The translations under genes were made by a program, and so were the position numbers. From the sequence record MK327941.1: a stretch of DNA of 64,000 nucleotides; one strand, written 5' to 3'. Below the pieces are notes generated by a model. That model had not been told where the DNA came from and ran no database searches. It saw only the letters and a program-made list of their open reading frames with translations. Every line of letters begins with the position of its first letter. Within the stretch, counting starts at the first letter, position 1. Source of the stretch: Escherichia phage vB_EcoM_G37-3. Positions 1 to 64,000 of the stretch are shown here, piece by piece.

Positions 1-2109
1 TTAAAATTTAACATTCTTAACCAGTTTCATAAAGTCTTGTGCGCGTTTGTCATTATGCAGAATACGATACCAGTTATCGACAATATCATACAGTAACGGG
101 CTATTCTCTTTAAACTTCGCACAAACTGCTTTAATTCGTTCGTTTGCTACCGTGAATTTTTCATCACAAATCTTTTTAGTTTCTTCGTCCATAATACAAC
201 GAGTACGAAGGAGTAACTTGGAAACCTCTTTATTATAATGACGACCGTACAGTCTGTCAATAAATTCTGGAACACAGCGTTCTAGTTCATCGTCATGAAA
301 CAACATAGTGATCACACCCAGATATTCGCCATACCCCAGATGATTGGTCTTAACCTTCTTAGCCAGACCAGCCAGCTTACCGCGAACAAATTCTAGCGCA
401 CATTCCAATTGTTCGTCAACGAGATATTTTTGTGTCTCGTTACGGGTAATAATATACTTTGTTACCCCGAAGTAGTCAAGCGCCGTGTGTAATGTATTTT
501 CATTATAGATCGATTGACGGCTACGGCTTTCGAATGCATCACCCACGCGGAACATGTGCAAGCCTGATAACTCGCGAATCTCTGCCGCTTTCATGTGATG
601 GCTGGTTTTATGCCAACTGTCACCAATCTTTTCCATAATATACACGTTAGGCAGCTTAGGAGTAGCTTCACGTTGTGTACGCTCGGTCTTCTCCGGTTTA
701 ACTGCTTTAGCACGCAGATCATCGGCCTCAGACACTTTAATCACGGTCATTTCAGAATCATCATAATACTGTTTGATGTACTCGAAAGTCTCCATATGTT
801 TTTCGTTGCGCTGACGGAACACCAGTACCTTTTTATTGATTCCGTATTCCTGGACCATGCCGTTAAGAGTCAGTGCACGCAGTTTCGGTTTATCGGTATC
901 ATCAATAAGACACGTAATATCTTCTTTATGCATCCATACAAAATGCGTAATGTTGTATTGACTGCTAACGAAAGCAGGGCGCAATTTACTGATTGTGTGA
1001 CGAGTACGATACAGAGTATACACCTGACCTTCTACGTCATTAGGCGAATCTTTACCCGCATTCACAAACTTATTATAGATTGCTACCGGATCGTCCCATT
1101 GTCCGATCTTACCCATCTTGCTAATAATATTGCGTTGCGTCGATGAATACCCGCTCATAAATTGAGCAAGTTTACGCTCTGTTTTAATGTTGGCGATCTT
1201 TTCTTTAACCTTTTCCAACATCATTTCATTGATTTCTGCAATGCGTTTTTCGATGTTCGCTTTAGTCTCAATTGACAAGTGAACTTCTTCACGCGATGGC
1301 ATAAGGTCCAGATCACCCAACTCAAAATTAATGTAAATGGTCTGGTGCTGGCGGTTTACAGCTTCTAACCATGTTCCGCGAACATATTCATACGGGATCG
1401 GATACTGGATCTTACCCATGATTGCATATACTACATAGGAATCGTTATCACGCCCATTACAAACATAATAATTATCAAAGCTAGGGAAATAATTAATTTC
1501 GATTGCATTGATATTAGGTTTGTGTTCCCCAAAATGACGCAGTACAAATTGCGCTTCTCGATGCCATGTCTGAATATCTTTTTCTTTCACCGGAATAGTG
1601 ATTTTCAGACCATTGTCTTCATAGGTCGGTTCGTCGAAAATCTGCACCATTTTCGGCATAGAGTTTTGCACAAATGCCGTAAAGCCATAAGCGCGACCAT
1701 TGTAATAGTTTACGATTGTAAAGGTGTCAGTGTAGCTATAAGCAGATTTCGCACCTAAACCAAAAGATCCGATATAATCATTAGTCTGGTCTTTTGTTGA
1801 TTCAAAGTAAACCGTAAACAGTTGTTCTAATTCTTTCTTAGACGGAATACCAGTACCATAATCGCGCACAGAAAAATACGGTTCGATTGCAGTCGGTAAA
1901 TGAATGTCAAACGGACGATCTAAGGTTCCGGCTTCTTTGTGAGTGTCGGTAGCATTGCACGAATACTCACGGACGCAAGCACGCTCACAATATTGATAAG
2001 TGTTCTTAGAAAGCACCATAAAAGCCTTGCTACTTGCTTTCAGTGAAAAATCAACCGCACCGCTCAAGTCACTGCCAAATACTTCTTCATTATCAATATG
2101 CATTTTCAT
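1..2109 (-). CDS. rIIA: rIIA protein (ATPase-like N-terminal region)
   Basis: 702-aa ORF with DYGTGIP and GSFGLGAKSAYSY motifs; ATG at 2109 behind GTGAGGA RBS; sits next to gp39 as in T4. Confidence 0.85.
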   Translation of the reverse strand: MKMHIDNEEVFGSDLSGAVDFSLKASSKAFMVLSKNTYQYCERACVREYSCNATDTHKEAGTLDRPFDIHLPTAIEPYFSVRDYGTGIPSKKELEQLFTVYFESTKDQTNDYIGSFGLGAKSAYSYTDTFTIVNYYNGRAYGFTAFVQNSMPKMVQIFDEPTYEDNGLKITIPVKEKDIQTWHREAQFVLRHFGEHKPNINAIEINYFPSFDNYYVCNGRDNDSYVVYAIMGKIQYPIPYEYVRGTWLEAVNRQHQTIYINFELGDLDLMPSREEVHLSIETKANIEKRIAEINEMMLEKVKEKIANIKTERKLAQFMSGYSSTQRNIISKMGKIGQWDDPVAIYNKFVNAGKDSPNDVEGQVYTLYRTRHTISKLRPAFVSSQYNITHFVWMHKEDITCLIDDTDKPKLRALTLNGMVQEYGINKKVLVFRQRNEKHMETFEYIKQYYDDSEMTVIKVSEADDLRAKAVKPEKTERTQREATPKLPNVYIMEKIGDSWHKTSHHMKAAEIRELSGLHMFRVGDAFESRSRQSIYNENTLHTALDYFGVTKYIITRNETQKYLVDEQLECALEFVRGKLAGLAKKVKTNHLGYGEYLGVITMLFHDDELERCVPEFIDRLYGRHYNKEVSKLLLRTRCIMDEETKKICDEKFTVANERIKAVCAKFKENSPLLYDIVDNWYRILHNDKRAQDFMKLVKNVKF

Positions 2110-2123
2110 AATATAATCCTCAC

Positions 2124-2381
2124 TTAATTAAAATCTTCTTTGTCCATCTCTGCGTAGATTACATCCCACGCCCATAAATCAATAAACGCATTATATGTCA
2201 CGGTGCAATCGTTATCAATCACTTCTTTCGCATATTTCTTGATGTTTTCGTAGGAAACTTGCGGATTAATTTTGTGTTTACGAAGATGCGCATATTCATA
2301 CCTCAAACACTCCATAAACAGGTCCATCGATTTCTTTTCTCGATGACACTTGGCGATCATAAAATCAAAACTTCGACTCAT
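2124..2381 (-). CDS. hypothetical protein (85 aa)
   Basis: ORF with AGGAG RBS 6 nt upstream of ATG at 2381. Confidence 0.5.
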   Translation of the reverse strand: MSRSFDFMIAKCHREKKSMDLFMECLRYEYAHLRKHKINPQVSYENIKKYAKEVIDNDCTVTYNAFIDLWAWDVIYAEMDKEDFN

Positions 2382-2391
2382 TTTCTACTCC

Positions 2392-2586
2392 TTATACATT
2401 TTCAATCACCCATTGCAGATGGGCTTCTGCGTCAACCAGTTCAGCGCGGCTTTTCTCTAAGCACTTGCTGTATTCTTTACGTTCCCAATCAGCTATTTCG
2501 TTTTTCAAGACTTCTTCATAGTAAGCAATTACGCCTTTCAGATCGGAAACTTTACGGCTTGCCAGTTCGATGTAATGGTTACGCAT
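2392..2586 (-). CDS. hypothetical protein (64 aa)
   Basis: ORF tightly packed between neighbours on the same strand. Confidence 0.4.
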   Translation of the reverse strand: MRNHYIELASRKVSDLKGVIAYYEEVLKNEIADWERKEYSKCLEKSRAELVDAEAHLQWVIENV

Positions 2587-2782
2587 TTTGATTCTCCTTT
2601 GTTACTAGATAACGAATTTGGTCTTGCATTGCGATCAGTTCCCAGCGTGCTACTTTCATCATGGAAACCGACTCTTTGAACATAATATTAGCTTTTTCCT
2701 TATTCCCTGTCAAGTAGATTTCTGCAATTTTTTCACAAAATTTTTGAGTTTCTTCATTCTTAAACGGTTTCATATAAGTCAA
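2579..2782 (-). CDS. hypothetical protein (67 aa)
   Basis: ATG at 2782 behind AAAGGTTGA RBS and its own early promoter. Confidence 0.5.
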   Translation of the reverse strand: MTYMKPFKNEETQKFCEKIAEIYLTGNKEKANIMFKESVSMMKVARWELIAMQDQIRYLVTKENQNA

Positions 2783-2802
2783 CCTTTTGTTTTCGATGGG
2801 GA

Positions 2803-2832
2803 CATTATGATATATCCCCGATCCAGTGTCAA
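2803..2832 (-). promoter_or_regulatory. sigma70-like early promoter (PeSL-type), TTGACA-N17-CATAAT
   Basis: -35 TTGACA and -10 CATAAT on minus strand; -10 flanked by inverted repeat GGGGA/TCCCC; coordinates approximate. Confidence 0.55.
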
Positions 2833-2839
2833 CAGATTT

Positions 2840-3139
2840 TTAATCTTTTTTCAATGCATCCATTACTCGCTCTGCGATCAGTTCTCGTAAGCACTGATAA
2901 CCATGATATTTGATGGCAATGTCACGCAGATCATTAACCAGTTCCCGTACTTCATGGTCTTTCAGATCGTCTCTGTATTTCGATTTAACCGTGTCTTTAG
3001 GTGGATTGTGGATAACCTGAAAACCTTGTTCTGCAATCAATGCGGCTTCGCGCTGGCGTTCATGCTGTACTGTATTTTTGATCAGGTCTGCTTCCATGAA
3101 CTTTGCCATACTCATCATCATGTTATTCTTTTTGCTCAT
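2840..3139 (-). CDS. hypothetical protein (99 aa)
   Basis: Internal ATG at 3139 behind GAGGA RBS; track start lacks an RBS. Confidence 0.5.
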   Translation of the reverse strand: MSKKNNMMMSMAKFMEADLIKNTVQHERQREAALIAEQGFQVIHNPPKDTVKSKYRDDLKDHEVRELVNDLRDIAIKYHGYQCLRELIAERVMDALKKD

Positions 3140-3173
3140 CGTTAAATCCTCATAAAAGAAAAGGGAGACTCCC

Positions 3174-3201
3174 ATTATAGAGAATCTCCCTTGTATGTCA
3201 A
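3174..3201 (-). promoter_or_regulatory. sigma70-like early promoter (PeSL-type), TTGACA-N16-TATAAT
   Basis: -35/-10 on minus strand with GGGAGA/TCTCCC inverted repeat around -10; approximate. Confidence 0.55.
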
Positions 3202-3761
3202 CTAAAATTTAAAGATGCAAACTCCCCGTGATGAATTTTTGCATATTCATCATATGCTCTAGCGGCTTCCTCCTGAGTAGCAAACGATCCTATGTATTTT
3301 CTGTATCCGTTTATCCTTATTTGTGCTTGCCACGGTCTTTTGCTAGATCCTTTGCGATGAGTAACACCATTATATATGCTCGTGCACCCGTCCATTTTCT
3401 TTTTATTGTACATGTTTTGTTGTTGTGTTGCCTCCCGTAAATTTGGTGGATTGTTGTTTTCTGGATTCCCGTCTATGTGGTCTATTACCTTAACCTGTGT
3501 TCCATATTCAAGAAACCAGACAATTCTATGTACAAGATATGTAGATGTTCTCTTTTTAACCTTATTGTAAACATCTATTGCCAAATGACCGTAATTTAAC
3601 TTTTTTGTTTTTACTTTATCACCGACTTGGTAGAAATATCCCTCTGGTAGACCATTAAAAGACGGACTATTTGTTTTGTGATATAGAACACCTTCCGTGT
3701 GTTCAAATCTGCGTTTTAATTCCTCTTGAATTTCAGTATTCCAAAATTTCGCACTTTTCAT
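3198..3761 (-). CDS. HNH homing endonuclease with C-terminal AP2 DNA-binding domain
   Basis: HNH motif HIDGNPENNNPPNL; AP2-like YNGVTHRKGSSKRPWQAQIRINGYRKYIGSFATQEEAARAYDEYA; directly downstream of gp39. Confidence 0.8.
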   Translation of the reverse strand: MKSAKFWNTEIQEELKRRFEHTEGVLYHKTNSPSFNGLPEGYFYQVGDKVKTKKLNYGHLAIDVYNKVKKRTSTYLVHRIVWFLEYGTQVKVIDHIDGNPENNNPPNLREATQQQNMYNKKKMDGCTSIYNGVTHRKGSSKRPWQAQIRINGYRKYIGSFATQEEAARAYDEYAKIHHGEFASLNFS

Positions 3762-3762
3762 A

Positions 3763-5586
3763 TTATGACGCCATCCATGCCTTCCTCATGTCTGAATCTT
3801 CGCTATAGAGCAAATCGAATAGCTCTTTATAGTTTTCCGGTAACGTGATGATCTCCATGACAGGATCGTTGATCACGCGATGATAATCTGATTCTGTGAG
3901 CGATGCTAAACCTTTGATATATCGAATGTTGTAACCTTTGATATTATCTCGGTCGTTCTCGAAATCTTCTAGGTCATAATACCATCGAACATCATCACCT
4001 TTCTTTGGTTCCGCAATGATAATAGGTGTTTTGATAAACCGGATTCGTCCATCTTCGAACAATTCAGGCCAACGTGCAAAGAAAGAGATCAGACTAGGTT
4101 TAATAGACCCGATCCCGTCAGTATCAGCGTCGGTCATAATCGCAATATTTTTGTATTGCATAACTTCCAATGCATCAACACCAAATTGCAAGCCAGTGAT
4201 CGCCATGATGTTAAAAATTTCGGCGTTCTTAACGATCTTTGCCTCCGGTTGTTCCCACGTTGTAAGAGTTTTGCCTCGCAACGGGAAACCTCCATGTAAA
4301 TCTTGATCACGTACAGAGATCAGATAGTTGATCGCGGAATCACCTTCCGTCAAAAACAGGGTAGTTTCTGCGTCAGTTCCAATAAGGTTAGCTTTAACGT
4401 GTTTTGCCACCTTAGCCCGTTTCGCTGCCTTTGCTGCCTTAGTCGCTGCCGCTTTATCTGCTGCCTCTTTGCGTGCCAGGACTACAGCAATAATAGGCAT
4501 GATAATGTTTTCTTTCTTAGCAATGACTTTAGCCAGCTTTTTAAAATCAAGATCAATATGACGCTTGATATCACCAGTCGGGTTAGTCAAGCGTTCTTTT
4601 GTCTGTGAATCAAAACGAAGGTTAGGCAATTCACGAACAATAAGAATACAGGTCAATCCAGACTTAACCGCAGCTTTAGTAACATCAACCTTATATTCTT
4701 TCTTGATTCGTTTTACAATCTCTTCACAAAGATCATCTGTCACATAATCAACGTGTGTTCCCCCGTTTTTGGTAAACAGACCGTTAGCAAAGGATACTGA
4801 TTTAAAACCTTCTCCCTCGACCGCAGGAACTAGGGCAAGTGAAAAGTTTTTATCTTCAATGACAAACGGATCATCATTGTATAGTTTAGCATAATCCTTG
4901 AACTTGCTGGTTATCTTTTTGCCATTAAACTTAAACGTGATCTTAGGAAAGATTACACTCAATGAATACATTCGATCGCAAATCACATCTGAAATTTCTT
5001 GTGACATGATCATACCTTCAAAATGATCGAAATCGGGGCAGAACGTAACCTTAGTTCCTTTCAGTTTTGACGGCTTAGATGACCAGCTAATATTTTCTGC
5101 ACCATTGGTACATTGAACGGTCAGTTCATTCTCTCCGTCACACGTCACACCAGTAAACCAGGACGAGAAAAATGATGTGAGCGCGCTTCCGATCCCATTC
5201 ATACCCATAGTAACACGATTTGTATCATCAAAGTTAGACCCTGCTTTAGCTCGTGTCCATGCAGCAACTGGTTGTGGAATCTGTTTCCCTTCTGGCGTCG
5301 TAACAATATGTTGCGGAATACCGCGACCATTATCTGTTACTGACACAATGTTATCTTTTATATCCACACTAATAACATTAGCGTACTCAAAATTCGTGCG
5401 GATCGCCTCGTCTACAGAGTTGTCGATAATTTCATCAATAATTTTAACTAGACCAGGAACATATGACACTTTGGTCCATTTTCCAAATAGGAAACGATTA
5501 TGTGATTCATAAGTCGTTGACCCGATGTACATTGAAGGTCTCTTAAGACAGTGAGCGCGATCATCTAACAGTAAAAATTCACTCAT
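3763..5586 (-). CDS. 39: DNA topoisomerase II large subunit gp39, unsplit (covers T4 gp39 plus gp60)
   Basis: 607-aa ORF; GHKL ATPase motifs IIDNSVDE, DNGRGIP, GGTHVDY, TOPRIM-like LFLTEGDSA; T4 has this split into genes 39 and 60. Confidence 0.9.
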   Translation of the reverse strand: MSEFLLLDDRAHCLKRPSMYIGSTTYESHNRFLFGKWTKVSYVPGLVKIIDEIIDNSVDEAIRTNFEYANVISVDIKDNIVSVTDNGRGIPQHIVTTPEGKQIPQPVAAWTRAKAGSNFDDTNRVTMGMNGIGSALTSFFSSWFTGVTCDGENELTVQCTNGAENISWSSKPSKLKGTKVTFCPDFDHFEGMIMSQEISDVICDRMYSLSVIFPKITFKFNGKKITSKFKDYAKLYNDDPFVIEDKNFSLALVPAVEGEGFKSVSFANGLFTKNGGTHVDYVTDDLCEEIVKRIKKEYKVDVTKAAVKSGLTCILIVRELPNLRFDSQTKERLTNPTGDIKRHIDLDFKKLAKVIAKKENIIMPIIAVVLARKEAADKAAATKAAKAAKRAKVAKHVKANLIGTDAETTLFLTEGDSAINYLISVRDQDLHGGFPLRGKTLTTWEQPEAKIVKNAEIFNIMAITGLQFGVDALEVMQYKNIAIMTDADTDGIGSIKPSLISFFARWPELFEDGRIRFIKTPIIIAEPKKGDDVRWYYDLEDFENDRDNIKGYNIRYIKGLASLTESDYHRVINDPVMEIITLPENYKELFDLLYSEDSDMRKAWMAS

Positions 5587-5685
5587 TATTAAACCTCTTC
5601 ATAACATAACCATAACTTACTGCAACCGCCACAAAGACGGCTGCAACAATCATATTAAAAATTGAGTGATTGTCAAGTATATGAC

Positions 5686-5859
5686 TCATGACACGCGCAC
5701 ATTTTTATCATAGTACCCGCCATTAATCCCGCGCGGGGCAGTTAATCCCTGTTTGCATTCTTTACCACATTCAGGGCATTCTGCCTTTTCACGTTCGGAA
5801 ATTTTGCGGATTTTCTGAAATTGACCGTGTTCTTCACAAGAATAATCATATAATGGCAT
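5686..5859 (-). CDS. FmdB-family zinc-ribbon protein (57 aa)
   Basis: MPLYDYSCEEHGQF...CPECG pattern; ATG at 5859 behind AAAGGGGA RBS, just after dexA stop. Confidence 0.5.
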   Translation of the reverse strand: MPLYDYSCEEHGQFQKIRKISEREKAECPECGKECKQGLTAPRGINGGYYDKNVRVS

Positions 5860-5860
5860 A

Positions 5861-6529
5861 TTATCCCCTTTGTTTCTTAACTGAATTTGGATCTGGATTT
5901 TCTGGCAAGTCTTCCAGACCCATAGCATAACGTTGTGCATAGATTAGCATAAGAATATCGCGAGCGCAATCATGAATTGCATCATGTGCGATAAAACCAT
6001 CTAGCGTACCCATTGGTAACGGACACTCACACATCCCGCGATGCATCAATGTACGCTCAATGGCGGTGCGAACATCTCGGATATTCCAGAATCGCACAGG
6101 TTCAAGGCTGAACGTCTCTCGTGTATTGTGTGCACGGCGGATCATATCAACTAGTAACGGAATATCAAACGCATTACCGCGTGACCACAATACGGATTTA
6201 ACCGGATCTACTCCTACGGCTTCACAGAATGCGTTAAAACGCGCTAAACCTTCTTTAGTTGATACTTCCGTACCATTTGTGATTAATTGCTTTCTCATGC
6301 CTTCTGAGGCGGTATTCTTCCACCATTCAACCACACCATGATCAAACACCCTTACACCTTTCTGAGAAGGAATATCAAATTTTACCAGAAAGGAATTGTC
6401 AACCAGTTCTTTAAATGTAGGTGGATTGTGCGGATCTTCTTTAAATCCGATTGCCGCCATATTGATAACCGCCCCATCAGGCGGATAACCTAAACTTTCA
6501 AAGTCAATCATTAAATCCACTGGAAGCAT
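5861..6529 (-). CDS. dexA: exonuclease A DexA (DEDD 3'-5' exonuclease)
   Basis: N-terminus MLPVDLMIDFESLGY matches T4 DexA; ATG at 6529 behind GGAGGA RBS; the first 24 codons of the track ORF are rejected as extension. Confidence 0.85.
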   Translation of the reverse strand: MLPVDLMIDFESLGYPPDGAVINMAAIGFKEDPHNPPTFKELVDNSFLVKFDIPSQKGVRVFDHGVVEWWKNTASEGMRKQLITNGTEVSTKEGLARFNAFCEAVGVDPVKSVLWSRGNAFDIPLLVDMIRRAHNTRETFSLEPVRFWNIRDVRTAIERTLMHRGMCECPLPMGTLDGFIAHDAIHDCARDILMLIYAQRYAMGLEDLPENPDPNSVKKQRG

Positions 6530-6530
6530 T

Positions 6531-6773
6531 TTAAATATCCTCCGCGATATGCCGGAACAACTCCAGATCGTTTTTATCCAGAATGAAACCGCTACAATCA
6601 ATAATCCCGTTACCGTAATTATCGGTTAACAGTCGTTCCGTTGCCATGTATGCGCGTACTTTGTTGTTAAAATTCATTACATGTTGTGCATAGTCACAAT
6701 GAATCTTTTGACGGTTCCACGCGACAATTGATTGTAGATGTATTACATTAGCCACATTATTAATAACAACCAT
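6531..6773 (-). CDS. hypothetical protein (80 aa)
   Basis: ATG at 6773 behind GAGGG RBS; track start is GTG without RBS. Confidence 0.45.
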   Translation of the reverse strand: MVVINNVANVIHLQSIVAWNRQKIHCDYAQHVMNFNNKVRAYMATERLLTDNYGNGIIDCSGFILDKNDLELFRHIAEDI

Positions 6774-6774
6774 A

Positions 6775-6951
6775 TCAAAACCCTCGCTTAGTGGAATGTT
6801 CTGGCATTTTATTGATACATTCAGCTTGGTAGTCACGAGATTTTTTTGACGAATTAAGAGCTACAGCCAAAAAATCCTGTAACTGTTCGTTTGTCATTTT
6901 TGGCTTACACCGCGTATCTAAACCCTTCGTTCTTCTAGCTTCATTAGCCAT
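6775..6951 (-). CDS. small protein (58 aa), tandem paralog A
   Basis: Below ORF-track cutoff; C-terminus YQAECINKMPEHSTKRGF; TGATATG junction to next gene. Confidence 0.4.
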   Translation of the reverse strand: MANEARRTKGLDTRCKPKMTNEQLQDFLAVALNSSKKSRDYQAECINKMPEHSTKRGF

Positions 6952-6952
6952 A

Positions 6953-7120
6953 TCAAAAACCTCGCTTAGTGAAATGCTCGATCATTTTATTGATACATGC
7001 AGCTTCACTATCGCCGGACACGTTCCAGCCGTATAGACCCCATCTAAAGCACATGGTAACAGTTCCATTGTGACGGCTTACCGTCACATCATTAAATTCT
7101 GGGATACTTCGCATAATCAT
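6953..7120 (-). CDS. small protein (55 aa), tandem paralog B
   Basis: Below ORF-track cutoff; C-terminus AACINKMIEHFTKRGF shared with paralog A; GAGGA RBS overlaps dda stop. Confidence 0.4.
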   Translation of the reverse strand: MIMRSIPEFNDVTVSRHNGTVTMCFRWGLYGWNVSGDSEAACINKMIEHFTKRGF

Positions 7121-7130
7121 AATAATTTCC

Positions 7131-8522
7131 TCAAATATAGTCTACTCGATACCTCGCACGGGTAACACCCACATATAATAACTGCATTGCCAATTCAAAG
7201 TCAACATTGTCTGTACACATGCAAGGAGTATACAGGAACACGCGGTCTACGCTGATCCCTTGTGACTTATGAATGGTGCAAGCTGGTAATGCTTTTACAT
7301 TCAAGAACATACGCTTCATCGTCCAGAATGAATCCCAATCTGGTTTAAATTTTGGATTCTCTTTCTTCATTTCGCGATATTGTCCGGCGACCGTATTCAG
7401 ATAGATAGAGAAAATGTTCTTCTGACGTTGTTCTGTCAGAATGTTGATTTCTACCAAATCCGGTTTATCTGTAGTGATTCCGACTGCATCTAAACCGACT
7501 TTCTGATTTAGGATTTCTTTGTCTTCGTCATCATCGACGCTTTCCACTTTCAGAGTATAGCCTAAAACTGGTTGCGGATCTACCCCCGTGCAACGTAATG
7601 TAAATTCACGCGGGATGACCTCTTTAACTCGGATCATCTCACCATTGTTAAAAATAACATTGGGAATCTTCTTCCCGCGTTCATCTCGCAGATATTCGAT
7701 CAATGGTTCCTGAGTAACCAGAATTTCATCTACAATCACTGGTTCATCGGTGTTATAAACGCGCTTACGTACAATTTCATTGAGTTTTTCGACGCTCTTG
7801 TTAGTGTAGGCCAGAATACGGTTTTCTAGAAGGTCTTCCGGCGTTTTAACGGTTTCGAAATAATGCTTCATAAACTCCGGCAGAGTTGAGCTATGGAATA
7901 CACCCTCGTTACCGCACTGCTTTTCGAATACCCATTTACCATTACGGACAGCGGTCGCCACATCAATTATTGGCGCATTAGATCGTTTAATCTCTGTAAG
8001 TTCTACATTCTGAAACCTTTCATCGGTGAAGAAAGGAGAGATCGACGTTGCACCGCTCGGATCAACTGGTCGTAACTGGTACAGATCACCCACGGCAATA
8101 ATAACAATTCGACCGTTGATACTCTTCATGAGAATATCAAATAGTTTCTTATCGACCATACTCGCTTCATCAACAATGATGATCTGAACATCATCTAGCT
8201 TAGGAGTATCTTTTTGTTCAAATACTTGAGTATCTTCATAGTTGGTCGGGTTAAGACGCAATAAAGCATGTAAAGTAAATGCTTGACGACCTACCGCCTT
8301 ACTCAAAACTTTTTTAGCCTGGTGGGTAGGCGTTGCCAAAACCACACCAGTTACACCACGGCGGACCATTTCCTGAACAATGAATTTCATCATTGCGGTT
8401 TTACCAGTACCCGCCGCACCCCGGACAGTTGTATGCTTCTTTTGTTCAATGCGTTTCATTAGAACATCAAAAGCATGTTTTTGCCCGTCTGTTAACATAT
8501 CGAAAGTTAATACTCTGCTCAT
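7131..8522 (-). CDS. dda: Dda DNA helicase (SF1)
   Basis: 463-aa ORF; Walker A GAAGTGKT; N-terminus aligns with T4 Dda. Confidence 0.9.
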   Translation of the reverse strand: MSRVLTFDMLTDGQKHAFDVLMKRIEQKKHTTVRGAAGTGKTAMMKFIVQEMVRRGVTGVVLATPTHQAKKVLSKAVGRQAFTLHALLRLNPTNYEDTQVFEQKDTPKLDDVQIIIVDEASMVDKKLFDILMKSINGRIVIIAVGDLYQLRPVDPSGATSISPFFTDERFQNVELTEIKRSNAPIIDVATAVRNGKWVFEKQCGNEGVFHSSTLPEFMKHYFETVKTPEDLLENRILAYTNKSVEKLNEIVRKRVYNTDEPVIVDEILVTQEPLIEYLRDERGKKIPNVIFNNGEMIRVKEVIPREFTLRCTGVDPQPVLGYTLKVESVDDDEDKEILNQKVGLDAVGITTDKPDLVEINILTEQRQKNIFSIYLNTVAGQYREMKKENPKFKPDWDSFWTMKRMFLNVKALPACTIHKSQGISVDRVFLYTPCMCTDNVDFELAMQLLYVGVTRARYRVDYI

Positions 8523-8836
8523 TATCCTAAAATCCTCACCTTGCGAACACAGATAGTATTGAGTTCTCGCCGTACCCGTTCTTTTTCATATTCAGGAATT
8601 TTATATTCGATACCATCCCGAACAATTTCAGAAGACCGGATTATGCCAAATTTTCGTTTAGGTACAACCTTGTATTTCGGTTCACCCGCCAATAGACTCT
8701 CACAATAATCTATCTGATCACACATTGACGCTAACGCAGCATCATGTGTTTCGCAAGTTAGGACGCGACCCTTCGCGTCCACTGAGTATTGAAAGAATCC
8801 GTCTTTATCACGATAACATACAGCAAATACATGCAT
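8522..8836 (-). CDS. hypothetical protein (104 aa)
   Basis: ORF whose stop overlaps dda start. Confidence 0.5.
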   Translation of the reverse strand: MHVFAVCYRDKDGFFQYSVDAKGRVLTCETHDAALASMCDQIDYCESLLAGEPKYKVVPKRKFGIIRSSEIVRDGIEYKIPEYEKERVRRELNTICVRKVRILG

Positions 8837-9591
8837 TATAAACCTACCTTCGCTTTCATCAATTCAATCCACGACGCATCAATCGGAAGCCCGTATTTCA
8901 CGCGTTCTTTTTGTGCTGGCGTTAAGTTCTCATACTTAGAAAGAGATTCAATCAAAACGCTGGTATATTTTAGCACGATTTCGGTATTGTTTGCAATAGC
9001 CTTAAGTTTTTCTTCTTTCTTGTTGATTTCGCTAAGGGCTTGCTTGAGATCTGCAATTTTCTGATAACGTTCTTCCATACGGAAGAGAGTATTTTTAATC
9101 GCTCGCTCGGCTGCCTCTGCTTTCTCCGGTTCGTTGTGCTTTTTATGGCGCTCGATTGCTAATTTCTTTTCTTCGATTGCCATTTCCTGATTTTTGATGC
9201 GATTCTCGTTAAGTTCGATCCACTCGATGTACTTCGCACGTAGGGCAATTTCATCATCAGAAAGTTTACCGTTAGTTCCTAGTTCCTGGATCTCTTTAAG
9301 AGATTCGATAGTGTGATTGCCACGGAAAGAATTATATTTCAGTTTAACCGGAATTACATTGCCATCAACATATCCCAGATTGCAATCAATGCGCTCTAAG
9401 GAGAGTCCGTCATCACCTTCACCGAAAGCCTCACCGGAATAGACGCAATGAGTCTGTCGGTAAATGTTACGCACAGTGACTAAGCTCATAGAGAAGTCTT
9501 TGTTGCGACGTGAAGCACCAGCCATGATAGAGTTCAGACGGAAAACAACCAGAGCCAATTCTTCGTTAGATTTAAAAGCAAACAGTTTCAT
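8836..9591 (-). CDS. hypothetical coiled-coil protein (251 aa); at the T4 srd position
   Basis: ATG at 9591 behind AAGGAGAATCAATT leader; Srd assignment is positional only. Confidence 0.45.
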   Translation of the reverse strand: MKLFAFKSNEELALVVFRLNSIMAGASRRNKDFSMSLVTVRNIYRQTHCVYSGEAFGEGDDGLSLERIDCNLGYVDGNVIPVKLKYNSFRGNHTIESLKEIQELGTNGKLSDDEIALRAKYIEWIELNENRIKNQEMAIEEKKLAIERHKKHNEPEKAEAAERAIKNTLFRMEERYQKIADLKQALSEINKKEEKLKAIANNTEIVLKYTSVLIESLSKYENLTPAQKERVKYGLPIDASWIELMKAKVGL

Positions 9592-9616
9592 AATTGATTC
9601 TCCTTAGTTGGTATGT

Positions 9617-9648
9617 GTGTATTATTGTCTATCTGGTTTGTGCTGTCA
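9617..9648 (-). promoter_or_regulatory. sigma70-like early promoter (PeSL-like)
   Basis: TTGACA on minus strand followed by an A/T-rich -10 candidate; approximate. Confidence 0.4.
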
Positions 9649-9652
9649 ACAC

Positions 9653-10156
9653 TTAAATTAAAGAAAATTTGTAAATCTCTATCAGATCGCCGTTACACGC
9701 GTAAACTTCCTCGATCTCATCAAGGATCATGGTCGTCCCTGTCTTGTATATGCACTCTCGCTCATCTGCCAACATAGCATACAAAGACAGTCGAGTAGTC
9801 GGATTGTCATACTCTTTAGACACCACTCTGTCAATAGCATGTTCGTAATAATTCATGCAAGGCTTGGTAGGTTTTATTGCAATAATCTTTCCTGTTGCAT
9901 AAACATCGGTTGCAAAGTCCTCTGCGGTTGATTGCAGTGGCGTAAAGCTCATAGGACGCTCTACAACGAAAGAATCACCTACAATTAAGGTATCCAGCTT
10001 ACGGCCTTCTCTTTTGCTCACACCGCGATACAAGGCTTCGTGATGCACTAACCGTTCAGTCTTTTCAATCAATCCATTAAGGATCGACATATCGATATTT
10101 TCTTTAGAGTTCATCACTTCATCAATGATGTTAAGTTCTTCTGGTGTAAATTGCAT
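9653..10156 (-). CDS. putative ADP-ribosyltransferase (ModA/ModB-like)
   Basis: R (LYRG), S-x-T (MSFT) and E-x-E (ADEREC) in the order of the R-S-EXE signature; lies at the T4 modA/modB position. Confidence 0.45.
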   Translation of the reverse strand: MQFTPEELNIIDEVMNSKENIDMSILNGLIEKTERLVHHEALYRGVSKREGRKLDTLIVGDSFVVERPMSFTPLQSTAEDFATDVYATGKIIAIKPTKPCMNYYEHAIDRVVSKEYDNPTTRLSLYAMLADERECIYKTGTTMILDEIEEVYACNGDLIEIYKFSLI

Positions 10157-10157
10157 A

Positions 10158-10189
10158 ATAAAAAAGCCTCCAATCTTTCGACGGGAGGC
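10158..10189 (-). terminator. intrinsic terminator hairpin that also contains the downstream RBS
   Basis: Minus strand GCCTCCCGTCGAAAGATTGGAGGC then T6, immediately before ATG at 10156. Confidence 0.5.
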
Positions 10190-10237
10190 ATAATAAAACC
10201 ATTATAGAGTAGTGTCAATCACAAAGTGTATGTGATC

Positions 10238-10245
10238 TATAAATA
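10238..10245 (+). promoter_or_regulatory. T4-type late promoter TATAAATA
   Basis: Exact TATAAATA about 30 nt upstream of plus-strand HNH ATG at 10275. Confidence 0.6.
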
Positions 10246-10274
10246 AGTTTGTTAGACCTAAAGGAGACCACAAA

Positions 10275-11204
10275 ATGAACTATAAACGTATTTATGATAA
10301 CCTGATTGAACGTGCTAAGACTCGAACTATCGACGGATATACAGAAAAGCATCACATCATACCACGTTGTATGAATGGAAGCGATGATGATAGCAATCTA
10401 GTTAGACTCACCCCAGAGGAACATTACATTGCTCACCTTCTGTTAGTTAAGATTTATCCAGATAACAGTAAATTGGTTTATGCTGCAAATATGATGTGCG
10501 TTTCTTCTGATTCACATAATGGAGAAAGACAGTCAAATAAACGTCATGGTTGGTTGCGTAGAAAAATGGCAGAGGCACATAGTAAAAGAATCCGCGATAG
10601 AATGGAGAACGATCCTGAATATAGAGCTAAGGTTTCGGAATGGGCTAGAAAAATGGGTAAAGCTATGAAAGGAGTTAAACGAGGACCGGAATTTAGCAGA
10701 AAGTTGGCAGAAAGAAACAGAAATACCGTGATGAAAGAAGAAACTAAACGTAAAATCGGGGAAGCCAACAAAGGAAGGAAACGTACAGAAGAATATAAAA
10801 GAAAACATAGTGAGCGGTATAAGGGTGAAGGTAATCCGATGTATGGTAAACGAGGAAAGGACCATCCGGCATATGGTACTAAACCGTGGAACAACCAAAC
10901 ATCATTTGTTGAGCAGAAAGCATGGTGGCGTTTCGCTGGCATGTTCTATGACTGGTATCAGAGAGATATTGACCGTGGAACACATAAACGCCACGGCCAT
11001 AAGAGAATGTTAGACGAGTTAGGTTTTGTTGGTTGGCGAGAAAAAGAGCCAGCCGCAGCAAGACGGTCAATTGAGATGTTCGCTAAAGGCTGGAATCCTT
11101 ATGAAGACCAAGAATGGTTAGATTATGTTAATACCCGCTTTCCAAACGACGATAGTTTTCCGCGTTCTTCAACATATACAAGACAAACAGATCTTTCGCA
11201 GTAA
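10275..11204 (+). CDS. HNH homing endonuclease with NUMOD3-like repeats
   Basis: HNH motif EKHHIIPRCMNGSDDDSNLVRLTPEEHYIAH; repeats GNPMYGKRGKDHPAYG; GGAG RBS; only sizeable plus-strand gene in the region. Confidence 0.85.
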   Translation: MNYKRIYDNLIERAKTRTIDGYTEKHHIIPRCMNGSDDDSNLVRLTPEEHYIAHLLLVKIYPDNSKLVYAANMMCVSSDSHNGERQSNKRHGWLRRKMAEAHSKRIRDRMENDPEYRAKVSEWARKMGKAMKGVKRGPEFSRKLAERNRNTVMKEETKRKIGEANKGRKRTEEYKRKHSERYKGEGNPMYGKRGKDHPAYGTKPWNNQTSFVEQKAWWRFAGMFYDWYQRDIDRGTHKRHGHKRMLDELGFVGWREKEPAAARRSIEMFAKGWNPYEDQEWLDYVNTRFPNDDSFPRSSTYTRQTDLSQ

Positions 11205-11646
11205 GCCCCAACGCCAAGAATTTACACATAATGAAATGGAGTTGGTCGACGGCTTCTAGGTATGTTTCCAAACGATCCGCCTCTGATAAATCACTAAAGA
11301 GGCGGTTTCGTGCTTCCATATGATTGGCTTTCCAGTGTTTCCACACCGCGCTAGCGTCTTTCCCGTTAGACATACCACCCAACGCAGTATACAGTTCTCG
11401 TGTTTCATCGTCAAGCGCATTGTCATTAGCTCGAATAAAATCTAAAATCTCTCCACACGTTTTCAATTCGTCAATTTTTGCTACCCACGGACGGTCCTTA
11501 GACACCTGATCCTGCAACGCTTTTTGCATATTCATCATATGCTGGAACGGGTTATCGCCGTTGGCGATAATTTCTTTATATTTTTCTTCTGCAAAATTCA
11601 GAGTTTCCGCATTTACTAAGTGTGCACAAGAATTAAATTCTGACAT
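11128..11646 (-). CDS. 56: dCTP pyrophosphatase gp56 (MazG-like)
   Basis: 172 aa from ATG at 11646 (track start is GTG); size and N-terminus fit T4 gp56. Confidence 0.75.
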   Translation of the reverse strand: MSEFNSCAHLVNAETLNFAEEKYKEIIANGDNPFQHMMNMQKALQDQVSKDRPWVAKIDELKTCGEILDFIRANDNALDDETRELYTALGGMSNGKDASAVWKHWKANHMEARNRLFSDLSEADRLETYLEAVDQLHFIMCKFLALGLTAKDLFVLYMLKNAENYRRLESGY

Positions 11647-11660
11647 ATTCACCTCATTAA

Positions 11661-12689
11661 TTAAAATTTACAATATTTCATAAACCGCATTTTAGCCATC
11701 AGACCTTGTACGGTGTTCTCTTTGATATATTCCATGATCTGGTCGCGTGTAGCGCCCTCGTCCTGAATCATGGCGTTAACGTCTTTAGAATGCCACGGGC
11801 AACGGTCCCACAATACAATCTTTTCCCCTGCATTGATAAACTTTTCCAGTCGGTGCATTGTATCGGCAGACCGTGGTTCCGCATCAAGTACAAACACTCG
11901 CTGGTTTGGGAAAGGGATTTCATCTAATCCCAAAGTACCGCCAGTAATTGCACACCCGTTATCAATAAACAATGAATCGATCGGACCTTCTAAGAAATAC
12001 ACTGGCCTACTCGGATCGGCGCGTTCAAGACCATAGACCTTACTCGCTAACTCATGAGTTTTAATCGTCATATATTTGGTCTTTCCGTAATCCTTTCTCA
12101 ATGCTCGCCCCTGAATGGATTCTATCTTGTTCTCGCGGTTAAAGATAGGAATCACTAAACGCGGTTCAGGTTGTGGATTCTTGAAAGTATCAGCTTTAAT
12201 GTGATTTGCTACCTTTTGCCATTCTCTCGTGAAATACAGAAGATCCCATTTATCGTGGGGAATGCAACGATCACTGACATACTTTATTATAGGATGATTA
12301 GCCGGAAGAGTATCTAACCTCTCGCAGAAAGGCAATGTTTGCACTTTCTTAATCTCCGGCTTTTCTACCTTTTTCAGTGGCTTGAACGTGGTGTTCTTGT
12401 TGTCGCCTTGTTCCTTCCGTCGTTCCATAAGCCATTCCCTGAATAGGTCCGGCTTATATTGTTTAAGAAATTCACCTAACGGCTGATTGTAGTTACAGTT
12501 GAAGCAACCACAACGCAAACTATCCTTATAGGTATAGATACGGAATCGCGCTTGAGTATGATTTTTCTTTGAGTCACCGCAGATCGGACAACTACAGACC
12601 AGCGTAAATGAGCTAGTATGCAACCGTTTAAAATTTCGTTCGCCGTATATGGCTTTTTCCGCTATTTCATAATCTGCGTAGTAAATCAT
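11661..12689 (-). CDS. 61: DNA primase gp61
   Basis: 342 aa; zinc ribbon CPICGDSKKNH...CFNCNY; TOPRIM-like EGPIDSLF; C-terminus aligns with T4 gp61. Confidence 0.9.
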   Translation of the reverse strand: MIYYADYEIAEKAIYGERNFKRLHTSSFTLVCSCPICGDSKKNHTQARFRIYTYKDSLRCGCFNCNYNQPLGEFLKQYKPDLFREWLMERRKEQGDNKNTTFKPLKKVEKPEIKKVQTLPFCERLDTLPANHPIIKYVSDRCIPHDKWDLLYFTREWQKVANHIKADTFKNPQPEPRLVIPIFNRENKIESIQGRALRKDYGKTKYMTIKTHELASKVYGLERADPSRPVYFLEGPIDSLFIDNGCAITGGTLGLDEIPFPNQRVFVLDAEPRSADTMHRLEKFINAGEKIVLWDRCPWHSKDVNAMIQDEGATRDQIMEYIKENTVQGLMAKMRFMKYCKF

Positions 12690-12698
12690 AATAACCTC

Positions 12699-12902
12699 TT
12701 ATAGCTCAAATTTCATGAAAGTTCCTACACTTTCATTTTCATTCTCTCCGTTTTCATCTAAGCCAAATTTGTAGACACTACCATCTGGCGATGTGTAAGA
12801 GAATACACGAAAACGGCCTACCGAATCAAGTTCTGTAAATTCATATTCTTTTCCGGCTTCAAAAAGTGCATATGTGCTTTTAAGACATTTCATCGTAATC
12901 AT
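12699..12902 (-). CDS. hypothetical protein (67 aa)
   Basis: ORF with ATGA start/stop overlap to upstream mini-ORF. Confidence 0.45.
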   Translation of the reverse strand: MITMKCLKSTYALFEAGKEYEFTELDSVGRFRVFSYTSPDGSVYKFGLDENGENENESVGTFMKFEL

Positions 12903-13042
12903 TTAAGCGCCACCGACAACAGAATGAGAACTACACCAACATACATTGTGATCTCGGATAACTTTTCTGTTTTTGTTTTGTGTCCAGATAATCCGAAAAC
13001 AACAACACCGATAATAGCGGACAGCAAGCCAACGATAAACAT
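12899..13042 (-). CDS. small membrane protein (47 aa)
   Basis: Below track cutoff; two hydrophobic segments; ATGA overlap with next gene. Confidence 0.35.
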   Translation of the reverse strand: MFIVGLLSAIIGVVVFGLSGHKTKTEKLSEITMYVGVVLILLSVALK

Positions 13043-13049
13043 GATGATA

Positions 13050-13226
13050 CTAAGCACCGTCTTTCTCCTTTTTGCGTTTTTCTTTACCCGCTACACTAGG
13101 TCCACGATTGGTAATAGATCCGCTCGTTTCACCTGCTGCGATCTTCTCAGGATTGCCGCCAGCATCGCCAGCGGTCATATCTTCTTTGAGTTTATTTTCT
13201 TCAACAAACTGTTTAAATCCAATCAT
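13050..13226 (-). CDS. small protein (58 aa)
   Basis: Below track cutoff; ATGA overlap with stop of 13223..13600. Confidence 0.35.
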   Translation of the reverse strand: MIGFKQFVEENKLKEDMTAGDAGGNPEKIAAGETSGSITNRGPSVAGKEKRKKEKDGA

Positions 13227-13600
13227 AGAATAATCTCTTTCAGTAAGTCAACAATCTGGTCTTTCGTCAGTTTATCCTGATTCTCTACAATCTTGATAAC
13301 ACAAGCATTAACATCTTTTCGAGTCACGCGGGAGATCGTTTTAATACGATGAAACGGTTCGTAGAAATATACTGCTTCATTATAGAGCGCAGCAATTTTT
13401 CGACGCATTTGATCTTTATCTGACAAGAAAACAAGTGCTGTTTTATGACCTTCTACACCCGACACGTTATATAGTTCAGCAACACCCCAGCGACCTTCCG
13501 GTTCAATCATTCCGGCGTGTTTACCGTCGATAAAAATAAGAATATCTCCGTTGAATGCGGTTTTAAATGCTACATCTTCCGGCGTAATCATATTTTTCAT
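13223..13600 (-). CDS. hypothetical protein (125 aa)
   Basis: ATG at 13600 behind AAGGAG RBS. Confidence 0.5.
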   Translation of the reverse strand: MKNMITPEDVAFKTAFNGDILIFIDGKHAGMIEPEGRWGVAELYNVSGVEGHKTALVFLSDKDQMRRKIAALYNEAVYFYEPFHRIKTISRVTRKDVNACVIKIVENQDKLTKDQIVDLLKEIIL

Positions 13601-13630
13601 AATATAGTCTCCTTAGAGTTTCATTATAGA

Positions 13631-14266
13631 TCAAGCGAATGTAGAAAGCAAATGTTTTGTTTCTTTCAGTTGTCGTTCAAGATCTTTGCGTTTCTCTTTA
13701 AGTTGCATTTTAGCATTATTTCGCTGTTTTTCAACATCTTTATCAATACTCTTATTCCAGTTATCAATATCAGAATAAGTTGGCATACCCAATTCTAGAC
13801 CTAATGCGGTTGGATACAGGGTAACAGTCCATAAACCGCTAATCTTCTTAAATAGGTCGGGGTGTAGTGTACTATCTACATCTTCCGGTGTCAACTCTTT
13901 TTCTTCTTTCAGTGGTGGGATCTCGTCATATGGTTCCAGTGCATTTACTTTAATATCAGATACCTCATCAAAGAATCCGCGTACATCCGCAGGAAATACA
14001 CAAGCAATTTCCCAACCGTGATCACGCAGAGAAGTAATATTTTTCACTCCCCCGCCATGTGTGATGATTGATGTGACATTGCCATCAAGGTCCACCGAAT
14101 TTACGAGAAATGGCTTATCGTCTGTCAGATCATTATAAAACTGTGCTTCGGCTGTAGTCATCTCCAGAAACAGATCTCGGATCGGACGACCATCAGGTGC
14201 GTTACCTTCCTTGAGAGTATAAAAGCGACTTACGATCCATTTTGGCGGTAAAGCATTAGCGATCAT
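13631..14266 (-). CDS. hypothetical protein (211 aa)
   Basis: ATG at 14266 behind AGGAG RBS. Confidence 0.55.
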   Translation of the reverse strand: MIANALPPKWIVSRFYTLKEGNAPDGRPIRDLFLEMTTAEAQFYNDLTDDKPFLVNSVDLDGNVTSIITHGGGVKNITSLRDHGWEIACVFPADVRGFFDEVSDIKVNALEPYDEIPPLKEEKELTPEDVDSTLHPDLFKKISGLWTVTLYPTALGLELGMPTYSDIDNWNKSIDKDVEKQRNNAKMQLKEKRKDLERQLKETKHLLSTFA

Positions 14267-14316
14267 GTTATATCTCCTATCAAATCATTCACCAGCGCCC
14301 CGCAGGGCGCATTTTA

Positions 14317-15729
14317 TTAGAAAGTCATGTTATTTGCTAGCTCGTCGAGTTTTTCTCGTTTCTCGGCTTGCTGTGCGCTTTGTGGTTTAACTTGTGCATT
14401 CTCCTGATCTGCGATCTGGTTTGGAACTTCATACCAACGCTGATTTCCTTTTTTCACACCAACGTTAAACCGTGAATAGTAGTTCTTATCGCCGTAACGA
14501 GACTTGATCTGCTTCATGAGTTGGACGCCCATTTTAGCCAGGTCTTCGGTTTCGATAACACCCAACATAAAATCTGCTGTAGCCGGAAGACCTGCTGATT
14601 CAGCGGTATCACTCATGTTAAGGTCTGACGCATCCCAACCCGCGCGGGTAGTCTGTGCCGCAGTCCAACCAACAACATCCCACTTAACAAAAAATCCTCG
14701 CAGTTCTTCCGCAATCGCCTTAACTAGTGTGTAACTATTTTCAGAGTATACACGCAAGCGAGACGATGCGCAAATCCCCAGATAGTCAACAATCACAACA
14801 TCAGGTTTAAACTGTTTCTTGAGTCGCAATTCATTCATTAACGCCTCAAAGTGATTGGAGTTCGCGCCACCAGTCGGATACTGCTTGATCATCAATTTTC
14901 CAACCGGACGATCTCCGATCTTCTTATTCTTAACACGCTTCATACGTGCGGAATATTCCGCAAAAGAAACATTACCATTATCCAATTCATCTAATGTAAT
15001 GTCAAGCAAGTTTGCGTCAATACGTTTGGCTACGACATGCTCTGCCATCTCCATTGAGATATACAATACATCATAACCACATTCCATATAATCCGCAGCA
15101 AGAGAACACAATCCAAGCGATTTACCAACATTTACACCAGCAAGCAACACATTTAGCGTTTTTCTTTCCGCCCCTCCTTTCGTGATTTTATTCAACATCG
15201 GCAGCTTAAACGGGATCTTATTCGCCTTAGTCTGATATAGCAAGAATCGTTTTTCAAAGTCATTAAACCAGTCATGACCTACATCAGAATCAAACGTAAT
15301 TGATAGTGCTTCCTGCATAATCTCAGGAATAGCTCCCTCGCCAGGCAATTTCTTATTCTGTTTCTCTTTTGGTAGTTGTGCGTTCGCCTGAATCTCTAGC
15401 GCCCGTGACATTGCATTATACATGGCACGGTCACGAATAAATTTTTCGGTTTCCTTCATCAACCAATCAAGGTCTTCCGGTGTATTCTCAAGCGAATCAA
15501 GAAGAGTTTTAGCCCCTTCATATGTTGTCTGATTGCCTCTCTCCTTGTCTAAAGCAATCTGTAATGCAGTTGGCGTAGGAATATTGGAATATTCGTCTAC
15601 GTGCTTTTTAATCAGCTTATAAATCAGTTTTTCTTCGTCTTCGGTGAAGTAGTCCGCTTTAAGGTGAGGCCATACATTCGTAAAGAATGCGCCATTGTAA
15701 ATCAACTGTGAAAAGATAGTTTTAATCAT
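14317..15729 (-). CDS. 41: replicative DNA helicase gp41 (DnaB-like)
   Basis: 470 aa; Walker A GVNVGKS; DnaB-family C-terminal RecA fold; at the T4 gene 41 position. Confidence 0.92.
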   Translation of the reverse strand: MIKTIFSQLIYNGAFFTNVWPHLKADYFTEDEEKLIYKLIKKHVDEYSNIPTPTALQIALDKERGNQTTYEGAKTLLDSLENTPEDLDWLMKETEKFIRDRAMYNAMSRALEIQANAQLPKEKQNKKLPGEGAIPEIMQEALSITFDSDVGHDWFNDFEKRFLLYQTKANKIPFKLPMLNKITKGGAERKTLNVLLAGVNVGKSLGLCSLAADYMECGYDVLYISMEMAEHVVAKRIDANLLDITLDELDNGNVSFAEYSARMKRVKNKKIGDRPVGKLMIKQYPTGGANSNHFEALMNELRLKKQFKPDVVIVDYLGICASSRLRVYSENSYTLVKAIAEELRGFFVKWDVVGWTAAQTTRAGWDASDLNMSDTAESAGLPATADFMLGVIETEDLAKMGVQLMKQIKSRYGDKNYYSRFNVGVKKGNQRWYEVPNQIADQENAQVKPQSAQQAEKREKLDELANNMTF

Positions 15730-15731
15730 AC

Positions 15732-16043
15732 TTAGCCCCCAACTACACGCATAACAAAGGTCTTGAGTTTATACCAGAAAGTTTCTTTTTTCAACTTTTC
15801 TTCTGCTTCTTTGATTTGCGCGGTTAACGCCTTAATGACGTGTGGATATACCACATCACGATCTGACGGCGTGGAGTAGTCGACCACAATACCTTTAGTG
15901 TCTGGATCGTATTCAACATTATGAATATAGACAATATGATGCTCTCCCTCTTCATCAACAATTATCAATTCCTGAATAACTGTCTTCATTGCTTCTTGAA
16001 TCAAGCCGTGTGCTTCTTCTAAACTTGTTGGTTTCTTATCCAT
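15732..16043 (-). CDS. hypothetical protein (103 aa) at the T4 gene 40 position
   Basis: ATG at 16043 behind GAGAGGA RBS; assignment by position only. Confidence 0.45.
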   Translation of the reverse strand: MDKKPTSLEEAHGLIQEAMKTVIQELIIVDEEGEHHIVYIHNVEYDPDTKGIVVDYSTPSDRDVVYPHVIKALTAQIKEAEEKLKKETFWYKLKTFVMRVVGG

Positions 16044-16062
16044 AATATAATCCTCTCTAGAT

Positions 16063-16088
16063 ATGAAAAAGGGGCACGTAGCCCCTTT
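16063..16088 (-). terminator. intrinsic terminator after uvsX
   Basis: Minus strand GC hairpin (AAAGGGGC...GCCCCTTT) followed by T-run. Confidence 0.55.
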
Positions 16089-16098
16089 ACTACCATTG

Positions 16099-17169
16099 TT
16101 ATGCTAACATATCTTCGATTTCTTTGTCAACTGCTTCGTCGCTGATCACTTGCCCCAGCTTATAATGATCGTTGATTGCTTCGTTAAACTTATCGTTTGT
16201 CAGAAGTGGTTTCCAGAACTCAATGCTATTGGTTTCTTTAGCACGGAACTTGCGTTCTTCGGTTTCCATCTCTCCGGTCTCGGTATTCAGGATTGAACGA
16301 GAATACCAGCCGTTTGACGGTTTCACTACCCAGCCTAACTCTACAGCCAATTCCAGCAAGCCAGAATAAGGATCGATACCACCGCTAAATGTTACGCTAA
16401 TCGGGAACTTAGATTTTTCTTTAACGGTTCGTGATTTTTCCGCATTCAGGATAAAATCATAACCAGTAATTTCGGTTCCTTCTTTCTGCTGACGACGACC
16501 AATAATGAAAACTTCATTGGCTGAATACATCGCGCCCGTACCGCCGGACATAACGGTCTTACTAAACATTTCTTGCGTTTCGTAAGTGTGGTTAATAGCG
16601 ATGCACGGGATATCATTCATAGTCAGATACGGCGTCACCATACGGAACAAGCCTTTAAGTGCTTTAGCTCGCGTCATATCCTGTGCGGATTTCTCATTAA
16701 TCGCGTCTTCAACTTCTTTTTTACTTGCTAAGTTACCGATTGAGTCAATAAAGATGATCACTTTATCTTCACGGGTAATTTGCTCAAGCTGGTTCATGAT
16801 TTCAAATTTAAGTTCTTCGATGTTCTTGATTGGAACATGCACCACGCGATCAGGATCTACACCCATAGATTCAAGATAAGCGGATGTAATACCGAACTCA
16901 GAATCAAAGAACAAACACGCCGCATCAGGATTCTGTTTCATGTATGCACTAACACAAGTTAATCCCATGTTTGATTTAAAGTGCTTAGACGGACCAGCAA
17001 AGAAAATCAGACCAGATTGAAAGCCTTTTTTAACATCACCCGAAAACGCAATATTCAGCATCGGGATCTTAGTGCGAGTATTTGTTTTTTCGTTAAAGAA
17101 GCTGGATTTAGACAGTACCGCAGTAGTTTTCAGTGTAGAGTTCTTTTTCAGTTTTTCCAGTACAGACAT
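16099..17169 (-). CDS. uvsX: UvsX recombinase (RecA-like)
   Basis: 356 aa; RecA-fold motifs; strong similarity to T4 UvsX. Confidence 0.92.
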   Translation of the reverse strand: MSVLEKLKKNSTLKTTAVLSKSSFFNEKTNTRTKIPMLNIAFSGDVKKGFQSGLIFFAGPSKHFKSNMGLTCVSAYMKQNPDAACLFFDSEFGITSAYLESMGVDPDRVVHVPIKNIEELKFEIMNQLEQITREDKVIIFIDSIGNLASKKEVEDAINEKSAQDMTRAKALKGLFRMVTPYLTMNDIPCIAINHTYETQEMFSKTVMSGGTGAMYSANEVFIIGRRQQKEGTEITGYDFILNAEKSRTVKEKSKFPISVTFSGGIDPYSGLLELAVELGWVVKPSNGWYSRSILNTETGEMETEERKFRAKETNSIEFWKPLLTNDKFNEAINDHYKLGQVISDEAVDKEIEDMLA

Positions 17170-17180
17170 TATTAATACCT

Positions 17181-17369
17181 CTATTCAGTTAATCCGTAAT
17201 ACTTTAATTGCTTCATTGTTATTCGATCTTTGTAGTGCTCTTGAATTAACTTTTTCATCGCATCAACATCGATCGTCACAAATACTTCGTTGCTGTGATT
17301 TCCGTGAACTTTCTTGAAATGCTCTATGCCTTCCTCACGTTCACGTTTAATCTTTTCAATGTCTCTCAT
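17181..17369 (-). CDS. hypothetical protein (62 aa)
   Basis: Internal ATG at 17369 just downstream of an early promoter; track start is GTG. Confidence 0.4.
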   Translation of the reverse strand: MRDIEKIKREREEGIEHFKKVHGNHSNEVFVTIDVDAMKKLIQEHYKDRITMKQLKYYGLTE

Positions 17370-17413
17370 AGTATATTTCTCACGTTGGCGGGTATCGTCA
17401 CACAACACCCGCC

Positions 17414-17441
17414 ATTATACACACTTTATCTTAAATGTCAA
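17414..17441 (-). promoter_or_regulatory. sigma70-like early promoter TTGACA-N16-TATAAT
   Basis: Near-consensus -35 and -10 on minus strand in the gp43 to uvsX intergenic region; approximate. Confidence 0.6.
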
Positions 17442-20109
17442 ACAGGTCAGTAAGCGATGCAACTTTTTCGTATTGCAGCTTTGCAGCCGTGGTAATGTTC
17501 TCCAGCGGTTTGACGAAAGTCTTATTAAACAACAAAGGCCAGTCTAACCACTTCAACACTTCTGATTCAATTTCTGGCGGAATACGAGTACCAGACAACC
17601 AACCAAAACAGATTTCTCCAAACGGATTTCGATCTTTAAGCGGTACAATCATAACCTTCTCGCCTTCACGAATCGGATCTAGTCCGAATTTTCTGGCATT
17701 ACGATTATAACACAATACACTCTTAACCGCATACGGACAACCCTTAATCGGATACCCGTTTGAATCGCTGTATTTCTGTAGGTTGTTTGCCGATGATACC
17801 GCAGCAACCTCAAGATAGTCAAGTTTTCGAAACTCTTGCTCAAAAATACCGTAGTATTCCTGCAATGACTCTTCCCCTTCCTGCAACATACGGCGAATAC
17901 ATTCTTTCAGTGATTTCTGACATGCTTTAGGGGTGGAGCTACGTTGCGTTTCCAAGCCCATGATTTTTAGCTTAGGTTCAGCAAAGCGCGTTCCTTCCAT
18001 ATCCCAAACATTAAGAGCATAACGCTTTTTGCCAGTCCAGAATCCACCGATACCCGCAGATTTCAACGGAGGACCAGCAATTGCCTCGCGGTCCATAAAC
18101 ATCAAGTGCTCGTAGTTGTTCATGTACTCGCATAACTCGCGATATCCCTTGTCGATAATAGGTTCCATTCGATGTTTACCGAAATTATCAAGGAAGTCAA
18201 CAAGTTTTTCGGTATCGTCGAAACGGTCTTCCCCGCCAACCTTATCAATAACATTGTTAACCAGCACATAAACGGAGTCAGTATCACAATAACGAACATA
18301 TGCAAAATCGGTTGTTCCGCAAAGATCGTTTAAGTATTCGTTAATCTTACGCTCAATCCACTGAATTGCAAGCTGACCGAACAGTGTGATCGCACTAGCG
18401 TTACGGAGATCATAAAAACGGAATTTAGGATTCCCCAACGCACCATAAAGGGAGTTGATCAAAACTTTTCGAGAAAGCTGGTTTGTATTGCACAAGATCG
18501 ACTCGTCTTTACATTCTTCCAGCAATTTCTCTAAGGCATCTTTACTTAATTCAGAAAGCATCGATTTAAACGCTTCATCAAAGTCGTGACGCACTTCAAC
18601 GCTATAGCTAATGGTTCCCCCATAAACATGATTTTCATCGTGTAGAATCGCTTTACAGAGTTCAGCATTGCGATCACATGCCAACATCATGTTTTTGTAC
18701 TGCTTACGCTGATCGAATACCTTTTTAATCTCAATCGGTACGATACCGTGAATATCTTTTCTATACATCCATCCGTTAGGCGAGCAAGAATACTCATCAC
18801 TCGGACGTGGTGCAGTTTTATTGATATACTCGTGCATCGGTGCAGCATCAAAAGATCCAGCGATTGTTTCAGGCGAAATATTAACCTGTCGAATAATAGA
18901 TGGGTACAGACTTGTTAAGTCAAAGCTCATCATCCAACGGTAAGCATTCGGCACAGGTTCTTTTACGAATGCGCCTGGATACGTCTGCTTAGGCTGTATC
19001 TTATTTTCCGGTACTACTTTACCCTCAGCTTTCAGAGATCCGAAGATAATAGCATCCCATACTTTCATTGGGTTATAAACATGGTTAAATTTAATCTTTG
19101 CATAGAAACATAGGCTATACACCAGATCAATAAAACCACGCTTTTTATCAATCGCCAGCACACGGTCAACGTCGCCGATGTTATAATCTATGTAAAGTTG
19201 ATGGTTGTCATCACGCAATTTCTTTAACGGACCATCATAATCAACCTTACCGATTCCGGTCTCATATTCAGCAACATAATCTAACGCATATGTTGGTTGA
19301 GTCGTAAAGCTAAATTTCTTGTACAGGTCAATATAATCAAGGCTTTCGATCCCCATGATCGTAAATGCTTCACGCTCGTTGCCAAAATCATCCTGTGAGA
19401 TTCGGGATTTAATCTTACCGCACGGGCTTAGACGGTTAGCGGTTCTACTTCCGAACTTATTACTGATACGTTTAATGATATACGGTATATCGAATGTTTC
19501 TGTGTTCCAGCCAGTGAAACCAACGGGTCGGTTTTCCTCAAAGAATCGGATGTATTCTAACAGCAATTCATCTTCTGTGTCGTAGACGTTATAAACAACG
19601 CGCTCTACAATATCAGGTCGAAGAATAGACTTGCTAGATTCCCAGATTTCACCGTTTTTTCCTTTCAAATCAAATACAAAGAAACGATCATGTACGGAAT
19701 CATAATGCGTAATTGCATCGATAGGATATTTCGCTTCTTCTGGTTTAGGAAATTCTGGGGCAGTGACCTCGATATCAACCCATGCTACACGGATTTTATT
19801 TCGGTCATATCGAATCTCGCCTTTATACGTATCAGACAGATAGGAGATGATAAAATCATCCATCCCTAGCGCCTCTTGCCCCATTTCTCCCATCTTTTTA
19901 CGCCATTTGTTGGCCTCGTTCATAGATGGGAATTTTTTAGCAATGCAAGGCTTGCCATAGATATCTTTATAATTCGTAACCATACCAGGCGCGGCATGAT
20001 GAAATAATGTTGGCGTATATTCAACGTAACGCTCTTGTTCTTGTCCAGCATCATCAATATAACGCTCGTAGATCTTATCACCTACTCGCTCACATGACAG
20101 AAAATACAT
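17431..20109 (-). CDS. 43: DNA polymerase gp43 (family B)
   Basis: About 892 aa from ATG at 20109 behind GAAGGAG RBS (track start is GTG); exonuclease and polymerase motifs match T4 gp43 along the whole length. Confidence 0.95.
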   Translation of the reverse strand: MYFLSCERVGDKIYERYIDDAGQEQERYVEYTPTLFHHAAPGMVTNYKDIYGKPCIAKKFPSMNEANKWRKKMGEMGQEALGMDDFIISYLSDTYKGEIRYDRNKIRVAWVDIEVTAPEFPKPEEAKYPIDAITHYDSVHDRFFVFDLKGKNGEIWESSKSILRPDIVERVVYNVYDTEDELLLEYIRFFEENRPVGFTGWNTETFDIPYIIKRISNKFGSRTANRLSPCGKIKSRISQDDFGNEREAFTIMGIESLDYIDLYKKFSFTTQPTYALDYVAEYETGIGKVDYDGPLKKLRDDNHQLYIDYNIGDVDRVLAIDKKRGFIDLVYSLCFYAKIKFNHVYNPMKVWDAIIFGSLKAEGKVVPENKIQPKQTYPGAFVKEPVPNAYRWMMSFDLTSLYPSIIRQVNISPETIAGSFDAAPMHEYINKTAPRPSDEYSCSPNGWMYRKDIHGIVPIEIKKVFDQRKQYKNMMLACDRNAELCKAILHDENHVYGGTISYSVEVRHDFDEAFKSMLSELSKDALEKLLEECKDESILCNTNQLSRKVLINSLYGALGNPKFRFYDLRNASAITLFGQLAIQWIERKINEYLNDLCGTTDFAYVRYCDTDSVYVLVNNVIDKVGGEDRFDDTEKLVDFLDNFGKHRMEPIIDKGYRELCEYMNNYEHLMFMDREAIAGPPLKSAGIGGFWTGKKRYALNVWDMEGTRFAEPKLKIMGLETQRSSTPKACQKSLKECIRRMLQEGEESLQEYYGIFEQEFRKLDYLEVAAVSSANNLQKYSDSNGYPIKGCPYAVKSVLCYNRNARKFGLDPIREGEKVMIVPLKDRNPFGEICFGWLSGTRIPPEIESEVLKWLDWPLLFNKTFVKPLENITTAAKLQYEKVASLTDLFDI

Positions 20110-20141
20110 AATATAAACTCCTTCATTTACGAAAGACACTC

Positions 20142-20170
20142 ATTATAGGGGAATCGACCTAGTTTGTCAA
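20142..20170 (-). promoter_or_regulatory. sigma70-like early promoter TTGACA-N17-TATAAT upstream of gene 43
   Basis: Consensus hexamers flanked by AGGGG/CCCCT inverted repeat; approximate. Confidence 0.6.
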
Positions 20171-20191
20171 TACCCCTATCCCATCAGTATC

Positions 20192-20554
20192 TTAGCGTCC
20201 GATCTGATATTTCTCGATCAGCGTCCACTCTTCTTTCTGTTTGAAAGACAGTACACGGAAATTATTAACTTCGGTAGTTTCAAAATCACTATCAATCAGG
20301 GTACACAGATTCCACTGCGCAAGAAGTTTTGCAATGTTATTACGGCGTAATTCATCTTCCCACGTCATTTTAACACTACGACCATCTAATTTCAACAACT
20401 CCTTGAAATGAACGATGTAATAGCGCCCTTTCTTCTGGAGAATATGACAAGACTGATACAGTGTCTTGTCACGATTGTTGGCAATGCCGCAGCGGGTTAA
20501 AGTTTCCTTAATTTTAAGGAAGTTTTCAGGACTAATCAAATTAATTTCAATCAT
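20192..20554 (-). CDS. regA: translational repressor RegA
   Basis: 120 aa; near-colinear with T4 RegA (TLTRCGIANN, YQSCHILQKKG, NNFRVLSFKQK). Confidence 0.9.
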   Translation of the reverse strand: MIEINLISPENFLKIKETLTRCGIANNRDKTLYQSCHILQKKGRYYIVHFKELLKLDGRSVKMTWEDELRRNNIAKLLAQWNLCTLIDSDFETTEVNNFRVLSFKQKEEWTLIEKYQIGR

Positions 20555-20555
20555 T

Positions 20556-21134
20556 TTACCACCTTTCTATAATCTTTTTAAGTCGTTTCCTTTCTGTCTG
20601 ATTCTTAGTAACACCCGCCAAAAGTTCATCGGTCGCATACGGTTTAATGTGCTTCAATAACTTGTCCATATATCCCTTTTCATTAGCCAAATCGAGATAA
20701 AACCGGGCGTCATCCATATTTACACAATATGCTTTCGCCACTGCCATTAAAACCAATTTTTGGTCCAATTCTTCTGTTAGTTTAGCCCATTTACCGTATC
20801 GTTTCCCCTTAGAAATACTCTGTAAGAGATAATCAAAATGCATTTGATCTGGGAGGCCATGACCGATTAAATTCATCACATACGCGCTATATAGACAATC
20901 TGCGTGCTGGGAAAGAGCGGTGTTAATCCATCTCTGGTTATATGCAGAATTGTTTCCCACATTAACGCGCTGTTTATCTAAGGTGATATGATCCATCAGA
21001 GCAAATAATGCATTGTCGGTTTTCTCGGTGAATGTGTCCGCTAGTTCAGACACTTTTTCCCAATCACGAGAGCGCCATGCAATTTCATGCTCGTTTAATT
21101 GTGTATCATCTTCACCGAAAAATTGACCTAACAT
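20556..21134 (-). CDS. 62: clamp loader small subunit gp62
   Basis: 192 aa; TAATG overlap with gp44 stop; at the T4 gene 62 position. Confidence 0.8.
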   Translation of the reverse strand: MLGQFFGEDDTQLNEHEIAWRSRDWEKVSELADTFTEKTDNALFALMDHITLDKQRVNVGNNSAYNQRWINTALSQHADCLYSAYVMNLIGHGLPDQMHFDYLLQSISKGKRYGKWAKLTEELDQKLVLMAVAKAYCVNMDDARFYLDLANEKGYMDKLLKHIKPYATDELLAGVTKNQTERKRLKKIIERW

Positions 21135-22108
21135 TATACAAACTCCAATTCAACCATTAATTGCATTAACAAAAAGACAATGTGAATCTCTTTATCAGCC
21201 GCGTGCGCAAACATCTGATTATTTTCACCGATAATCTCGGTCAGACGGATAATCGACGCTGGCTTAACTTGAGTATACAACTCATTATAAAGTTTCTTGA
21301 CAAATTGAGCGTATGTATTGGTATATCGCGGTGCAAGTTTACGCACATTAGCAAACTGTTTAGTTTTCAGTGCTTCCACCACATCGGTTACTTCGGTATT
21401 GCTACTTTCGATAACCATACTCAATACGCCAGCATCAATTTTACCATGTTTAGCGTAGCGGTCCAAAAGTTTCATTACGCGCCGGAAGTCTGGGAAGTTC
21501 TGCTTAACCAGTTCCGCTAATACGCGCATTTCTTCGACTGGCACACCTTCTTTATCAAGAATTGCTTTACACCGGACGATCATTTCTTTCATCATGCGAA
21601 GCTGATCATCTTTAGTCGGAGATCCAAACGTGATGGGATCAAAACGAGAACGTAACGCTGGGATAATACCTTCTAGATCGTTTGCTGTGATAATGAATGT
21701 CACGTTGTTTGAGTATGCCTCAGAGAAACTACGCAAGTGTCTTTGAGCGTCAGCCAACCCAGCTCGGTCATACTCATCGATAATAACAACTTTGCCTTTT
21801 TCTCGTTTTTCTTCATCGAGTGATACACTCTGCGCAAAGCGTGTAATCTCATCGCGGATAAAATCAATCTTACAATCTGCGCCGTTAACAAACAGATAAT
21901 CAACACCCACATCTTCGCAAAGCGCCTTAGCAACGGTTGTTTTACCAGTACCCGGCGATGGGCTATGCAGGATCATAGAAGGGATTCGGCCTTGCTTAAC
22001 AATCTGCGCGAAGATCTTTTTATCTGCTTCCGGCAGAATACATTCAGAAATTGATTTCGGACGGTATTTCTGTTCCCACTGAAACTCATTTTCATTAACA
22101 CTCAGCAT
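21134..22108 (-). CDS. 44: clamp loader ATPase gp44 (AAA+)
   Basis: ATG at 22108 behind GAGAGGTG RBS; Walker A SPSPGTGKTT, DEYD box; aligns with T4 gp44. Confidence 0.9.
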   Translation of the reverse strand: MLSVNENEFQWEQKYRPKSISECILPEADKKIFAQIVKQGRIPSMILHSPSPGTGKTTVAKALCEDVGVDYLFVNGADCKIDFIRDEITRFAQSVSLDEEKREKGKVVIIDEYDRAGLADAQRHLRSFSEAYSNNVTFIITANDLEGIIPALRSRFDPITFGSPTKDDQLRMMKEMIVRCKAILDKEGVPVEEMRVLAELVKQNFPDFRRVMKLLDRYAKHGKIDAGVLSMVIESSNTEVTDVVEALKTKQFANVRKLAPRYTNTYAQFVKKLYNELYTQVKPASIIRLTEIIGENNQMFAHAADKEIHIVFLLMQLMVELEFV

Positions 22109-22138
22109 ATAATCACCTCTCACAAATTACATCATTAA

Positions 22139-22162
22139 AACGGGGAGTATTTACACTCCCCA
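22139..22162 (-). terminator. hairpin (attenuator or terminator) between genes 45 and 44
   Basis: Minus strand GGGGAGTGTAAATACTCCCC followed by GTTTTAA. Confidence 0.45.
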
Positions 22163-22173
22163 CAAACATTATA

Positions 22174-22860
22174 TTAGTCGGTGTAGCTGGAGTCAAGGTC
22201 ACACGCGATCATATAAGATACGGTTTCACTTGCCAGCCATACAGCCTTACGGCGAGTGAAGCTCAGTTTGTAATCGCCGAAGTCAGTAGCAACCAGTTTC
22301 ATGTTATCTTTACGAATAAAGAAATGGAAGTCTGCGATTCCGGTATATTCGCCCATATCAAGACAAAACATCTCATTAGGATTATTTTTGTCAATCTCTT
22401 CCCAACCTTTGATCATCAGACGACCATCAATCGGAAGAAATTCAAGGCGATCCACTTTAAGCTGATTGCTCATTTTCATAAGCTGTTTCAGATCGTCGTT
22501 GCTCAGTTCGTAATCTACATCGCTTGCGGGTGGAGTAACTCGGCCTTTCGGTGATACGATAGCAGCAGCACTAGCACCAGGGTAATTAATTTTCAGACGA
22601 TCATTAGACACACGAATGTTACCAGTGCGGTCATCAACCGTAATATCTGCTTCATCGCCTACCAGATTCAGAATACCCAGGAAAGAGTTAAGATCATAGA
22701 TCCCGATTTCGTGTTCCAGTTCTTGATTCAGAGTCGCTTCACCATATACAACGTTTGTCATGTTTTTGGTGATCAGGACGTTTCCTTTTTTCAGGATGAT
22801 ACCTGGGTTAATAGCGGAAAAGTTTTTCAGGGTAGCAATGGTTTCTTTAGTCAGTTTCAT
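22174..22860 (-). CDS. 45: sliding clamp gp45
   Basis: 228 aa from ATG at 22860 behind AAGGTG RBS; aligns with T4 gp45. Confidence 0.88.
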   Translation of the reverse strand: MKLTKETIATLKNFSAINPGIILKKGNVLITKNMTNVVYGEATLNQELEHEIGIYDLNSFLGILNLVGDEADITVDDRTGNIRVSNDRLKINYPGASAAAIVSPKGRVTPPASDVDYELSNDDLKQLMKMSNQLKVDRLEFLPIDGRLMIKGWEEIDKNNPNEMFCLDMGEYTGIADFHFFIRKDNMKLVATDFGDYKLSFTRRKAVWLASETVSYMIACDLDSSYTD

Positions 22861-22890
22861 CAAATCACCTTTATCATGTTAATCAATTAA

Positions 22891-23268
22891 TTATGGGTTT
22901 ACTGCGTGTTCGTTACGAATCTTGAGCATTTTGTTTTGGAAGTTTTCCGCAGCTTGCTCATCAATAGCATGAGTATACTTAAATCCAATGTATGCTGTCA
23001 AGTATTGTTGCAGAGCATAGACAGTAACAGGATTCTTTGCGGTCTTCTTGCCTTCGAGATATATCAGATCACCACGAACATCAAACGCAAGTTTACGACG
23101 AATCACATTATCAACAAACTCATCAACAACAAAATGCCAAATGTTGCTATCGGTTCCAATATCAAAATTAACCACACATCCTCGTTTGACATAATCAAAC
23201 GGTATCGGGAATAGTTTATAGTCAAGTTCGATAAACATTAATTGTTCTTTTAGGCTCATACGTTTCAT
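22891..23268 (-). CDS. hypothetical protein (125 aa) at the T4 rpbA position
   Basis: Internal ATG at 23268 five nt after upstream stop; product by position only. Confidence 0.4.
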   Translation of the reverse strand: MKRMSLKEQLMFIELDYKLFPIPFDYVKRGCVVNFDIGTDSNIWHFVVDEFVDNVIRRKLAFDVRGDLIYLEGKKTAKNPVTVYALQQYLTAYIGFKYTHAIDEQAAENFQNKMLKIRNEHAVNP

Positions 23269-23272
23269 TCTA

Positions 23273-23650
23273 TCACTTCCCATCAGCAATTGCGATCAGA
23301 CGAGTTACTACGACGCCAGCGGCTTCAATCAGCAGTTCATCAGTGTCAATCTGATAACCCTTTTCGAGAATATCTTTACCTCGAATAGTTTTAGCGCCTT
23401 TAGCAATTGAATCATCGTAATACTTGCGCATTGCAGCGATCCATTCTTTTTGCACCATATCATCAATATGCGCGTACAGTTCAAAGCGTGCTTGCTGCGG
23501 GATAACCTTCATTTTAGCTTTCTCGCTTTCTGGCATTTGTAGTACCCACGCTTTACGGATCTTGTTCATTGCTCGGTCAAATTCGAGACTGGTTTTCTTG
23601 TTCTGAATGTCTGCTACAGTAATTTTAGCCAGGTTTGCGGAAGTAGTCAT
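23273..23650 (-). CDS. hypothetical protein (125 aa)
   Basis: ATG at 23650 behind GGAGA RBS. Confidence 0.45.
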   Translation of the reverse strand: MTTSANLAKITVADIQNKKTSLEFDRAMNKIRKAWVLQMPESEKAKMKVIPQQARFELYAHIDDMVQKEWIAAMRKYYDDSIAKGAKTIRGKDILEKGYQIDTDELLIEAAGVVVTRLIAIADGK

Positions 23651-23680
23651 AATATTAATCTCCAAAATAAAATCAGTATA

Positions 23681-23911
23681 TCACGTTCTAAAGTTTGTTG
23701 CAACCCCAGCATCAGGGTAATCAAGTTTATCAAAGTTGGGGACCAGCATAAACTCATGATGACGACAAGACAACATTTTTGTTATGTCTGCATCGCTGTA
23801 TATGCTGTTTTTCATATCCCCCATACTAACTACATATTCTTCACCGGAATATAGATTGATTAAGGTATACAATTCTAACTCCGGCTGCGTTACTCTGTCA
23901 AATGTTAACAT
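23681..23911 (-). CDS. hypothetical protein (76 aa)
   Basis: ORF overlapping the 3' end of gp46 by 14 nt. Confidence 0.4.
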   Translation of the reverse strand: MLTFDRVTQPELELYTLINLYSGEEYVVSMGDMKNSIYSDADITKMLSCRHHEFMLVPNFDKLDYPDAGVATNFRT

Positions 23912-25580
23912 TCATTTCAGTGAATCGCCCACGTTTAACCATCTTGAGATGACGGCTAAAATCATCAGGGTTATGGTCACGATGGCTGATAATATACACG
24001 TTATCATCTAACTTGTCAATGATGGAATCAAGTGCTTTTACGCCCTGAACGTCCGTAGCCCCATCATAAATTTCGTCGAGTACCAACAAAGAAATATTAG
24101 TACCAGATACTTTACCAGCAACATCACGCCATGTAAAGAGCATCGCAAGGTCAATACGTGCCTTTTCGCCTTGACTGAACGATGTATACGAAAACGATTC
24201 ACGCCCCCGTGATTTGATTGTTTCGTTAAACTCTTCATCTAGCGTAAAGATATAATCCGCTTCCATGATATCAAGATAATACGCAATCCGATCATTGAAA
24301 TATGGAATATATTTCTTGACGATAGACGCCTTAACACCGGAATCCTTCAACATTTCTGTTACAAATCCACGGTGATATTTTTCAAGAACTAGCTTTGATT
24401 TTTCATTAGTAATCTCTACCAGTTCGTGTTCCAGTTTAGCAAGTTCTTCGGAATTGTCAACCCTTTCTTTTTGTAATTCCTGAATTGCTTTCTGGATCTG
24501 TTTAGCCCGACCGACAGATGCCGTTAAATTCGCTCTCTGTGACTCTATAGCGCGTTTAATTTCCAAGACCTTAGTTTGTGCTGTCTGGAAAGAATTTGCT
24601 TTCTCTGCGTATTCTACGCGTTTCTCGTCAATAAGAGACAGTTTATGTTCCGCTTGTGCTTTTTGTTCGCGTACAGCCTGATCATTACCCTGAATGATCG
24701 GTTGTGTGCACGTAGGACAGATCCCGCCTTTCTCGTGCATATGGATAACACGGTCAAAGTTCTGGATCTGCGCACCAATCTGTGCGATAGCAGTATTAAT
24801 TTTAGCCAATGCCGCGCTAGGATCTTCCGGCATAACAACAGCCAATAGCTCATCGGTCAAGCGCGTTTCTTCGGCTTTAAATGCTTTAGCCGATTCTACC
24901 TCTTTATCATACATATTCTGTAAACGCTGGATATTCTCGGCACTCGCCTTGCTAGCGTCTTCTATGTACTTTTTATGAGTGTTGATTTGTTGCTGAACGT
25001 GATTAGCTTTCATTTCCTGCATTTGGATATTCTGGGTAATCTCGCGCACATACGCTTTATTCAGTTTATCCATTTCGCCTAGCGTAGCAATATCAAGCAA
25101 ATCCTCGACCAGTTTACGGCGACCCGCTGCCGGAAGACTCATAAACGGAACATAACCAGCAGTGCCTAAAACAACGATCTGTTTAAAGCTGGCTAGGTTC
25201 ATGCCTATGATACCTTCAAAATATTCCTGAAAGTCTTTGGTGCTTGCGCTCTCGTCGATCTTTTGACCGTCGCGATGCACTTCGAATACTTCCGGCTTTT
25301 GACCACGTTTGATATAAAACTCTTTCCCGTCCAGTTCAAACCAGACTTCGACTAACAGTTTCTTTTTGTTGACGCTGTTAATCAATTGGCCTTTCTTGAT
25401 ACTACGAAACGGTTTACCGAACAACACAAAGCAAAGCGCCTCAATCATTGTTGATTTACCAGCACCGTTAACACCAGTGATTAGTGTCTTTTTGAATCCG
25501 TCTAGCTGAATCTCAACAGGTTCAGCACCCACGCTCATTATATTTTGATAGCGCAAGGTTTTAAAATTTAACTTTGCCAT
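23898..25580 (-). CDS. 46: recombination nuclease subunit gp46 (Rad50/SbcC-like ATPase)
   Basis: 560 aa from ATG at 25580 behind GGAGTG RBS; Walker A GVNGAGKST, long coiled coil, C-terminal LVLDE; matches T4 gp46. Confidence 0.9.
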   Translation of the reverse strand: MAKLNFKTLRYQNIMSVGAEPVEIQLDGFKKTLITGVNGAGKSTMIEALCFVLFGKPFRSIKKGQLINSVNKKKLLVEVWFELDGKEFYIKRGQKPEVFEVHRDGQKIDESASTKDFQEYFEGIIGMNLASFKQIVVLGTAGYVPFMSLPAAGRRKLVEDLLDIATLGEMDKLNKAYVREITQNIQMQEMKANHVQQQINTHKKYIEDASKASAENIQRLQNMYDKEVESAKAFKAEETRLTDELLAVVMPEDPSAALAKINTAIAQIGAQIQNFDRVIHMHEKGGICPTCTQPIIQGNDQAVREQKAQAEHKLSLIDEKRVEYAEKANSFQTAQTKVLEIKRAIESQRANLTASVGRAKQIQKAIQELQKERVDNSEELAKLEHELVEITNEKSKLVLEKYHRGFVTEMLKDSGVKASIVKKYIPYFNDRIAYYLDIMEADYIFTLDEEFNETIKSRGRESFSYTSFSQGEKARIDLAMLFTWRDVAGKVSGTNISLLVLDEIYDGATDVQGVKALDSIIDKLDDNVYIISHRDHNPDDFSRHLKMVKRGRFTEMNVNI

Positions 25581-25824
25581 TAATCCACTCCGCAATCACA
25601 CATTCCATAATATTAAATGCTAACACATCTTCATCAATGTTGTAAACACTTGCCGCCTTCACTTTAACTAATGTGTCTCTGCGATCTGGCAACATGATCA
25701 CATAATCCAGTGTCGCCGGATCATATGTCATAAAGGGATCAACATAAATCCCTTTATTCAATGCCAGATATTCGCGAAGACCTTCTATAACCCTGTGTCT
25801 AAGGTAGGTCATCGATAGAATCAT
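25561..25824 (-). CDS. hypothetical protein (87 aa)
   Basis: ATGA overlap with upstream gene. Confidence 0.4.
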   Translation of the reverse strand: MILSMTYLRHRVIEGLREYLALNKGIYVDPFMTYDPATLDYVIMLPDRRDTLVKVKAASVYNIDEDVLAFNIMECVIAEWINGKVKF

Positions 25825-26381
25825 TTTAGTTTATGTTCCTCTAAAAATTCTTCAATTTCACCTTGCAGGTCTTCCGCTTGCTGTTCCAGAATATCGCGAA
25901 ATTCACCTACAGTCAAGCGGTAATCACATTTCACCAGTCGATGCGGGAGAATATACCCTTTATACATTGTCTCTGACGCTTCCAGGAATACCCCACTATG
26001 CATGACAGAGATCCAACCTGTTAGCGTCAATGGAGTATTCGGAAAATAATACTTGCTGGATTGTTTCCACTGGACGAAAGCACCATATACAATCGGATTA
26101 TATTCACCAACCACAATCTTAATAATGGATTCTACTTTGTCTTTTACAAAGTCGCCAATGTCCATAGTTATCATCAACTCTTTTGGATTAATGATTTTAA
26201 GGTAACGACGGTAGCCGTCATCATACCACATCTTAACAACTGACCGATCAATATTCGCTTTCAGATAACCATAGATCGGATTCTTGTAATATGATTGTTT
26301 TAGTGTGTATGTGTGCACCAATTTAATAAAATGTTCCATTACCAGCAAATCAGAATCAGCCGCGACCATAGTCGTATTCAT
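25821..26381 (-). CDS. hypothetical protein (186 aa)
   Basis: Internal ATG at 26381 behind GAGGA RBS. Confidence 0.5.
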   Translation of the reverse strand: MNTTMVAADSDLLVMEHFIKLVHTYTLKQSYYKNPIYGYLKANIDRSVVKMWYDDGYRRYLKIINPKELMITMDIGDFVKDKVESIIKIVVGEYNPIVYGAFVQWKQSSKYYFPNTPLTLTGWISVMHSGVFLEASETMYKGYILPHRLVKCDYRLTVGEFRDILEQQAEDLQGEIEEFLEEHKLK

Positions 26382-26673
26382 AATATGTTCCTCGTTCAAT
26401 TTCATATTGTTTCAGGTCTTCTAAAAGTTCATCCACTGCTTGTTTCAGCACATGACGCAGCGTAAAGTAATAGCTTTCATCAAATTCTATTTCCGCGCGA
26501 GGAATAGAGCGAAACTTGCACTTAACGGTAGTATCAGTGAGTCGCTTTTCGACCATCATCCGAACTTCTTCATGCTCTTTGGAATACCATACATCAACGG
26601 AGATCCCCTTGCGTCGAGCAAACATAGGCAATGCCGCATTAAATTCCATTACCTTTTGTGCAAGTGTTTTCAT
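26356..26673 (-). CDS. hypothetical protein (105 aa)
   Basis: ORF on the common strand. Confidence 0.45.
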   Translation of the reverse strand: MKTLAQKVMEFNAALPMFARRKGISVDVWYSKEHEEVRMMVEKRLTDTTVKCKFRSIPRAEIEFDESYYFTLRHVLKQAVDELLEDLKQYEIERGTYYEYDYGRG

Positions 26674-26921
26674 CGTACAGACTCCATAGACCCACGAGCA
26701 ATAACATTCTGGGTAATATCAGCAACCTTACGGGATACGATGTTTGTTAGCCCCTCTTTGGTGATATTTTCACGATCAAATGGGATTTCGTCATGAGTCC
26801 ACAAACCATAGTTAGACCGAAATGATAGCATATACTGACCATCTCGCACAACCTCAAATACATGGATCTTAGTGAATTTCGATAAACCTTCGTTGATTTC
26901 TTTCAGTGCATTAGTAATCAT
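26670..26921 (-). CDS. hypothetical protein (83 aa)
   Basis: ATG at 26921 behind GGAGG RBS; downstream of an early promoter. Confidence 0.45.
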   Translation of the reverse strand: MITNALKEINEGLSKFTKIHVFEVVRDGQYMLSFRSNYGLWTHDEIPFDRENITKEGLTNIVSRKVADITQNVIARGSMESVR

Positions 26922-26946
26922 AACAACCTCCAATCAATTTTTAGAG

Positions 26947-26975
26947 AGTATAACGGGGATTTCTCCCCGCGTCAA
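26947..26975 (-). promoter_or_regulatory. early promoter (PeSL-type) TTGACG-N17-TATACT
   Basis: Spacer is the hairpin CGGGGAGAAATCCCCG; approximate. Confidence 0.5.
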
Positions 26976-28001
26976 CTAACTTTTTGCGTTATTTACTTCG
27001 GCTAAAAGTTCATCAGAAATACGCTTGACCGCCGCAAGTTCTTCCGGTTCTAGGTTTTGTTCTTCCAGATATTCATAGACCATCTGAATAGTGCTTTTAA
27101 CTTCAATAACACCCGTTTCCTGTGATGCGCTACTCTCCAGTTTATGGACCACTTTTAGCTTGTGTACAACGGCCTCTAACGCGCTTTCTAACTTACTTAA
27201 CCCATTATCAGCGACCGTTGCGATAAGACGCACACTAAGCCCTTTAAAGCGTTCTACATCGATTTTATCATCTGACGGGTAAGTGATACGCGCATGATAA
27301 GTTTTGTCATTCTGAATAAACTCTTTTTTGTGTGTATCGGTATCGAATACCCAAAAACCACGCGGATCGTTTTCGTCACCCGCCGTTAGTGTGTATGGTG
27401 TACCAATATACGTTACGTTACCGCCATCACTGATAGTATGAAAGTGACCCGAAAACACTTCACGGTATTTCTTGAGGAAGTCCGCGCTATAACCTTCGGA
27501 TTTTAGCCCTTTATAGAAATAGTAACCGGACAATTCCCAATGGCCTACACAATATTCACTGAATGAGTTTTGAATAAACTCTAAAATCTCTGATTTATTG
27601 TCATCACAAAACCACGGGAACAGGTCAAATGATACACCATCAAAGGTAACTGTTTCCGGTTTATCGATAACCTTAATGCAATCATACTGGCTTAACACTT
27701 CACGCGGTGCGTTAGGCTGGATCTTGTTTCGTTTAAACATATCATGATTCCCGACCGTGGTATAACAAGTAATATCAGCCTCTTCCAGTAGCGGTATGAC
27801 CTTAGTACGGTTAAATTTCATGGTTTCATGGGTAATTGCTTTTCGGCAATCAAACCAATCCCCTGTTTGAATCCATGTCTTAATATTATGCTCTTTGGAG
27901 TATTCAACCGCTTTCTTGATGGTATCAAGAATATACTCATGCACCCACGGATCATCGCCACCGATACCAGTATGCAGATCACCTAAAAGCAAAATTTTCA
28001 T
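26976..28001 (-). CDS. 47: recombination nuclease subunit gp47 (Mre11/SbcD-like)
   Basis: 341 aa; calcineurin-like motifs LLLGDLH, GDWFD, GNHD, GHFH. Confidence 0.9.
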   Translation of the reverse strand: MKILLLGDLHTGIGGDDPWVHEYILDTIKKAVEYSKEHNIKTWIQTGDWFDCRKAITHETMKFNRTKVIPLLEEADITCYTTVGNHDMFKRNKIQPNAPREVLSQYDCIKVIDKPETVTFDGVSFDLFPWFCDDNKSEILEFIQNSFSEYCVGHWELSGYYFYKGLKSEGYSADFLKKYREVFSGHFHTISDGGNVTYIGTPYTLTAGDENDPRGFWVFDTDTHKKEFIQNDKTYHARITYPSDDKIDVERFKGLSVRLIATVADNGLSKLESALEAVVHKLKVVHKLESSASQETGVIEVKSTIQMVYEYLEEQNLEPEELAAVKRISDELLAEVNNAKS

Positions 28002-28043
28002 AGTCTCTTCCTCTCTTCGTTTTCGATGCTCTCACTATATCAC

Positions 28044-28069
28044 AGAAAAATAAAAAGGGAAACCCCTTT
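28044..28069 (-). terminator. intrinsic terminator
   Basis: Minus strand AAAGGGGTTTCCCTTT hairpin followed by TTATTTTTC. Confidence 0.5.
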
Positions 28070-28092
28070 CAGAGTCTCCCTTATAAAAGCCA

Positions 28093-28380
28093 TTACAGCA
28101 TACTTAATACCGTTTGCCGTGTACTGACCCACATAGCAGAAAGCAGTTCTGGCGTGTGTGGCTGTTTGTAGATATCACGTAATTTTCCGATAGCGTAGAT
28201 ATACGCATCACGATTATCATCGATGATAGCTTGTTCAGCCCACCGCTTAAGGCGTGCAATCTCTCGCGAGTTCTTACGCAAGATCTTTTCCGCTTTCTTA
28301 GCGGCTTTAGCCTCTAGTTCTGCTTGTACTTTGTCTACTTCATTCACTGCAATCTTGTCATGCTGTTCATCATAAGTCAT
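28093..28380 (-). CDS. hypothetical protein (95 aa)
   Basis: ORF on the common strand. Confidence 0.45.
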   Translation of the reverse strand: MTYDEQHDKIAVNEVDKVQAELEAKAAKKAEKILRKNSREIARLKRWAEQAIIDDNRDAYIYAIGKLRDIYKQPHTPELLSAMWVSTRQTVLSML

Positions 28381-28381
28381 G

Positions 28382-28615
28382 TTATTTTACCTCTGGGATA
28401 TAATCAATTATTAAAGAAAATTCATCTTCTGATACATTATAGCTATGTGAGATTGTACCCGTCAAGACCTCAAGATCCGGTGATTTGATATTGCACGGAT
28501 CGATAATCACCGGAACGCCGCAATCTCTCAAAAATAATTTGGCGAAATACGGCACGAGGTCAGTTTCAAACTCTGCTTCTTCCAGCAAACGGGAAATGTT
28601 AATTTTCAATCTCAT
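28382..28615 (-). CDS. hypothetical protein (77 aa)
   Basis: ORF overlapping the 3' end of gp55. Confidence 0.4.
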
Positions 28616-29132
28616 AAAATTGGTCCAGGCTAGGCAATTCCTCAGTCAATACATCTTCAACCTTTGGCGCTTTCGGTTTATTGACCGATTCCTCGTAGTT
28701 GTTGATTTTATCGTAAATGTCCTGTATGAATGCCTCATCAGCAATCTGGCACATATCAGCGTCGCGTTCGTCATATACATGATGCACAAAATATTTGTAT
28801 TTTGCGGCTGTCGCTGTTCTCTCTTTTTTAATGCGCTGTACAAAAGCATTAAAGCACGCTTGCGTGATGTAAGCATGAGGATTTTTATACTTTGTCTCGT
28901 CAAAATTAATCAAACCCTTGACCGCCGCTTCGATTCCGTCGTCGATCATTTCTTCGCGCCATGTTTGACTATAACCAGAAAAGTTAAAACGACGTGATAG
29001 ATTTTTAGAGATTTGCATAATTGCTAGGCCGATTTGATCGCTCATTGGAACTTGCCGACCTTCTGCTGCAATTCGTTGTTTCCAACGGCAAATTTCTTCG
29101 TAAAGCTCTTTATTGTTTACATAATCAGACAC
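28599..29132 (-). CDS. 55: late-transcription sigma factor gp55 (GTG start)
   Basis: 177 aa; [44 protein letters not shown] match T4 gp55; first codon reads GTG behind GAGGGTG RBS. Confidence 0.85.
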
Positions 29133-29172
29133 TTCGCACCCTCGCTATTATTTAGGAAATAACCCTTTCGGG

Positions 29173-30642
29173 CTATTCCCCATTACCATTATACTTTCTT
29201 TGCTTAGTTATCCACACTCTAACCATCTCTACAGATTCGCCGTCAGACGGATCAAGAGTTTTTCCCTTTTTCTTCATGCGGTACTTAAATCCGTTAAATC
29301 TTGCATTCTCTTGCTCGTTAAAATCGAACATCTTTTTAAATGATTTTCGCCCTTTACGCTCACCACATTCTAGCGGAATCATTCGGTCTGTTATTACATT
29401 GGCATTAGGTAGAAACGTTTTTAGATAATCTACCAACGCCCAATCAGGAACATATAGATTAACATTCTCCTTGCTCTCGTTGTCTCTCAGGTTACAACGC
29501 AAACATAATTGAAATGCTGGTTCCAGATAATCAGACACATGACGCGCTTTCAAAAACTCATTTGTCGGGAGATCACAACTATTAGCAAGACCTTTTAAAA
29601 TATCAATCTCCCATCGTTGAGGGTTAAAGCTGAACATCACAGCAACATTTTTATGATGAATGTAAGAGTTAAGACCATAAGATCCGTAAGGTATCCGCTC
29701 ACCAATACCATTTGTACACGCTTCTCGGTCCCGATTCACGGTATAAATGAAGTCATCACCACATTCATTTTTAACCATATCAACAAGACGTTCAAAGGTA
29801 TTGTTTGTTTCTGACTGGTGACGCGACCAGCGTTCGGAGTCTGTCATAAGGATGATATTAACTCTATCTGTATTTTTATACTCTTTGAAATATAGTCTGG
29901 ATTCTAGCGCACTCGGAACAAAATCGCAATTTGCATAGTATCGTAGATACTTCCCACTATATGTATCAAAGAGATTTGCACATGCTATCGTAACCTTTTT
30001 AAAGTCTCCCCACGTACCGTGTTTGTTATCGTTCAAGAAAACAATTTTCGACCCATTCTTCCGGTGTCCTTCGTTATGTTTTACCATAACGTTGATTTTC
30101 TTCTCTAATAACGCCTCATAAAGCCCTCTAAGAGAAGAATCGATCATATCAGTACCATCCTTTGCACTTTCTATCTTTTCTTTGATAGCGGCCTTCTCAG
30201 AGTCTTTTAGAACTAAGTTCTGTAGGCATTCCGATTCGTCGGCGATTGGTTCGCAATGCTTCGTGATAAGTTCAAGATTAGACTTAAACGGATACTCATT
30301 AAATTCAACCAGTTGAGGAACTTCATCAATGTAAAGAGCATATTCACCAAACATTTTTGAACGTTCCATATTAGATAACGCTGTATGTGTAATGAATATC
30401 ACATCAGCACCGTCTTTAACTGATTGCATTATCGACGCTTGCACTGTCTTAAGGCTTCTTAGTCTTGTGCTATCAATCAAGACAGCACGACCGCCCATTC
30501 TTTTAAACTTATTGTAAGATTGTTCACTTAAAACACGAGATGGCGAAGCAATAACCGCTTTTTCTTTTGTCTCTAGGACGTGGGAAAGTATAGCATCAGT
30601 TTTCCCCGCCGCTGGCAATGCGATTAATGTTTCAATCTTCAT
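29173..30642 (-). CDS. P-loop NTPase with SF2-helicase-like N-terminal motifs, function unknown
   Basis: 489 aa; motif I LPAAGKT, Ia-like ASPSRVLSEQ, II-like YIDEVPQ; no clear motif VI; not at a T4 core position. Confidence 0.55.
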   Translation of the reverse strand: MKIETLIALPAAGKTDAILSHVLETKEKAVIASPSRVLSEQSYNKFKRMGGRAVLIDSTRLRSLKTVQASIMQSVKDGADVIFITHTALSNMERSKMFGEYALYIDEVPQLVEFNEYPFKSNLELITKHCEPIADESECLQNLVLKDSEKAAIKEKIESAKDGTDMIDSSLRGLYEALLEKKINVMVKHNEGHRKNGSKIVFLNDNKHGTWGDFKKVTIACANLFDTYSGKYLRYYANCDFVPSALESRLYFKEYKNTDRVNIILMTDSERWSRHQSETNNTFERLVDMVKNECGDDFIYTVNRDREACTNGIGERIPYGSYGLNSYIHHKNVAVMFSFNPQRWEIDILKGLANSCDLPTNEFLKARHVSDYLEPAFQLCLRCNLRDNESKENVNLYVPDWALVDYLKTFLPNANVITDRMIPLECGERKGRKSFKKMFDFNEQENARFNGFKYRMKKKGKTLDPSDGESVEMVRVWITKQRKYNGNGE

Positions 30643-30929
30643 TAGAAACCCTTACGTCGTGCTTTCTGGCATTTCTTGATCATTTTATCAGAAATTTCGC
30701 GCTTAGGTGCAATCTCTTTCACACCGAAAGCACTAATGCCAAATTCAGAGAGAATATATTCAACCAACAATTCACGCACACGCGCTTTACCGATATTCAC
30801 GCCGTTATTTTTCAGATATGTCTGGCCTTCGACTTGCATCAGATCTAAATCCGCGTCGGTAATATTGATTTCTTCCATGCGCCCAAATCGAGAGTAAACC
30901 ATGTGTGCGATTGCATTGTGTACTAACAT
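30642..30929 (-). CDS. hypothetical protein (95 aa)
   Basis: Internal ATG at 30929 behind GAGGA RBS; basic C-terminus. Confidence 0.45.
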   Translation of the reverse strand: MLVHNAIAHMVYSRFGRMEEINITDADLDLMQVEGQTYLKNNGVNIGKARVRELLVEYILSEFGISAFGVKEIAPKREISDKMIKKCQKARRKGF

Positions 30930-30950
30930 AATATATTCCTCACTCAAGAA

Positions 30951-31109
30951 TTACTTAATGATACTTACTTTACCAGATCCGTGACAATGAGCGCAACACC
31001 CATCACCACGCAATCCTGTTCCGTTACAATGTTTACACTTCTTCAACGGTAAAGCCATTATAGCAAATAAAGCAATAATGAATACCGAAACTAAATTCTC
31101 AATAATCAT
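30951..31109 (-). CDS. small membrane-anchored zinc-ribbon peptide (52 aa)
   Basis: Below track cutoff; N-terminal hydrophobic helix then CKHCNGTG...CCAHCHGSG; start overlaps 3' end of nrdH. Confidence 0.35.
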   Translation of the reverse strand: MIIENLVSVFIIALFAIMALPLKKCKHCNGTGLRGDGCCAHCHGSGKVSIIK

Positions 31110-31368
31110 AAATCGCCCTCAGTTCTTTATAGCCTCCAATGTGCTCGTTGTCAATGAATATCTGGGGGTATACAAACCGGAGGCTCTTTGAGTTCAGCCT
31201 CCCAGCCAGTTCTTCAATCATATCACGGTCGGGAATAATGTCAACCCCGACCTGCTTGAATACTGGTTTAAGTGTATACGGAATACCCAGGTCATCCAGT
31301 AGCTTCATTGCACTAATACAACCATAACAATGATAAGCCTCTTTCGGTATGCCGTATATCTCGATCAT
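31099..31368 (-). CDS. nrdH: glutaredoxin-like protein NrdH
   Basis: 89 aa; redox motif CYGC near N-terminus; next to nrdG/nrdD. Confidence 0.7.
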   Translation of the reverse strand: MIEIYGIPKEAYHCYGCISAMKLLDDLGIPYTLKPVFKQVGVDIIPDRDMIEELAGRLNSKSLRFVYPQIFIDNEHIGGYKELRAIYDY

Positions 31369-31841
31369 TTCTCAGCCTTTAATCTTTCTAGTTCTTCTTC
31401 CAGTTCCTTGATCCGTTGGTCACGTTCAAAGTCACGCTGTAGCTTAGTGGCAAATACTCGCTTAAACTGATTGTAATCATCGATTTTAAACACTTCTTCT
31501 TCGCCATAGCGACGCACAGAAACTTCGTAGTTATTGAAGAATTGTTGCATCATTGCTTCGGATGATAGTTCTGCTGATACTACTTTAAAATATTGATCTT
31601 CGGTAGGTGAAAACCAATTGCAAGCATAAAGATAAACCTTTTCATTGTCTGGACACTGGTAAGCCTTACCATCGATTTCAATCACAGAAACATATTCAGG
31701 TATACTAGATGAATCAATAGCTAAGACTTTAAACGCACGGTCCCCGATAAACTCGGAGATCACACGATTCGCATCACTGGTTGCAAATGCTTTACGCGCT
31801 TGTTCGTTTTTCCACTGATAGGTCATACCAACAACAAACAT
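31365..31841 (-). CDS. paralog-family protein P1 (one beta-domain plus C-terminal helix)
   Basis: GMTYQWKNEQARKAF...AFKVLAIDS...IEIDGKAY...QYFKVV; ATG at 31841 behind GAGGT RBS. Confidence 0.55.
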   Translation of the reverse strand: MFVVGMTYQWKNEQARKAFATSDANRVISEFIGDRAFKVLAIDSSSIPEYVSVIEIDGKAYQCPDNEKVYLYACNWFSPTEDQYFKVVSAELSSEAMMQQFFNNYEVSVRRYGEEEVFKIDDYNQFKRVFATKLQRDFERDQRIKELEEELERLKAEK

Positions 31842-31842
31842 A

Positions 31843-32667
31843 TTACCAACCTCGCTCTTTACCAATCAAAAATTCAACTTCACGACGTTTAATGTCTTCT
31901 TGAAGGTCTTTAATCTTCTGGCGATCTTGCATGATTTCATCCATCTTGTCAAGTGCCGCAATGAAATCATCGAAACGTTCAAAGGTTTTACCTTCATTTG
32001 CTTCGCCAAATTTAACCATTGTCAGGCCGTAACGACTACTAAACAGACGTTTCAACTGTCCAACGATTTTAGAATCAGTGGTTATAATTTCCAATTCTTC
32101 TACTTCACGAAAGAATTTTCTATCAGAATCAATAAACCAGCTAGTTCCTTTATGGTCTCTATCTTCGGTTGCGCTCATTAGAGTATGGTCTTTACCATCA
32201 ATTTCAATTACATCAATTTGCCCACATGGACTAACATTTTTAACAGTAAAAGGTCTATAATTTATTGCTCGTGCAATAACATAATTAAGGTTAGATACGT
32301 TTTCAGCATAATGGCAGAAGTCGGTCATAGCATTCGCATCTTTCCAAGTATAAGTTTTACCAACTTCCCATTTCTGGGGAACTTCTTCAACTTCACGAAA
32401 GAATTTTCTATCGAATGGACTAAAGAAATATGTTGCAGTCCAAATGTCTTTTCCTGTAGCAGTTTTCGCCGTATGATAAACACCGTCTAGCTCTATTGCA
32501 TTAATCCAACCGTTACCCTCGATCTCGATGATGGTAAATGGCTTGTCACCAATAGCTGCACTAATATCGCTGTTAAGTGGAGAAAGAACACCTTCTCCGT
32601 TAGTAATAAACTCAGTTTTAGCGTTTTCATCTTTCCAGGTGTAAGTTTTACCAATTTCCCATTTCAT
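31843..32667 (-). CDS. paralog-family protein P2 (two tandem domains)
   Basis: Two copies of W-E-[IV]-GKTYTWKD...PFT[IV]...IEIDGK...DRKFFREVEE. Confidence 0.6.
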   Translation of the reverse strand: MKWEIGKTYTWKDENAKTEFITNGEGVLSPLNSDISAAIGDKPFTIIEIEGNGWINAIELDGVYHTAKTATGKDIWTATYFFSPFDRKFFREVEEVPQKWEVGKTYTWKDANAMTDFCHYAENVSNLNYVIARAINYRPFTVKNVSPCGQIDVIEIDGKDHTLMSATEDRDHKGTSWFIDSDRKFFREVEELEIITTDSKIVGQLKRLFSSRYGLTMVKFGEANEGKTFERFDDFIAALDKMDEIMQDRQKIKDLQEDIKRREVEFLIGKERGW

Positions 32668-32679
32668 AATATATTCCCC

Positions 32680-33165
32680 TTAACCGATTTTATCAAGTTC
32701 GTTTAATGCTTTCTCTGCTTCCTGTATAGCTTGCACTCTTTCCGGCATTTTGTCAAGAAAATCTTTCAACTCTTCAAAACTGGAGATATGACGCAAGGCA
32801 TTAGCACCGATAGCCGCATGTGATTTGCATTCAAAGCGGATTTTATAATTATCCATAGCCAATTTGAGAAGGTCTATTAGATCATATTCATGACCAGGCA
32901 ATAAAACTTCTTTGAAGCACGCTCGGTCGCCATCGGAAAACCATATATTATCACCAACATCGATAGAACTAATATAATCCCCTTCGTGATTATAGATTGA
33001 ACGTACATTACCCCAACGGTCTACCGTAGCGACAGTAAATGGTTTATCTAGATATGTAAACACACCATCAATATTAGGTTTTTGTTCGTAACGCCAACAA
33101 TCACGCAAAATGCGCTTTTCGTCCTCACCAACCAACTTATATGTCTTCCCTTCTTCCCATTTCAT
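32680..33165 (-). CDS. paralog-family protein P3
   Basis: MKWEEGKTYK...PFTVATVD...; C-terminal LKDFLDKMPERV helix; ATG at 33165. Confidence 0.55.
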   Translation of the reverse strand: MKWEEGKTYKLVGEDEKRILRDCWRYEQKPNIDGVFTYLDKPFTVATVDRWGNVRSIYNHEGDYISSIDVGDNIWFSDGDRACFKEVLLPGHEYDLIDLLKLAMDNYKIRFECKSHAAIGANALRHISSFEELKDFLDKMPERVQAIQEAEKALNELDKIG

Positions 33166-33169
33166 AATA

Positions 33170-33695
33170 TCATCTCTCATTTTTGATACGTGATTCTAAT
33201 TGGATCATACGGTCGCGCGTTTGCTTGTATTCTCGAATAGCACCGATCCGGCTAGGCATACCATCAAGCACGCTCTTAATCCCTTCTATGGTAGTGATTT
33301 TAGCAATGCTATTATGTAACCCCATCTTATCGATCAACTGAATGTCGTAGGCTTCCATAAGCAGACCCAGACGTTCTAAAGTTAGGTCTTCTTTTTTCTT
33401 CCGATTCTGGAATCTTAGGTTCAATAGTAACTTCGGTAAAGAAACGGCGCTCACCTGACCAAAACCACACACCGGAACAACCAATAGGGGATTCTTTTAG
33501 CGTCATAGAGTCGTAACCACTGCCGATAATAGTAATTTCTCTAACATCACCATCATCGTCAATGTCTTCTACCATAAAAGGGCGACCAGCCAACAAGTCA
33601 ACAATACATCTGTTAATAGACGACGAAAATTTAGTCAGTTCGGCTTTCGACGCTTCGCATTCAATCTTGTAAGTTTTACCAACTTCCCATTCCAT
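33170..33695 (-). pseudogene. paralog-family member P4 interrupted by a frameshift
   Basis: N-terminal domain in frame of 33327..33704, C-terminal helix (GMPSRIGAI) in frame of 33170..33484; frames meet at an A6 run near 33392..33397. Confidence 0.45.
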
Positions 33696-33705
33696 AATAA
33701 TCACC

Positions 33706-34209
33706 TCAAATAATTTTCACTGGAATACTATTAACAATCTTGTATTGTACTTGATTGTCAGACCCCCGCCACGGCTTCTTCGTTGGCATATCTTTAATAT
33801 AACGACCATCGATGAACATGTCAACTGATTCTACAATTTTTCTTTGCTCATCATTCAATTGGTCAAGGGTATAACCGGACCATAGCCAAATATCTTTATT
33901 TGGCATCCATGATTTTACTTCATCGATGATCCGCTGTACACCCTTTAAATTGCGTTTATACAGTGGATCGCCACCTAAGAATGTTAGCCCCTGAATAAAA
34001 TCAGGTCTAAGCAGATCCAGAATCAATCCCATTGTATCATCGGTGAATGGTTCCCCGTTCTTAGGATTGAGTATGCTAGCATTAAAGCAACCATCACATG
34101 CGTGTGAACATCCGGTAACGTAAAGGGAGACTCTCACTCCCTCACCGTTAACCATATCACAATCTTTAATATCGGCATAGCGTAGTTTGCCGTATGTATC
34201 AGAACTCAT
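33706..34209 (-). CDS. nrdG: anaerobic ribonucleotide reductase activating protein NrdG (radical SAM)
   Basis: CSHACDGC cluster, GGDPL motif; aligns with T4 NrdG; ATG at 34209. Confidence 0.85.
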   Translation of the reverse strand: MSSDTYGKLRYADIKDCDMVNGEGVRVSLYVTGCSHACDGCFNASILNPKNGEPFTDDTMGLILDLLRPDFIQGLTFLGGDPLYKRNLKGVQRIIDEVKSWMPNKDIWLWSGYTLDQLNDEQRKIVESVDMFIDGRYIKDMPTKKPWRGSDNQVQYKIVNSIPVKII

Positions 34210-34351
34210 ATTCAATTACCCCGAACTCGTTTACAATCTGCGCTTTATAGTAACCACCGCGAGATGCCAATAGATAAGCTGGGCTTAGGTATTCGTATTC
34301 ACGGATTTCTACTTGTGCGTTTTCAGTTTCCCAAATCAGTAAAGTCCACAT
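34199..34351 (-). CDS. small protein (50 aa)
   Basis: Below track cutoff; AGGAGAATCAAAT leader after an early promoter; stop overlaps nrdG start. Confidence 0.35.
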   Translation of the reverse strand: MWTLLIWETENAQVEIREYEYLSPAYLLASRGGYYKAQIVNEFGVIEYEF

Positions 34352-34393
34352 ATTTGATTCTCCTGTAAAGTTGTATCTCGTCTTGATGAATAT

Positions 34394-34422
34394 AGTATAG
34401 GGGATCTCGCGATCCCCGTCAA
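34394..34422 (-). promoter_or_regulatory. early promoter (PeSL-type) TTGACG-N17-TATACT
   Basis: Spacer hairpin GGGGATCGCGAGATCCCC; approximate. Confidence 0.5.
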
Positions 34423-34431
34423 GCGTTTATT

Positions 34432-34953
34432 TTAATTTTTTCGAATGTATTCAGACCATTCCTTCCCTGTCAGTTCGGTCCCATTCTGGAAACTGAAATA
34501 TTCATACGGCATCGAGTCAAGATAAAACAGGATCATACATCGCGCCATATAATACCAATCACGATTAAAGTAAACTACGTTATCACCATTACCATCAGCA
34601 CCTTTATCATAACCATCGCGGGTACGGGCAACCCATTGAATAGTATCATTTTTCTCACGGATAATAACAGGTTCCCAATATCCAGCACATCCAGCATGAC
34701 CACACGAACAAGTAAGGAAATATTGACCTTTTGCTTTGTTGTCATCCCATTCACGATGGATTGGTTCGATCTCGTGAAACAATGCCAAGCAATCATGATT
34801 ATGCAACACTGGCTTACCATCAATCAATGCATGGAATGTATACAAACGACCAGTAGACAGATAGCTATCCTCACGCTCAACCAGTTCAATAGCAATCTTT
34901 TTAGCTCGTTCTTTGTGTCGTTGTGCTTTACGCTTACGGTTTAATGATTTCAT
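34432..34953 (-). CDS. hypothetical Cys-rich protein (173 aa)
   Basis: Cluster CSCGHAGCAGYW; ATG at 34953 behind GGGGTG. Confidence 0.5.
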   Translation of the reverse strand: MKSLNRKRKAQRHKERAKKIAIELVEREDSYLSTGRLYTFHALIDGKPVLHNHDCLALFHEIEPIHREWDDNKAKGQYFLTCSCGHAGCAGYWEPVIIREKNDTIQWVARTRDGYDKGADGNGDNVVYFNRDWYYMARCMILFYLDSMPYEYFSFQNGTELTGKEWSEYIRKN

Positions 34954-34970
34954 ATTCACCCCACACATTA

Positions 34971-35510
34971 TCAAAGGTCGCGATATAGTACATTATGAAA
35001 ATGAGAACTTGCATTACCAATATTGTAGATAATAAATTCTTCATCCGGCGCTTGCGCTACAAATTGAGTATGAGCAACCGCCACAACCTTAAAAATACGA
35101 TCCGTGATCTTGTGTTTAATTTCTGCCCCTACTTCCATAGGAACATATTCATTTGTTTCTGTTTCAGTCGCAAAACAGCCATCTTCTTCATAAGCACGAA
35201 TAAATCGGTCGCAATCAGTACGCTTAACAAATTCAAGAGTATATAATTCTCGTGAATTGTCGGTATAGACCAATACAGAATTATTATGATAGCGAATCAC
35301 ATACAGGTTATTATCATCGTCAATTACGCAAAAGCTACGGATTCCTTCGCCTTGACTCCAGCAGATATTAACCACCGTTCCTCTAATAAAAAAACTTTCC
35401 TTTAAATTAAAACTAGCCAATGTGCTAGCGTGCATTTTAACAACAACACCATCACCAATTTCCAGTTTACGAAGTTTAACTTCTTTGCTCAGTACACAAA
35501 ACATCATCAT
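34971..35510 (-). CDS. hypothetical protein (179 aa)
   Basis: ATG at 35510 behind GAGAGGA RBS and early promoter. Confidence 0.5.
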   Translation of the reverse strand: MMMFCVLSKEVKLRKLEIGDGVVVKMHASTLASFNLKESFFIRGTVVNICWSQGEGIRSFCVIDDDNNLYVIRYHNNSVLVYTDNSRELYTLEFVKRTDCDRFIRAYEEDGCFATETETNEYVPMEVGAEIKHKITDRIFKVVAVAHTQFVAQAPDEEFIIYNIGNASSHFHNVLYRDL

Positions 35511-35539
35511 GTTGTCCTCTCGTTGTTTTCGATGTGAGC

Positions 35540-35567
35540 ATTATACATTAGCTAATCATGTTGTCAA
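35540..35567 (-). promoter_or_regulatory. sigma70-like early promoter TTGACA-N16-TATAAT
   Basis: Consensus hexamers on minus strand; approximate. Confidence 0.55.
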
Positions 35568-35576
35568 CACCCCAAA

Positions 35577-35605
35577 ACGAAAAAGCCGACCCTTTCGGAT
35601 CGGCT
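35577..35605 (-). terminator. intrinsic terminator after nrdD
   Basis: Minus strand AGCCGATCCGAAAGGGTCGGCT followed by TTTTCGTTTT. Confidence 0.6.
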
Positions 35606-35610
35606 GAAAT

Positions 35611-37473
35611 TTACATGTGCTTAACGCGGTTTACCATCTCGGAGTGTTTCCCGTGGTTGAATGGACGCAGATCAACAGATCCAAGATATCCACTAACGCG
35701 ACGGATAACATTCATCTTTTCCAGATTGTCATTACCGCAATCAGGACAAACAAAACCAGACTCGGTCGCTCTCATTTCCTTAGTGGATCCGCATACATGA
35801 CATACATCAGAAGGAGTATTAACACCGAAGTAGTGCAATTTATCCATTGCATAGTCTACTACAGTTTCAAGACCTTTCAGGTTGTTTTTCATGTCTGGGA
35901 ACTCAACATAAGAGATCATGCCACCGGACGCCAGCCAGTGATAATCTTTCTCAAAGTCGATTTTCTCAAATGGAGTGACTTTCCGGTCTACGTCAAGATG
36001 GAATGAGTTGGTGTACCAGTCTTTATCGGTAGCACCCTTAACAATACCAAATTGCTCTCGGTCCAGTCGATTAAATCGATAGCAAAGGCTCTCGGCTGGC
36101 GTACCGTAAAGACTAAACCCAAGTCCGGTTTCATCCTTCCATTTTTCAGTATAATGACGCAAGATCTTAAGAATATGTTTACCGTATCGCTGCGCATCTT
36201 CCGAATCAAACGGATGAACATCAAACAGGACGCTCAATACCTCATGTAAACCAATATATCCAAGAGAGATACTAGCGCGACCATCTTTCAGAACTTCCAA
36301 AATTTCATCGTTTTGATGAATACGGAAAAATGCACCTTCTGTATACAGTACAGGAGCAACATTGGCTTTAGCCCCTTTTAAAGCGTCTACGCGACTCATG
36401 AGCGCATCAAAGCAAATAGGCATACGATTAGCTAGCTCTTGTTCGAATAGCTCAATTCTGCGCATTACAGACGCTTTACCAGCACGACGCGCGGCAATAA
36501 GGGCAATACGCGGAAGATTTAGAGTCACAACACCTAAGTTATTACGTCCGTCTAATACTTCTTCGCCTTTCTCATTATGCCACACACCCAGGAAGCTACG
36601 ACAACCCATCGGGCTAACCGGAACACTAGATCCGGTGATACTACGGTTATTCTTCGCAGAGATATAATCAGGGTAAAGACGCTTACTCGAACATTCCAAT
36701 GCAAGTTGCTTAATGTCGTAGTTCGGATCTTCCGGTTTAAGGTTTAATCCTTCTTCTAAGAACATCACCAGCTTAGGAAACACCGGAGTGATACCATCTT
36801 TACCTAAACCTTTAGTTCGAACGTTCAGGATCGCTTTCTGAATCAGTTTTTCTTCCCAGCTAGTACCCATACCAAAGGTTAAAGTCACAAAAGGCGTTTG
36901 ACCGTTGGTGGAGAACAAAGTGTTGATTTCATATTCCAACGCTTGATACCCGTCTAAAGTTTCTTTTTCTGTCTTCTCTTGTGCATAGAGAGTATCAGCT
37001 TTGATTCCGTAGGTTTCGGCATCAGCAAGGTGTTTATGATATGTTTTCTCAACATACGGTGCTAACACCTGATCGATGTTTGCGATTGTGGTCCCGCCAT
37101 ATTGATGACTTGCCACCTGTGCGATAATTTGAGCGGTTACAGCACAAGCAACGCCGATTGATTTCGGACTTTCGATTTGTGCGCTACCCAATTTAAAACC
37201 ATTCTCTAACATGTCTTTTAGATTAACAAGACAGCAGTTAGTAAACGGCATAGCGGGTGCATAATCCATATCATGATAATGAATATCACCGTCTACATGC
37301 GCTTTATAGATGTGCTCAGGTAACACGGTTTTAGCAATCTGTTTAGACACAGCACCAGCAATCAGATCTCGACGTGTCGGGAATGTTCGCGCGTCTTTGT
37401 TCGCGTTCTCTTTGCTTACTTCGTTTTCTTTACCCGTTGCGATCTCTGTAATGTCTTTGATTAGTTTTTCCAT
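35611..37473 (-). CDS. nrdD: anaerobic ribonucleoside-triphosphate reductase NrdD (class III)
   Basis: 620 aa; C-terminal zinc ribbon CHVCGS...CPDCG and glycyl radical motif RVSGYLG; continuous ORF, no intron. Confidence 0.92.
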   Translation of the reverse strand: MEKLIKDITEIATGKENEVSKENANKDARTFPTRRDLIAGAVSKQIAKTVLPEHIYKAHVDGDIHYHDMDYAPAMPFTNCCLVNLKDMLENGFKLGSAQIESPKSIGVACAVTAQIIAQVASHQYGGTTIANIDQVLAPYVEKTYHKHLADAETYGIKADTLYAQEKTEKETLDGYQALEYEINTLFSTNGQTPFVTLTFGMGTSWEEKLIQKAILNVRTKGLGKDGITPVFPKLVMFLEEGLNLKPEDPNYDIKQLALECSSKRLYPDYISAKNNRSITGSSVPVSPMGCRSFLGVWHNEKGEEVLDGRNNLGVVTLNLPRIALIAARRAGKASVMRRIELFEQELANRMPICFDALMSRVDALKGAKANVAPVLYTEGAFFRIHQNDEILEVLKDGRASISLGYIGLHEVLSVLFDVHPFDSEDAQRYGKHILKILRHYTEKWKDETGLGFSLYGTPAESLCYRFNRLDREQFGIVKGATDKDWYTNSFHLDVDRKVTPFEKIDFEKDYHWLASGGMISYVEFPDMKNNLKGLETVVDYAMDKLHYFGVNTPSDVCHVCGSTKEMRATESGFVCPDCGNDNLEKMNVIRRVSGYLGSVDLRPFNHGKHSEMVNRVKHM

Positions 37474-37484
37474 TGTATCACCTA

Positions 37485-37509
37485 TGAAAAAGCGGGATTT
37501 TCTCCCGCT
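37485..37509 (-). promoter_or_regulatory. GC hairpin plus T-run about 12 nt upstream of nrdD start (attenuator or operator candidate)
   Basis: Minus strand AGCGGGAGAAAATCCCGCT then TTTTTC, running into the nrdD RBS. Confidence 0.4.
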
Positions 37510-37518
37510 CGTTGATAG

Positions 37519-38013
37519 TTATTTTACCAGTTCTGCTAATTCTTTTTCCGCCGATTCCAGTTCAGCCTTAAGCTGTTTAATCTCTTGTCGCTTCTTATTA
37601 GCGGCTTCCTGCTTACTATTTCGGATAACCTGATCTAGATACAACTCCCAATCCTGAATATTTTTGATAATGTAACCGTCAACATTAATTGGTCGGAGAT
37701 TCAGTAAAGCTTCCAGTTTAGTCGCAAAAACTTTAATTGCTGGTGTGAAGTATTCATATTCGTTATCTTCAAACCAATAACCTAGACTTGCATTATCAAT
37801 ACGAAGACGAAGTTCAAGATCAAGGTCTTTATCTTCGGTGTAAAGATCTTTCACCTGACCCAGCGAACTAACAACAACTTTAAAACGAATTTTATCTACA
37901 CCACCAAACACATCAGTAAGTATACCAGCAATTGAGCTATTAGCGCAAGATTGGTCGCTGAATGCGTCAAGGTTTTCTTTAGTTACAGTATACCAAACAT
38001 CTTGTACCCACAT
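37519..38013 (-). CDS. paralog-family protein P0 (divergent)
   Basis: KIRFKVVVSS...GYWFEDNEYEYF and C-terminal coiled coil resemble the P1-P7 family. Confidence 0.45.
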   Translation of the reverse strand: MWVQDVWYTVTKENLDAFSDQSCANSSIAGILTDVFGGVDKIRFKVVVSSLGQVKDLYTEDKDLDLELRLRIDNASLGYWFEDNEYEYFTPAIKVFATKLEALLNLRPINVDGYIIKNIQDWELYLDQVIRNSKQEAANKKRQEIKQLKAELESAEKELAELVK

Positions 38014-38043
38014 AATATAATCCTCTCGTTGTTAAGTGGGAGT

Positions 38044-38071
38044 ATTATAGCATACTCCCTTCGCATGTCAA
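38044..38071 (-). promoter_or_regulatory. early promoter (PeSL-type) TTGACA-N17-TATAAT
   Basis: -10 inside inverted repeat GGGAGTA/TACTCCC; approximate. Confidence 0.55.
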
Positions 38072-39246
38072 GCACTAACTTTTTTCTTTACTGCTTTCAC
38101 CTTCTGGCGAATTGCTCGAATCTCTTCGATCTCTTTTTCAGTATCTTTAACAATTTCTTTGCGATTCTGAATATCTTTATCGAGATTATCATCAAGTTTA
38201 GGCAGCATGTCAATCAAGAACTTTTTAAAGTCTTTCAGGTTTCGGATAACAGCACCTTCACCCATTACCGCCACGCCTACACCATCCGGCAGGTCGCCAA
38301 ACAGTTTAACCAGTTCAGACAGATGATCATGATCTTCTAGTGCTTCTTCCGGTTCAGATGGCAGTTCCACAAAGTAATAACGTTCATCATTGCTGATCAG
38401 GTGATACCAGCAAAGCCCAAAAGATTTAGGAGTATATTCTACACCACCAACTTCAACTGCGTCAACACTTCCGAAAGAATCTACTTTAGTTACCTTAAAT
38501 CCATGTTCCAGCGTTTTAATAATTTCAATAACATGACTGGATACGGTTTCAGTATTAAACCAATGAGGCAAATTATGTGGATTTGGCTTGTATCGTTCGC
38601 CTACTTTAAATCTCTGACCACGCTCTTGCATACGGACATATTCAACTCGCGTGATTTCCGCGAAGTATTCAAATTCGCCACCGTCAAACACAGAAGCCCA
38701 TTGATCACAAAAACGATCTGCCTTAACAGTTTCACCTTTCGCGGTGATCATGGTAGCTGATCCGTGCAATTCTTCTTCAACTAAAAAGCCATATTCGACA
38801 AAATCAACAAGTTTCATAGCTTCTTTGTGATCTGGATCATGCTCTCCCCAGAATCGCTTAAATTCTTGCAAACCTTCTGGGGTAAACGAATAACATTTAC
38901 CTTTTTCAAAGTAAGTCGGCATTGCATCCTCTTTCTTGTTCATCGCTTCGTATGCCTCTTTTGAGATGCGTTTAAAGTATTTACGCTCATTGTGCATAAT
39001 CATAGTAGCCCAATAATCAACAATATCATTAGCGGAATAAACTACATCTCCAGCTTCAATAGTAATAACATGACCGTGGTCATCTTTTTCTAATACTTTA
39101 AAGCCCTTTTCTACGATTTCAGCAACACGAATATGACCACGGCGCGAAGCATCGGTCAGAATAATTGAATAGCGAGAAAAGTCTAGAAACTCATCTTTAC
39201 CGCCTTCACGGAATGCATAGTAATGACCTTCAAAGAATTTAGCCAT
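38068..39246 (-). CDS. paralog-family protein P5 (three tandem domains)
   Basis: Three G-F-[KL]-V...ERKYF-like repeats plus C-terminal coiled coil; GAGAGGATTATATT leader. Confidence 0.6.
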   Translation of the reverse strand: MAKFFEGHYYAFREGGKDEFLDFSRYSIILTDASRRGHIRVAEIVEKGFKVLEKDDHGHVITIEAGDVVYSANDIVDYWATMIMHNERKYFKRISKEAYEAMNKKEDAMPTYFEKGKCYSFTPEGLQEFKRFWGEHDPDHKEAMKLVDFVEYGFLVEEELHGSATMITAKGETVKADRFCDQWASVFDGGEFEYFAEITRVEYVRMQERGQRFKVGERYKPNPHNLPHWFNTETVSSHVIEIIKTLEHGFKVTKVDSFGSVDAVEVGGVEYTPKSFGLCWYHLISNDERYYFVELPSEPEEALEDHDHLSELVKLFGDLPDGVGVAVMGEGAVIRNLKDFKKFLIDMLPKLDDNLDKDIQNRKEIVKDTEKEIEEIRAIRQKVKAVKKKVSA

Positions 39247-39277
39247 AATATAATCCTCTCGTTGTTTAGATGGGAGT

Positions 39278-39306
39278 ATCTTACTACTCCCGTTTCATCA
39301 TGTCAA
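39278..39306 (-). promoter_or_regulatory. early promoter (PeSL-type) TTGACA-N17-TAAGAT
   Basis: -10 inside inverted repeat GGGAGTA/TACTCCC; approximate. Confidence 0.5.
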
Positions 39307-39869
39307 GCGTTAAATGACTTTTGGATCTCTTTCAGTTCAGCTACTTTATCGGCGCTATATTTTGCTTGATGTTCCATGCGCTTAAGCTCACCTTTGATAT
39401 AGGTTTCTAGCTTAGGTTTATTCTCAATCAGAAAATCTTTCAAGTCATCGGCATTTTTAAAGTATAGCTGATTATCAAAGCTAAAATCTTCCAGCGTCAA
39501 TGATACCAAAGAAGACTTCGCAAACAAGTTAATCAGATCTTCCAGAGATTCTTCTTTCTTAATTGGTTTCATTTCTTCAAACTGCTTTTTAGTGATGCGT
39601 TTAAAGTATTTTCGCTCGTTTGCAGCAATCAGAACAGATGCACCTTCATACTCATGAGTTTCTACCAGATACACACGCCCCATCGCATCAACAGTGAGAA
39701 CTTTAAAGCCGTTACAAAGCACGTCATACAAGAACTTATTATGTTGCGGACATCGTTTGATAAATTCTGCGACTGTTTCTGCACTACGGAAAGTATAGTA
39801 ACGACCTCGTTCAAAAACAGCGTCATTGGGTGACTTAACCGAATATACTTTGTATGTTTTCTGTACCAT
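39303..39869 (-). CDS. paralog-family protein P6
   Basis: GFKVLTVDAMGRVYLVE...ERKYFKRI; C-terminal LKDFLIENKPKL; ATG at 39869. Confidence 0.55.
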   Translation of the reverse strand: MVQKTYKVYSVKSPNDAVFERGRYYTFRSAETVAEFIKRCPQHNKFLYDVLCNGFKVLTVDAMGRVYLVETHEYEGASVLIAANERKYFKRITKKQFEEMKPIKKEESLEDLINLFAKSSLVSLTLEDFSFDNQLYFKNADDLKDFLIENKPKLETYIKGELKRMEHQAKYSADKVAELKEIQKSFNA

Positions 39870-39883
39870 AATATAATCCTCTA

Positions 39884-40156
39884 TCATTTCACTAATTGAA
39901 CAGCACGGAACAGAATGCGGTCACACGGAAGCAGCATAAATTCCCAACGCGGATCAAAGTCTTTAGCGGTATATGTTTTCCCATCAACCGAGATTTCACT
40001 TACATAACCAATAGGTGACACTTTAAGAACAGTAAATCCATTCTTGATGACTTCGTAGGTATCTTTCAATCCTTCGTAGTCATCCTCTAGGAAGTCTTTA
40101 CGTGCTTGCTCAGATTTAAAAACATAGGCCACACCGGATTTAAACATCTTACGCAT
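39884..40156 (-). CDS. paralog-family protein P7 (single domain, 90 aa)
   Basis: GFTVLKVSPIGYVSEISVDGKTY...RILFRAV; AAGGAGAATCAACA leader. Confidence 0.5.
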   Translation of the reverse strand: MRKMFKSGVAYVFKSEQARKDFLEDDYEGLKDTYEVIKNGFTVLKVSPIGYVSEISVDGKTYTAKDFDPRWEFMLLPCDRILFRAVQLVK

Positions 40157-40187
40157 TGTTGATTCTCCTTCTTGATTAGATGGGAGT

Positions 40188-40216
40188 ATTTTACTACTCC
40201 CATTTCATGTTGTCAA
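40188..40216 (-). promoter_or_regulatory. early promoter (PeSL-type) TTGACA-N17-TAAAAT
   Basis: -10 inside GGGAGTA/TACTCCC inverted repeat; approximate. Confidence 0.5.
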
Positions 40217-40219
40217 CCA

Positions 40220-40693
40220 CTATCTTAATCTTTGTATGAATTGTTTCTTATACTTCTTCGTGATCTCTTCTCTTGTATCCGCGTCACAGTAATCGAAACC
40301 TTCTGCGTCCATAATAGCAACCATCTCCGCTCGTGTCAAGCGTGAAAATCGTTTTACTTTATCAACAGCATATTGAGGATGTAAATGATTGTTGGTGTAG
40401 TCTCCTTTGATGTAATTAACATAGTTTGTAGCCCAAACAACGAAATCAGCACCTAAAGCACCAACACCAAACCGTTTAAAGTCTCCGGTCAACGATCCTT
40501 CTAGGCGGTTGCAACACGAATGAAGCAATCCCCTTACGCGGCCTTGCCCTTTCCCATCTAGATCGTGGTCGTGGTCAAGATGGTTTTTGCTCATATCCTC
40601 AAAAAGTGGCAATTGACAAAGGGGGCAAATGCCCCCCTGTTTTTCGAATAGTTCTTGTTTGTACTCTTTAGCACTCTTAGCAGTCAGTAACAT
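40220..40693 (-). CDS. 49: endonuclease VII gp49 (Holliday junction resolvase)
   Basis: 157 aa from ATG at 40693; zinc motif CPLCQ...HLDHDHDLDG...RGLL, aligns with T4 gp49. Confidence 0.88.
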   Translation of the reverse strand: MLLTAKSAKEYKQELFEKQGGICPLCQLPLFEDMSKNHLDHDHDLDGKGQGRVRGLLHSCCNRLEGSLTGDFKRFGVGALGADFVVWATNYVNYIKGDYTNNHLHPQYAVDKVKRFSRLTRAEMVAIMDAEGFDYCDADTREEITKKYKKQFIQRLR

Positions 40694-40717
40694 AAATTCA
40701 CCCTCCAAAGAAGGTAT

Positions 40718-40999
40718 TTAACCATTAATCTTGTTTTTGACTACAAAGGATCGGAACTCATCAAAACCACCGATATAATCACCATCATAGAAAATCTGCG
40801 GCATGGTGGCAATAACTTCTACCCCTGCGCGATCCTGAATATCGGCAATGATAGAATCAATCTTTACCGGACGACCGTTTTCGTCCACACCATCATTAAC
40901 CGGAATGTAGATGTAAGGGATCTTACGCGCTTCACAAAGGCGCTTTGCATTCTGGCAATACTTACAGTTGTAACCTTCAAAACCAAAAATTTCTACCAT
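40718..40999 (-). CDS. nrdC: thioredoxin/glutaredoxin NrdC
   Basis: 93 aa; active site CKYC; MPQIFYDGDYIGGFDEF matches T4 NrdC. Confidence 0.8.
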   Translation of the reverse strand: MVEIFGFEGYNCKYCQNAKRLCEARKIPYIYIPVNDGVDENGRPVKIDSIIADIQDRAGVEVIATMPQIFYDGDYIGGFDEFRSFVVKNKING

Positions 41000-41007
41000 G
41001 TTATACC

Positions 41008-41820
41008 TCAATCTACGTTAGTTACATAAACTTCTTGCGTATCAGAAGACTTACCACCTGAACGATCTAGGCAATAGGTCTTATTCAACAGGACGCAGTT
41101 TAAATCATTCCGCTTGATAAAGTCAAGGAGATGATCATTTACCTTTCCCTTATGATGCGTGACATTACTGATACCAAACTGAAAACCACGCGCCATAATC
41201 GATTCTACCCACTGATAGAATTTAATCTCTTCCTCGTCACTCCAGAACTTATTATATTCCGCAGAAGTGATAAGGTACGGCGGGTCCAAATAAACGAAAT
41301 CACCTGGCAAGATCTCGATCTCGTCATAGCGACCAGACGTAAAACTGATTCGACCGTCTTTGTTTTCTTCCTTAAAATTCAGGACACGCTCTACCGCGTT
41401 TTCGTTAAAAGTCCGGCGACCAAAATTAGCATTAAATTCTCCCTTCCTGTTATGGCGGTTAATGTTGCTAAAACTGTGCTGAATCAGAACAAACAGAGAT
41501 AGCGGATCTGGATTCTCATTATACTTCTTGCGGAATGCCATATAAGAATCTTTATCATCACGAGACAAACCATTCTCGGCAATAATCAGCTTGATCGTAG
41601 AAACCGGATCAGGACACTCGTCAATCGCTTTGTACGCGTCAATTAAGCGGTGATCATAGTCATTAGCCAGAACACCCCCTTCGACGTACAGAGACACGCT
41701 CAAGCCACCACAAAAGGCATCAACAAAGCGGTTATAGTGCTTAGGGAAATACTTACTAACACTTGGCAATAACTTTTCCTTATTGCCAGTATAGGGAATT
41801 AAACCTAATGCTTTCTTCAT
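41008..41820 (-). CDS. dam: DNA adenine methyltransferase Dam
   Basis: 270 aa; FCGG (motif I) and DPPY (motif IV); close match to T4 Dam. Confidence 0.9.
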   Translation of the reverse strand: MKKALGLIPYTGNKEKLLPSVSKYFPKHYNRFVDAFCGGLSVSLYVEGGVLANDYDHRLIDAYKAIDECPDPVSTIKLIIAENGLSRDDKDSYMAFRKKYNENPDPLSLFVLIQHSFSNINRHNRKGEFNANFGRRTFNENAVERVLNFKEENKDGRISFTSGRYDEIEILPGDFVYLDPPYLITSAEYNKFWSDEEEIKFYQWVESIMARGFQFGISNVTHHKGKVNDHLLDFIKRNDLNCVLLNKTYCLDRSGGKSSDTQEVYVTNVD

Positions 41821-42251
41821 TATCCCTTCCTCAAATAAGTTCGCTCAATCTCTACCAGTTCGAAAAATTCATCCCAATCACACGGAAAATTGCAGTTTCC
41901 AAAATGGTCTTCATTGTAAAGCTCTTTACCGGATGGCAACTTAATATCTGTTACAGTATACCAACCGCAACAATCACAATCACCCTCAACAACAGAAACT
42001 TTCGTCGGAATTTGCATCATTGCCAGATAGGTCGGCACGTCAGACTGTTCAAAGATCATGTAACCTTCATTGTCAAACGAAACAAAATTATCATCGCCCA
42101 AAAAAGGGATATAGTGGTCATAATCGGTTACAGGTTGACCGTGCAATTCCCATTCTACAATTTTAACATTACCACTAAACTTGATACCCATCATATCAAC
42201 CATAAAATGAGTATCGTCAATGTAAATCTTACTAGGAGTTGGATAAACCAT
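41820..42251 (-). CDS. hypothetical Cys-rich protein (143 aa)
   Basis: GDCDCCGW and CNFPCDW clusters; GAGGATTATATA leader. Confidence 0.5.
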   Translation of the reverse strand: MVYPTPSKIYIDDTHFMVDMMGIKFSGNVKIVEWELHGQPVTDYDHYIPFLGDDNFVSFDNEGYMIFEQSDVPTYLAMMQIPTKVSVVEGDCDCCGWYTVTDIKLPSGKELYNEDHFGNCNFPCDWDEFFELVEIERTYLRKG

Positions 42252-42261
42252 TATATAATCC

Positions 42262-42558
42262 TCATATCTCAGAGAATAGAATCTCTGTTAGCTTCACTGA
42301 CTGCTCTCTGAATGTTAGCGTATACTCGAAAGGAAAGTCAACACCTAATTTCAGAAGAGAATAGCCTACCGCCTCTTTATGCTTATCTGTTAGGGCAATC
42401 CTAACCAATTCCAGTTGAATCTCTTTAGGCGGTGAATGGATAGTAACACGGGTATCATGCAATGTCCAGTCACCATTACGAATCAAGATTAACGGTTTAT
42501 CGTCATTGAAGATCACCGACCCCTTTCCGGTCGGTGAGTGTTTTATACTAATCATCAA
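42262..42558 (-). CDS. hypothetical protein (98 aa)
   Basis: ORF on the common strand. Confidence 0.45.
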   Translation of the reverse strand: MMISIKHSPTGKGSVIFNDDKPLILIRNGDWTLHDTRVTIHSPPKEIQLELVRIALTDKHKEAVGYSLLKLGVDFPFEYTLTFREQSVKLTEILFSEI

Positions 42559-42769
42559 ATTCTAAGAAATATTCTGGAACGATATAACCGTTAAAGTCAT
42601 TGCACTTATAAAAATGTGGTGCATTTAATGCTGGATGAGCGTTTGTAAAGAGTTTACCCTCTAGAAACAGAATGTAATTAATAGGTCTAATACCTACAGA
42701 ATCAGGGTCTAAACCTTTTTCTTTCAGTTCAGCCAGCGTTAAAACTCGTCCAGATCGTAACTTAGCCAT
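42548..42769 (-). CDS. hypothetical protein (73 aa)
   Basis: ORF on the common strand. Confidence 0.4.
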   Translation of the reverse strand: MAKLRSGRVLTLAELKEKGLDPDSVGIRPINYILFLEGKLFTNAHPALNAPHFYKCNDFNGYIVPEYFLEFDD

Positions 42770-43055
42770 GATTTACCCCTAATTCATCAAGATTATGTCG
42801 CAGCATTTCAGAGTATTTTTCTACTTCCTTGATCTTAGTGTGGATCTCCACGATCTCATCTTCACTATCAGAAAGTTTAATAGCAATCGCGAGCGTGCTT
42901 TTACCAGCTTTCATAGTCTCTTTCCGTTCAACCAATAGATCCGCGTGTTTCAATAGCAATTCTTCACGTCGAACATAAGCGACGGTCAAAGCCTCATCAG
43001 CGATTTCTAAAGCATTTTCAGCGACACCAACAACCATTTTACGAGTAGACAGCAT
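42762..43055 (-). CDS. hypothetical protein (97 aa)
   Basis: ORF on the common strand. Confidence 0.45.
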   Translation of the reverse strand: MLSTRKMVVGVAENALEIADEALTVAYVRREELLLKHADLLVERKETMKAGKSTLAIAIKLSDSEDEIVEIHTKIKEVEKYSEMLRHNLDELGVNHG

Positions 43056-43069
43056 AAATTCACCTCACA

Positions 43070-43378
43070 TTATTTCACGTTAACGCCGTCATAAATCCAG
43101 CCGACGCTATTTGGTTTAACAGTTTTACCATAGGATGCATACTTAATCAAGCATGGGTTAACATCATTATCAAATCTTCCTAAACGTACTCCCAAATCAG
43201 GAATATCCATGTATGCGGCTTTATATCCCCATGTGCCATATTCAGAATCAATCTCAACCGGACGGCCTTTAAAAGCATACACTACACCGTGACGGTCAAC
43301 GATAACATAACAATAACCAGCCGGAAGATACACAGTTTCGCCGTAAACTTTAACTGGAGTAGCAGAAGAGATAAACAT
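43070..43378 (-). CDS. hypothetical protein (102 aa)
   Basis: Internal ATG at 43378 behind GTGAGGATTATATT leader and early promoter. Confidence 0.45.
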   Translation of the reverse strand: MFISSATPVKVYGETVYLPAGYCYVIVDRHGVVYAFKGRPVEIDSEYGTWGYKAAYMDIPDLGVRLGRFDNDVNPCLIKYASYGKTVKPNSVGWIYDGVNVK

Positions 43379-43402
43379 AATATAATCCTCACATCGTTCA
43401 TT

Positions 43403-43441
43403 TGATGCGGTCATTATATGATAACCGCATTTTCATGTCAA
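43403..43441 (-). promoter_or_regulatory. early promoter (PeSL-type) TTGACA-N17-TATAAT
   Basis: -10 inside GCGGT/ACCGC inverted repeat; approximate. Confidence 0.5.
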
Positions 43442-43447
43442 CAGTTT

Positions 43448-43756
43448 TTAAAAATCTTCTTCCGGTTTATATCGACCGTCATCAACTGGTTTTGGGCTGA
43501 ATCCGGTATGTTTGCGCGGCTTCGCTTCCGGTTTCCCCGCAATCATCAAACCAAAACATTTCAGCCCCTTATAACACATAACAATATCAACCACGGTCCA
43601 CGTTATAGGCCATACGATTGCAGCAATACAAAATGCTCCTGTATCGACCTCTTTGGTGTCCTTGTCGAATCTGGCGTACAAGCAGAATACTAGATACGAG
43701 ATCATTGCACCCGTAGTCCAGATATAAAGCACACTGACAATATCTTGTGTTGTCAC
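43448..43756 (-). CDS. membrane protein (about 102 aa, two TM segments; GTG start)
   Basis: AAGGAGGA RBS 5 nt before an in-frame GTG at 43756, directly after upstream stop. Confidence 0.45.
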   Translation of the reverse strand: MTTQDIVSVLYIWTTGAMISYLVFCLYARFDKDTKEVDTGAFCIAAIVWPITWTVVDIVMCYKGLKCFGLMIAGKPEAKPRKHTGFSPKPVDDGRYKPEEDF

Positions 43757-43766
43757 GTTATCCTCC

Positions 43767-44045
43767 TTACATGTCTTGCAGTGCATAAAAGCATTTTTCT
43801 TCATAGTCATAGAAAATGTCAAAGTATGCTTTTTCTACATACTCACCATTGATCCAAGCGGCAGTAACAATCAGAGTGGTCCAGTTCGATCCGCTCTCAA
43901 CGGTAAAGGTTTTAATACCCAGCTTCGCTGCCAAGTCGAACGCAAACCGGACGCAACCACGGCAGGAAGTGATATTTGAAGTTTTGATTTTAAAGCCACC
44001 GCGAGTTTTGGTAATTTCTACTTTAGCGAAAGACAGGTTGCTCAT
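43767..44045 (-). CDS. hypothetical protein (92 aa)
   Basis: AAGGAGAATCAAA leader after an early promoter. Confidence 0.5.
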   Translation of the reverse strand: MSNLSFAKVEITKTRGGFKIKTSNITSCRGCVRFAFDLAAKLGIKTFTVESGSNWTTLIVTAAWINGEYVEKAYFDIFYDYEEKCFYALQDM

Positions 44046-44087
44046 TTTGATTCTCCTTAAGAAAGTGTGTTTCGTTTTGATGTGTGT

Positions 44088-44116
44088 AGTATAGGGGATA
44101 TGTGATCCCCTGTCAA
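44088..44116 (-). promoter_or_regulatory. early promoter (PeSL-type) TTGACA-N17-TATACT
   Basis: Spacer hairpin GGGGATCACATATCCCC; approximate. Confidence 0.5.
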
Positions 44117-44123
44117 CAACTTT

Positions 44124-44333
44124 TTATGATTTTAGTGAATTAACCACTACATCAAAATGATGTACAGAGTACACCTTATTAAACACATATTCATCGTGTT
44201 TAGGAATAGCCCCTAATCGCTCTATTTCGCTCGCTGACACGATAAACCGTTTATCCGGTGCATTTACCTTATATGCTTCAACAACGCACGGAAAACGCGT
44301 TTTAGCGAGTTCGGGATAGTTTTCTGACTCCAT
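44124..44333 (-). CDS. hypothetical protein (start uncertain)
   Basis: Track ORF 44124..44453 overlaps the upstream ORF by 100 nt; internal Met at 44333 chosen, no RBS support. Confidence 0.3.
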   Translation of the reverse strand: MESENYPELAKTRFPCVVEAYKVNAPDKRFIVSASEIERLGAIPKHDEYVFNKVYSVHHFDVVVNSLKS

Positions 44334-44352
44334 CAGGACAATGAATACCCTG

Positions 44353-44694
44353 TTACATTGATTGTAGAATCCTGTTTTTGATTTCATCAAGTTTTCTTCT
44401 ATGTTCAAGTCGTGCAATCTTCTTTTCATGATTTCGTTGGTTCTTGTCTTCACAGTTTACCCACTCAACAAGATCTTTACCTAACTCGAAAGCCCATTCT
44501 CGGTCTTGCTTTACGTTTTGTAGGTATGGACTTTCTGACACTCTACGAAGTGATGTTGTCGTAACAAGAATGATCCCAGGAATGGTCGGATGTTCCTTTC
44601 CATATACAATCGGACGGGAATCACTTTCGACACCTTGTAAGAAGGTGTATCCTGAATCATTCAGCAACAAATACATTTTCGGTTCGTTCATCAC
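44353..44694 (-). CDS. hypothetical protein (113 aa)
   Basis: ORF on the common strand. Confidence 0.45.
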   Translation of the reverse strand: MMNEPKMYLLLNDSGYTFLQGVESDSRPIVYGKEHPTIPGIILVTTTSLRRVSESPYLQNVKQDREWAFELGKDLVEWVNCEDKNQRNHEKKIARLEHRRKLDEIKNRILQSM

Positions 44695-44948
44695 AGATTC
44701 CTCAACCAGTTATTAAAGCGAGCAAAGCATGATTCTTTTCGTGCTTTTTCTGCTTTACGGGCAAATCTATCCAAGAAACACCATTCATAATCATCATTGT
44801 AAATTCCCTCAAAGGAAGCTCCAGCTTTGCGTAATTCTTTGGTTGTTACCAAGAAACTATCATAGAAGGGAGTTCCTCTAACAATGATCGGAAGTTTAAC
44901 ACCTTTCAAGAAAGAATAATCGGCATCATTAATAATTTCAATTTTCAT
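44691..44948 (-). CDS. hypothetical protein (85 aa)
   Basis: ORF with stop/start overlap to neighbours. Confidence 0.45.
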   Translation of the reverse strand: MKIEIINDADYSFLKGVKLPIIVRGTPFYDSFLVTTKELRKAGASFEGIYNDDYEWCFLDRFARKAEKARKESCFARFNNWLRNL

Positions 44949-45193
44949 TTTACATTATCTCCATAGATCTTTCCAGCAATATCAATTTCACCAGCACGAA
45001 CATCTAGGATAAGATGCGGTAGGTGTATGCAGTTTTCCCACCCTACGCGCTTCATTTCTTCTACGGTAACGTAAGCCCACCCGTTAGCTGTAATAACGTC
45101 TACTTCAACCTTGAGAGGAAAGCAAGACTTTTCTATGTCTTCGAATCCGACAATATGTTTTGTTGTTGAATATGGAATATATCCTGTGATCAT
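44945..45193 (-). CDS. hypothetical protein (82 aa)
   Basis: ORF with stop/start overlap to neighbours. Confidence 0.45.
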   Translation of the reverse strand: MITGYIPYSTTKHIVGFEDIEKSCFPLKVEVDVITANGWAYVTVEEMKRVGWENCIHLPHLILDVRAGEIDIAGKIYGDNVK

Positions 45194-45435
45194 TTTGTGA
45201 TCTCCTTATACTCAACACACCATAAGCGGGTAGCCCATGATAAACGCTCATACCGCTGGCAGAAATCGGACCATAGATATTGTGTACCGTCTTGCATGGT
45301 TGAAATATGCGTTTTCTCACCTACTTTCACGAAAGAAGTATTCGATTTTGTGATCTCGACCGGAGTATATCCGAAAGCTGTCGGTATTACTGATTCGTTG
45401 GTCTTCATTCTATATTCCTCACTCTTCTGTTTCAT
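45190..45435 (-). CDS. hypothetical protein (81 aa; start uncertain)
   Basis: ORF with overlap to neighbours. Confidence 0.4.
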   Translation of the reverse strand: MKQKSEEYRMKTNESVIPTAFGYTPVEITKSNTSFVKVGEKTHISTMQDGTQYLWSDFCQRYERLSWATRLWCVEYKEITK

Positions 45436-45616
45436 TTCTTTTATATGGTACTATAACAGGATTAATACAGCAAGCACCAATTACGTTATGAGCACCACAA
45501 TTTAAGCATTTATAATCATGGAACTTATTAAGGAATCGCCCGAACTCATAACCGACTAACGCCGCGTGTACTTGAGTCTCGATCTCATCCATATCAGCCA
45601 ATGTTTTAACCTTCAT
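45419..45616 (-). CDS. small Cys-rich protein (65 aa)
   Basis: CLNCGAHNVIGACC cluster; GAGGATTATATT leader before ATG at 45616. Confidence 0.4.
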   Translation of the reverse strand: MKVKTLADMDEIETQVHAALVGYEFGRFLNKFHDYKCLNCGAHNVIGACCINPVIVPYKRNETEE

Positions 45617-45626
45617 AATATAATCC

Positions 45627-45917
45627 TCAAATACTGGTTTTGCGAAGATGGTCATTACATGCTTTTAATGCATCAGTCGAGGTGTCATAGCGAGTATTAT
45701 CATAGCACCAGTAACCATCTGTCAACTGATAAATTAATCCATCCTTTTTAGCGTCGATGAAAGACAATTCTTTGAAAGTTTCTACTTTCTTTGCTGATAC
45801 TCCACGGTCACGGCGTTTATAGAGTTTAGCTAAAACGCGTTCAGCTTGTTCCTCTTTATCGCCAGACAGATCCCAGATGACGTTTCTGATATGCTTGATT
45901 AATTGTTCAGTGGTCAT
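45627..45917 (-). CDS. hypothetical protein (96 aa)
   Basis: AAGGAGAATCAAAT leader after an early promoter. Confidence 0.5.
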   Translation of the reverse strand: MTTEQLIKHIRNVIWDLSGDKEEQAERVLAKLYKRRDRGVSAKKVETFKELSFIDAKKDGLIYQLTDGYWCYDNTRYDTSTDALKACNDHLRKTSI

Positions 45918-45947
45918 ATTTGATTCTCCTTAGTTGGTATGGTTATC

Positions 45948-45975
45948 ATTATACGGGGATTTCTCCCCGTGTCAA
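45948..45975 (-). promoter_or_regulatory. early promoter (PeSL-type) TTGACA-N16-TATAAT
   Basis: Spacer hairpin CGGGGAGAAATCCCCG, the same hairpin as at 26947..26975; approximate. Confidence 0.55.
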
Positions 45976-45978
45976 CAA

Positions 45979-46200
45979 TTAAATGATCTCTGCTTCACCG
46001 TTAAGGAAGAAAGACCATGTTTTGTTAGGATAACGAAGCGCCCATGATTCAGCAGTTTTAACACCAGCTTCGAACAATTGACGGCTGGTTACTTTAGCCA
46101 TACCATCTTCGATGGCAACGTTTTCAATAATCATCGGGTACTTAGCACCACGCATGAAACCGAAGCCAGCGGAAGATTTGATAATTTTAACAGTTGCCAT
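45979..46200 (-). CDS. hypothetical protein (73 aa)
   Basis: Internal ATG at 46200 behind AGGAGAATCAAAA leader. Confidence 0.45.
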   Translation of the reverse strand: MATVKIIKSSAGFGFMRGAKYPMIIENVAIEDGMAKVTSRQLFEAGVKTAESWALRYPNKTWSFFLNGEAEII

Positions 46201-46239
46201 TTTTGATTCTCCTAGAAAGTGTCGTGTTTCGATGGGTGT

Positions 46240-46268
46240 ATTATGCAATAACACCGGATCGCTGTCAA
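46240..46268 (-). promoter_or_regulatory. early promoter (PeSL-type) TTGACA-N17-CATAAT
   Basis: Hexamers on minus strand with conserved ACACCCATCGAAAC leader; approximate. Confidence 0.5.
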
Positions 46269-46286
46269 CACTTTCTAAGAAAAATT

Positions 46287-46571
46287 TTAAATTAATCGAA
46301 TATAACCAAGAATTTCAGCGCCTTTAGCCAGTCCTAAAACTTCCCATTCAAGGTCGCCGTAGTCATAATTTGCAACCATCAACTGACCATTTTTCATGCA
46401 GCAATCATGAGAGAAAATTTTCCCCGTATAAACTACGATAGTAATAAACTTTCCTGATTCTGGCGGTGTGGAAGACAAAGCGACCATATGACCATTCAGC
46501 TTAGTCACCAGTGATGGAACAATAAAATTCGGGCTTACCTGAATACCGTTAAATTCGTTTGTGTCTTTCAT
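46287..46571 (-). CDS. hypothetical protein (94 aa)
   Basis: ORF on the common strand. Confidence 0.45.
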   Translation of the reverse strand: MKDTNEFNGIQVSPNFIVPSLVTKLNGHMVALSSTPPESGKFITIVVYTGKIFSHDCCMKNGQLMVANYDYGDLEWEVLGLAKGAEILGYIRLI

Positions 46572-46918
46572 GCCAGACCTCGCAAAACACTAATAGCATA
46601 ATCATGCTGGTTATTCATAATATCAATTGCATTGTGATAACGAGCTAAACCATCAAGGATAAATTCTTGTTTATCCTGTTTCAGTTTTGTATCACGCGCA
46701 GCCATAAGAGCATCAAGAACAGGTCCAAAGTGATTATCTAATTCATCTTCGGTTGCAATGTTTCCTATTGCCTCGTCGATCCGTGATTCTAATGCTTGCT
46801 TTTCGTTGATCACTTGCTGGGTATATTCCAACACATCAAGAATATCGCGGGTAACGTCGCCATGATAAGGTATTCCCGCATGAAAATGATCAATTAATCG
46901 CTGAATATCAATGTTCAT
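46568..46918 (-). CDS. hypothetical protein (116 aa)
   Basis: ORF with ATGA-type overlap. Confidence 0.45.
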   Translation of the reverse strand: MNIDIQRLIDHFHAGIPYHGDVTRDILDVLEYTQQVINEKQALESRIDEAIGNIATEDELDNHFGPVLDALMAARDTKLKQDKQEFILDGLARYHNAIDIMNNQHDYAISVLRGLA

Positions 46919-47253
46919 TTGTAACCCTCCTCTGAAAGCACATCCCAGATCGTTGCGTCAAGATGCATTAAATTCCACATAATAGAGTCATAACTACCGA
47001 AGCCAGAAGTAAAAATTACATCACACTGGCGATATGTCTTATGAAAATCGGTGGCTGTCTCTGCATCAATCGGCATATCGTCACCGGAAAGCACCAGACA
47101 TTTAAGAATCATAACTCTGTTAGCCGTTGGCGCTTGCTTAGTCTTTTCAGCATATTTTTCGATGATCCGTTTTGCCTTTTCTTCTTTGATACGTCCAGAC
47201 CAAATCCGGTTTCGGTATTGATTCATAATAATTTCAATCACATCATTTTGCAT
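46915..47253 (-). CDS. hypothetical protein (112 aa)
   Basis: ORF with overlap to neighbours. Confidence 0.45.
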   Translation of the reverse strand: MQNDVIEIIMNQYRNRIWSGRIKEEKAKRIIEKYAEKTKQAPTANRVMILKCLVLSGDDMPIDAETATDFHKTYRQCDVIFTSGFGSYDSIMWNLMHLDATIWDVLSEEGYK

Positions 47254-47452
47254 TCTTCACGGTCTCCATAATTGTTTTGTAAGCCAGCTTAAGATGATCA
47301 CCGAAAAACTTTGCAGTGTTACCCTTCGGATCGCGGAGCATGGTTTCTACGATCTCATCGGCAGTAACAATTTCTCCTTTCTTTGCTGCATGTTCTACCA
47401 TATACTTCAAAGTTTCTTCGGAAGCAAGTGCTGCGGCTACTGGATTAATCAT
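47243..47452 (-). CDS. hypothetical protein (69 aa)
   Basis: AAAGGAGAACCAAA leader after an early promoter. Confidence 0.45.
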   Translation of the reverse strand: MINPVAAALASEETLKYMVEHAAKKGEIVTADEIVETMLRDPKGNTAKFFGDHLKLAYKTIMETVKNAK

Positions 47453-47481
47453 TTTGGTTCTCCTTTGTTGTCGATGTGTGC

Positions 47482-47510
47482 ATTATGCTATACCCTATTC
47501 CTGTTGTCAA
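47482..47510 (-). promoter_or_regulatory. early promoter (PeSL-type) TTGACA-N17-CATAAT
   Basis: Hexamers on minus strand; approximate. Confidence 0.5.
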
Positions 47511-47520
47511 CACCTAAAAA

Positions 47521-47551
47521 CGAAAAAGCCACCCTTTCGGATGGCTTTTTG
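47521..47551. terminator. bidirectional intrinsic terminator hairpin
   Basis: AAAAAGCCACCCTTTCGGATGGCTTTTT with A/T runs on both sides. Confidence 0.6.
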
Positions 47552-47780
47552 ATTATATTTTATTCACGTCCATTTGTATAGTAGTGTTTGAATCGACCTT
47601 TGCTAAACTAGTTAAACATAGTAACCAATTCACCATCCCTTTCCAATGATAACCCTTCCTCGTCTTAGACGGGTCTTCCGATTCGGCAGTAATTGAACAC
47701 GCGAAAGTATGAGGAAGCCAAATAGTTGTGTTAATGCTAGTATTCTTTTACTTCTGGTATGCATCCCACGGTGACTAACA

Positions 47781-48179
47781 TTAAGCCAGTTGAGTGAGTT
47801 TATAAATTGTTTTAAAGCATAGAGCTTTGATATCGTCTAAAACACTCTGTAACGAGCTATCAACATCATTATAAATCTCACTAGCCATTTGCGTTAACTC
47901 TTGCAAATAGGCAATTTCGCTAATCTCCTTGCGGACGACCAACTTTGGCTGATAACGACCAGTGATCCCAATATTGGTTTCAGTGAAATTATCAACCAAT
48001 TCTTGCATTTCAAGATAGAACTCTTCTAGAGCCTTATGTTTTGCATAAGATCCAGGACCAGTTACCCCAAAATGCGCAGAATGCATATAAGTAACACTCA
48101 TCAGACATTCACCGATAAAGCGGTCAACTTTATTAGCCTTTCCCTCTTCGGACGTCTTTAGAAAATCACTGAATTTCAT
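47781..48179 (-). CDS. Dps-like (ferritin superfamily) protein
   Basis: 132 aa from ATG at 48179 behind GGAGA RBS; ferroxidase-type spacing H-x12-H-x15-D-x3-E (SAHFGVTGPGSYAKHKALEEFYLEMQELVDNFTE). Confidence 0.55.
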   Translation of the reverse strand: MKFSDFLKTSEEGKANKVDRFIGECLMSVTYMHSAHFGVTGPGSYAKHKALEEFYLEMQELVDNFTETNIGITGRYQPKLVVRKEISEIAYLQELTQMASEIYNDVDSSLQSVLDDIKALCFKTIYKLTQLA

Positions 48180-48468
48180 GTTCTCGATTCTCCATATTAT
48201 GCAACAGAACAAATTGTTGTGCGGCATATCCCCCCATAATAAAACACTGCCTAGAATCCATACATTTACTACGAGCATACATCTTCATAATATGGGCATG
48301 AAATTTCTGGCTGGTTTCAATGGAAGGAGATATTTTGTTTACATATACTATCATTGCGCCGTCGAAATAATCAGTAAAGTCACCAGTTGGATCATATTGA
48401 TCAGCACTGACACTTCCGACCGCAGTCAAGCATATTGCCGCTGTTAGAGTTTTACGAATAAATGACAT
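48166..48468 (-). CDS. secreted/periplasmic protein (100 aa) with N-terminal signal peptide
   Basis: MSFIRKTLTAAICLTAVGSVSA signal-like N-terminus; GGGGGA RBS. Confidence 0.5.
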   Translation of the reverse strand: MSFIRKTLTAAICLTAVGSVSADQYDPTGDFTDYFDGAMIVYVNKISPSIETSQKFHAHIMKMYARSKCMDSRQCFIMGGYAAQQFVLLHNMENREHEIQ

Positions 48469-48502
48469 AAGTCATTCCCCCAGATTGAAAATATTCAGTT
48501 AT

Positions 48503-48510
48503 ATTTATAA
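48503..48510 (-). promoter_or_regulatory. T4-type late promoter TATAAATA
   Basis: Minus-strand TATAAATA in the loop of a 9-bp inverted repeat CCCCAGATT/AATCTGGGG, between tk and the secreted-protein gene. Confidence 0.45.
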
Positions 48511-48536
48511 TCTGGGGCTTTATTTATGATTAACTC

Positions 48537-49133
48537 TTATTTGGTAGTACCGTCAATAAAATGTTTACGGCACACAGAAACATATTTATCCTCTGCGCCG
48601 ACTTCTATTTGAGCACCATCGCGAATAACATTACCCTCTTTATCTACACGAAGGACCATTGTTGCTTTCTTGCCACAATGACAAATACCTTTCATTTCGA
48701 CCAGTTTATCAGCAAGTGCCATCAATGCCGCAGATCCTTCAAATAGATTGCCCTGAAAGTCAGTGCGAAGGCCATAGCACAGTACAGGGATATTTGCATC
48801 ATCGACAAGCGCACACAAGCCTAAAACATGCTCTTTAGTCATAAATTGGGCTTCGTCTACAAAAACTGCATCTGGACGCCATCGATCCGGTCTACGTTTA
48901 CCTAACGATTCACGATAAACCAAATCGAAAAGATCATCCGATTTAGTGAAGGTGATCGCTGGAGCACTTAGACCAATTCGGGAAACAACTTCACTTTCTG
49001 AATATCGATTATCAATCGCTGGCTTAAGAATTAATACTCGCATATCACGTTCGGTATAGTTATAAGCACTTTGTAACAGAGAAGTTGATTTGCCAGCGTT
49101 CATAGATGCATAGTAGAAATATAATTGCGCCAT
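48537..49133 (-). CDS. tk: thymidine kinase
   Basis: 198 aa; P-loop NAGKST, zinc ribbon CHCGKKA...VCRKH; colinear with T4 Tk. Confidence 0.92.
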   Translation of the reverse strand: MAQLYFYYASMNAGKSTSLLQSAYNYTERDMRVLILKPAIDNRYSESEVVSRIGLSAPAITFTKSDDLFDLVYRESLGKRRPDRWRPDAVFVDEAQFMTKEHVLGLCALVDDANIPVLCYGLRTDFQGNLFEGSAALMALADKLVEMKGICHCGKKATMVLRVDKEGNVIRDGAQIEVGAEDKYVSVCRKHFIDGTTK

Positions 49134-49426
49134 TAATTAATCTCCAAAAATCCAGCAAGACCTAAACCGATATAAGTCCAGATACCAATAAAAAAGATGT
49201 TAATGCTCATGACAAGGATAAACCCTTTTAGCGTTTTAGGATATCCGACCCAATATTCCCGACCATCTTCTAACCGGATCAACTTATTTCCTTGCGAGTC
49301 CATATCAACCACAACATGTTTATTTCGAGATTGCAATAGATATTGTTTTACAATCTCCACACCCGCCATAATAACAATAACGAAAATAAAAGTCCACACA
49401 ACAAGATTAATGATAGTCTCAAGCAT
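49133..49426 (-). CDS. membrane protein (97 aa, two TM segments)
   Basis: Hydrophobic N- and C-terminal segments; TAATG overlap with tk. Confidence 0.5.
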   Translation of the reverse strand: MLETIINLVVWTFIFVIVIMAGVEIVKQYLLQSRNKHVVVDMDSQGNKLIRLEDGREYWVGYPKTLKGFILVMSINIFFIGIWTYIGLGLAGFLEIN

Positions 49427-49661
49427 TTTCTATCACCTCCACCCAATCAGGTGTTTCCTGAAAGACTCCTTCACCTTCATGATGGTCGCAACCTTTATTG
49501 CTGCAATACATCCACCAATCCCACATTCCCCACGGTAAACGCTGCATATCGTCGTTACAGCAAGTGAATATAATAGGCCAACCACATCTAACACATCGGC
49601 AGTTTTCCTTCATGTGTGCGGTATTAGGCTTCTTCATAGATGACTCCAATATAATCGACAT
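49419..49661 (-). CDS. small Cys-rich protein (80 aa; start uncertain)
   Basis: CRCVRCG...CCNDD...CSNKGCDHHEGEG. Confidence 0.4.
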   Translation of the reverse strand: MSIILESSMKKPNTAHMKENCRCVRCGWPIIFTCCNDDMQRLPWGMWDWWMYCSNKGCDHHEGEGVFQETPDWVEVIENA

Positions 49662-49828
49662 TTACATTTAGGGCAATGCGGTTCTTTAATATAATACCCG
49701 TCTGTCTTTGGAACACTAACAGGAGCGGTTTTTATATTGTATTCAGTGAAACAACGAAAACAAGTTACGTTTTCTACAGACTGACGTTTCACCCAATCAC
49801 CGGAATATAGATCATTTTTATTTGTCAT
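49634..49828 (-). CDS. small zinc-ribbon-like protein (64 aa)
   Basis: CFRCF...CPKCKC; internal ATG at 49828. Confidence 0.4.
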   Translation of the reverse strand: MTNKNDLYSGDWVKRQSVENVTCFRCFTEYNIKTAPVSVPKTDGYYIKEPHCPKCKCRLYWSHL

Positions 49829-50273
49829 ATTCAACCACCACAATGTTAATGTCTGGAGTAGCAATATTAATGATCTCTTCTACACATTCCCACTCAAGGC
49901 CACCGATACCGCAACCGATTTTAGGAATATAGAAAGGCTGTATAGCACCTTCAAAAACATCATTGATAGTCTCAAATCCTTTCAGGATAGCACCATATTC
50001 AGCATTTGGACCCGGTCGGAATTGGGTATAGAGATTCACCCCGCACCAGTTATAACCATTAACTTGATGCGTCCAGACACTAAACCCACCCAGCTTTTCT
50101 ACCTTACCGCGAGAAGTTTGCTTGTCAATCTCTAACGCTTGCGGGAACTCTTTCGCGATCTTTGCAGCAATACCAGCGCCCATAGTATGAAAACAATTAC
50201 AACCATGAATTAAATGACCGTTTCCTTGTTTAAACAGGGCGATGAGATCGCCCTTTACAGTATCAATAATCAT
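49818..50273 (-). CDS. macrodomain protein, TARG1/OARD1-like (putative ADP-ribosyl hydrolase)
   Basis: VKGDLIALFKQGNGHLIHGCNCFHTMGAGIAAKIAKEF matches the OARD1/TARG1 GDLF...HC.S.D..MGAGIA signature; GAGAGGTTTATATT leader. Confidence 0.7.
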   Translation of the reverse strand: MIIDTVKGDLIALFKQGNGHLIHGCNCFHTMGAGIAAKIAKEFPQALEIDKQTSRGKVEKLGGFSVWTHQVNGYNWCGVNLYTQFRPGPNAEYGAILKGFETINDVFEGAIQPFYIPKIGCGIGGLEWECVEEIINIATPDINIVVVEYDK

Positions 50274-50288
50274 AATATAAACCTCTCA

Positions 50289-50648
50289 TTAGTCACGGGA
50301 AGACAACCCAGCCATAAAACGGCTTAACAGTGTGTCGCGATAAGCAAAGCATAATTGCTTATCAGGGGCAGTATCACAAAGGTTGCGTTTTGTTTTAGCA
50401 AAGCTGGCAATACTCAGATCCCACGCTCGATTTTTTCGTTTTTCGTCTCGACCTTGTTTGTATGCTTCATCAAGTTCGAGCGCGATAAAATCACTACACA
50501 TGTTATCATCATCACAGAAAGTTTTAATGATCTTTTTGTTGATCTCAAATCCTTTGTATTCGAACTTTGGATAAGGGCGCTCATTACTAGCAAGCGCACC
50601 AGCAGAGAACATCATAGCAATCATAGCAATTATTGTCAACTTTTTCAT
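50289..50648 (-). CDS. secreted/periplasmic protein (119 aa) with signal peptide and 4 Cys
   Basis: MKKLTIIAMIAMMFSAGALA signal-like N-terminus. Confidence 0.5.
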   Translation of the reverse strand: MKKLTIIAMIAMMFSAGALASNERPYPKFEYKGFEINKKIIKTFCDDDNMCSDFIALELDEAYKQGRDEKRKNRAWDLSIASFAKTKRNLCDTAPDKQLCFAYRDTLLSRFMAGLSSRD

Positions 50649-50655
50649 ATATTCC

Positions 50656-51246
50656 TCAATAGCGTTTAGTCTTAAGAATGCCTTTACTCTTTAGATGGTT
50701 AGCCTTTTTTAGTACGTCATCAGCATAACCTAATCCGGCTTTATAGTTCCATCCAGCATTGTAAGAAGCTAGCGCGAGTCGGATATTACCGTTTCGAACA
50801 TCCAGCCAGTATGCTAACTCATCCATCGCGTAGAATGCAGAAACCTCGCGATTCATGATAAAGTTGATAGTCTGGCGATCACTCATTTTAACACCGCGCT
50901 TTGCATTTTTCGCTTTCACCGTTTTAAGGTAATTTTGAAATAATCCATAAGCATGATGATTTTTCTTTGGTGCTAAGTTTGCACCCGCGCTTGATTCTTG
51001 CCATGCGATACCCGCCAGGATGTGACCTAAACCCTTTCCGTTATAGCGAATATTCGGATGGTACTTTTTCAACTTACCGCTTTTCTCAAATTGCTCGCCG
51101 TATTGATAGGCGAAATGTAAATTATCTAGTTGGTGTGGTGTAAAGTTGTCTATCGGCGCTTTTTTGATCGGTGCGCTAGTCGATGCGTGTGTAGCACCAA
51201 CGGCTAGTGACAGACTCAATACTATCGCTTTTAGAACTTTTAACAT
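50656..51246 (-). CDS. secreted lytic transglycosylase (SLT domain)
   Basis: Signal-like N-terminus MLKVLKAIVLSLSLAVGATHA; SLT motifs GIAWQESS and AYGLFQ. Confidence 0.65.
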   Translation of the reverse strand: MLKVLKAIVLSLSLAVGATHASTSAPIKKAPIDNFTPHQLDNLHFAYQYGEQFEKSGKLKKYHPNIRYNGKGLGHILAGIAWQESSAGANLAPKKNHHAYGLFQNYLKTVKAKNAKRGVKMSDRQTINFIMNREVSAFYAMDELAYWLDVRNGNIRLALASYNAGWNYKAGLGYADDVLKKANHLKSKGILKTKRY

Positions 51247-51332
51247 TAATTTCTCCTGTTTGGCTTAACTTTCTGATTCCATAATATAGCCCTATCACCA
51301 GAAAGTCAAGCATTATTTTTAACCAATTTCCA

Positions 51333-51755
51333 TTATTGGTCTACCTTCAAAACAACCGCCGACATTTTACCCGCCAGTCGTTTTGGATTCTCTATAATCA
51401 TTCGGCAGCATAGACCGTGATATGGCTTACCCTCTTCGATTAGATCTACTGTCATCCCGATCCACATGTTACCGTCAGTAATTTCTAATCGATTCGGTCG
51501 GTCTTCCATTTTCAGGAAGTCGAAGATCTCCGGCAAACGAGTTTCTATCTTATTGAATAGTTCCATTGTCTTATGTTCATCGATATGACGATCGGTTAGA
51601 CGGTCGATCATATGCGGACTAAAGCGAATGAAAATATACTCACCATAACCATCATTCAAGCACTTTTCTTTGATCTTCGCATTGGTTTTGCGCATTTCGG
51701 TTTCGAAGAATCTACGCAGCTTACTACGGCGAACATGTACGTTAATTGTTTCCAT
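51333..51755 (-). CDS. hypothetical protein (140 aa)
   Basis: Internal ATG at 51755 behind AAGGA RBS. Confidence 0.45.
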   Translation of the reverse strand: METINVHVRRSKLRRFFETEMRKTNAKIKEKCLNDGYGEYIFIRFSPHMIDRLTDRHIDEHKTMELFNKIETRLPEIFDFLKMEDRPNRLEITDGNMWIGMTVDLIEEGKPYHGLCCRMIIENPKRLAGKMSAVVLKVDQ

Positions 51756-51759
51756 TTTA

Positions 51760-52095
51760 TTATCCTTTCTTAAACAAATTGCGAATCCAGTATACAAACG
51801 GGATTTCTTTAAACTTGAACTTGTCAATAGTTAATTCTTTAGTAGCAAGATGAATACCATAAGCATCATGTGTCACGATATGCCATTTTCTATAGTCCAA
51901 ATGTGAACAACCGTCTGGATCTAGGTTAATAAGAGTTTCTCGCTCACTAGGATTATTTTTCCACAATTTTGTAATAGGATCGCACATAATTCGACCTAGC
52001 GTACCATGAATAATCTCACAACGGTAAAGTTTTCCAGCAGTGAGATAGGCGCACCCGTCATAGTCTGTATAAACAAACACTTCTTTAACACTCAT
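51760..52095 (-). CDS. small protein, GCSHL-motif tandem paralog A
   Basis: DPDGCSHLDYRKWHIV; AAGGAGTATTAAA leader after an early promoter. Confidence 0.45.
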   Translation of the reverse strand: MSVKEVFVYTDYDGCAYLTAGKLYRCEIIHGTLGRIMCDPITKLWKNNPSERETLINLDPDGCSHLDYRKWHIVTHDAYGIHLATKELTIDKFKFKEIPFVYWIRNLFKKG

Positions 52096-52123
52096 TTTAA
52101 TACTCCTTTGTTTCGATGGGGGT

Positions 52124-52152
52124 ATATTACTACCCCCGTTTTGTTGTGTCAA
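52124..52152 (-). promoter_or_regulatory. early promoter (PeSL-type) TTGACA-N17-TAATAT
   Basis: -10 inside GGGGGTA/TACCCCC inverted repeat; approximate. Confidence 0.5.
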
Positions 52153-52398
52153 CTACTTTTTCAAGATTTTTTTAATTGCGTTCCAAAGACCTTTATTCTC
52201 AGGTTGTTTTGGTTCTTCGATCAGTGTCCAGGTTCGACCGTCTAAGTGTGCACAATTTTTAAGACAAATAAAAATCTGGTGTCCTTTATCATCACGGATA
52301 TAACCACTATTCGCAAATCTTTCATGTGGTGTATATTCATACAGTGTATTTGGTGTAATATACTTGCGGTTACTATAAGGTGTCATCACATACATCAT
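52153..52398 (-). CDS. small protein, GCSHL-motif tandem paralog B
   Basis: ICLKNCAHLDGRTWTLI; ATGA overlap with paralog C. Confidence 0.45.
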   Translation of the reverse strand: MMYVMTPYSNRKYITPNTLYEYTPHERFANSGYIRDDKGHQIFICLKNCAHLDGRTWTLIEEPKQPENKGLWNAIKKILKK

Positions 52399-52589
52399 GG
52401 TACTAACTCCCATTTATCACCGCGAAGATGAGAACATCCACCATCAAGAAGGATCGTAATACGAAACCCCGCATCATCTTCAATATACCCGATAGTCGGT
52501 GGATTTTCGTCGTCTCGTGTCGGGGTAAAATCATACATCTTTCCGGGCGTAATATCTTGTCCTTTATTACTATTGGTATAAACTTGCAT
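52395..52589 (-). CDS. small protein, GCSHL-motif tandem paralog C
   Basis: LLDGGCSHLRGDKWELV; GGAGA RBS. Confidence 0.45.
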   Translation of the reverse strand: MQVYTNSNKGQDITPGKMYDFTPTRDDENPPTIGYIEDDAGFRITILLDGGCSHLRGDKWELVP

Positions 52590-52610
52590 TTTCTTAATCT
52601 CCTATATTAA

Positions 52611-53309
52611 CTAACCACGGGTATAGTGTTCCAGAACAACGGTCAGATGAATATATTCTAATAAATCCTTCCAAAAGTCAACATCTGGTTCTTCCGGCAT
52701 ACCGTTTTTCTTTGCCTCTTCACGCGCGAGTTTAACACGCTCGTAGAGATCTTTCAATTCTTCCCGCACATTATCAAAGGTTCTTTCTCCTAACTTACAC
52801 GCTAAAATAGAAGAACGTCGCGCGAGCGGGAATTGTAGATCACCAGTTTGATAGATTTCAAGTAGCTGATAACCAACACGCAGAGCATGAGAAAGATCTT
52901 TCCAGTTACTGAAATACTTTTCAGATTTTGCTACCTGCTTTTTGAGATAACCAGACAAACCCCACATCCCAACATGATAGAATTTATCGCGATGTGTTCT
53001 GATGTATTCCCATTCTCTGGAGGATTCAATCAACATGTTACTAGGCGCGTGCACCATGTCAATAGCGCCGATATCGCCTTTACATGCCAGATTGATAAAC
53101 CGTTTTAGACTGAACATATTAACGTCAATATCGTCTTTGGTGTTCTTGATACCTTGACCGCTAGTGCTTTGGTCATAGTGTTCTTTCATCGATCCTAAGA
53201 TAATTTCTTTCGCAGTCGGAACAAAGATACCACGATAATCTTTATCTGAATTTTCAGTATCAAGGCCGTATAAGTGAGATCCGAAGACCATTTTAACCAT
53301 AGTATGCAT
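52611..53309 (-). CDS. Pol-beta superfamily nucleotidyltransferase, function unknown
   Basis: 232 aa; NTase signature GS-x9-DxD (FGSHLYGLDTENSDKDY) and downstream DIDV; helical C-terminal half; GAGGG RBS. Confidence 0.6.
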   Translation of the reverse strand: MHTMVKMVFGSHLYGLDTENSDKDYRGIFVPTAKEIILGSMKEHYDQSTSGQGIKNTKDDIDVNMFSLKRFINLACKGDIGAIDMVHAPSNMLIESSREWEYIRTHRDKFYHVGMWGLSGYLKKQVAKSEKYFSNWKDLSHALRVGYQLLEIYQTGDLQFPLARRSSILACKLGERTFDNVREELKDLYERVKLAREEAKKNGMPEEPDVDFWKDLLEYIHLTVVLEHYTRG

Positions 53310-53327
53310 AATTAAACCCTCAGTTGA

Positions 53328-53921
53328 TTAAACGTATTCAGCGACAACATTGTGTTTAAAATTACCACTTCTTTTTGGATTTGGATTTTTCAATCGACTA
53401 TGTATTAAATTTTTGTTATATCCGGTTGCTTTAGACGCTTCTCCAATACTTTGATAAACAACACCATCAACACGAATCGGACGAGACTTATTAAACAGTT
53501 TATTCAATCCGGTATCATATGCATGGTTTTGGTTTTCTTGTCTTGTTGCGATCTCAAGATTCCAAACACAATTACAAGATTTTACCCCACTTTTATGATT
53601 AATTTCAAGCCCTTCACAATCACCTATAAAGTGTTCAGCGACTAGTCTATGAATATAGCGATATTTCTTAGTTTCCCCGTCATGCAAGCATACATTATAA
53701 TAACCATCACCAGCGCGTTTAGGTCGGAGTAGTTTACCTTTAACACGTTTTATAGTAGGGAACTCACCAAATTGATTTCGCTGGATAAAAGGAATCTCTC
53801 GGTCAAGTGAACGGATTCGACCATAGTTAGATACTTGATAAAACCCCCCATAGCCCTTAATCTGCTTCCATATCTCGGGGATTTCAACACCATCAATAAC
53901 AACAAGTTTAAGTTCTTCCAT
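53328..53921 (-). CDS. HNH homing endonuclease (NUMOD4-like plus HNH_3-type)
   Basis: YQVSNYGRIRS, HRLVAEHF...NHKSG...NLEIATRQENQNH; GAGGTG RBS. Confidence 0.85.
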   Translation of the reverse strand: MEELKLVVIDGVEIPEIWKQIKGYGGFYQVSNYGRIRSLDREIPFIQRNQFGEFPTIKRVKGKLLRPKRAGDGYYNVCLHDGETKKYRYIHRLVAEHFIGDCEGLEINHKSGVKSCNCVWNLEIATRQENQNHAYDTGLNKLFNKSRPIRVDGVVYQSIGEASKATGYNKNLIHSRLKNPNPKRSGNFKHNVVAEYV

Positions 53922-53933
53922 ATATCACCTCAT

Positions 53934-53964
53934 AAAAATAAAGCCAACCCTTTCGGATTGGCTT
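53934..53964 (-). terminator. intrinsic terminator
   Basis: Minus strand AAGCCAATCCGAAAGGGTTGGCTT followed by TATTTTTAT. Confidence 0.6.
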
Positions 53965-53969
53965 GTGTA

Positions 53970-54386
53970 TTACATAGATTCCGTAAAGGTACGGGTGATA
54001 ATATCAAGTTGCTGTTCGCGTGTCAAGGCATTGAAGCGGGTAGCATAACCACTGATTCGAATTGTAAGCTGCGGGTACTTTTCAGGATTTTCTAACGCAT
54101 CAAGAAGAGTCTCCCGACGCAGTACGTTCGCGTTTAGGTGCATTCCCCCTTCGATAATCGGTTTACCCGCATCGATTTCGCAAATTCGAAAATTGGTCTT
54201 ATGCAGCGCCAGCGAATCGACGTCTTCTGCGGTGATCACATGGTCTTCTGCGAAAGTTTTACTAACAATTACTTTAGCGCCGATCAGTGCTTTCGGTTCG
54301 GATACCAGAATCATAGGCGCGAAGTGTCCACCAATAATAGTACCTTTATGCTCACCTTTCATGATTTGAATTGCTTTAAATTCCAT
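53970..54386 (-). CDS. autonomous glycyl radical cofactor (GrcA/YfiD-like; T4 Y06I-type)
   Basis: C-terminal [15 protein letters not shown]...[37 protein letters not shown] is near-identical to the GrcA glycyl radical domain. Confidence 0.85.
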
Positions 54387-54396
54387 AATTCACCTC

Positions 54397-54522
54397 TTAT
54401 AGATCAGGACGTTCGTCATTAATTTTACCAACCAAAACACCATAGAGTTTATCAGGTTGGATTTTACGATTCTTTTTAATTGTAGCACGAAATCGACGAG
54501 CTACGCTATCTTTATTTTTCAT
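54397..54522 (-). CDS. small basic protein (41 aa)
   Basis: Below track cutoff; TAATG overlap with upstream stop; Lys/Arg-rich. Confidence 0.3.
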   Translation of the reverse strand: MKNKDSVARRFRATIKKNRKIQPDKLYGVLVGKINDERPDL

Positions 54523-55013
54523 TAGTTGATACCTAAGCCAATGAAAATAGGTTGGTCTTCTACACTACCCCTTCCAACACTAAATCGATTCAATTCTAAA
54601 AACTGCAATACGCTGTCAGTAAATCCGCGCATGGTAGTATCTAGGATAAAAATTGTTTTGTCAAGACTACGACCTCGCCATGTGATCGGATTCAGGAAAG
54701 TTCGGATCGACGTACAATCTACATTTGAAATATTTACATTTTCACCGCGACCGCGATCTCGGATCGTTTTGGCATGTTCCCGCGTCGTTGAAACGATAAA
54801 GACACTATAGCCTTTTCTCGTATAATGGTCATATAACTTGATTGTAGCGTCTGTATGCCCTGTCTGACGTCCTAAATTGATTGAGACAATGGAATCTAGG
54901 TCATCAGCAAAATTGCGTCGCTTACGACGTTCTATGATGCCATTTACGGCAGATACACACGCAGCATAAATCAAATCTTTACTTTCTAATTCTAAATCAA
55001 TGTCAATATTCAT
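54522..55013 (-). CDS. hypothetical protein (163 aa)
   Basis: ORF with GGAGA RBS downstream of a GC hairpin. Confidence 0.5.
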   Translation of the reverse strand: MNIDIDLELESKDLIYAACVSAVNGIIERRKRRNFADDLDSIVSINLGRQTGHTDATIKLYDHYTRKGYSVFIVSTTREHAKTIRDRGRGENVNISNVDCTSIRTFLNPITWRGRSLDKTIFILDTTMRGFTDSVLQFLELNRFSVGRGSVEDQPIFIGLGIN

Positions 55014-55075
55014 GGTAAAGTCTCCAGTGAACGGGGAGAGATCCTTAGATTGTCTCCCCGTTGATGGTTAATATT

Positions 55076-55465
55076 TTATTTTGGATCTGGGTATTTGCTG
55101 TGTGGTAGCTGAAAATGAACACCGTCTTTAAACGATACCCAATCCCCACCCCATTCAACAGGAACACCCAATTCTCGACCAGCTTGTTTAAATGCATCCG
55201 CGATCATGCGGTAGTATTTCATGTTCCATGTATCCTTATCTTTCGGATACGCTACAACATCAACCGCGAAACCGTGAAGATGACGAGATTTCATAGTCTT
55301 AGATTTACCTTCCGCAACATATTTCTTTTGCGTTTCTAGACTACGCACACCTTCCGTAATACCAAAATCGACCAGAGTCAGTTCTAACGCACGATGAACG
55401 ACTTTTACCAGATCAGGATGTACACCAACAAGCCGATCTTTGCTTCTTTGAGATAATTTAAACAT
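55076..55465 (-). CDS. endolysin, peptidase M15 family (L-alanyl-D-glutamate peptidase type)
   Basis: 129 aa; zinc-binding motifs SRHLHGFAVDV and DGVHFQL; AGGGGGTG RBS. Confidence 0.75.
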   Translation of the reverse strand: MFKLSQRSKDRLVGVHPDLVKVVHRALELTLVDFGITEGVRSLETQKKYVAEGKSKTMKSRHLHGFAVDVVAYPKDKDTWNMKYYRMIADAFKQAGRELGVPVEWGGDWVSFKDGVHFQLPHSKYPDPK

Positions 55466-55493
55466 TATTCACCCCCTTTGTGAGTGATAATAT

Positions 55494-55685
55494 TTAGATT
55501 CCGGCGATCCTGCATATAGTTCTTGTATTAGCACCAATCAGGATCGCATTAACGACAACCATTCCCCAATCAACCCACTGATTATTATAAATGCTAAACC
55601 CGTTTGCAAGACCAAATACAAGCATTCCGGTACACATACTCAGAGCAATAATCAACATCACGGTAAAACCAAATGCAAATCTCAT
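55494..55685 (-). CDS. small membrane protein (63 aa)
   Basis: Two hydrophobic segments; immediately upstream of endolysin. Confidence 0.45.
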   Translation of the reverse strand: MRFAFGFTVMLIIALSMCTGMLVFGLANGFSIYNNQWVDWGMVVVNAILIGANTRTICRIAGI

Positions 55686-55686
55686 A

Positions 55687-55902
55687 TTATTTTCCTTTTC
55701 TCTGTTTACGTTTATAAAAGTAATACATTACCTCATCGCGTCCGGTGATCCAACATGCTAGGGCGGTAAACAGGTTTACAATTCCCAACACACCTACTGA
55801 CGCGGCGCTGTCAACAGACATAGGAACAGTAAAGGCCATAGCTAACATAGCAACGCCACAAATGACATTAAGCACCATTATAATAAGACCGAAGAAAACC
55901 AT
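55687..55902 (-). CDS. small membrane protein (about 71 aa)
   Basis: Internal ATG at 55902 behind GGAGGA RBS; two to three hydrophobic segments, basic C-terminus. Confidence 0.45.
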   Translation of the reverse strand: MVFFGLIIMVLNVICGVAMLAMAFTVPMSVDSAASVGVLGIVNLFTALACWITGRDEVMYYFYKRKQRKGK

Positions 55903-55904
55903 TG

Positions 55905-56084
55905 TCAATCCTCCGACACAAGAAAACCAACAATCACGCCAGTGATAAGACATGATGCACCGCTAATCAGACAACCCGCGCCCATAGTTTCCCACCAGAT
56001 CAGAGAAGCGACAATAACACAGAATCCCCATACTACCGCAATCACAACATAGGCAAGGGTCGCCCAAAACATATATTTGTTCAT
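55905..56084 (-). CDS. small membrane protein (59 aa)
   Basis: ATGA overlap with upstream gene; two hydrophobic segments. Confidence 0.45.
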   Translation of the reverse strand: MNKYMFWATLAYVVIAVVWGFCVIVASLIWWETMGAGCLISGASCLITGVIVGFLVSED

Positions 56085-56269
56085 AATAAATCCCATTCAC
56101 CAAACAAATAAGAAAAAAGCCATATCAACAGAAACGAGGCAATTGATCCGGCAAGCAAAATGATATTAGAGAATCCGCCGTCTATCCAGGCGACAAAACA
56201 GAATACGCCAGTATAGAAGCATAAACCCATTACAAAGCATACTATAAGCAACCATAGACAAAACTCCAT
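56081..56269 (-). CDS. small membrane protein (62 aa)
   Basis: GGAGGG RBS; hydrophobic throughout. Confidence 0.45.
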   Translation of the reverse strand: MEFCLWLLIVCFVMGLCFYTGVFCFVAWIDGGFSNIILLAGSIASFLLIWLFSYLFGEWDLL

Positions 56270-56321
56270 AGAAAGCCCTCCAGCGAGATAAATTAGTGCG
56301 GGTAGTGGAATGTACTACCCG

Positions 56322-56489
56322 CTTTGTTAATCAACGCAGAGCTTCTTCTAGCGCGATCCCAAACCATCCACAAACAACGCCCATACAGACAGCTACAAGA
56401 AGATTCATTCTCTCTTTAGGGATCATTGCAATCATAACAACAACCATACAGAAAGCCATTACCATTGAAGTTAACATTTGTTCAACCAT
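56322..56489 (-). CDS. small membrane protein (55 aa)
   Basis: Below track cutoff; AAGGTG RBS; hydrophobic. Confidence 0.35.
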
Positions 56490-56491
56490 TA

Positions 56492-56830
56492 TCACACCTT
56501 TAAAGTCATAGACGCATAAACATTAATGCCAGGCCAGTTAGGATCGCAATTATACTCAACATCCCACAAATAAAGCGGTTTAGATGTATCAGCCAAGTTT
56601 TTAAAATCTTCTACCCACATTTCAAGGCTATATGATGGATAAACTAGGCTATCATATCCGCCGTAACGTTGGCCTACTGGTCGGTCAGTAAAAACTACCT
56701 CAAGATCCGGTAATTCTTTTTCAAGGATAACCGCCAGCGCATAAATCAGACGGTCTTCCTTGTTACGCTGCCGAAGGACCGTTGTCAATTGGTTTTTCTG
56801 GTTCACTAGCAAGCACCTACACATTTTCAC
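56492..56830 (-). CDS. hypothetical protein (112 aa)
   Basis: ORF on the common strand. Confidence 0.45.
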   Translation of the reverse strand: MKMCRCLLVNQKNQLTTVLRQRNKEDRLIYALAVILEKELPDLEVVFTDRPVGQRYGGYDSLVYPSYSLEMWVEDFKNLADTSKPLYLWDVEYNCDPNWPGINVYASMTLKV

Positions 56831-57083
56831 AGAATGAAATTTTCACAGACACAATTTTACCATAAGTGAAGAATGAATATACATTATCGAGATATTCAAC
56901 GTCACCTACAATCACATCAAACTGCGGATCAGCCACTGCCGCAACATATTCTACCAGTTCATCAAGAGAATGCAACTTAATTTCATCAATTCGGCTGTAT
57001 TTGGTTGCATCTTTGATTTTAAAACCACGTTCTTTCAGCTTATCAATCAGAATTTCACGCGGAGTTTCAAACAGTTTGCTCAT
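56817..57083 (-). CDS. hypothetical protein (88 aa)
   Basis: GAGGATTATATT leader. Confidence 0.45.
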   Translation of the reverse strand: MSKLFETPREILIDKLKERGFKIKDATKYSRIDEIKLHSLDELVEYVAAVADPQFDVIVGDVEYLDNVYSFFTYGKIVSVKISFCENV

Positions 57084-57104
57084 AATATAATCCTCACATT
57101 AAAT

Positions 57105-57302
57105 CTAAAATTTGTTAACGACGAATTGCATAATTAGACTAATCACAAACATTGCAAACCAAGTATAAATGCAACAGATAAAAGCTACATACAATTCAAT
57201 CTGGTCAGAGAATACACCGGGTAAAAGCATTAGCAAAATAACAACAGTAAAGACGCTAGCGATACCCGCAACAAAACCAATATCATTTTTACTAATCGTC
57301 AT
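57105..57302 (-). CDS. small membrane protein (65 aa)
   Basis: GGTGA RBS before ATG at 57302; two hydrophobic segments. Confidence 0.45.
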   Translation of the reverse strand: MTISKNDIGFVAGIASVFTVVILLMLLPGVFSDQIELYVAFICCIYTWFAMFVISLIMQFVVNKF

Positions 57303-57502
57303 CAAGTCACCGTTTTGTAAAGAAACACAATAAAATCCAAGACAAGAAAGACAGTGTAAATGATCATCGTCAAGACAGTAAACACTGTCAAATTTTCATC
57401 GTTAGTTAATTCATAGTCGCCCATCCATACAATCACAAGATATAGCATTGAAAGAATGGAAGCACCTACGAAGTTAAAAAAAACATATTCTTGAGCGTCA
57501 TA

Positions 57503-57685
57503 TTAACAACCATCGCGGCTTAAGTCAACAGCAATTGCATACAGCATAATGAATATGCTAGCAGATCCGAGAATCAATGCACCATCACATTTTGAAACTC
57601 GCTCATCAAAATGTAACATTATCCATCCGAGGATGTTAAAGGCGCAGACCGCGCCTATGTTCGCTAACCAATTAATCTTTTTCAT
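57503..57685 (-). CDS. small membrane protein (60 aa)
   Basis: AAGGT RBS; hydrophobic segments. Confidence 0.45.
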   Translation of the reverse strand: MKKINWLANIGAVCAFNILGWIMLHFDERVSKCDGALILGSASIFIMLYAIAVDLSRDGC

Positions 57686-57693
57686 AATATACC

Positions 57694-58020
57694 TTAGAAA
57701 GAAACAGTTTTCAAGAAATCCAGATTTTTAGTACCGAAAACAGAAAAGTAGTGTTTTCCTTTTTCGGTTTTAGAGAAAGCGATTGTCTTCTCTACATGGT
57801 GACGGAAGCCAGACAGACGATCACCCAGGTCAAGGCGGCAAGCGTAAGTAGTGCCGTTTTCGAAAGTAACCTCGATTTGAGTTTTGTCATATTCGCTTTC
57901 ATAGGCTTTTGCTGCCGCGTCCTGTGCTTTACGCTCGAAGTCTTCGAAGTGGAATACTTCGTTTGCGTTAGCGAATACAGAAGATTCAGAGAAGATAACT
58001 TTAACAGATACTGGTTTCAT
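57694..58020 (-). CDS. hypothetical protein (108 aa)
   Basis: AAGGAGTATCAAA leader after an early promoter. Confidence 0.5.
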   Translation of the reverse strand: MKPVSVKVIFSESSVFANANEVFHFEDFERKAQDAAAKAYESEYDKTQIEVTFENGTTYACRLDLGDRLSGFRHHVEKTIAFSKTEKGKHYFSVFGTKNLDFLKTVSF

Positions 58021-58043
58021 TTTGATACTCCTTAGTAGTTCGT

Positions 58044-58073
58044 GTTTCGTTTCGATGGGTGTATTATGCTATA
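58044..58073 (-). repeat. PeSL core repeat copy 1 (GTTTCGTTTCGATGGGTGTATTATGCTATA)
   Basis: Near-identical 30-mer recurs at about 59022 and 61012; approximate. Confidence 0.6.
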
Positions 58074-58091
58074 CACCCTCTCGCGTGTCAA
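58063..58091 (-). promoter_or_regulatory. early promoter (PeSL-type) TTGACA-N17-CATAAT
   Basis: -10 inside GGGTGTA/TACACCC inverted repeat; approximate. Confidence 0.55.
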
Positions 58092-58099
58092 CAACTTTT

Positions 58100-58288
58100 T
58101 TAGTCTTTTTTCATAATTTCTAGAGCAGTTTCTACAGCACCTTTCCAACCTTCCCACATAATGGACATAGTAAGGAAGTTAAAGCACCCGCAGGAATCAA
58201 CCTTTTTAGAGATAAACCATTCTACAAACGCTTCGCTCATACCATGCTCTTTAGCGGATTCGCGTAATTGTTCAATTTGGTCTTCCAT
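58100..58288 (-). CDS. hypothetical protein (62 aa)
   Basis: ORF on the common strand. Confidence 0.4.
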   Translation of the reverse strand: MEDQIEQLRESAKEHGMSEAFVEWFISKKVDSCGCFNFLTMSIMWEGWKGAVETALEIMKKD

Positions 58289-58310
58289 AGTATCACCTCA
58301 ACACTTAACG

Positions 58311-58505
58311 TTATTCAAACTCAAACGGTCTATTCAACCTATTGTAAAAGTACATATAACAAGCAAAATTATGCTTTGGCTGTACCGTATCAGATAGACA
58401 CGCTTTTACAGCCTCGCGGTCCGATGGGTCTACACCCTCAGCTTTAAGTAATGCTAAAATCTGGTTATAGCGTACTCTTAGTTGTACTAATGGTTTATCC
58501 CCCAT
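58311..58505 (-). CDS. hypothetical protein (64 aa)
   Basis: ORF on the common strand. Confidence 0.4.
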   Translation of the reverse strand: MGDKPLVQLRVRYNQILALLKAEGVDPSDREAVKACLSDTVQPKHNFACYMYFYNRLNRPFEFE

Positions 58506-58514
58506 ATTACCCCC

Positions 58515-58742
58515 TTATAGTTGATCAGCAATGTATGCGGTGCATTTGCGGAGTTTAGCCATAGCACCACCTTTCATGTCGCTTGCGCCTACAATGTTCA
58601 TGATCTCTAAGCGATCAGCCGGATTCAGTCTAGTAGCCAAGATCTGGTTAGCCAGTTCCATTTTACCCATCTGCGGTTCCATCTCAAACATTTCACGCTC
58701 AAAGTCGATAATTTCTTTTGCTGCGTCTTTAAAGTTAATCAT
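58515..58742 (-). CDS. hypothetical protein (75 aa)
   Basis: GGGAGGACCAAA leader after an early promoter. Confidence 0.45.
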   Translation of the reverse strand: MINFKDAAKEIIDFEREMFEMEPQMGKMELANQILATRLNPADRLEIMNIVGASDMKGGAMAKLRKCTAYIADQL

Positions 58743-58771
58743 TTTGGTCCTCCCGTTTCGTTGATGGTTGT

Positions 58772-58800
58772 ATTGTAGGGGAGTTATCCTCCCCTGTCAA
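58772..58800 (-). promoter_or_regulatory. early promoter (PeSL-type) TTGACA-N17-TACAAT
   Basis: Spacer hairpin GGGGAGGATAACTCCCC; approximate. Confidence 0.5.
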
Positions 58801-58808
58801 CACTTTTA

Positions 58809-58994
58809 TCAGAAATATGCAATATAGTTTGCCAGTCCTACAGAGTCATCATTCGGCATTGCTTTTACCGCCAGTTCAAACCCTGCTTCAACTTTCTGTT
58901 TAGCGGATTCTTCGTTATAACCCCAGATGACCAGAATAGCTACTACGTTTTCTTTGCTTACTGCTTTCAGTGCTTTAGTGATGCGACGTGCCAT
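58809..58994 (-). CDS. hypothetical protein (61 aa)
   Basis: ACGGAGAATCAAAT leader after an early promoter. Confidence 0.45.
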   Translation of the reverse strand: MARRITKALKAVSKENVVAILVIWGYNEESAKQKVEAGFELAVKAMPNDDSVGLANYIAYF

Positions 58995-59021
58995 AATTTG
59001 ATTCTCCGTTTAAGAAAGTGT

Positions 59022-59050
59022 GTTTCGTTTCGATGGGTGTATTATGCTAT
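59022..59050 (-). repeat. PeSL core repeat copy 2
   Basis: Same 30-mer as at 58044 and 61012; approximate. Confidence 0.6.
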
Positions 59051-59069
59051 AGGCGTGATCTGGTGTCAA
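59041..59069 (-). promoter_or_regulatory. early promoter (PeSL-type) TTGACA-N17-CATAAT
   Basis: Hexamers on minus strand; approximate. Confidence 0.55.
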
Positions 59070-59094
59070 CAACTTTTTTAAAAAATTTTAGGCA

Positions 59095-59266
59095 ATAAAA
59101 AAGCCACTCCGAAGAGTGGCTTATAGGGAAGGTAGCGAATCTTCCTTATCTCCAACCTGCTAGCGGCCTAGCAAGTGAATGCTTTAGCGTACCGGATCAC
59201 CCCCATACGCTGTAATAAATGCGGCTAGGTGACGTCCAAATCATTCTAACCGCGCTGTCTTTAGTT
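59095..59266 (-). ncRNA. candidate structured small RNA (about 170 nt) behind a late promoter
   Basis: No ORF longer than 14 codons; four predicted hairpins (GCGGTTAG/CTAGCCGC, AGCGTA/TACGCT, GCTAG/CTAGC, GGAAG/CTTCC); ends in terminator GCCACTCTTCGGAGTGGC plus T-run. Confidence 0.4.
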
Positions 59267-59271
59267 CACTA

Positions 59272-59490
59272 TTATTTATATCGCTTTCTCTCGCGACGTT
59301 TTTGATCTTCTTCCTTGATAGAGTTAAACGCATCAAAAAGACACATGACACTAATAATAAACATAACCGTATTTTCTACGATATCCCACGGCTTCGCATC
59401 GGTACAGATTCCCCAAACTGTAAGAAATGCAAATAGTGCAGAAGAGATCACAAGCATGATACTTGCTAAGATATAAAAAGTCATTTTCAT
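59272..59490 (-). CDS. small membrane protein (72 aa)
   Basis: Two hydrophobic segments, basic C-terminus; ATGA overlap with upstream gene. Confidence 0.45.
   Translation of the reverse strand: MKMTFYILASIMLVISSALFAFLTVWGICTDAKPWDIVENTVMFIISVMCLFDAFNSIKEEDQKRRERKRYK
59273..59280 (-). promoter_or_regulatory. T4-type late promoter TATAAATA
   Basis: Exact TATAAATA on minus strand overlapping the last codons (Y-K-stop) of the upstream gene. Confidence 0.5.
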
Positions 59491-59669
59491 GGTTTTACCT
59501 CAATTCTTCGATATTCATCACACATCCACGCAGTAAGCAAGAATCCCAACACATAAGCAACAAAATACGTTAATGCTTCTTCTGGTTTCGTGCTATGTAT
59601 CATCAGTAAACCAGCGAGAACGGTCTTAACAATTGCATTTAAAATAATTAACCACGCAAATAATTTCAT
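59487..59669 (-). CDS. small membrane protein (about 60 aa)
   Basis: Internal ATG at 59669 forms ATGA overlap with upstream stop. Confidence 0.45.
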   Translation of the reverse strand: MKLFAWLIILNAIVKTVLAGLLMIHSTKPEEALTYFVAYVLGFLLTAWMCDEYRRIEVKP

Positions 59670-59890
59670 CGTTTGCCCCATTTCGGTCGAGTCTTTTCAA
59701 ACTTATACATTCCGTAACAATCTCGAATCATCCACGTAACAAGAGCACCAGTCAACACAGACAATACACAGAAGAAGTAAAACGGTCCGGTTGCATTATC
59801 AACATGAGCAAGCCAGGTAAAGAAAACACATGCAAGGAATGTAAAGAACATCATAAAACACAAGAAAGCAAAATATTTTATGCTACTCAT
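59666..59890 (-). CDS. small membrane protein (about 74 aa)
   Basis: Track start reads TTG; internal ATG at 59890 preferred; two hydrophobic segments. Confidence 0.4.
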   Translation of the reverse strand: MSSIKYFAFLCFMMFFTFLACVFFTWLAHVDNATGPFYFFCVLSVLTGALVTWMIRDCYGMYKFEKTRPKWGKR

Positions 59891-59993
59891 AGCGCCACCA
59901 TACAACAGATCATAAGAAAACCCAACGCAATAAGAATTGCATCAAATTTAGTGAACTCAGATCCACCTATCAACATCATTCGTTCCTGTTCAT

Positions 59994-60236
59994 TCATAGA
60001 TCACAGAGCCATCTTAAAGCACCACATAAAGCGATCAAAAGACTAGGTATAAACGAGACTAAAACAAGACTACAAAAATCATCTAAGGTAACGCCGGAAT
60101 AGCTACCTACTGTAACAACACCGATCATCAGACACAGAAAGAAAACAAATGCAATCAGAAACAAAGTATTGCTAAACAGTTTAGTGATCATTAGACACCC
60201 CACGACGATCAATTTCAAAAACTTTTTTACCATCAA
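59994..60236 (-). CDS. small membrane protein (start uncertain)
   Basis: Hydrophobic ORF overlapping upstream ORF; track start reads TTG. Confidence 0.4.
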   Translation of the reverse strand: MMVKKFLKLIVVGCLMITKLFSNTLFLIAFVFFLCLMIGVVTVGSYSGVTLDDFCSLVLVSFIPSLLIALCGALRWLCDL

Positions 60237-60384
60237 CGAAGCATGTCACAACTGCCTCGTTGACTTCCGCAAATTGTTGTGTTACCCACTTAAGGTCAGA
60301 GCGAAACAATGTTCTATTAATAACAAATGTTTTACCTTTCTTATCCATACCCATAAATTTTGCTTTAACCATATCCAATTCCAT
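60181..60384 (-). CDS. hypothetical protein (67 aa)
   Basis: ORF on the common strand. Confidence 0.4.
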   Translation of the reverse strand: MELDMVKAKFMGMDKKGKTFVINRTLFRSDLKWVTQQFAEVNEAVVTCFVDGKKVFEIDRRGVSNDH

Positions 60385-60393
60385 ATTATCACC

Positions 60394-60552
60394 TTATTTG
60401 CTAATCGCTAAACCCAATCCGAAGAGAGCACCCGATGCTACAGTATACCCGAAAGTTTCAAAGGAAGTAAAGATATCTAAGCCGCCAGCTAACAGAGTTG
60501 CTGTAAACAGAGTACCAGCTACGAACATAAAAGTTTTACCGATAAATTTCAT
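60394..60552 (-). CDS. small membrane protein (52 aa)
   Basis: Below track cutoff; AAGGAGAATCAAA leader after an early promoter; Gly-rich hydrophobic. Confidence 0.35.
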   Translation of the reverse strand: MKFIGKTFMFVAGTLFTATLLAGGLDIFTSFETFGYTVASGALFGLGLAISK

Positions 60553-60583
60553 TTTGATTCTCCTTTCGTTTGTTTGTGGGGGT

Positions 60584-60612
60584 ATCTTACTACCCCCGTT
60601 TCATGTTGTCAA
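60584..60612 (-). promoter_or_regulatory. early promoter (PeSL-type) TTGACA-N17-TAAGAT
   Basis: -10 inside GGGGGTA/TACCCCC inverted repeat; approximate. Confidence 0.5.
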
Positions 60613-60618
60613 CTATTT

Positions 60619-60993
60619 TTAAGAATATTTTACTTCGTCTACAATATCTTTCATGACATTGATTTCCATTCCGGTCAGAACACGTTGGAACATGTGCTGC
60701 ACATACGCTTTCAGGTATTCATTTGATGGCTTGCTATCGAAAGTCTTTTTAGTGTAGTAGTCATCACCGAAAGCTACTGTAATTACATTTTCGTCGTCGT
60801 TCCAAGCGATATAAGCAAATTTGCCGTTATCCCAGAAGCGAGCACTAATTGCTACTTTTGTTGAATCGAATCCTACTTCGCTGTGAGATTCAAGAACTAC
60901 TTGCGTGCCAGTTTCTTTATGAATGTAGTAGCGGGATACTAAGTCAAAGTTACGGGTGTAGTGACATTCAAATTTATCTTTAAACATCATCAT
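60619..60993 (-). CDS. hypothetical protein (124 aa)
   Basis: ATG at 60993 behind TAGGAGAATCAAA leader; upstream part of track ORF overlaps the promoter. Confidence 0.5.
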   Translation of the reverse strand: MMMFKDKFECHYTRNFDLVSRYYIHKETGTQVVLESHSEVGFDSTKVAISARFWDNGKFAYIAWNDDENVITVAFGDDYYTKKTFDSKPSNEYLKAYVQHMFQRVLTGMEINVMKDIVDEVKYS

Positions 60994-61011
60994 TTTGATT
61001 CTCCTAAGTGT

Positions 61012-61041
61012 GTTTCGTTTCGATATGTGCATTATGCTATA
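61012..61041 (-). repeat. PeSL core repeat copy 3
   Basis: Same 30-mer as at 58044 and 59022 with two substitutions; approximate. Confidence 0.6.
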
Positions 61042-61059
61042 GTCGTTTATGGTTGTCAA
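61031..61059 (-). promoter_or_regulatory. early promoter (PeSL-type) TTGACA-N17-CATAAT
   Basis: Hexamers on minus strand; approximate. Confidence 0.55.
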
Positions 61060-61102
61060 CACCTAAAAACAAAAAACCCCGAAAATTTTTCGGGGTATAA
61101 AA

Positions 61103-61573
61103 TTACAGTTTGGTCGTCCACTCCAGGTCTAGATCTTCGACATACTCATGAGATCGGACAATCTCTAAATCGAACTCTAGGTCAGTGCCAAATTTACGCG
61201 CACCAACATCATAAGAAAGCGTGATATGCGGTACATATTCAGGATAATCCCACGTCGCACCTAAAGCAGTGCCGATATCGTGTCTGAATTGCATGTAGTC
61301 GCTTTCAAATGCCAACACAAGTGCATTAGTACCGGATTGAGTTTCAAACACTTTCAGATGACACAGAGAGCCTAAGAACTTCTCCCCTTCTTCTGGGATA
61401 AACGGAACATAGACACGAGAATATAAGATAGTGCTATGCAGTTTATCACGAGGAACGGCATTAGGCAGATCGTAGAACTCCTGCAATTTTTCAATGCGGT
61501 CTAGTGTATCCTCAGTGAATTTAACCGCCGCATATGTACCTTTAACGGATTCTCTAAACGGGGTCATAATCAA
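61103..61573 (-). CDS. 57B: 2H phosphoesterase, T4 gene 57B (Acb1) homolog
   Basis: 156 aa; two H-x-[TS]-x motifs (HSTIL, HITLS); sits downstream of 57A and gene 1 as in T4. Confidence 0.7.
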   Translation of the reverse strand: MIMTPFRESVKGTYAAVKFTEDTLDRIEKLQEFYDLPNAVPRDKLHSTILYSRVYVPFIPEEGEKFLGSLCHLKVFETQSGTNALVLAFESDYMQFRHDIGTALGATWDYPEYVPHITLSYDVGARKFGTDLEFDLEIVRSHEYVEDLDLEWTTKL

Positions 61574-61836
61574 GCCTCCGTGATCAGTTCTACTTCCTCT
61601 TCTGCGTCTTCCGCTGCTTCGTCTTTAGGGAGAAGTGCTTTCACTTCTTCGACAATAGCATCAAGGGAAACAGTCCCGTTTTCGTCTGGCTGAATACCCA
61701 GAATGCGTACCAGTTCCATCAATACACGCTCACGATCTTTCAGTTGGCCTTCTAAGAATGCGGCCTTTTCTTGAGTGTCAAACAGACGTACTTTCAGGAC
61801 ATTAATCATTTGTTCATGCTGATTGGACATATTCAC
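61570..61836 (-). CDS. 57A: tail fibre assembly chaperone gp57A-like coiled-coil protein
   Basis: 88 aa, heptad-rich acidic coiled coil; between gene 1 and 57B. Confidence 0.55.
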   Translation of the reverse strand: MNMSNQHEQMINVLKVRLFDTQEKAAFLEGQLKDRERVLMELVRILGIQPDENGTVSLDAIVEEVKALLPKDEAAEDAEEEVELITEA

Positions 61837-61862
61837 ATCTCCTACTTGTTGATAACTTTTTA

Positions 61863-62519
61863 TTAAATGTTCGCGAGAATCGCGCTTTCAAATTCTTCTA
61901 ATGTACCATTATTTATGATAATGGTTTCACCGTCAATAGGCAAAATTCCTTTTTCGGTGGAGTGAGTCGATACAATACCAGTATCACGATGAATATGCAA
62001 CACCTTAGCACCCATAGCACGCATGAGAGCAATTTCAATAGGCTGACGCACATCAACCACTACAAAATACCCTTCTTCATTTTTGCGCTTCATAAACTCA
62101 TTCACGAAGAGATTACACCAATAAAGCGGATTGATCAAGTTAACCATTATATCAGTACCGAGAGTGGTTAACATGAGACGAATAGACCAGACGTTATTAT
62201 GTTTTTCGCCGATCTCATTAACGACCTTGTAAATCTCAGCCAGACGATCACAAGTAAAGGAACTACCGCCATACTTCGAATCTAGCATAAGCAGACACTG
62301 AATAAACCACTTATGCGCGGTATAGGTATCAATACCTAGATCGGCTTCTCTGTCACGCCCCAACCCGTCAAAGTCAAGATAAGTCAGACCTAAGTCTGGT
62401 TGACATTCGCACAATATTTCTTTGATCGGTGCTGCCAGTTGATAACTATGTCCATCAATGATTAACGCGGCAGTGTCTTTTCCTACTCGCTTTTTACCAC
62501 AAAGTGCAATCAATTTCAT
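61863..62519 (-). CDS. 1: deoxynucleoside monophosphate kinase (gene 1)
   Basis: 218 aa; P-loop GKKRVGKDT; colinear with T4 gp1. Confidence 0.88.
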   Translation of the reverse strand: MKLIALCGKKRVGKDTAALIIDGHSYQLAAPIKEILCECQPDLGLTYLDFDGLGRDREADLGIDTYTAHKWFIQCLLMLDSKYGGSSFTCDRLAEIYKVVNEIGEKHNNVWSIRLMLTTLGTDIMVNLINPLYWCNLFVNEFMKRKNEEGYFVVVDVRQPIEIALMRAMGAKVLHIHRDTGIVSTHSTEKGILPIDGETIIINNGTLEEFESAILANI

Positions 62520-62534
62520 TATATAAGCCTCTTA

Positions 62535-63125
62535 TTACTTTCTAAAAGCAGGGTGCATAGCTTTAATACCTTCCACCCTCTGACGATCCGCCGCCTGAAT
62601 TGCTGGGCGAGGAACGATCAGTTGACCATCACGTTCAATGCTCATTGTTTTAAAGGGAAGAATTGCAGTACACACCAGAGATTCATGCATATCATCGGTG
62701 TATGTTAACTCAAGTTCCCCCAATTGTGAACACCAACAACCATAAAAGTTAAAAGTGCACACAATGTTACGTCGTTCGTTGTCCATCATGTGAACTTGAA
62801 CGGCTTCCGGCATTGAATCCTTCCACGCAGTGGAGTTACCGTTATTGTAGTCTACTATAGAAAGCATCCATGTGTAAAGGTTTAGATAGCTTTCCAAATG
62901 CTCATCGACAATAAACCGGACTACCAACGGGTCAAACTCCACATGACTAGACGGATAATCAGCGACCGCCAAACCATATTGTCCAGCAACTTGCTTAGTC
63001 GGTGGAATGGTTATAGCCGGAAGTGTAACACCTTGAGCATTTAAAGTAAAGCCTTTTGTTAGTTGTCCATCTGGAATATTGATCTGCCAGTTGCTGGGGT
63101 TAGCATAGTTAAAGAGATTAGACAT
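62535..63125 (-). CDS. hypothetical protein (196 aa), possibly gp3-like tail completion protein by position
   Basis: Lies where T4 has gene 3 next to gene 1; late-promoter-like TAATAAATA upstream; no motif recognised. Confidence 0.35.
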   Translation of the reverse strand: MSNLFNYANPSNWQINIPDGQLTKGFTLNAQGVTLPAITIPPTKQVAGQYGLAVADYPSSHVEFDPLVVRFIVDEHLESYLNLYTWMLSIVDYNNGNSTAWKDSMPEAVQVHMMDNERRNIVCTFNFYGCWCSQLGELELTYTDDMHESLVCTAILPFKTMSIERDGQLIVPRPAIQAADRQRVEGIKAMHPAFRK

Positions 63126-63315
63126 TACTGATTCCTCAAATGAAAATATTTATTAACAATTGTCGCTTTGCGACGTGCCGGAGGCATTGACTACTTTTTA
63201 ACCGAAACAAATTTTCTATTATTCTAAAGATCTTTCTTCGTTTTGGTTATGTTTTAACCAATAACTATATTTTTATACAGTAATAAATAAAACGGGTACT
63301 ATACGAGGACTTCTT

Positions 63316-63570
63316 ATGACAGAAGACATTTTGTTAAAACTCTATGATCGTCTGGATAACGAATTAGCAACATTGCGGGGTGAAGTTCTCTATTTGTCTA
63401 AATGCAATACAGATCTGCTTAAGCAGATTGCAGAAAGGGATGATCAAATAAAATCCCTTTCAGGTGCATTACGTGATCGCGACAAGGCATTAGAGATTTT
63501 ACAGCGTGTTACCAATAAGGAAGAATTAAAAGACTTCTTACATGGTTATGCTCATGCTATCGATCTATAA
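63316..63570 (+). CDS. hypothetical coiled-coil protein (84 aa), plus strand
   Basis: AGGA RBS; AT-rich upstream region; followed by a terminator hairpin. Confidence 0.55.
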   Translation: MTEDILLKLYDRLDNELATLRGEVLYLSKCNTDLLKQIAERDDQIKSLSGALRDRDKALEILQRVTNKEELKDFLHGYAHAIDL

Positions 63571-63571
63571 T

Positions 63572-63600
63572 AAAAAAGCCCGTCATTGACGGGCTTAATC
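63572..63600. terminator. bidirectional intrinsic terminator
   Basis: AAGCCCGTCATTGACGGGCTT hairpin with T/A runs on both strands, between convergent genes. Confidence 0.6.
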
Positions 63601-64000
63601 TTAACTATTGATCATATCAATGACGTTTTGTAGCTCTGATATGGATAGCGTTTCTGTATATCCATCGGGCATATCTTCTTTACTAACATAGAAACCTTTA
63701 TACTTTTTCTTTATTGCACATTCCATAGAAAGAGCATCATCACCGTTATCGTATTTTTTATAAAATGTCAACTCATGACGAAATATAGATTTTGAAGATT
63801 GGTTTTGTATTCTTTTTATTAATCTGTTGTTGGTTATACCAAATTTTATAGCAACCGCAACATCTTCTTTGTATAAAGTTTGTACATAAATGTATGCAGG
63901 TTTATTCCTCTTAAATCCATGATTGCTACACATAGGGCAACCGCTATTTTTTGATACGTAGTCTCCTAAGTTTGGCGTAAATTCATGTCCGCTACTACAA
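63601..64000 (-). CDS. GIY-YIG-like domain protein, 5'-partial (runs off window edge)
   Basis: AYIYVQT...KFGITNN resembles a GIY/YIG pair; reading frame stays open upstream of Met at 63933 to position 64000. Confidence 0.4.
   Translation of the reverse strand, partial: CSSGHEFTPNLGDYVSKNSGCPMCSNHGFKRNKPAYIYVQTLYKEDVAVAIKFGITNNRLIKRIQNQSSKSIFRHELTFYKKYDNGDDALSMECAIKKKYKGFYVSKEDMPDGYTETLSISELQNVIDMINS

Follow-up and report, generated by a model that had tools for sequence, protein, structure and literature searches.

Our results place the 232-aa nucleotidyltransferase (NTase) analyzed here in the RlaP family and identify it as the Krischvirus homologue of T4 NrdC.11. The protein probably puts back lost nucleotides during tRNA/RNA repair by the phage. 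Next to it lies an HNH gene that, judged from its sequence and distribution, is an independent free-standing homing endonuclease gene and is uninformative on NTase function. The name nrdC.11 is already in use in RB49-type genomes, the assignment to the RlaP RNA-repair family is already known, and both the literature and public annotation already offered a function at the level of the family. The main value of this work is one of correct filing, in that an apparently mysterious phage NTase is nrdC.11.

In the window, the whole 64-kb stretch of DNA that was analyzed, nrdC.11 occupies 52611-53309 and the HNH gene 53328-53921 (197 aa), both on the minus strand. The 18-nt spacer between them (53310-53327, minus strand) contains GAGGG, the ribosome-binding site of nrdC.11, as well as TAA, the stop codon of the HNH gene. 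Both open reading frames are as given in a preliminary description of the locus, and both are genuine rather than chance. The next gene upstream of the HNH gene in transcription order is vs.6 (53970-54386, minus strand; the name is that used for T4-type phages), which codes for a 138-aa GrcA/YfiD-like autonomous glycyl-radical cofactor (Gly_radical in Pfam, 2.7e-15; GrcA models in NCBIfam). A hairpin that resembles a terminator, with a T-run after AAGCCAATCCGAAAGGGTTGGCTT (53941-53964, minus strand), is found directly 3' of vs.6. On the other side, regB (51333-51827, minus strand) lies about 800 bp downstream of nrdC.11. The gap between nrdC.11 and regB is filled by three tandem small paralogous ORFs (52395-52589, 52153-52413 and 51760-52152, all on the minus strand; phrog_6261 / phrog_15978), and in the region of these ORFs, around 52200-52550, the genomes that carry the HNH gene differ more from one another (up to ~10% divergence).

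A 3.1-kb stretch around the locus matched 58 phage records at 93-98% identity, among them RB49, Phi1, GEC-3S, ECD7, FL04 and MIZ4. All of them are Krischvirus, and therefore the window is part of an RB49-like T4-type coliphage genome; it is collinear with RB49 from rIIA onward, and its nearest relative is FL04. The window also encodes a Macro-domain protein homologous to Tk.4 (49818-50273, minus strand; Pfam Macro, 1.3e-6) and a homologue of the anti-CBASS 2H phosphodiesterase Acb1 (61103-61573, minus strand; PF23474, 1.5e-51), whose equivalent in the RB49 record, gene 57B, carries the label 'RNA ligase'. With RegB and NrdC.11 also encoded there, genes linked to RNA and nucleotide conflict are abundant in this early region.

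The NTase is identical or nearly identical to the proteins annotated as 'nrdC.11, nucleotidyltransferase' in RB49 and Phi1. In Pfam, its match to PF10127 (RlaP, 'RNA repair pathway DNA polymerase beta family') scores 53.6 bits where the gathering score is 23 (E=3.4e-14), with residues 7-191 aligned to model positions 24-198 of 249, and it also matches phrog_388 at 2e-79; no NCBIfam model matched either the NTase or the HNH protein. The gene is present in all 58 Krischvirus records, and tblastn detected homologues in 1619 phage records, most of them Straboviridae, plus Bacillus, Mycobacterium and Gordonia phages. The preliminary description had set the gene apart from the T4 core genes, a statement that has to be corrected for a homologue of T4 nrdC.11 so widely distributed. 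Across 14 Krischvirus genomes, 36 variable codons showed synonymous changes only, as against 4 that changed the amino acid, and nrdC.11 is thus under purifying selection. In public records its homologues are often misannotated as 'thioredoxin' or 'glutaredoxin nrdC' (FL20, AV108, ELT3 and many UniRef entries), labels apparently carried over from the gene name, and one record calls its homologue an 'HNH homing endonuclease'.

The Pol-beta catalytic signature, hG[GS], [DE]x[DE] and a third carboxylate, is present in the translation as F9-G10-S11, D22-K23-D24 and D59-D60-I61-D62-V63. The signature had been described as GS-x9-DxD with a downstream DIDV; the motifs are there, but the spacing from S11 to D22 is ten residues, GS-x10-DxD. 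G10, S11, D22, D24 and D62 are invariant in an alignment of 14 phage homologues and also in 14 relatives with identities down to 25%, including those encoded at RtcB-adjacent bacterial loci, and the motif residues align with the invariant NTase catalytic positions. In the helical domain, K137 and R144 are conserved and H141 is nearly so.

Structure prediction agreed with these assignments. The AlphaFold (AF2) model, built on an alignment, was confident (pLDDT 89.4, pTM 0.86) and has a beta/alpha N-terminal half followed by five long C-terminal helices, with the canonical strand-(GS)-helix-strand(DxD) arrangement and the third Asp on a later strand (residues 62-67). This supports the earlier description of a Pol-beta-type NTase in which the catalytic domain comes first and a helical domain follows. 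In a viral structure library, the top non-identical matches were phage 'nucleotidyltransferases' with TM-scores of about 0.8 (normalized to the query), and the closest solved folds are all enzymes, namely HalB, kanamycin, lincosamide and spectinomycin NTases, and Tam41; the matches are two-domain NTases, and a non-enzymatic fold was not the best match. Sequence and profile searches with the NTase for a solved RlaP in the PDB gave only insignificant matches. An active HEPN RNase was considered for the C-terminal helical domain and rejected, as the Rx4-6H motif is absent from the sequence.

As related in PMC12776372 and PMC7824862, the name RlaP was given to PF10127 by Burroughs and Aravind (2016), because many of its members sit in RNA-ligase operons. 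Biochemical knowledge of the family is limited to two bacterial enzymes, from Pseudomonas fluorescens (PfRlaP) and P. aeruginosa (PaRlaP), which add 1-2 NMP to RNA 3'-OH ends according to an unreviewed preprint of 2025 (PMC12776372). These enzymes discriminate little between NTPs and can label rRNA, full-length tRNA or pieces of tRNA, with a preference for the 5' half of a cleaved-tRNA mimic, while DNA is not extended and proteins are not labeled (PMC12776372). The same work showed that RlaP partly rescues the aminoacylation of a tRNA from which a nucleotide was lost before ligation, and presented a crystal structure with an N-terminal NTase domain, a C-terminal helical domain and three strictly conserved Asp residues (PMC12776372). 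T4 NrdC.11 was explicitly placed in the RlaP family, in cluster 5 of a sequence similarity network (SSN) in which the assayed enzymes belong to cluster 1a (PMC12776372). In jumbo phages, the distribution of RlaP mirrors that of RNA ligases (PMC7824862).

The view that the substrate cannot be read from sequence therefore seems too pessimistic, since RlaP membership makes RNA 3'-OH ends, the substrate shown for the two bacterial members (PMC12776372), the likely target of the NTase. In the mechanism that we propose, D22, D24 and D62 would hold two divalent ions, Mn2+ being preferred by the characterized RlaPs (PMC12776372), the N-terminal domain would bind the NTP in its acidic pocket, and the 3' end of the RNA would occupy the cleft, facing the helices of the C-terminal domain. 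Host anticodon nucleases can, like RloC, excise a nucleotide in addition to cutting the tRNA. The damaged ends would then be healed by Pnkp (pseT), which would turn 2',3'-cyclic-P/5'-OH ends into 3'-OH/5'-P ends, refilled by NrdC.11, which would re-add template-independently the nucleotide or nucleotides taken by the nuclease, and sealed by RNA ligase 1 (Rnl1, rnlA), which needs exactly a 3'-OH/5'-P pair. Both the RNA-tailing activity of NrdC.11 and this heal-refill-seal pathway are what we infer from an established family membership.

The other components of such a pathway are found throughout the genus. In RB49, pseT and rnlA are located at 127.7-130.6 kb, and this block is present at no less than 95% identity in every one of the 58 Krischvirus records, FL04 among them. 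The 64-kb window itself holds no RNA ligase, Pnkp or tRNA genes, and for this phage rnlA and pseT, which fall outside the window, are known from its relatives. The link between nrdC.11 and these genes is one of co-occurrence only, since they are not adjacent and are ~75 kb apart in RB49, but the genus-wide co-occurrence with Pnkp and Rnl1 is a point worth keeping. RnlA, PseT and RtcB genes were sought at 80 bacterial/MAG loci that code for NTase relatives. An RtcB gene was found within 6 kb in 8 of these loci, where we estimate a chance of ~0.3% per locus for a single-copy gene; tblastn with RB49 RnlA and PseT gave no matches in the 80 loci, and RtcB alone was detected.

Some observations weigh against the repair reading. 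The assayed RlaPs come from a different PF10127 sub-cluster (1a versus 5) and from an unreviewed preprint (PMC12776372), and the nearest solved fold, HalB, makes DNA and not RNA extensions. The substrate range of the short NrdC.11 could also differ, since it lacks a ~105-aa insert present in T4-type NrdC.11. Moreover, T4 nrdC.11 is within a block that can be deleted from a viable genome-reduced T4 (PMC9825161), and any role of NrdC.11 is conditional, given that the gene is dispensable in the laboratory.

The strongest competing explanation is that NrdC.11 tails RNA 3' ends outside anticodon-loop repair, either by patching damaged tRNA 3'-CCA ends or by tagging or stabilizing transcripts of phage or host, such as fragments left by RegB. 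We regard this as rather unlikely, even though the family evidence speaks for it as much as for repair. The labeling of rRNA, tRNA and tRNA fragments with little regard to the NTP would suit such an enzyme, as would the position of nrdC.11 some 800 bp from regB and not by rnlA or pseT. However, the proximity to regB is not kept in T4-type phages, in which nrdC.11 is found between mobD and nrdC.10, the family-wide association is with RNA ligases (PMC7824862; RtcB at the loci of relatives), and the finding that RlaP favors the 5' half when offered a mimic of cleaved tRNA (PMC12776372) also speaks against this explanation.

The fact that HalB of the Hailong system (PDB 9dbh/9dbi/9dbj) is the closest solved structure raises a different reading. 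HalB is described as a protein-primed oligo-dA maker paired with the HalA channel, and a HalB-like NTase could make oligodeoxyadenylate, either free or primed by a protein, or some other oligonucleotide that serves as signal or decoy, perhaps to keep the HalA channel closed. Such a polymerase is very improbable here. The likeness to HalB amounts to 12-16% identity and TM-scores of about 0.4, the NTase belongs to another sequence family, scoring as RlaP, and the characterized RlaPs do not extend DNA (PMC12776372). HalB may merely be the nearest solved NTase with a helical domain, as PfRlaP was apparently not among the PDB structures compared. No PADLOC defense model gave a significant match to the NTase (a single match at E=0.03, from version 2.0.0, which may predate Hailong), and no gene for a partner effector, HalA-like or other, is found by the NTase gene, whose neighbors are vs.6, the HNH gene and the small ORFs. 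In a more specific form of the idea, the compact NrdC.11 would be a phage mimic of HalB, not (only) an RNA repair enzyme, and its oligodeoxyadenylate or other short polynucleotide would, while infection lasts, keep off defense effectors gated by nucleotides, such as HalA, a role that we consider barely credible.

Nor does an antibiotic-modifying or nucleotide-signaling function, both entertained in the preliminary description, find specific support. It is highly unlikely that NrdC.11 is a small-molecule NTase akin to the aminoglycoside and lincosamide enzymes (ANT/Lnu-like) or a protein-AMPylating MNT-type antitoxin. The fold matches to ANT(4'), LinB, AAD(9) and ANT(6), and the similarity of its C-terminal half to bundles of HEPN-like helices, would favor such an enzyme, but the likeness is at the fold level only, with zero Pfam or NCBIfam matches to ANT/Lnu or MNT families. 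Both a HEPN toxin partner and the Rx4-6H motif are absent; RlaPs did not label proteins (PMC12776372), and antibiotic modification is of no evident use to a lytic phage.

The neighbor of nrdC.11 was correctly recognized as an HNH homing endonuclease gene. Its product contains NUMOD4 (4e-17) and HNH_3 (2.5e-10) domains and a NUMOD1/I-TevI-like DNA-binding tail, with a weak match to the I-TevI DNA-binding domain that falls below the cut-off (5e-4), and it matches the PADLOC 'HEase' model at 6e-18. The gene occurs in 8 of the 58 Krischvirus records, with at least 94% identity and always at the same site, and beyond Krischvirus-like phages the relatives of the protein have less than 45% identity and are found in phages of Gram-positive bacteria and Bacteroidetes. 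Two further HNH genes, at 3198-3761 (minus strand) and 10275-11204 (plus strand) of the window, are absent from RB49 at those positions; one has HNH_3 and AP2 domains and abuts topoisomerase gene 39, and the other, on the opposite strand near genes 56/61, has NUMOD3 and a sub-threshold HNH match. With at least two more such genes in the window, an HNH neighbor is commonplace in this genome.

The insertion site could be defined by comparison with genomes free of the gene. In the 50 HNH-free relatives, a ~55-nt spacer separates the hairpin after vs.6, annotated as a terminator in GEC-3S, from nrdC.11. The hairpin is kept in HNH-carrying and HNH-free genomes alike, and in the carriers the inserted HNH gene comes directly after it. 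On the downstream side the Krischvirus allele resumes exactly at the HNH stop codon, and the 18-nt spacer at 53310-53327 is the downstream junction of the insertion; the spacer sequence TAATCAACTGAGGGTTTAATTATG is common to HNH-carrying genomes, HNH-free genomes and a divergent metagenomic contig, L099. This contig has the same order of a Gly_radical gene, a NUMOD4/HNH_3 gene and an RlaP gene, the last encoding a relative of the NTase, P0002.

When seven HNH-carrying genomes were compared with seven HNH-free genomes, nrdC.11 had zero fixed differences and 1-2% divergence, whereas the 3' ~210 nt of vs.6 (53966-54180, minus strand) had about 50 fixed differences and 20-40% divergence. In the protein, HNH carriers have a different allele over the C-terminal ~78 residues of Vs.6, and these mosaic residues include the region of the glycyl-radical motif. 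The window and L099 are near-identical over the last ~145 nt of vs.6, the hairpin and the ribosome-binding site of the HNH gene, while the remainder of the window vs.6 matches RB49. This contig is the only near-identical source of the foreign vs.6 3' end, and among deposited phages no donor closer than ~75% was found. One part of the foreign allele, at about 54090-54180, matches neither RB49 nor the contig.

Within the foreign end, upstream of the hairpin, there is a match to a sigma-70-like promoter, TTGACA-17-TG-TATTAT (53998-54026, minus strand; 11/12), which may drive the endonuclease gene. It is present in 7 of 7 HNH carriers compared, with TATCAT in JK32, and HNH-free genomes have CTGACT/CGTTAT at this site. 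Such a putative promoter fits the habit of T4 seg and mob genes of having their promoter in the upstream gene (PMC2988022).

The altered tract of vs.6 has the footprint expected from homing with one-sided co-conversion, and the position of this footprint suggests that the endonuclease target is in or near the vs.6 3' end, with the altered tract as its probable site. In this scenario, the HNH element entered the spacer between vs.6 and nrdC.11 in a minority of Krischvirus genomes and carried a foreign vs.6 3' end along, so that it travels with vs.6 and not with nrdC.11. The distribution of the HNH gene, the lack of fixed differences in nrdC.11 and the foreign end of vs.6 indicate that the NTase is a resident bystander and not cargo. 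Nature has here provided an uncluttered case of homing in which co-conversion is one-sided, and it suggests vs.6, and not the NTase gene, as the target; this tie to vs.6 is another point worth keeping. That the NTase is instead cargo of a mobile HNH cassette, as the preliminary description suggested, is extremely unlikely: the two genes are 18 nt apart on the same strand, their order recurs in the divergent contig and T4-type phages have the HNH gene mobD directly upstream of nrdC.11, but the NTase gene is universal in Krischvirus and the HNH gene is not, nrdC.11 shows no fixed difference between carriers and non-carriers and the stop codon of the HNH gene marks the exact junction, the window and the contig have HNH proteins that are 86% identical but NTases that are only 57% identical, and mobD is not homologous to the window HNH gene.

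Comparison with known systems places both genes more precisely. T4-like free-standing HNH genes (mobA-E; the NUMOD4/HNH_3 class is also known from Gram-positive phages) are intergenic, promoter-poor and located by a conserved gene (PMC2988022), and the patchy distribution and flanking co-conversion of the window HNH gene match the behavior described there. In the phage RB6 locus compared, mobD (2238-3017 of that locus) is directly upstream of nrdC.11 (3001-4011) and overlaps it by 17 nt. We considered whether the window HNH protein is T4 MobD, which has the same position, and rejected this as the two show no homology; since MobD is non-homologous, the equivalent position upstream of nrdC.11 holds two unrelated homing endonuclease genes in two lineages, a small new point.

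T4-type NrdC.11 (also known as Tk.-11) and its Straboviridae homologues are 300-344 aa long, 336 aa in RB6, as compared with 232 aa in Krischvirus. The window NTase aligns with the RB6 protein at both ends (E=3e-51, ~45% identity over the aligned parts), with homologous NTase domain (1-115) and helical region (136-222), and the invariant G-S, DxD and D residues of T4 NrdC.11 are identical to its own. The alignment is not collinear over the full length, since a central ~105-aa insert is absent from the Krischvirus form, which makes it a homologue in a shortened architecture. The genomic position differs as well, nrdC.11 being located between vs.6 and the small ORFs and regB in Krischvirus and between mobD and nrdC.10 in T4-type phages. 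The ~105-aa segment is also missing from P0002 (234 aa), the closest short relative, and from Bacillaceae and Zavarzinella relatives, and is present in RtcB-linked relatives (L016, L034, L059). P0002 covers positions 23-229 of the 249 of PF10127, and this contiguous coverage of the model indicates that the short NrdC.11 is a complete minimal core and not a truncated remnant. This minimal architecture without the ~105-aa segment is a second new point of the same modest kind. Because it is only 232 aa long and is encoded alongside Pnkp and Rnl1, Krischvirus NrdC.11 would be a convenient construct for a test of the heal-refill-seal pathway.

The bacterial RlaPs of P. fluorescens and P. aeruginosa, encoded in rtcB-rlaP-rtcA operons (PMC12776372), are members of the same Pfam family as the phage NTase, have in common with it the three strictly conserved Asp residues and, judged from the predicted structure, appear to have the same plan of an NTase and a helical domain, but they belong to another PF10127 sub-cluster (PMC12776372). 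They also differ in their ligase: the partner of the bacterial enzymes is the adjacent RtcB, whereas the likely partner of the phage NTase is the distantly encoded 5'-P ligase Rnl1.

Follow-up and report, generated by a model that had tools for sequence, protein, structure and literature searches.

Gene content of the locus

The window, i.e. the whole 64,000-nt stretch of DNA analysed here, is part of the genome of a Krischvirus, one of the RB49-like relatives of T4; Krischvirus genomes are 97-98% identical to it at the nucleotide level. The gene order in the window is vs.6, vs.8, endolysin, variable region, 57B, 57A, 1, 3, and the T4 counterpart is vs.6, vs.8, denV, ipII, ipIII, e, nudE, e.2-e.8, tRNAs, 57B, 57A, 1, 3. 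By synteny, the window endolysin takes the place of T4 gene e, with vs.8 on one side and the variable region, which ends at 57B, on the other. The nudE, tRNA and internal-protein genes that T4 has in this interval are absent from the window, and Rfam and tRNA scans of the window gave no matches. As summarized in Table 1, five small membrane-protein genes (here P1-P5) lie directly upstream of the endolysin gene. The first-pass annotation had placed them on the same strand as the endolysin gene, and all of them were indeed found on the minus strand.

Table 1. Features of the endolysin locus and related elements, in order of window position
Feature	Position	Strand	Description
RI antiholin homologue	48166..48468	-	PF24205 Antiholin, 3e-23, 81.9 bits
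Hairpin with T-run, first downstream of endolysin	53941..53964	-	Annotated as a terminator in GEC-3S and G2494
Hairpin just past endolysin stop codon	55030..55062	-	-18.6 kcal/mol, z -5.4; no U-tract; conserved in 8 genomes
Endolysin	55076..55465	-	129 aa; zinc L-alanyl-D-glutamate peptidase (M15C)
RNA hairpin	55455..55500	-	Pairs a promoter-like stretch with the endolysin Shine-Dalgarno (GGGGGUGA) and AUG
Late-promoter-like TCTAAATA	55491..55498	-	7/8 positions of the T4 late consensus TATAAATA; overlaps the P1 TAA stop
P1	55494..55685	-	63 aa; two hydrophobic segments; arginines at both termini; PHROG 15016, no assigned function
P2	55687..55902	-	71 aa; two hydrophobic segments; strongly basic C-terminal tail YKRKQRKGK; PHROG 15232, no assigned function
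P3	55905..56084	-	59 aa; two hydrophobic segments; acidic C-terminus; PHROG 16151, no assigned function
P4	56081..56269	-	62 aa; two hydrophobic segments; no Lys/Arg; four Cys; PHROG 19354, no assigned function
Stem-loop between P5 and P4	56298..56322	-	-16 kcal/mol, z -4.96; no U-tract
P5	56331..56489	-	52 aa; two hydrophobic segments; basic connecting loop PKERMN; PHROG 16035, no assigned function
Remaining island	57105..60552	-	Nine more small hydrophobic ORFs among small soluble ORFs and dmd
Island ORFs	57105-57305, 57302-57448, 57503-57685	-	Small hydrophobic
Early promoter, sigma-70-type	58063..58091	-	TTGACA-17-CATAAT; nearest strong one upstream of the minigenes
Island ORFs	59272-59490, 59487-59681, 59666-59905	-	Small hydrophobic
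Island ORFs	59887-59997, 59994-60236, 60394-60552	-	Small hydrophobic

The endolysin is the known enzyme of the genus

The endolysin had been assigned to the M15 peptidases rather than to the T4 e-type lysozymes, which was borne out by motifs and by Pfam, PHROG and PDB matches. The protein carries SRHLHGFAVDV and DGVHFQL, with the H-x6-D and C-terminal H motifs of the zinc site present. It matches Pfam Peptidase_M15_4 (6.8e-12, 46.2 bits, cut-off 25), the endolysin family PHROG 465 (5.5e-67) and, over residues 1-129, the PDB chains 8q2g_A (4.6e-84) and 23ri_A (6.3e-84). These structures represent the EndoRB49 / LysECD7-type peptidase, which resembles the window endolysin in its 129 residues, its full-length near-identity (E about 5e-84), its identical H-x6-D and H zinc-site motifs and its lack of an export signal. 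Compared with 8q2g, the window endolysin has a few substitutions only, e.g. L31P, F66L and P102S. EndoT5 (2mxz) and Serratia ChiX (5opz) are more distant relatives. The RB49 enzyme is an L-alanyl-D-glutamate peptidase (PMC8140593, PMC10487532), and near-identity to it suggests that the window endolysin would cleave the L-Ala-D-Glu bond (PMC8140593). The endolysin is the already known, structurally and biochemically characterised enzyme of the genus, and there is nothing new about the window's copy. A non-homologous peptidase thus replaces the T4 lysozyme at the same map position. By hydropathy, the endolysin has no signal, membrane or hydrophobic segment; since it lacks an export signal, its release must depend on the T-type holin of the phage.

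Structure and coupling of the minigenes

It had been proposed that each minigene product has one to three hydrophobic segments. The membrane character was confirmed, but the range was not: two hydrophobic cores were found in every minigene by Kyte-Doolittle analysis, the transmembrane calls being hydropathy-based only. The basic connecting loop of P5 suggests that its orientation is opposite to that of P1 and P2. As to C-terminal charge, P2 has seven Lys/Arg residues in its last 21, P1 is weakly charged (two Arg), and P3, P4 and P5 are acidic or short. A tandem duplication origin of P1-P5 was rejected; no pair is more similar than shuffled controls, and the five are not paralogues.

The tight ATGA or TGA-ATG coupling described earlier for the whole array holds for part of it. 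The start codon of P3 overlaps the stop codon of P4 as ATGA, and the P3/P2 (TGAcaATG) and P2/P1 (TAAtATG) junctions are nearly abutting, but P5 and P4 are uncoupled, being separated by a 61-nt spacer with a conserved stem-loop. P5 is instead coupled to an upstream soluble ORF (TGAtaATG). The gap between P1 and the endolysin gene is 28 nt. Each of P1-P5 has a Shine-Dalgarno-like sequence or a coupled start. In the spacer, the stem GCGGGTAG/CTACCCGC is conserved, with single end substitutions in some genomes, and carries four different loop sequences. This stem-loop is probably an mRNA structure or a weak attenuator rather than a full terminator.

Conservation and distribution of the minigenes

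Each gene was compared among nine sequences (the window and eight phage genomes) and four metagenome contigs. P1-P5 are intact in seven to nine of the nine sequences, depending on the gene, and in the four contigs, and every genome and contig seen has them in strictly the same order. Third codon positions carry a disproportionate share of the substitutions. The pN/pS ratios span 0.13-0.52 when the phage genomes are compared with each other and 0.24-0.49 when a more divergent relative is used (respectively 0.26 and 0.24 for P1, 0.13 and 0.32 for P2, 0.24 and 0.30 for P3, and 0.22 and 0.49 for P5), with P4 having the highest ratio of the five among the phage genomes (0.52). For P2, P3 and P5, the ratio stays well below 1 even at 14-21% nucleotide divergence. 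P2 is the best conserved of the five; its second segment and tail are identical in an 80%-identical variant. P5 is the most variable, with 84% nucleotide identity in JSE and ELT4, and the divergence is mosaic from gene to gene, P5 being 84% identical where its neighbour is 99% identical. P4 was removed by a 145-nt deletion in phage ELT4 and has a 1-nt homopolymer frameshift in phage Whisky; this gene is naturally dispensable. As judged from their substitutions and distribution, P1-P5 are genuine genes under purifying selection, restricted to this genus.

Searches for relatives agree with this narrow distribution. Among 5.8 billion proteins, P1 has only six relatives, none of them less than 86% identical, and an exhaustive HMMER search with P2 against 1.84 billion representatives returned only its own cluster and a likely spurious 285-aa match. 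A concatenated tblastn search of 50,697 phage records revealed no homologues of P1-P5 outside the genus, only Krischvirus records; the identity values from this search are not meaningful, since the five genes are in different reading frames. P1-P5 matched nothing in Pfam, NCBIfam or the functional PHROGs. Holin models gave best E values of 0.18-0.96, far below the cut-off, and there was no match to a PHROG of the lysis category. A homology search of the window with T4 e.2-e.8, trna.4, Imm, Sp and 61.x gave no match on P1-P5. Elsewhere in the window, the search with T4 small proteins found only dmd, 61.1 and a weak Sp-like match.

Transcription signals

The early promoters at 58063-58091, 58772-58800 and 59041-59069 share a common extended consensus, and matching sites are annotated as promoters in GEC-3S. 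A further candidate at 55880-55908 (TTGACA-17-TATTAT, 11/12 matches) was rejected as probably coincidental because it lies within a coding region and has neither the conserved leader nor the A-rich upstream element that the three real early promoters share. It is likely that an early transcription unit runs from 58091 through P5-P1, the endolysin gene, vs.8 and vs.6 and ends at the hairpin at 53941-53964.

The late-promoter-like TCTAAATA is invariant in 13 genomes and contigs, and no other late-type motif was found between 55.5 and 59.27 kb. Since it overlaps the stop codon of P1, a transcript starting there excludes P1-P5. One position of the motif deviates from the consensus, and at this position most T4-like phages are described as rarely having C (PMC1524935). 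In GEC-3S, the 70 nt upstream of gene 37 and those upstream of the holin gene t contain the variant CTAAATA and no other late-like motif. Among the ten CTAAATA sites in about 132 kb, four lie 25-45 nt upstream of a start codon; the remaining six are outside such positions, five of them within coding sequence. A literature search for transcriptomics found no Krischvirus expression data, and the early or late timing given here is a prediction from sequence motifs. By these motifs, P1-P5 would be transcribed early.

A hairpin over the endolysin start resembles that of T4 gene e

The leader hairpin of the endolysin gene folds with -12.5 kcal/mol (z -3.4) in the window form and with -17.8 kcal/mol (z -4.95) in a divergent lineage, in which codon 3 has an A-to-G change that closes a C-G pair; the hairpin is backed by thermodynamics and this one stem-strengthening change, with no compensatory double changes. 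For RNA from the predicted late +1, no structure is seen (-3.8, z 0), and the T4 e leader folds with -15.1 (z -3.7). In a longer read-through RNA, the hairpin would mask the ribosome-binding site and the start codon of the endolysin gene, while a short late transcript from TCTAAATA alone would allow translation. The endolysin may thus be translationally gated as at T4 e, where the late promoters are reported (McPheeters et al. 1986) to be part of a hairpin by which the ribosome-binding site is hidden in the early read-through RNA.

The two loci share the map position, a variable block of small early ORFs followed by the gene of a soluble endolysin, and a late-type motif in the 5' arm of a hairpin over the Shine-Dalgarno sequence and AUG, with comparable folding energy. 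They differ in that T4 has a muramidase and two exact copies of TATAAATA, whereas the window has a non-homologous peptidase and TCTAAATA. T4 e.2, e.3, e.4, e.7 and trna.4, upstream of e, also have hydrophobic segments. It is possible that the T4 e-style control, with a late promoter inside a start-masking hairpin, was rebuilt or retained around a non-homologous endolysin. If this is true, a locus can keep its regulatory design after the gene under that control has been replaced.

Lysis genes are dispersed as in T4

The first-pass annotation had read the locus as a clustered holin/antiholin/pinholin cassette, unlike the scattered lysis genes of T4. This is not supported, as the lysis genes are scattered as in T4 and no minigene matches a holin family. 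In GEC-3S, a 218-aa product encoded at 154079-154735, after the tail-fibre genes, matches Phage_holin_T (4.5e-61, 206.7 bits). The T holin and spanin genes lie outside the window, and their presence in this phage is inferred from relatives that are 97-98% identical in the compared region. Inside the window, the gene of the RI antiholin homologue is preceded by a canonical late promoter TATAAATA at 48502-48509; at this position, the Phi1 annotation has rI and rI.-1. A T4-type lysis-timing system is present and is located away from the endolysin. The T4 i- and o-spanin families include RB49, Phi1 and JSE (PMC6139136), and the genes that the SSG23 authors name as holin (ORF 227), endolysin (ORF 101) and spanins (ORFs 261/262) are scattered over that genome (PMC12533011). 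The T-type holin, the RI antiholin and the PseT.3/PseT.2-type spanins would be encoded apart from the endolysin, as in T4. It had been stated that a T4-like t homologue together with dispensable minigenes would speak against the cassette; the t homologue exists and P4 is naturally lost, which bears this out in part.

It is nevertheless worth weighing whether at least one of P1-P5, most plausibly P2, acts as a holin, pinholin or antiholin together with the adjacent M15 endolysin and replaces or adds to the T holin. The minigenes are on the same strand as the endolysin gene and directly adjacent to it, P4 to P1 are translationally coupled, and the order is kept in every genome and contig seen. 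P2, two genes upstream of the endolysin gene, combines two membrane segments with a highly basic C-terminal tail, which is the outline of a class II holin. In Sashavirus Solent, whose endolysin is the closest one outside the genus, the endolysin gene sits between two small genes annotated as holin or antiholin. However, the complete T4-type set (T holin, RI, spanins) is present, no minigene matches a holin family or resembles the Solent holins, and P3, P4 and P5 have no charged C-terminal domain. Moreover, the sole late-type motif lies downstream of the P1 coding sequence while the upstream promoters are of the early type, P1-P5 are only five of the 14 minigenes of a wider island, and P4 is deleted in ELT4. 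A holin role for a minigene is thus improbable.

Class II holins and pinholins, e.g. S68 of phage 21, resemble the minigene products in their 60-75 residues, two membrane segments and endolysin neighbour, and P2 also in its basic tail. The minigenes differ from them in having no family match and no late promoter upstream, in four of the five products lacking a strongly charged tail, and in the presence of a canonical T holin. In addition, the window endolysin lacks the signal-anchor-release domain that pinholins serve. No homology was found between the minigenes and the holin or antiholin genes flanking the Solent endolysin gene. Membrane minigenes as regular companions of M15 endolysins were likewise rejected: in Pseudotevenvirus Miller and Certrevirus F5M1E, the products of the upstream genes that were checked are mostly soluble, with one hydrophobic N-terminal segment among them. 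A membrane segment and adjacency to an endolysin are features of P1-P5 but are not specific, as nine further such genes lie up to 5 kb away. Small membrane genes beside the endolysin in T4-like genomes should not be called holins on that ground.

A wider island of membrane minigenes

In total, 14 membrane minigenes lie at 55.49-60.55 kb, against about seven ORFs with membrane segments or signal peptides in the remaining ~59 kb (Fisher test, p about 2e-7, from approximate, hand-assembled gene counts). The enrichment is real but wider than the five-gene block first reported. Most of the nine further island ORFs are annotated as putative membrane proteins in W115, and 57105-57448 is occupied by a different gene in JSE, Whisky and SSG23. 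This region resembles the hyperplastic regions of RB49 and Phi1 (Arbiol et al. 2010, PMC2839356), with a variable block of ORFans, repeated early promoters of sigma-70 consensus, adjacent G/C-rich stem-loops, and genes gained, lost and replaced between close relatives. The element class of promoter and stem-loop was described there for RB49 and Phi1, and the P4-P1 block of the window differs, as no promoter of this class lies inside it; the candidate ending at 55908 does not have the extended consensus. Neither these minigenes nor their membrane character is treated in that paper (PMC2839356). The island, with its 14 conserved, genus-specific small inner-membrane proteins, is a target set for phage-host membrane interactions such as exclusion, counter-defence and membrane takeover.

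Possible roles of the minigenes

Overall, I consider it fairly likely that the locus consists of the known endolysin in the T4 e slot and of minigenes for early accessory inner-membrane proteins of the variable region, which are not a holin block. P1-P5 would be inner-membrane proteins, each a hairpin of two hydrophobic helices, encoded at the downstream end of the 5-kb hyperplastic 14-gene island. Their products would be made early, inserted in the host inner membrane and act there as accessory factors. They might plausibly exclude superinfecting phages as T4 Imm does, or modulate proteins of the host membrane or of host defence; the minigene products are probably neither the holes nor the timers of lysis. 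The fallback idea of the first-pass annotation, superinfection-exclusion membrane proteins, is closer to what the evidence favours than the cassette, although the activity as accessory factors is itself deduced. Little changes overall, since the endolysin was already characterised and the lysis system is T4-like.

T4 Imm, an 83-aa early inner-membrane protein for superinfection immunity that is encoded by a single gene, has two membrane segments, and its C-terminal tail is charged. P2 and the products of 59272-59490 and 59666-59905 share its two-segment, charged-tail outline; they differ in having no sequence similarity to it and in belonging to an array. P2 is the only one of the five with a predicted holin-like or Imm-like outline. 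T4 Imm matched 989 records of the phage collection. In the 64-kb window, tblastn with T4 Imm gave nothing better than E=3.7, and P1-P5 gave no match to an Imm-family Pfam at E up to 1. Since no Imm homologue is detectable in the window, the Imm function may be supplied by something else.

Could the minigene products instead be subunits of a single hetero-oligomeric inner-membrane assembly formed by P4 to P1, with or without P5, e.g. an early small channel or a membrane-remodelling device? Stop and start codons that overlap or abut suggest stoichiometric co-translation, nearly all genomes strictly retain the genes and their order, and the five proteins are unrelated to each other, as distinct subunits would be. 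On the other hand, ELT4 has lost P4 and retained the others, the mosaic divergence of P5 and its neighbour argues for independent exchange, and tight packing is usual for T4-type early genes. Such an assembly is therefore unlikely. It is equally doubtful that P1-P5, or the coupled P4-P1, form a Krischvirus membrane module tied to the M15 endolysin, in which P2 would be a second holin-, pinholin- or antiholin-like regulator alongside the T holin or the products would make up a viroporin-like complex. Lastly, it is very improbable that P1-P5 are chance hydrophobic frames or decaying remnants without function: their very small size, the lack of homologues outside the genus and of a family assignment, and the deletion of one copy in one phage speak for this, but all five are intact in the compared genomes and contigs except for P4 in ELT4 and Whisky, each has a translation start signal or a coupled start, their substitutions favour third codon positions with pN/pS well below 1, and the second membrane segment and tail of P2 are unchanged in its 80%-identical variant.

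The minigenes belong to a variable membrane-gene island

The minigenes P1 (nearest the M15 endolysin gene) to P5 (farthest) are real genes restricted to the genus, and each encodes an inner-membrane protein with two predicted helices. They lie at the downstream end of a plastic, probably early island that holds 14 genes of this type. As the first-pass annotation had described, five small same-strand genes lie upstream of the endolysin gene; this part of the window has genes on the minus strand only. Hydropathy-based transmembrane calls gave two hydrophobic cores for each of the five. The annotation had read them as a holin/antiholin/pinholin block clustered with its endolysin. Is the link specific? 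Between 55.49 and 60.55 kb I found 14 small hydrophobic genes, five of them P1-P5, whereas the other ~59 kb have about 7 ORFs with membrane segments or signal peptides (Fisher p about 2e-7, on approximate gene counts). The island (55490-60552, minus strand) packs its 14 ORFs of 36-80 aa within 5 kb, and the enrichment is a property of the whole variable region, not of the endolysin flank.

The other lineages examined have M15 endolysins without P1-P5 genes. The lysis loci of related phages, a comparison proposed in the first-pass annotation, did yield a classical holin, endolysin, holin, spanin cassette in Sashavirus Solent, which has the closest endolysin outside the genus (63% identity), but P1-P5 are unrelated to the Solent holin candidates. 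The upstream neighbours of the M15 endolysin in Pseudotevenvirus Miller and Certrevirus F5M1E are soluble, the one exception being a Miller ORF whose N-terminal segment is hydrophobic. The minigenes fill a variable interval corresponding to that upstream of T4 e, which also has ORFs with hydrophobic segments (e.2, e.3, e.4, e.7, and trna.4); none of these is known to have a lysis role.

The block is also plastic. P4 was lost through a 145-nt deletion in ELT4 and is frameshifted at a homopolymer in Whisky; another gene replaces the two minigenes of 57105-57448 in JSE, Whisky, and SSG23; and P5 is only 84% identical in genomes whose adjacent ORF is 99% identical. Such behaviour resembles that of the ORFans of the RB49/Phi1 hyperplastic regions (PMC2839356). 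Because of the wider enrichment, the M15 endolysins lacking these neighbours, and this plasticity, the link of the minigenes to the endolysin is not specific. In the same region, the ORF at 56817-57083 (minus strand), an ORF109 homologue, is 18 aa shorter due to a GAG-to-TAG change relative to GEC-3S at 56817-56819, a position at which none of the eight phage genomes compared has a stop; the GGAGGTG Shine-Dalgarno sequence of the following ORF is altered as well.

Features of the endolysin locus and related signals
Feature	Position	Strand	Properties
Endolysin, M15 peptidase	55076-55465	minus	129 aa; Pfam and PHROG profile matches
P1	55494-55685	minus	63 aa; two hydrophobic cores
P2	55687-55902	minus	71 aa; two hydrophobic cores
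P3	55905-56084	minus	59 aa; two hydrophobic cores
P4	56081-56269	minus	62 aa; two hydrophobic cores
P5	56331-56489	minus	52 aa; two hydrophobic cores
RI antiholin	48166-48468		within the window; PF24205, 3e-23
Early promoter, sigma-70 type	59069	minus	common extended consensus
Early promoter, sigma-70 type	58800	minus	common extended consensus
Early promoter, sigma-70 type	58091	minus	common extended consensus
Predicted hairpin, window form	55455-55500	minus	-12.5 kcal/mol; z -3.4
Hairpin, divergent lineage			-17.8 kcal/mol; z -4.95
RNA from predicted late start			-3.8 kcal/mol; z 0
T4 e leader, folded the same way			-15.1 kcal/mol; z -3.7

Dispersed lysis genes and the role of the minigenes

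The lysis genes are not clustered, and the contrast drawn with the scattered ones of T4 does not stand. In GEC-3S (98% identical in the region), the tail-fibre genes are followed directly by one for a 218-aa protein that matches Phage_holin_T (4.5e-61). An RI antiholin gene was found, with an exact TATAAATA 33 nt upstream of its start codon. RB49, Phi1, and JSE are listed among the T4 PseT.3 and PseT.2 spanin families (Kongari et al., PMC6139136), and in SSG23 the holin, endolysin, and spanins were assigned to ORF 227, ORF 101, and ORFs 261/262, respectively (PMC12533011). Neither the T holin nor the spanins are encoded within the window; both are assigned to this phage from close relatives. 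A T4-like holin t homologue together with dispensable minigenes had been named as speaking against the cassette; of this, the homologue was found in GEC-3S, and one minigene, P4, is naturally missing from ELT4. Hole formation and lysis timing most likely come from the T holin, RI, and spanins, and it is improbable that P2 or its partners act as a holin/antiholin.

An early accessory role for P1-P5 is the reading I favour with fair confidence. It could consist in superinfection exclusion, as by T4 Imm, or in interference with membrane or defence proteins of the host. The outline of Imm recurs in P2 and two further genes of the island, while no Imm homologue was found anywhere in the window.

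The tight coupling ascribed to the five genes holds for P4/P3 (an ATGA overlap) and for P3/P2 and P2/P1, which abut as TGAcaATG and TAAtATG, but not for P5. Between P5 and P4 are 61 nt with a stable stem-loop (-16 kcal/mol, z -5), and the coupling partner of P5 is a soluble ORF on its upstream side. That P1-P5 form a single hetero-oligomeric complex is doubtful. The stem GCGGGTAG/CTACCCGC (56298-56322, minus strand) is conserved across genomes, with single end substitutions in some, while the loop of 7-9 nt has four different sequences and a U-tract is absent; it may act in processing or stability, or be what is left of a promoter plus stem-loop cassette. P3, P4, and P5 (55905-56489, minus strand) have 3-4 cysteines each, mostly in or beside hydrophobic segments, and P4 lacks Lys and Arg entirely, an unusual trait in a membrane protein obeying the positive-inside rule.

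It is very unlikely that P1-P5 are spurious ORFs. Each is intact in 7-9 of nine compared sequences (the window and eight phage genomes), with mostly third-position substitutions and a pN/pS of 0.13-0.52. The 52-62-59-71-63-129 gene order persists in a more divergent metagenomic lineage (nucleotide identity 79-92%), where the minigenes have a pN/pS of 0.24-0.49. Judged from these patterns, P1-P5 are real genes.

Fifty-eight phage records match the 3-kb region at 97-98% identity, 57 of them over at least 80% of its length, and every classified record inspected (Sf20, GEC-3S, ECD7, Phi1, RB49, JSE, and others) belongs to the RB49-like genus Krischvirus. Each minigene has its own small PHROG of unknown function. 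Pfam and NCBIfam searches gave no match, and a concatenated tblastn against 50,697 phage records found nothing beyond the same 58. P1 has six relatives among 5.8 billion proteins, all at least 86% identical, and an exhaustive HMMER scan of 1.84 billion representatives returned only P2's own cluster. When T4 e.2-e.8, trna.4, Imm, and Sp were tested against the window, none matched P1-P5. At the sequence level, P1-P5 are orphans and are not paralogues of each other. The stretch at 14470-14661 (minus strand) has a weak similarity (E 0.02) to T4 Sp (spackle), with 27% identity across 73 aa, and, since it is near a 61.1 homologue (13059-13190), may be a syntenic sp gene.

The endolysin in the slot of T4 e

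The identification of the endolysin as an M15 peptidase was borne out. The protein contains the motifs quoted for it, matches Peptidase_M15_4 (6.8e-12) and the PHROG 465 endolysin family (5.5e-67), and over its full length matches the solved structures 8q2g and 23ri (E about 5e-84). No hydrophobic segment was found in its sequence. The RB49 endolysin has been described as an L-alanyl-D-glutamate peptidase (PMC8140593, PMC10487532), and the endolysin of the window is, by sequence, an already known enzyme.

In T4-style annotation, the Phi1 order is rI.-1, rI, tk, vs, vs.1, regB, nrdC.11, vs.6, vs.8, ORF102 (the endolysin), ORF103-125, 57B, 57A, 1, 3, 2, 4, 53, 5. The T4 order is vs.6, vs.7, vs.8, denV, ipII, ipIII, e, nudE, e.2-e.8, tRNA genes, ipI, 57B, 57A, 1, 3, 2. 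Since the two orders correspond, the M15 peptidase lies in the map slot of the T4 lysozyme gene e, and gene order makes it an in-place replacement of e by a non-homologous enzyme. Placed as T4 e is on this map, the endolysin is probably also regulated as e is. Where T4 has nudE, e.2-e.8, the tRNA cluster, and ipI, the window has the island; no tRNA genes or Rfam hits were found in the window.

Insertions were seen nearby. A 197-aa HNH/NUMOD4-type homing endonuclease gene (53328-53921, minus strand) between nrdC.11 and vs.6 matches its counterpart in the metagenome contig L017 at 96% identity; Phi1, GEC-3S, W115, and G2494 do not have it. Directly downstream of the endolysin, JSE and Whisky have an unannotated 191-aa ORF, while L017 and another compared sequence, L015, have a 175-aa HNH-type homing endonuclease.

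Predicted transcription and translation signals

The three predicted early promoters share an A-rich upstream stretch, TTGACA, a 17-nt spacer, and a -10 hexamer followed by ACACCCATCGAAACGAAAC, and the GEC-3S annotation marks promoters at the corresponding sites. No T-run terminator was found between 58091 and 53941-53964, so the early unit is expected to take in P5-P1, the endolysin, vs.8, and vs.6. The extended consensus is missing from a promoter-like match at 55908, which is probably fortuitous.

Across nine genomes, the 37-nt spacer separating P1 from the endolysin does not vary. In the predicted fold, the promoter-like stretch pairs with the endolysin Shine-Dalgarno sequence and AUG; a change from A to G in codon 3 lets a C-G pair close in the divergent lineage. 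The hairpin of the T4 e leader is built in the same way, although the T4 enzyme is non-homologous. In T4, this design blocks e translation on early read-through RNA, and by analogy the hairpin would block the endolysin start site on such RNA here. If so, the adjacent minigenes and the endolysin would be expressed at different times.

The promoter-like stretch, TCTAAATA at 55498-55491, overlaps the TAA stop codon of P1 and is the sole motif from 55.5 to 59.27 kb with at most one mismatch to the T4 late consensus. In GEC-3S, the CTAAATA variant precedes both gene 37 and holin t (positions 15953 and 19038 of sequence L003), as TCTAAATA and CCTAAATA, respectively; no other late-like motif occurs within 70 nt upstream of either gene. 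Ten CTAAATA sites occur in the roughly 132 kb examined, four of them 25-45 nt ahead of a start codon. The sites before gene 37 and holin t and these four argue for a functional variant, while the reported rarity of C at this position in most T4-like phages other than Aeh1 (PMC1524935) argues against it. The canonical NATAAATA precedes gp53, gp9, gp15, gp18, gp20, gp22, gp23, and gp24. The late-promoter and hairpin arguments draw on motif matches, folding energies, and conservation within a set of genomes that are close relatives. Another CCTAAATA, at 29149-29156 (minus strand), is closely flanked by a hairpin upstream and a start codon downstream and is a further possible late promoter with the C variant.

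Follow-up and report, generated by a model that had tools for sequence, protein, structure and literature searches.

Genes and Features of the Locus

The window examined here is a 64,000-nucleotide stretch of Escherichia phage vB_EcoM_G37-3 (MK327941.1), a Krischvirus of the RB49/Phi1 group of T4-related coliphages. Within it, an array of minigenes lies at a locus bounded by Acb1 (gp57B) on one side and the endolysin on the other. A preliminary description of this DNA had listed seven ORFs between 57105 and 60552 and left the function of the minigenes uncommitted. All seven are present on the minus strand as RB49/Phi1 ORF110, 112, 118, 119, 120, 122, and 124, and their coordinates stand except for 59994..60236, which becomes 59994..60191. 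Two short ORFs that had only been suspected are RB49 ORF111 and ORF121, also on the minus strand. The W115 record labels the listed ORFs "putative membrane protein," and the minigenes are real conserved genes that are already annotated in relatives. The features of the locus are as follows.

61103..61567, minus strand: gp57B, the Acb1 anti-CBASS nuclease (Pfam Acb1, E = 1.5e-51), upstream boundary of the hyperplastic region
60584..60612, minus strand: promoter of the ORF124-dmd-ORF118 operon, early sigma70-type, TTGACA-17-TAAGAT (scan 10/12)
60394..60552, minus strand: ORF124, 52 aa, glycine-rich weakly hydrophobic hairpin leading its operon (PHROG 16462, E = 2.7e-35)
60181..60384, minus strand: dmd, a soluble antitoxin-type counter-defence gene inside the minigene operon (Pfam Dmd, E = 8.4e-15)
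59994..60191, minus strand: ORF122, 65 aa, two transmembrane (TM) segments (PHROG 17225, full-length profile match)
59887..59997, minus strand: ORF121, 36 aa, acidic N-terminus and single C-terminal TM segment (PHROG 15282, E = 6.6e-28)
59666..59890, minus strand: ORF120, 74 aa, two TM segments and basic C-tail (PHROG 15290)
59487..59669, minus strand: ORF119, 60 aa, two TM segments (PHROG 15717)
59272..59490, minus strand: ORF118, 72 aa, two TM segments, MKM start, closing its operon (hydropathy, charge, AF2)
59095..59271, minus strand: structured non-coding RNA region, 3' UTR or "sRNA candidate" (fold -64.6 kcal/mol, z = -4.3)
59041..59122, minus strand: PeSL cassette of terminator hairpin with T-run, TTGACA-17-CATAAT promoter, and conserved ORF117 leader (repeat family D1)
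58063..58102, minus strand: PeSL promoter TTGACA-17-CATAAT, stem-loop over the -10 element, for ORF113-112-111-110 and downstream genes (D1 reference copy)
57694..58020, minus strand: ORF113, soluble LPD25-domain protein opening the second operon (Pfam LPD25, E = 3.3e-14)
57503..57685, minus strand: ORF112, 60 aa, two TM segments (PHROG 16425, E = 7.9e-45)
57302..57501, minus strand: ORF111, a 65-aa two-TM gene in RB49, frameshifted here (alignment, translations)
57105..57302, minus strand: ORF110, 65 aa, two TM segments
55494..56489, minus strand: ORF107-103, endolysin-proximal block of five 52-71-aa hydrophobic proteins, outside the flagged span

The endolysin-proximal genes are of the same kind as the flagged minigenes, and four of the five products have two predicted TM segments. 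The minigene proteins are individual ORFans restricted to Krischvirus, with no relationship to one another.

The individual genes evolve in different ways. ORF124, which has a strong ribosome-binding site (AAGGAGAATCAAAATG), ORF118, and ORF120 are strongly conserved, with 96-100% amino-acid identity and a nonsynonymous/synonymous ratio (omega) of 0.13-0.16. For ORF124 omega is 0.13, and its three clusters in a set of 5.8e9 proteins all lie on Krischvirus-like contigs. The helices and loop of ORF120 are invariant across relatives, and its clusters in the same set are of Krischvirus type only. ORF118, whose C-tail is highly charged (KEEDQKRRERKRYK), falls into a single cluster at 50% identity in a set of 1.84e9 representatives. 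Variation in ORF119 falls mostly in TM1. The fastest-evolving member is ORF122 (omega 0.59); 20 of its 65 positions vary, chiefly in TM2 and the C-terminus. Its start is ATG 60191, consistent with how relatives are annotated and with the full-length match to its PHROG profile; a TTG start at 60236 was rejected, as it would overlap dmd by 56 nt. ORF121, suspected earlier near 59900..59979, is annotated in RB49, Makalu_003, Whisky, and MIZ3.

ORF111 and ORF110 show turnover. An ORF had been suspected near 57310..57424, and one does exist there (57302..57448), although it is not the sub-40-codon gene that was proposed but a 48-codon remnant of a 65-codon gene. The frame is shifted by a T8 run at 57476-57483, which is T6 in RB49 and Phi1 and T5 in W115, and the remnant matches only positions 18-65 of PHROG 21837. 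The gene is also frameshifted in W115 and is deleted in Makalu_003 and Whisky. ORF110 occurs as two allele classes that are 31-38% identical within flanks that are 95-99% identical. The minigenes are both restricted to the genus and subject to allelic turnover.

Coding Capacity and Density

The base composition of the minigenes (T makes up as much as 45% of second and 41% of third codon positions) raises the question of whether these are non-functional hydrophobic ORFs, either by-products of T-rich sequence or decaying remnants. The frameshift of ORF111 here and its loss in other genomes would fit such a reading, as would the inconsistent calling of ORF121, ORF122, and ORF111 by the gene callers used for different records. 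Against it, substitutions are frame-specific. Across ten relatives, the nine flagged genes have 50/30/86 variable sites at codon positions 1/2/3, and omega is ~0.29 in the called frame as opposed to 0.87 and 1.32 in the other two, which demonstrates purifying selection. The ORFs are open throughout the ten relatives and at seven metagenomic loci, SD-like motifs precede most starts, and the order ORF118-124 is kept in 58 of 58 Krischvirus genomes as well as in metagenomic relatives. PHROG families are matched by all nine genes, full-length in every case but the ORF111 remnant. The non-functional reading is already largely refuted and can be considered very improbable, and the array noticed in the preliminary description is one of genuine minigenes rather than a frame artefact of AT-rich sequence.

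The claim of an unusual density also holds. The 64-kb window was scanned for ATG ORFs of 30-100 aa with hydropathy >=2.0. On the minus strand, 14 of the 26 qualifying ORFs fall within one 5.2-kb stretch (55494-60233), where 2.1 would be expected (binomial p ~2e-9), while the 8 on the plus strand are scattered. For thirteen of the 14, relatives carry an annotated gene; the remaining one, 57792-57902, was discarded as an out-of-frame artefact within ORF113. The RB49 genome outside the array yields almost no matches, and the same scan on T4 gives at most 9 per 5.2 kb, of which ~6 are annotated genes. Thirteen genes in 5.2 kb is thus the highest density found, above anything in T4. Such clusters are not unprecedented, as T4 has comparable tiny predicted membrane ORFs. 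Its 52.1-ac-ndd.2 to ndd.6 cluster, and e.2-e.4 with trna.4, are likewise arrays of unrelated predicted membrane ORFs (28-130 aa) in early non-essential regions, most of them with no assigned function. Of these, e.2-e.4 and trna.4 occupy the syntenic e-57B interval, where T4 additionally encodes small stable RNAs. The T4 clusters have no homology to the Krischvirus array (bit scores <12), which is denser and, unlike them, co-transcribed with dmd, and Krischvirus does not have the 52.1/ac/ndd.x cluster.

Operons, Promoters, and RNA Elements

The minigenes are organized into two operons. The first consists of ORF124-dmd-ORF122-ORF121-ORF120-ORF119-ORF118, with a structured 3' RNA and a terminator behind it, and the second is ORF113(LPD25)-ORF112-ORF111-ORF110 plus downstream genes. 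Four consecutive ATGA stop/start overlaps join ORF122/121/120/119/118, as the preliminary description had noticed for several of its ORFs. ORF111 and ORF110 share a TGATG, and the first 11 nt of ORF122 are shared with the end of dmd. Judging from these junctions, the minigenes are probably translationally coupled.

It is possible, if rather unlikely, that ORF122-121-120-119-118, perhaps with ORF124, form one hetero-oligomeric channel or platform. The successive overlaps suggest coupled, balanced synthesis, and both the fixed gene order in all 58 genomes and metagenomic relatives and the invariant helices of ORF120 are in keeping with a complex. However, ATGA overlaps are common throughout T4-type genomes, and the rates of the members differ strongly (omega 0.13 to 0.59). 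A complex of this kind concerns stoichiometry and is compatible with the biological role favored below.

Five sigma70-like promoters, with scores of 10-11 out of 12, are found with stem-loops and repeated leaders. A GGGGGTA/TACCCCC stem-loop overlaps the -10 element of the ORF124-dmd-ORF118 promoter and is of PeSL type. Experiments have established that PeSLs in Phi1 and RB49 act as strong promoters and terminators, and the architecture described for them matches the promoters here (PMC2839356). The published PeSL-bounded ORFan modules of RB49/Phi1 come from the same genus and carry the same element (Arbiol et al. 2010, PMC2839356; Comeau et al. 2014, PMC4122927). As in this window, an AT-rich stretch holds a sigma70 -35/-10 with stem-loop and a conserved SD/ATG leader ahead of small ORFans, and these cassettes explain the operon boundaries and modular turnover seen here. 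Both papers treat the ORFans as anonymous cargo and do not mention that small membrane proteins predominate in the cargo of this region; the words "membrane," "transmembrane," and "hydrophobic" have no relevant occurrence in either. Unlike the published modules, ORF110 alleles have been swapped with single-gene precision and with no flanking PeSLs.

Early expression of the minigenes is likely on the strength of promoter consensus and the published assays of other PeSL cassettes. The sole T4 late-promoter motif of the region, TATAAATA at 59280-59273, sits downstream of ORF118, and none is present upstream of the minigenes. The structured RNA region at 59095..59271 is 97.6-99.1% conserved, has no Rfam family, and ends 3' in a PeSL terminator hairpin (59122-59101).

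Membrane Topology

Two TM-like segments are found in ORF110, 112, 118, 119, 120, and 122 (maximum 19-residue Kyte-Doolittle hydropathy 2.2-3.0), with a weaker, glycine-rich pair in ORF124 (1.64), so that TM prediction agrees with the preliminary view of these ORFs as membrane proteins. They had been called almost purely hydrophobic; the hydrophobic segments are there, but GRAVY runs from 0.32 to 1.67 and the C-tails of ORF118 and ORF120 are strongly charged. Charge is distributed unevenly, with a K+R/D+E count of 4/19 in loops versus 33/13 in termini (Fisher p = 2.6e-5). AlphaFold2 models ORF118 as a two-helix hairpin, H2-29/H34-71, with mean pLDDT 85. Based on hydropathy, charge distribution, and this one model, most products are predicted to be N-in/C-in helical hairpins with acidic loops, and they are likely to be translated and located in the inner membrane.

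Short hairpins with an acidic translocated loop, such as M13 procoat, are inserted without Sec, and the bacterial small membrane-protein regulators AcrZ and MgrB act by binding larger membrane proteins. The minigene proteins share this form as predicted, either as a short hairpin or as one helix. No homology links them to these proteins, and the likeness is a mechanistic analogy limited to mode of insertion and action.

Possible Roles in Infection

Nothing informative on function was returned by Pfam, NCBIfam, PADLOC, PDB, PHROG annotation, or the sets of 5.8e9 and 1.84e9 proteins. Our best explanation, to which we assign a probability of about 0.45, is that these are early operons of dispensable membrane hairpins for competition and counter-defence. 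The flagged span belongs to the Krischvirus hyperplastic region between gp57B (Acb1) and the endolysin and contains two polycistronic, probably early operons, each starting from a sigma70 promoter/stem-loop cassette of PeSL type. Host RNA polymerase would transcribe them right after infection. Their products would enter the inner membrane as hairpins of N-in/C-in orientation whose short acidic loop faces the periplasm. Insertion would probably be independent of Sec and use YidC and the proton-motive force, as for M13 procoat, and the hairpins would then bind membrane-embedded targets.

The most likely outcome would be superinfection immunity or counter-defence at the inner membrane. In the first case, the hairpins may confer immunity of the T4 Imm type, an option suggested by the genus having no Imm or Spackle homologue; none of Imm, Imm.1, Sp, or TifA has a homologue anywhere in a Krischvirus genome. 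Their absence does not establish that the phage carries out any exclusion. In T4, Imm and Sp are made early and provide superinfection exclusion (PMC7677548). Imm, a protein of 83 aa with two TM segments, and Spackle are small early non-essential phage proteins at the host envelope, as is predicted for the minigene products, and Imm has the two-helix membrane topology predicted here. Imm excludes secondary phage DNA (PMC7677548), and for the minigenes this function is a proposal. There is no sequence similarity, and in T4 imm is located between genes 42 and 43, a different genome position from that of the Krischvirus minigenes. Alternatively, the hairpins may neutralize membrane-acting host abortive-infection effectors. 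The neighborhood supports counter-defence, with Acb1, Dmd (45% identical to T4 Dmd), and LPD25, but this argument is weak because hyperplastic regions also carry unrelated genes. Loss of ORF111, the ORF110 allele classes, and the omega of ORF122 are signs of accessory, fast-turnover genes.

The conservation of ORF118, 120, and 124 is more in line with a housekeeping role than with an arms race. An invariant host target would account for it if the hairpins were host-takeover effectors that inhibit or redirect inner-membrane machinery such as transporters, respiration, division, or proteases, much as bacterial small-membrane-protein regulators do, optimizing the infected cell rather than fighting competitors or defences. 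The anatomy of an early promoter with small hairpins would be the same, but the ORF110 alleles, repeated ORF111 loss, and high ORF122 omega are easier to reconcile with variable targets. The neighbors of known function are counter-defence genes, and no homology points to a specific target, leaving host takeover a doubtful though reasonable candidate.

Class II holins and pinholins (e.g., S21 of phage 21) are 60-75 aa with two TM segments, N-in/C-in topology, and a charged C-terminal tail, a generic description that ORF118 and ORF120 also match. One or more minigenes, these two in particular, could be class II holins, pinholins, or antiholins that adjust lysis timing or lysis inhibition along with the M15 endolysin, a peptidase that Krischvirus acquired from elsewhere and uses in place of T4 E. 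The size and predicted topology of ORF118, its charged tail, and its conserved MKM, which resembles a holin dual-start motif, all agree; ORF120 is similar, and its weak, sub-threshold Pfam match is to Phage_holin_3_6 (E = 0.076). A chance M-x-M start, however, is expected in about one of the 14 minigenes (a few percent each), and no holin family reaches threshold. Unlike these holins, the minigenes are predicted to be early, with sigma70-type promoters and no upstream late motif, and the array lies ~4 kb from the endolysin with PeSL terminators between. A role in lysis is less likely because a canonical T holin (E = 6e-67), both spanins, an rI positional analogue (48166-48468), and the M15 endolysin already cover this function, and lysis control by the minigenes is accordingly judged unlikely. 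Of the two phenotypes suggested in the preliminary description, exclusion is more plausible than lysis inhibition.

Gene content of the region

From 55400 to 62600 the window aligns over its full length, at 97-98.6% identity, with 55 complete genomes of Krischvirus, a genus to which RB49, Phi1, JSE, GEC-3S, and W115 belong. All genes of the region lie on the minus strand and are arranged in the transcriptional order gene 3, gene 1, 57A, 57B, ORF125, ORF124, dmd, ORF122 to ORF118, ORF117 to ORF114, ORF113 to ORF107, ORF106 to ORF103, and endolysin (ORF numbers are those of RB49 and Phi1). The minigenes considered here, ORF110, 111, 112, 118 to 122, and 124, are therefore already annotated in public records, where RB49 and Phi1 label them "hypothetical protein" and W115 "putative membrane protein". 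The public annotation of the genes, the published cassette architecture, and the existence of analogous clusters in T4 are prior knowledge. What is new is the frame-specific selection, the uniform predicted topology, the operon map with its embedded dmd, and the restriction to one genus, as well as the two allele classes of ORF110 and the finding that one region contains nearly all of the small membrane genes. The literature searched has no paper that discusses what these ORFs do or that they may be membrane proteins.

The seven hydrophobic ORFs of 50 to 80 codons proposed in the preliminary description are all present at the positions given there, but ORF122 starts at the ATG at 60191, giving 65 residues, and not at the TTG at 60236; the shorter form agrees with the annotation of relatives and with a full-length PHROG profile. 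Two shorter ORFs had been suspected without being placed confidently. The one near 59900-59979 is ORF121 (59887-59997), which encodes 36 residues with a single C-terminal transmembrane (TM) segment. The other, near 57310-57424, exists as ORF111, a two-helix protein of 65 residues in RB49, but it is frameshifted in the window. Read on the minus strand, ATGA overlaps occur four times in succession (122/121, 121/120, 120/119, and 119/118), while the ORF111/110 junction is TGATG and ORF122 overlaps the end of dmd by 11 nt. The density of such ORFs is indeed unusual: 14 of the 26 small hydrophobic minus-strand ORFs in the 64 kb fall within one 5.2-kb stretch where 2.1 would be expected (p ~2e-9), and all but one of these 14 are annotated genes in relatives.

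Selection on the minigenes

Hydrophobic ORFs can be a reading-frame artefact of AT-rich DNA, a concern excluded here by in-frame selection across ten related genomes, in all of which every ORF of the array is open. Variable sites in the nine minigenes are distributed 50/30/86 over codon positions 1, 2, and 3, with a nonsynonymous/synonymous ratio near 0.29 for the called frame and of 0.87 and 1.32 for the other two. These frame-specific ratios essentially exclude the idea that the ORFs are non-functional, which we regard as scarcely credible. Purifying selection is real but somewhat weaker than on the soluble neighbours, as these have a ratio of 0.14. Each minigene protein also matches its own PHROG family from end to end.

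Selection is uneven within the array. ORF118, ORF120, and ORF124 are 96-100% conserved, with the helices and loop of ORF120 invariant, while ORF122 has an omega of 0.59 and varies at 20 of its 65 positions. ORF110 occurs as two allele classes with only 31-38% protein identity and no match at the DNA level, between flanks that are 95-99% identical. Both classes have the same length, the same two-helix topology, and a conserved motif in the second TM segment, IY.W.A.FV.S.IM. The second class is found at loci L016-L020 and in two isolates:

Makalu_003 (locus L004), 2103-2303, ORF110 of the second allele class
Whisky (locus L005), 2107-2301, ORF110 of the second allele class

ORF111 (57302-57501) has been lost by deletion from Makalu_003 and Whisky and carries a frameshift in the window and in W115. 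Its homopolymer at window positions 57476-57483 is T8, compared with T6 in RB49, Phi1, E26, MIZ3, and kvi, and T5 in W115; the frameshift could mark a true pseudogene, a tract subject to phase variation, or an error in sequencing. Given the losses of ORF111, the allele classes of ORF110, and the omega of ORF122, the array is partly dispensable and partly fast-evolving.

Further changes were seen nearby. Codon 89 of ORF109 (window 56817-56819, minus strand), GAG in all five relatives checked, is an amber codon (TAG) in the window alone, shortening the protein from 106 to 88 residues; the same change alters the GGAGG upstream of the overlapping GTG start of ORF108. Closer to the endolysin gene, ORF103 to ORF107 (window 55494-56489) encode five further unrelated small hydrophobic proteins with omega values of 0.13-0.40 and two predicted TM segments in each except ORF103, which has one. 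In Whisky (L005:965-1270), a 1-nt indel joins ORF106 and ORF105 into a single ORF of 101 residues.

Transcription units and predicted timing

The intergenic repeats of the region are promoter-early stem-loop (PeSL) cassettes, which combine a G+C-rich stem-loop with a sigma70-type promoter and continue into a conserved leader, a Shine-Dalgarno (SD) sequence, and an ATG. About 50 PeSLs per genome were described by Arbiol et al. in Phi1 and RB49, and the examples tested were very strong promoters and efficient terminators (PMC2839356). All parts of the cassette are found here. Sigma70-like -35 and -10 elements with 17-nt spacing and A-rich sequence upstream are present at five sites that score 10-11 of 12. 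G+C-rich stem-loops, with a predicted role as terminators or attenuators, lie in or beside the promoters; two types of stem overlap the -10 element (GGGTGTAT/ATACACCC and GGGGGTA/TACCCCC) and another is placed between -35 and -10 (GGGGAG/CTCCCC). Repeated leaders with SD sequence and start codon precede the ORFans, and the repeats form two families, D1 (61 nt, three copies) and D2 (ribosome-binding site plus ATG, three copies). The five promoters, between 58063 and 61096, delimit the transcription units.

Predicted transcription signals and units in the window
61096-61076, minus, hairpin with T-run
61059-61031, minus, PeSL-type promoter
60612-60584, minus, PeSL-type promoter, start of unit 1
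59122-59101, minus, hairpin with T-run, terminator of unit 1
59069-59041, minus, PeSL-type promoter
58800-58772, minus, PeSL-type promoter
58091-58063, minus, PeSL-type promoter, start of unit 2
Unit 1: ORF124, dmd, ORF122, 121, 120, 119, 118, then a structured stretch of 177 nt up to the terminator hairpin
Unit 2: ORF113 (a protein with an LPD25 domain), ORF112, 111, 110, and onward

A T4-type late-promoter motif occurs just once in the region, as TATAAATA at 59280-59273; it sits at the stop codon of ORF118 and so lies downstream of the minigenes. As the PeSL promoters are upstream and the only late motif is downstream, early expression of the minigenes is predicted.

The structured stretch, a non-coding RNA at 59095-59271 (minus strand, 177 nt), runs from the ORF118 stop to the PeSL terminator. 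It is predicted to form five hairpins (-64.6 kcal/mol, z = -4.3) and is 97.6-99.1% conserved in ten relatives. The late motif just ahead of it is one of only three matches to the T4 late-promoter consensus in the 64-kb window, and the RNA could be either a separate late sRNA or the 3' UTR of the operon. It has no Rfam family and no similarity to rnaC or rnaD of the syntenic T4 interval. A type I toxin-antitoxin pair, in which a hydrophobic peptide is controlled by an antisense sRNA, was rejected, as the RNA is encoded in the same direction as ORF118 and begins beyond the end of that gene, with no overlap between the two.

Predicted topology of the minigene products

By hydropathy, ORF110, 112, 118, 119, 120, and 122 each contain two TM-like segments and ORF124 a weaker, glycine-rich pair. 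AlphaFold2 folds ORF118 into a two-helix hairpin (mean pLDDT 85). The charge pattern is uniform over the array: one or two Lys residues in a short N-terminal stretch, an acidic inter-helix loop of 8-18 residues almost devoid of Lys and Arg, and in several proteins a basic C-terminal tail. Summed over eight hairpins, K+R/D+E is 4/19 in the loops versus 33/13 in the termini (p = 2.6e-5). Under the positive-inside rule, this distribution predicts hairpins with both termini in the cytoplasm and a small acidic loop in the periplasm. Proteins of the M13 procoat type as a rule need YidC and the proton-motive force, but not Sec, for insertion, and by analogy the array hairpins may follow this Sec-independent route. 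That the minigenes encode real early membrane proteins is, taken together, very probable. A single hetero-oligomeric complex seems improbable; as a question of stoichiometry, it would not conflict with the main role proposed below.

Restriction to Krischvirus

The array members are not tandem paralogues, since no pair scored below E = 0.007 in an all-against-all blastp search (16-sequence database) except the ORF110 alleles, and each member has a separate PHROG. These PHROGs are unannotated, genus-level families. Searches of curated families, defence models, and structures (Pfam, NCBIfam, PADLOC, and PDB sequences) returned nothing above threshold, and no homology was found to the small membrane proteins of T4 (Imm, 55.8, trna.4, motA.1, 52.1, Ac, and ndd.3-5). 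When the concatenated array proteins were compared by tblastn with 50,697 phage records, only 58 Krischvirus genomes matched, and the ORF118-124 block is present in all 58. Among 5.8 billion proteins, the ORF110 profile retrieved 13 clusters and ORF124 and ORF120 three each, all of Krischvirus-like sequences only, and ORF118, run exhaustively with HMMER on 1.84 billion representatives, gave one, also Krischvirus-like. By these sequence searches, the array members are genus-restricted ORFans. Synteny is identical at every locus examined, including 175-kb metagenomic genomes. A deeper comparison through more divergent genomes is ruled out, as the metagenomic contigs carry this same array at 80-100% identity.

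Lysis functions

Small hydrophobic phage ORFs are usually left as hypothetical, and those few with a studied role (T4 Imm, RI, and Ac, for example) govern access to infection or the timing of lysis. A role in lysis could be argued from ORF118 and ORF120, which fit the generic description of class II holins, being small proteins with two TM segments and a charged C-terminal tail (+8/-4 and +7/-2, respectively); ORF118 also begins MKM. The late expression and endolysin linkage of class II holins are not seen in the array, which has early sigma70 promoters (a predicted timing) and lies about 4 kb from the endolysin gene with PeSL terminators between. Among holin family models, the best match was Phage_holin_3_6 at E = 0.076 and 13.5 bits, versus a cutoff of 28.4. 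Nor is the array the holin of the genome, as RB49 has a T holin (RB49p254; tblastn E = 6e-67). Both spanins are also present in RB49, and the endolysin is an M15 peptidase. A lysis role for the minigenes is unlikely, given when they are predicted to be expressed, how far they lie from the endolysin gene, and that T is present.

Elsewhere in the window, a protein of 100 residues, signal- or SAR-like at its N-terminus, is encoded at 48166-48468 (minus strand), between tk and a homologue of rI.-1, which is the position of rI in T4. No similarity to RI was found by tblastn, and the protein is probably a positional analogue of the antiholin. Just upstream of tk, a 97-residue protein (window 49133-49426, minus strand) has hydrophobic segments at both ends.

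Comparison with T4 and a possible protective role

The same scan of the T4 genome gave at most 9 matches per 5.2 kb, about 6 of which are annotated genes:

motA.1
52.1
ac
ndd.3
ndd.4
ndd.5

The syntenic e-57B interval of T4 contains e.2 to e.4 and trna.4 ("predicted membrane protein"), along with the small stable RNAs rnaC and rnaD, tRNA genes, and ipI. Since T4 carries them too, tiny membrane ORFs clustered in early non-essential regions are already known from T4-type genomes, where they are unexplained, and the Krischvirus array is the densest example among those examined. Nearly every gene of this kind in the genome lies within it, as the remaining 102 kb of RB49 has almost none. Between gene 52 and rIIB of RB49 (161776-162806; L021:21777-22807), three ORFs of about 100-120 residues stand in place of the 52.1-ac-stp-ndd-ndd.x cluster of T4, so that Krischvirus lacks an equivalent of this T4 cluster there.

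In T4, superinfection exclusion is brought about by the early proteins Imm and Spackle (PMC7677548). The array proteins resemble Imm in being small, early, two-TM, and inner-membrane, as predicted from hydropathy, charge bias, and early-type promoters; a further feature of the Imm family is a block of DNA entry by the superinfecting phage. At the sequence level, the array has no Pfam hit to Imm and blastp and phmmer bit scores below 4, and T4 Imm found nothing at an E of 0.1 or better by tblastn against a whole Krischvirus genome. Homologues of T4 Imm, Imm.1, Spackle, and TifA were not detectable anywhere in the genome; a marginal tblastn hit to Spackle (E = 0.05) is spurious, falling inside the gp41 helicase gene.

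Two neighbours have known counter-defence functions. dmd, the sole soluble gene inside the array, matches Pfam Dmd at 55.3 bits (cutoff 27; E = 8.4e-15), and gp57B (window 61103-61567) matches Pfam Acb1, an anti-CBASS nuclease, at E = 1.5e-51, so the hyperplastic region opens with a proven counter-defence gene. In many records, gp57B is labelled "RNA ligase" or "conserved hypothetical".

We propose that the minigene products are early accessory inner-membrane hairpins that would act on membrane-embedded targets and may protect the infected cell against competing phages, membrane-acting host defences, or both. This protective reading is favoured because the lysis functions are accounted for, Imm and Spackle homologues are absent, and the known neighbours are counter-defence genes. 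Our confidence in this functional class is modest, and for the joint statement that the minigenes are real early membrane proteins and belong to a protective class, we would put the probability at roughly 0.45. Takeover of host physiology is a rather unlikely alternative to protection. More specifically, the array might be a battery of membrane-embedded counter-defence or exclusion factors in one early island with Acb1 and Dmd, a bolder proposal that we consider doubtful. Each unrelated hairpin would then neutralise a different membrane-acting abortive-infection effector (a RexB-like channel, for example, or a TM effector from CBASS or Pycsar) or block the DNA entry of a rival phage, and the ORF110 allele classes and ORF111 losses would be the record of an ongoing arms race.

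Krischvirus is a genus widely isolated for phage therapy. With nearly all such genes in one 5-kb early region beside two proven counter-defence genes, it offers a compact, deletable set of targets for learning the function of phage membrane minigenes. If these are exclusion or anti-abortive-infection factors, the counter-defence repertoire would extend to membrane-embedded inhibitors, and the genes would also bear on the design of phage cocktails, whose related members need to infect without mutual exclusion. Should they lack a phenotype, the region would be no more than the usual cargo of hyperplastic regions.

Rearrangement and exchange around the array

On the metagenomic contig ERZ27235393 k99_1567 (ENA; L017), ORF108 adjoins gp7, gp6, PAAR, and gp5 (baseplate) on the opposite strand at 1382-1400, and ORF107 to ORF103 and the endolysin gene are absent; either the locus is extensively rearranged or the assembly is chimeric. 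Between the minigene blocks, the soluble ORF115 to ORF117 (window 58306-59007), of which ORF117 is a DUF7421 member, share 72-79% DNA identity with T1-like siphoviruses of about 50 kb, including JMPW1/2, pSf-1/2, tunus, GaoY1-9D, and others. As judged from sequence, this similarity indicates horizontal exchange between unrelated coliphage groups.
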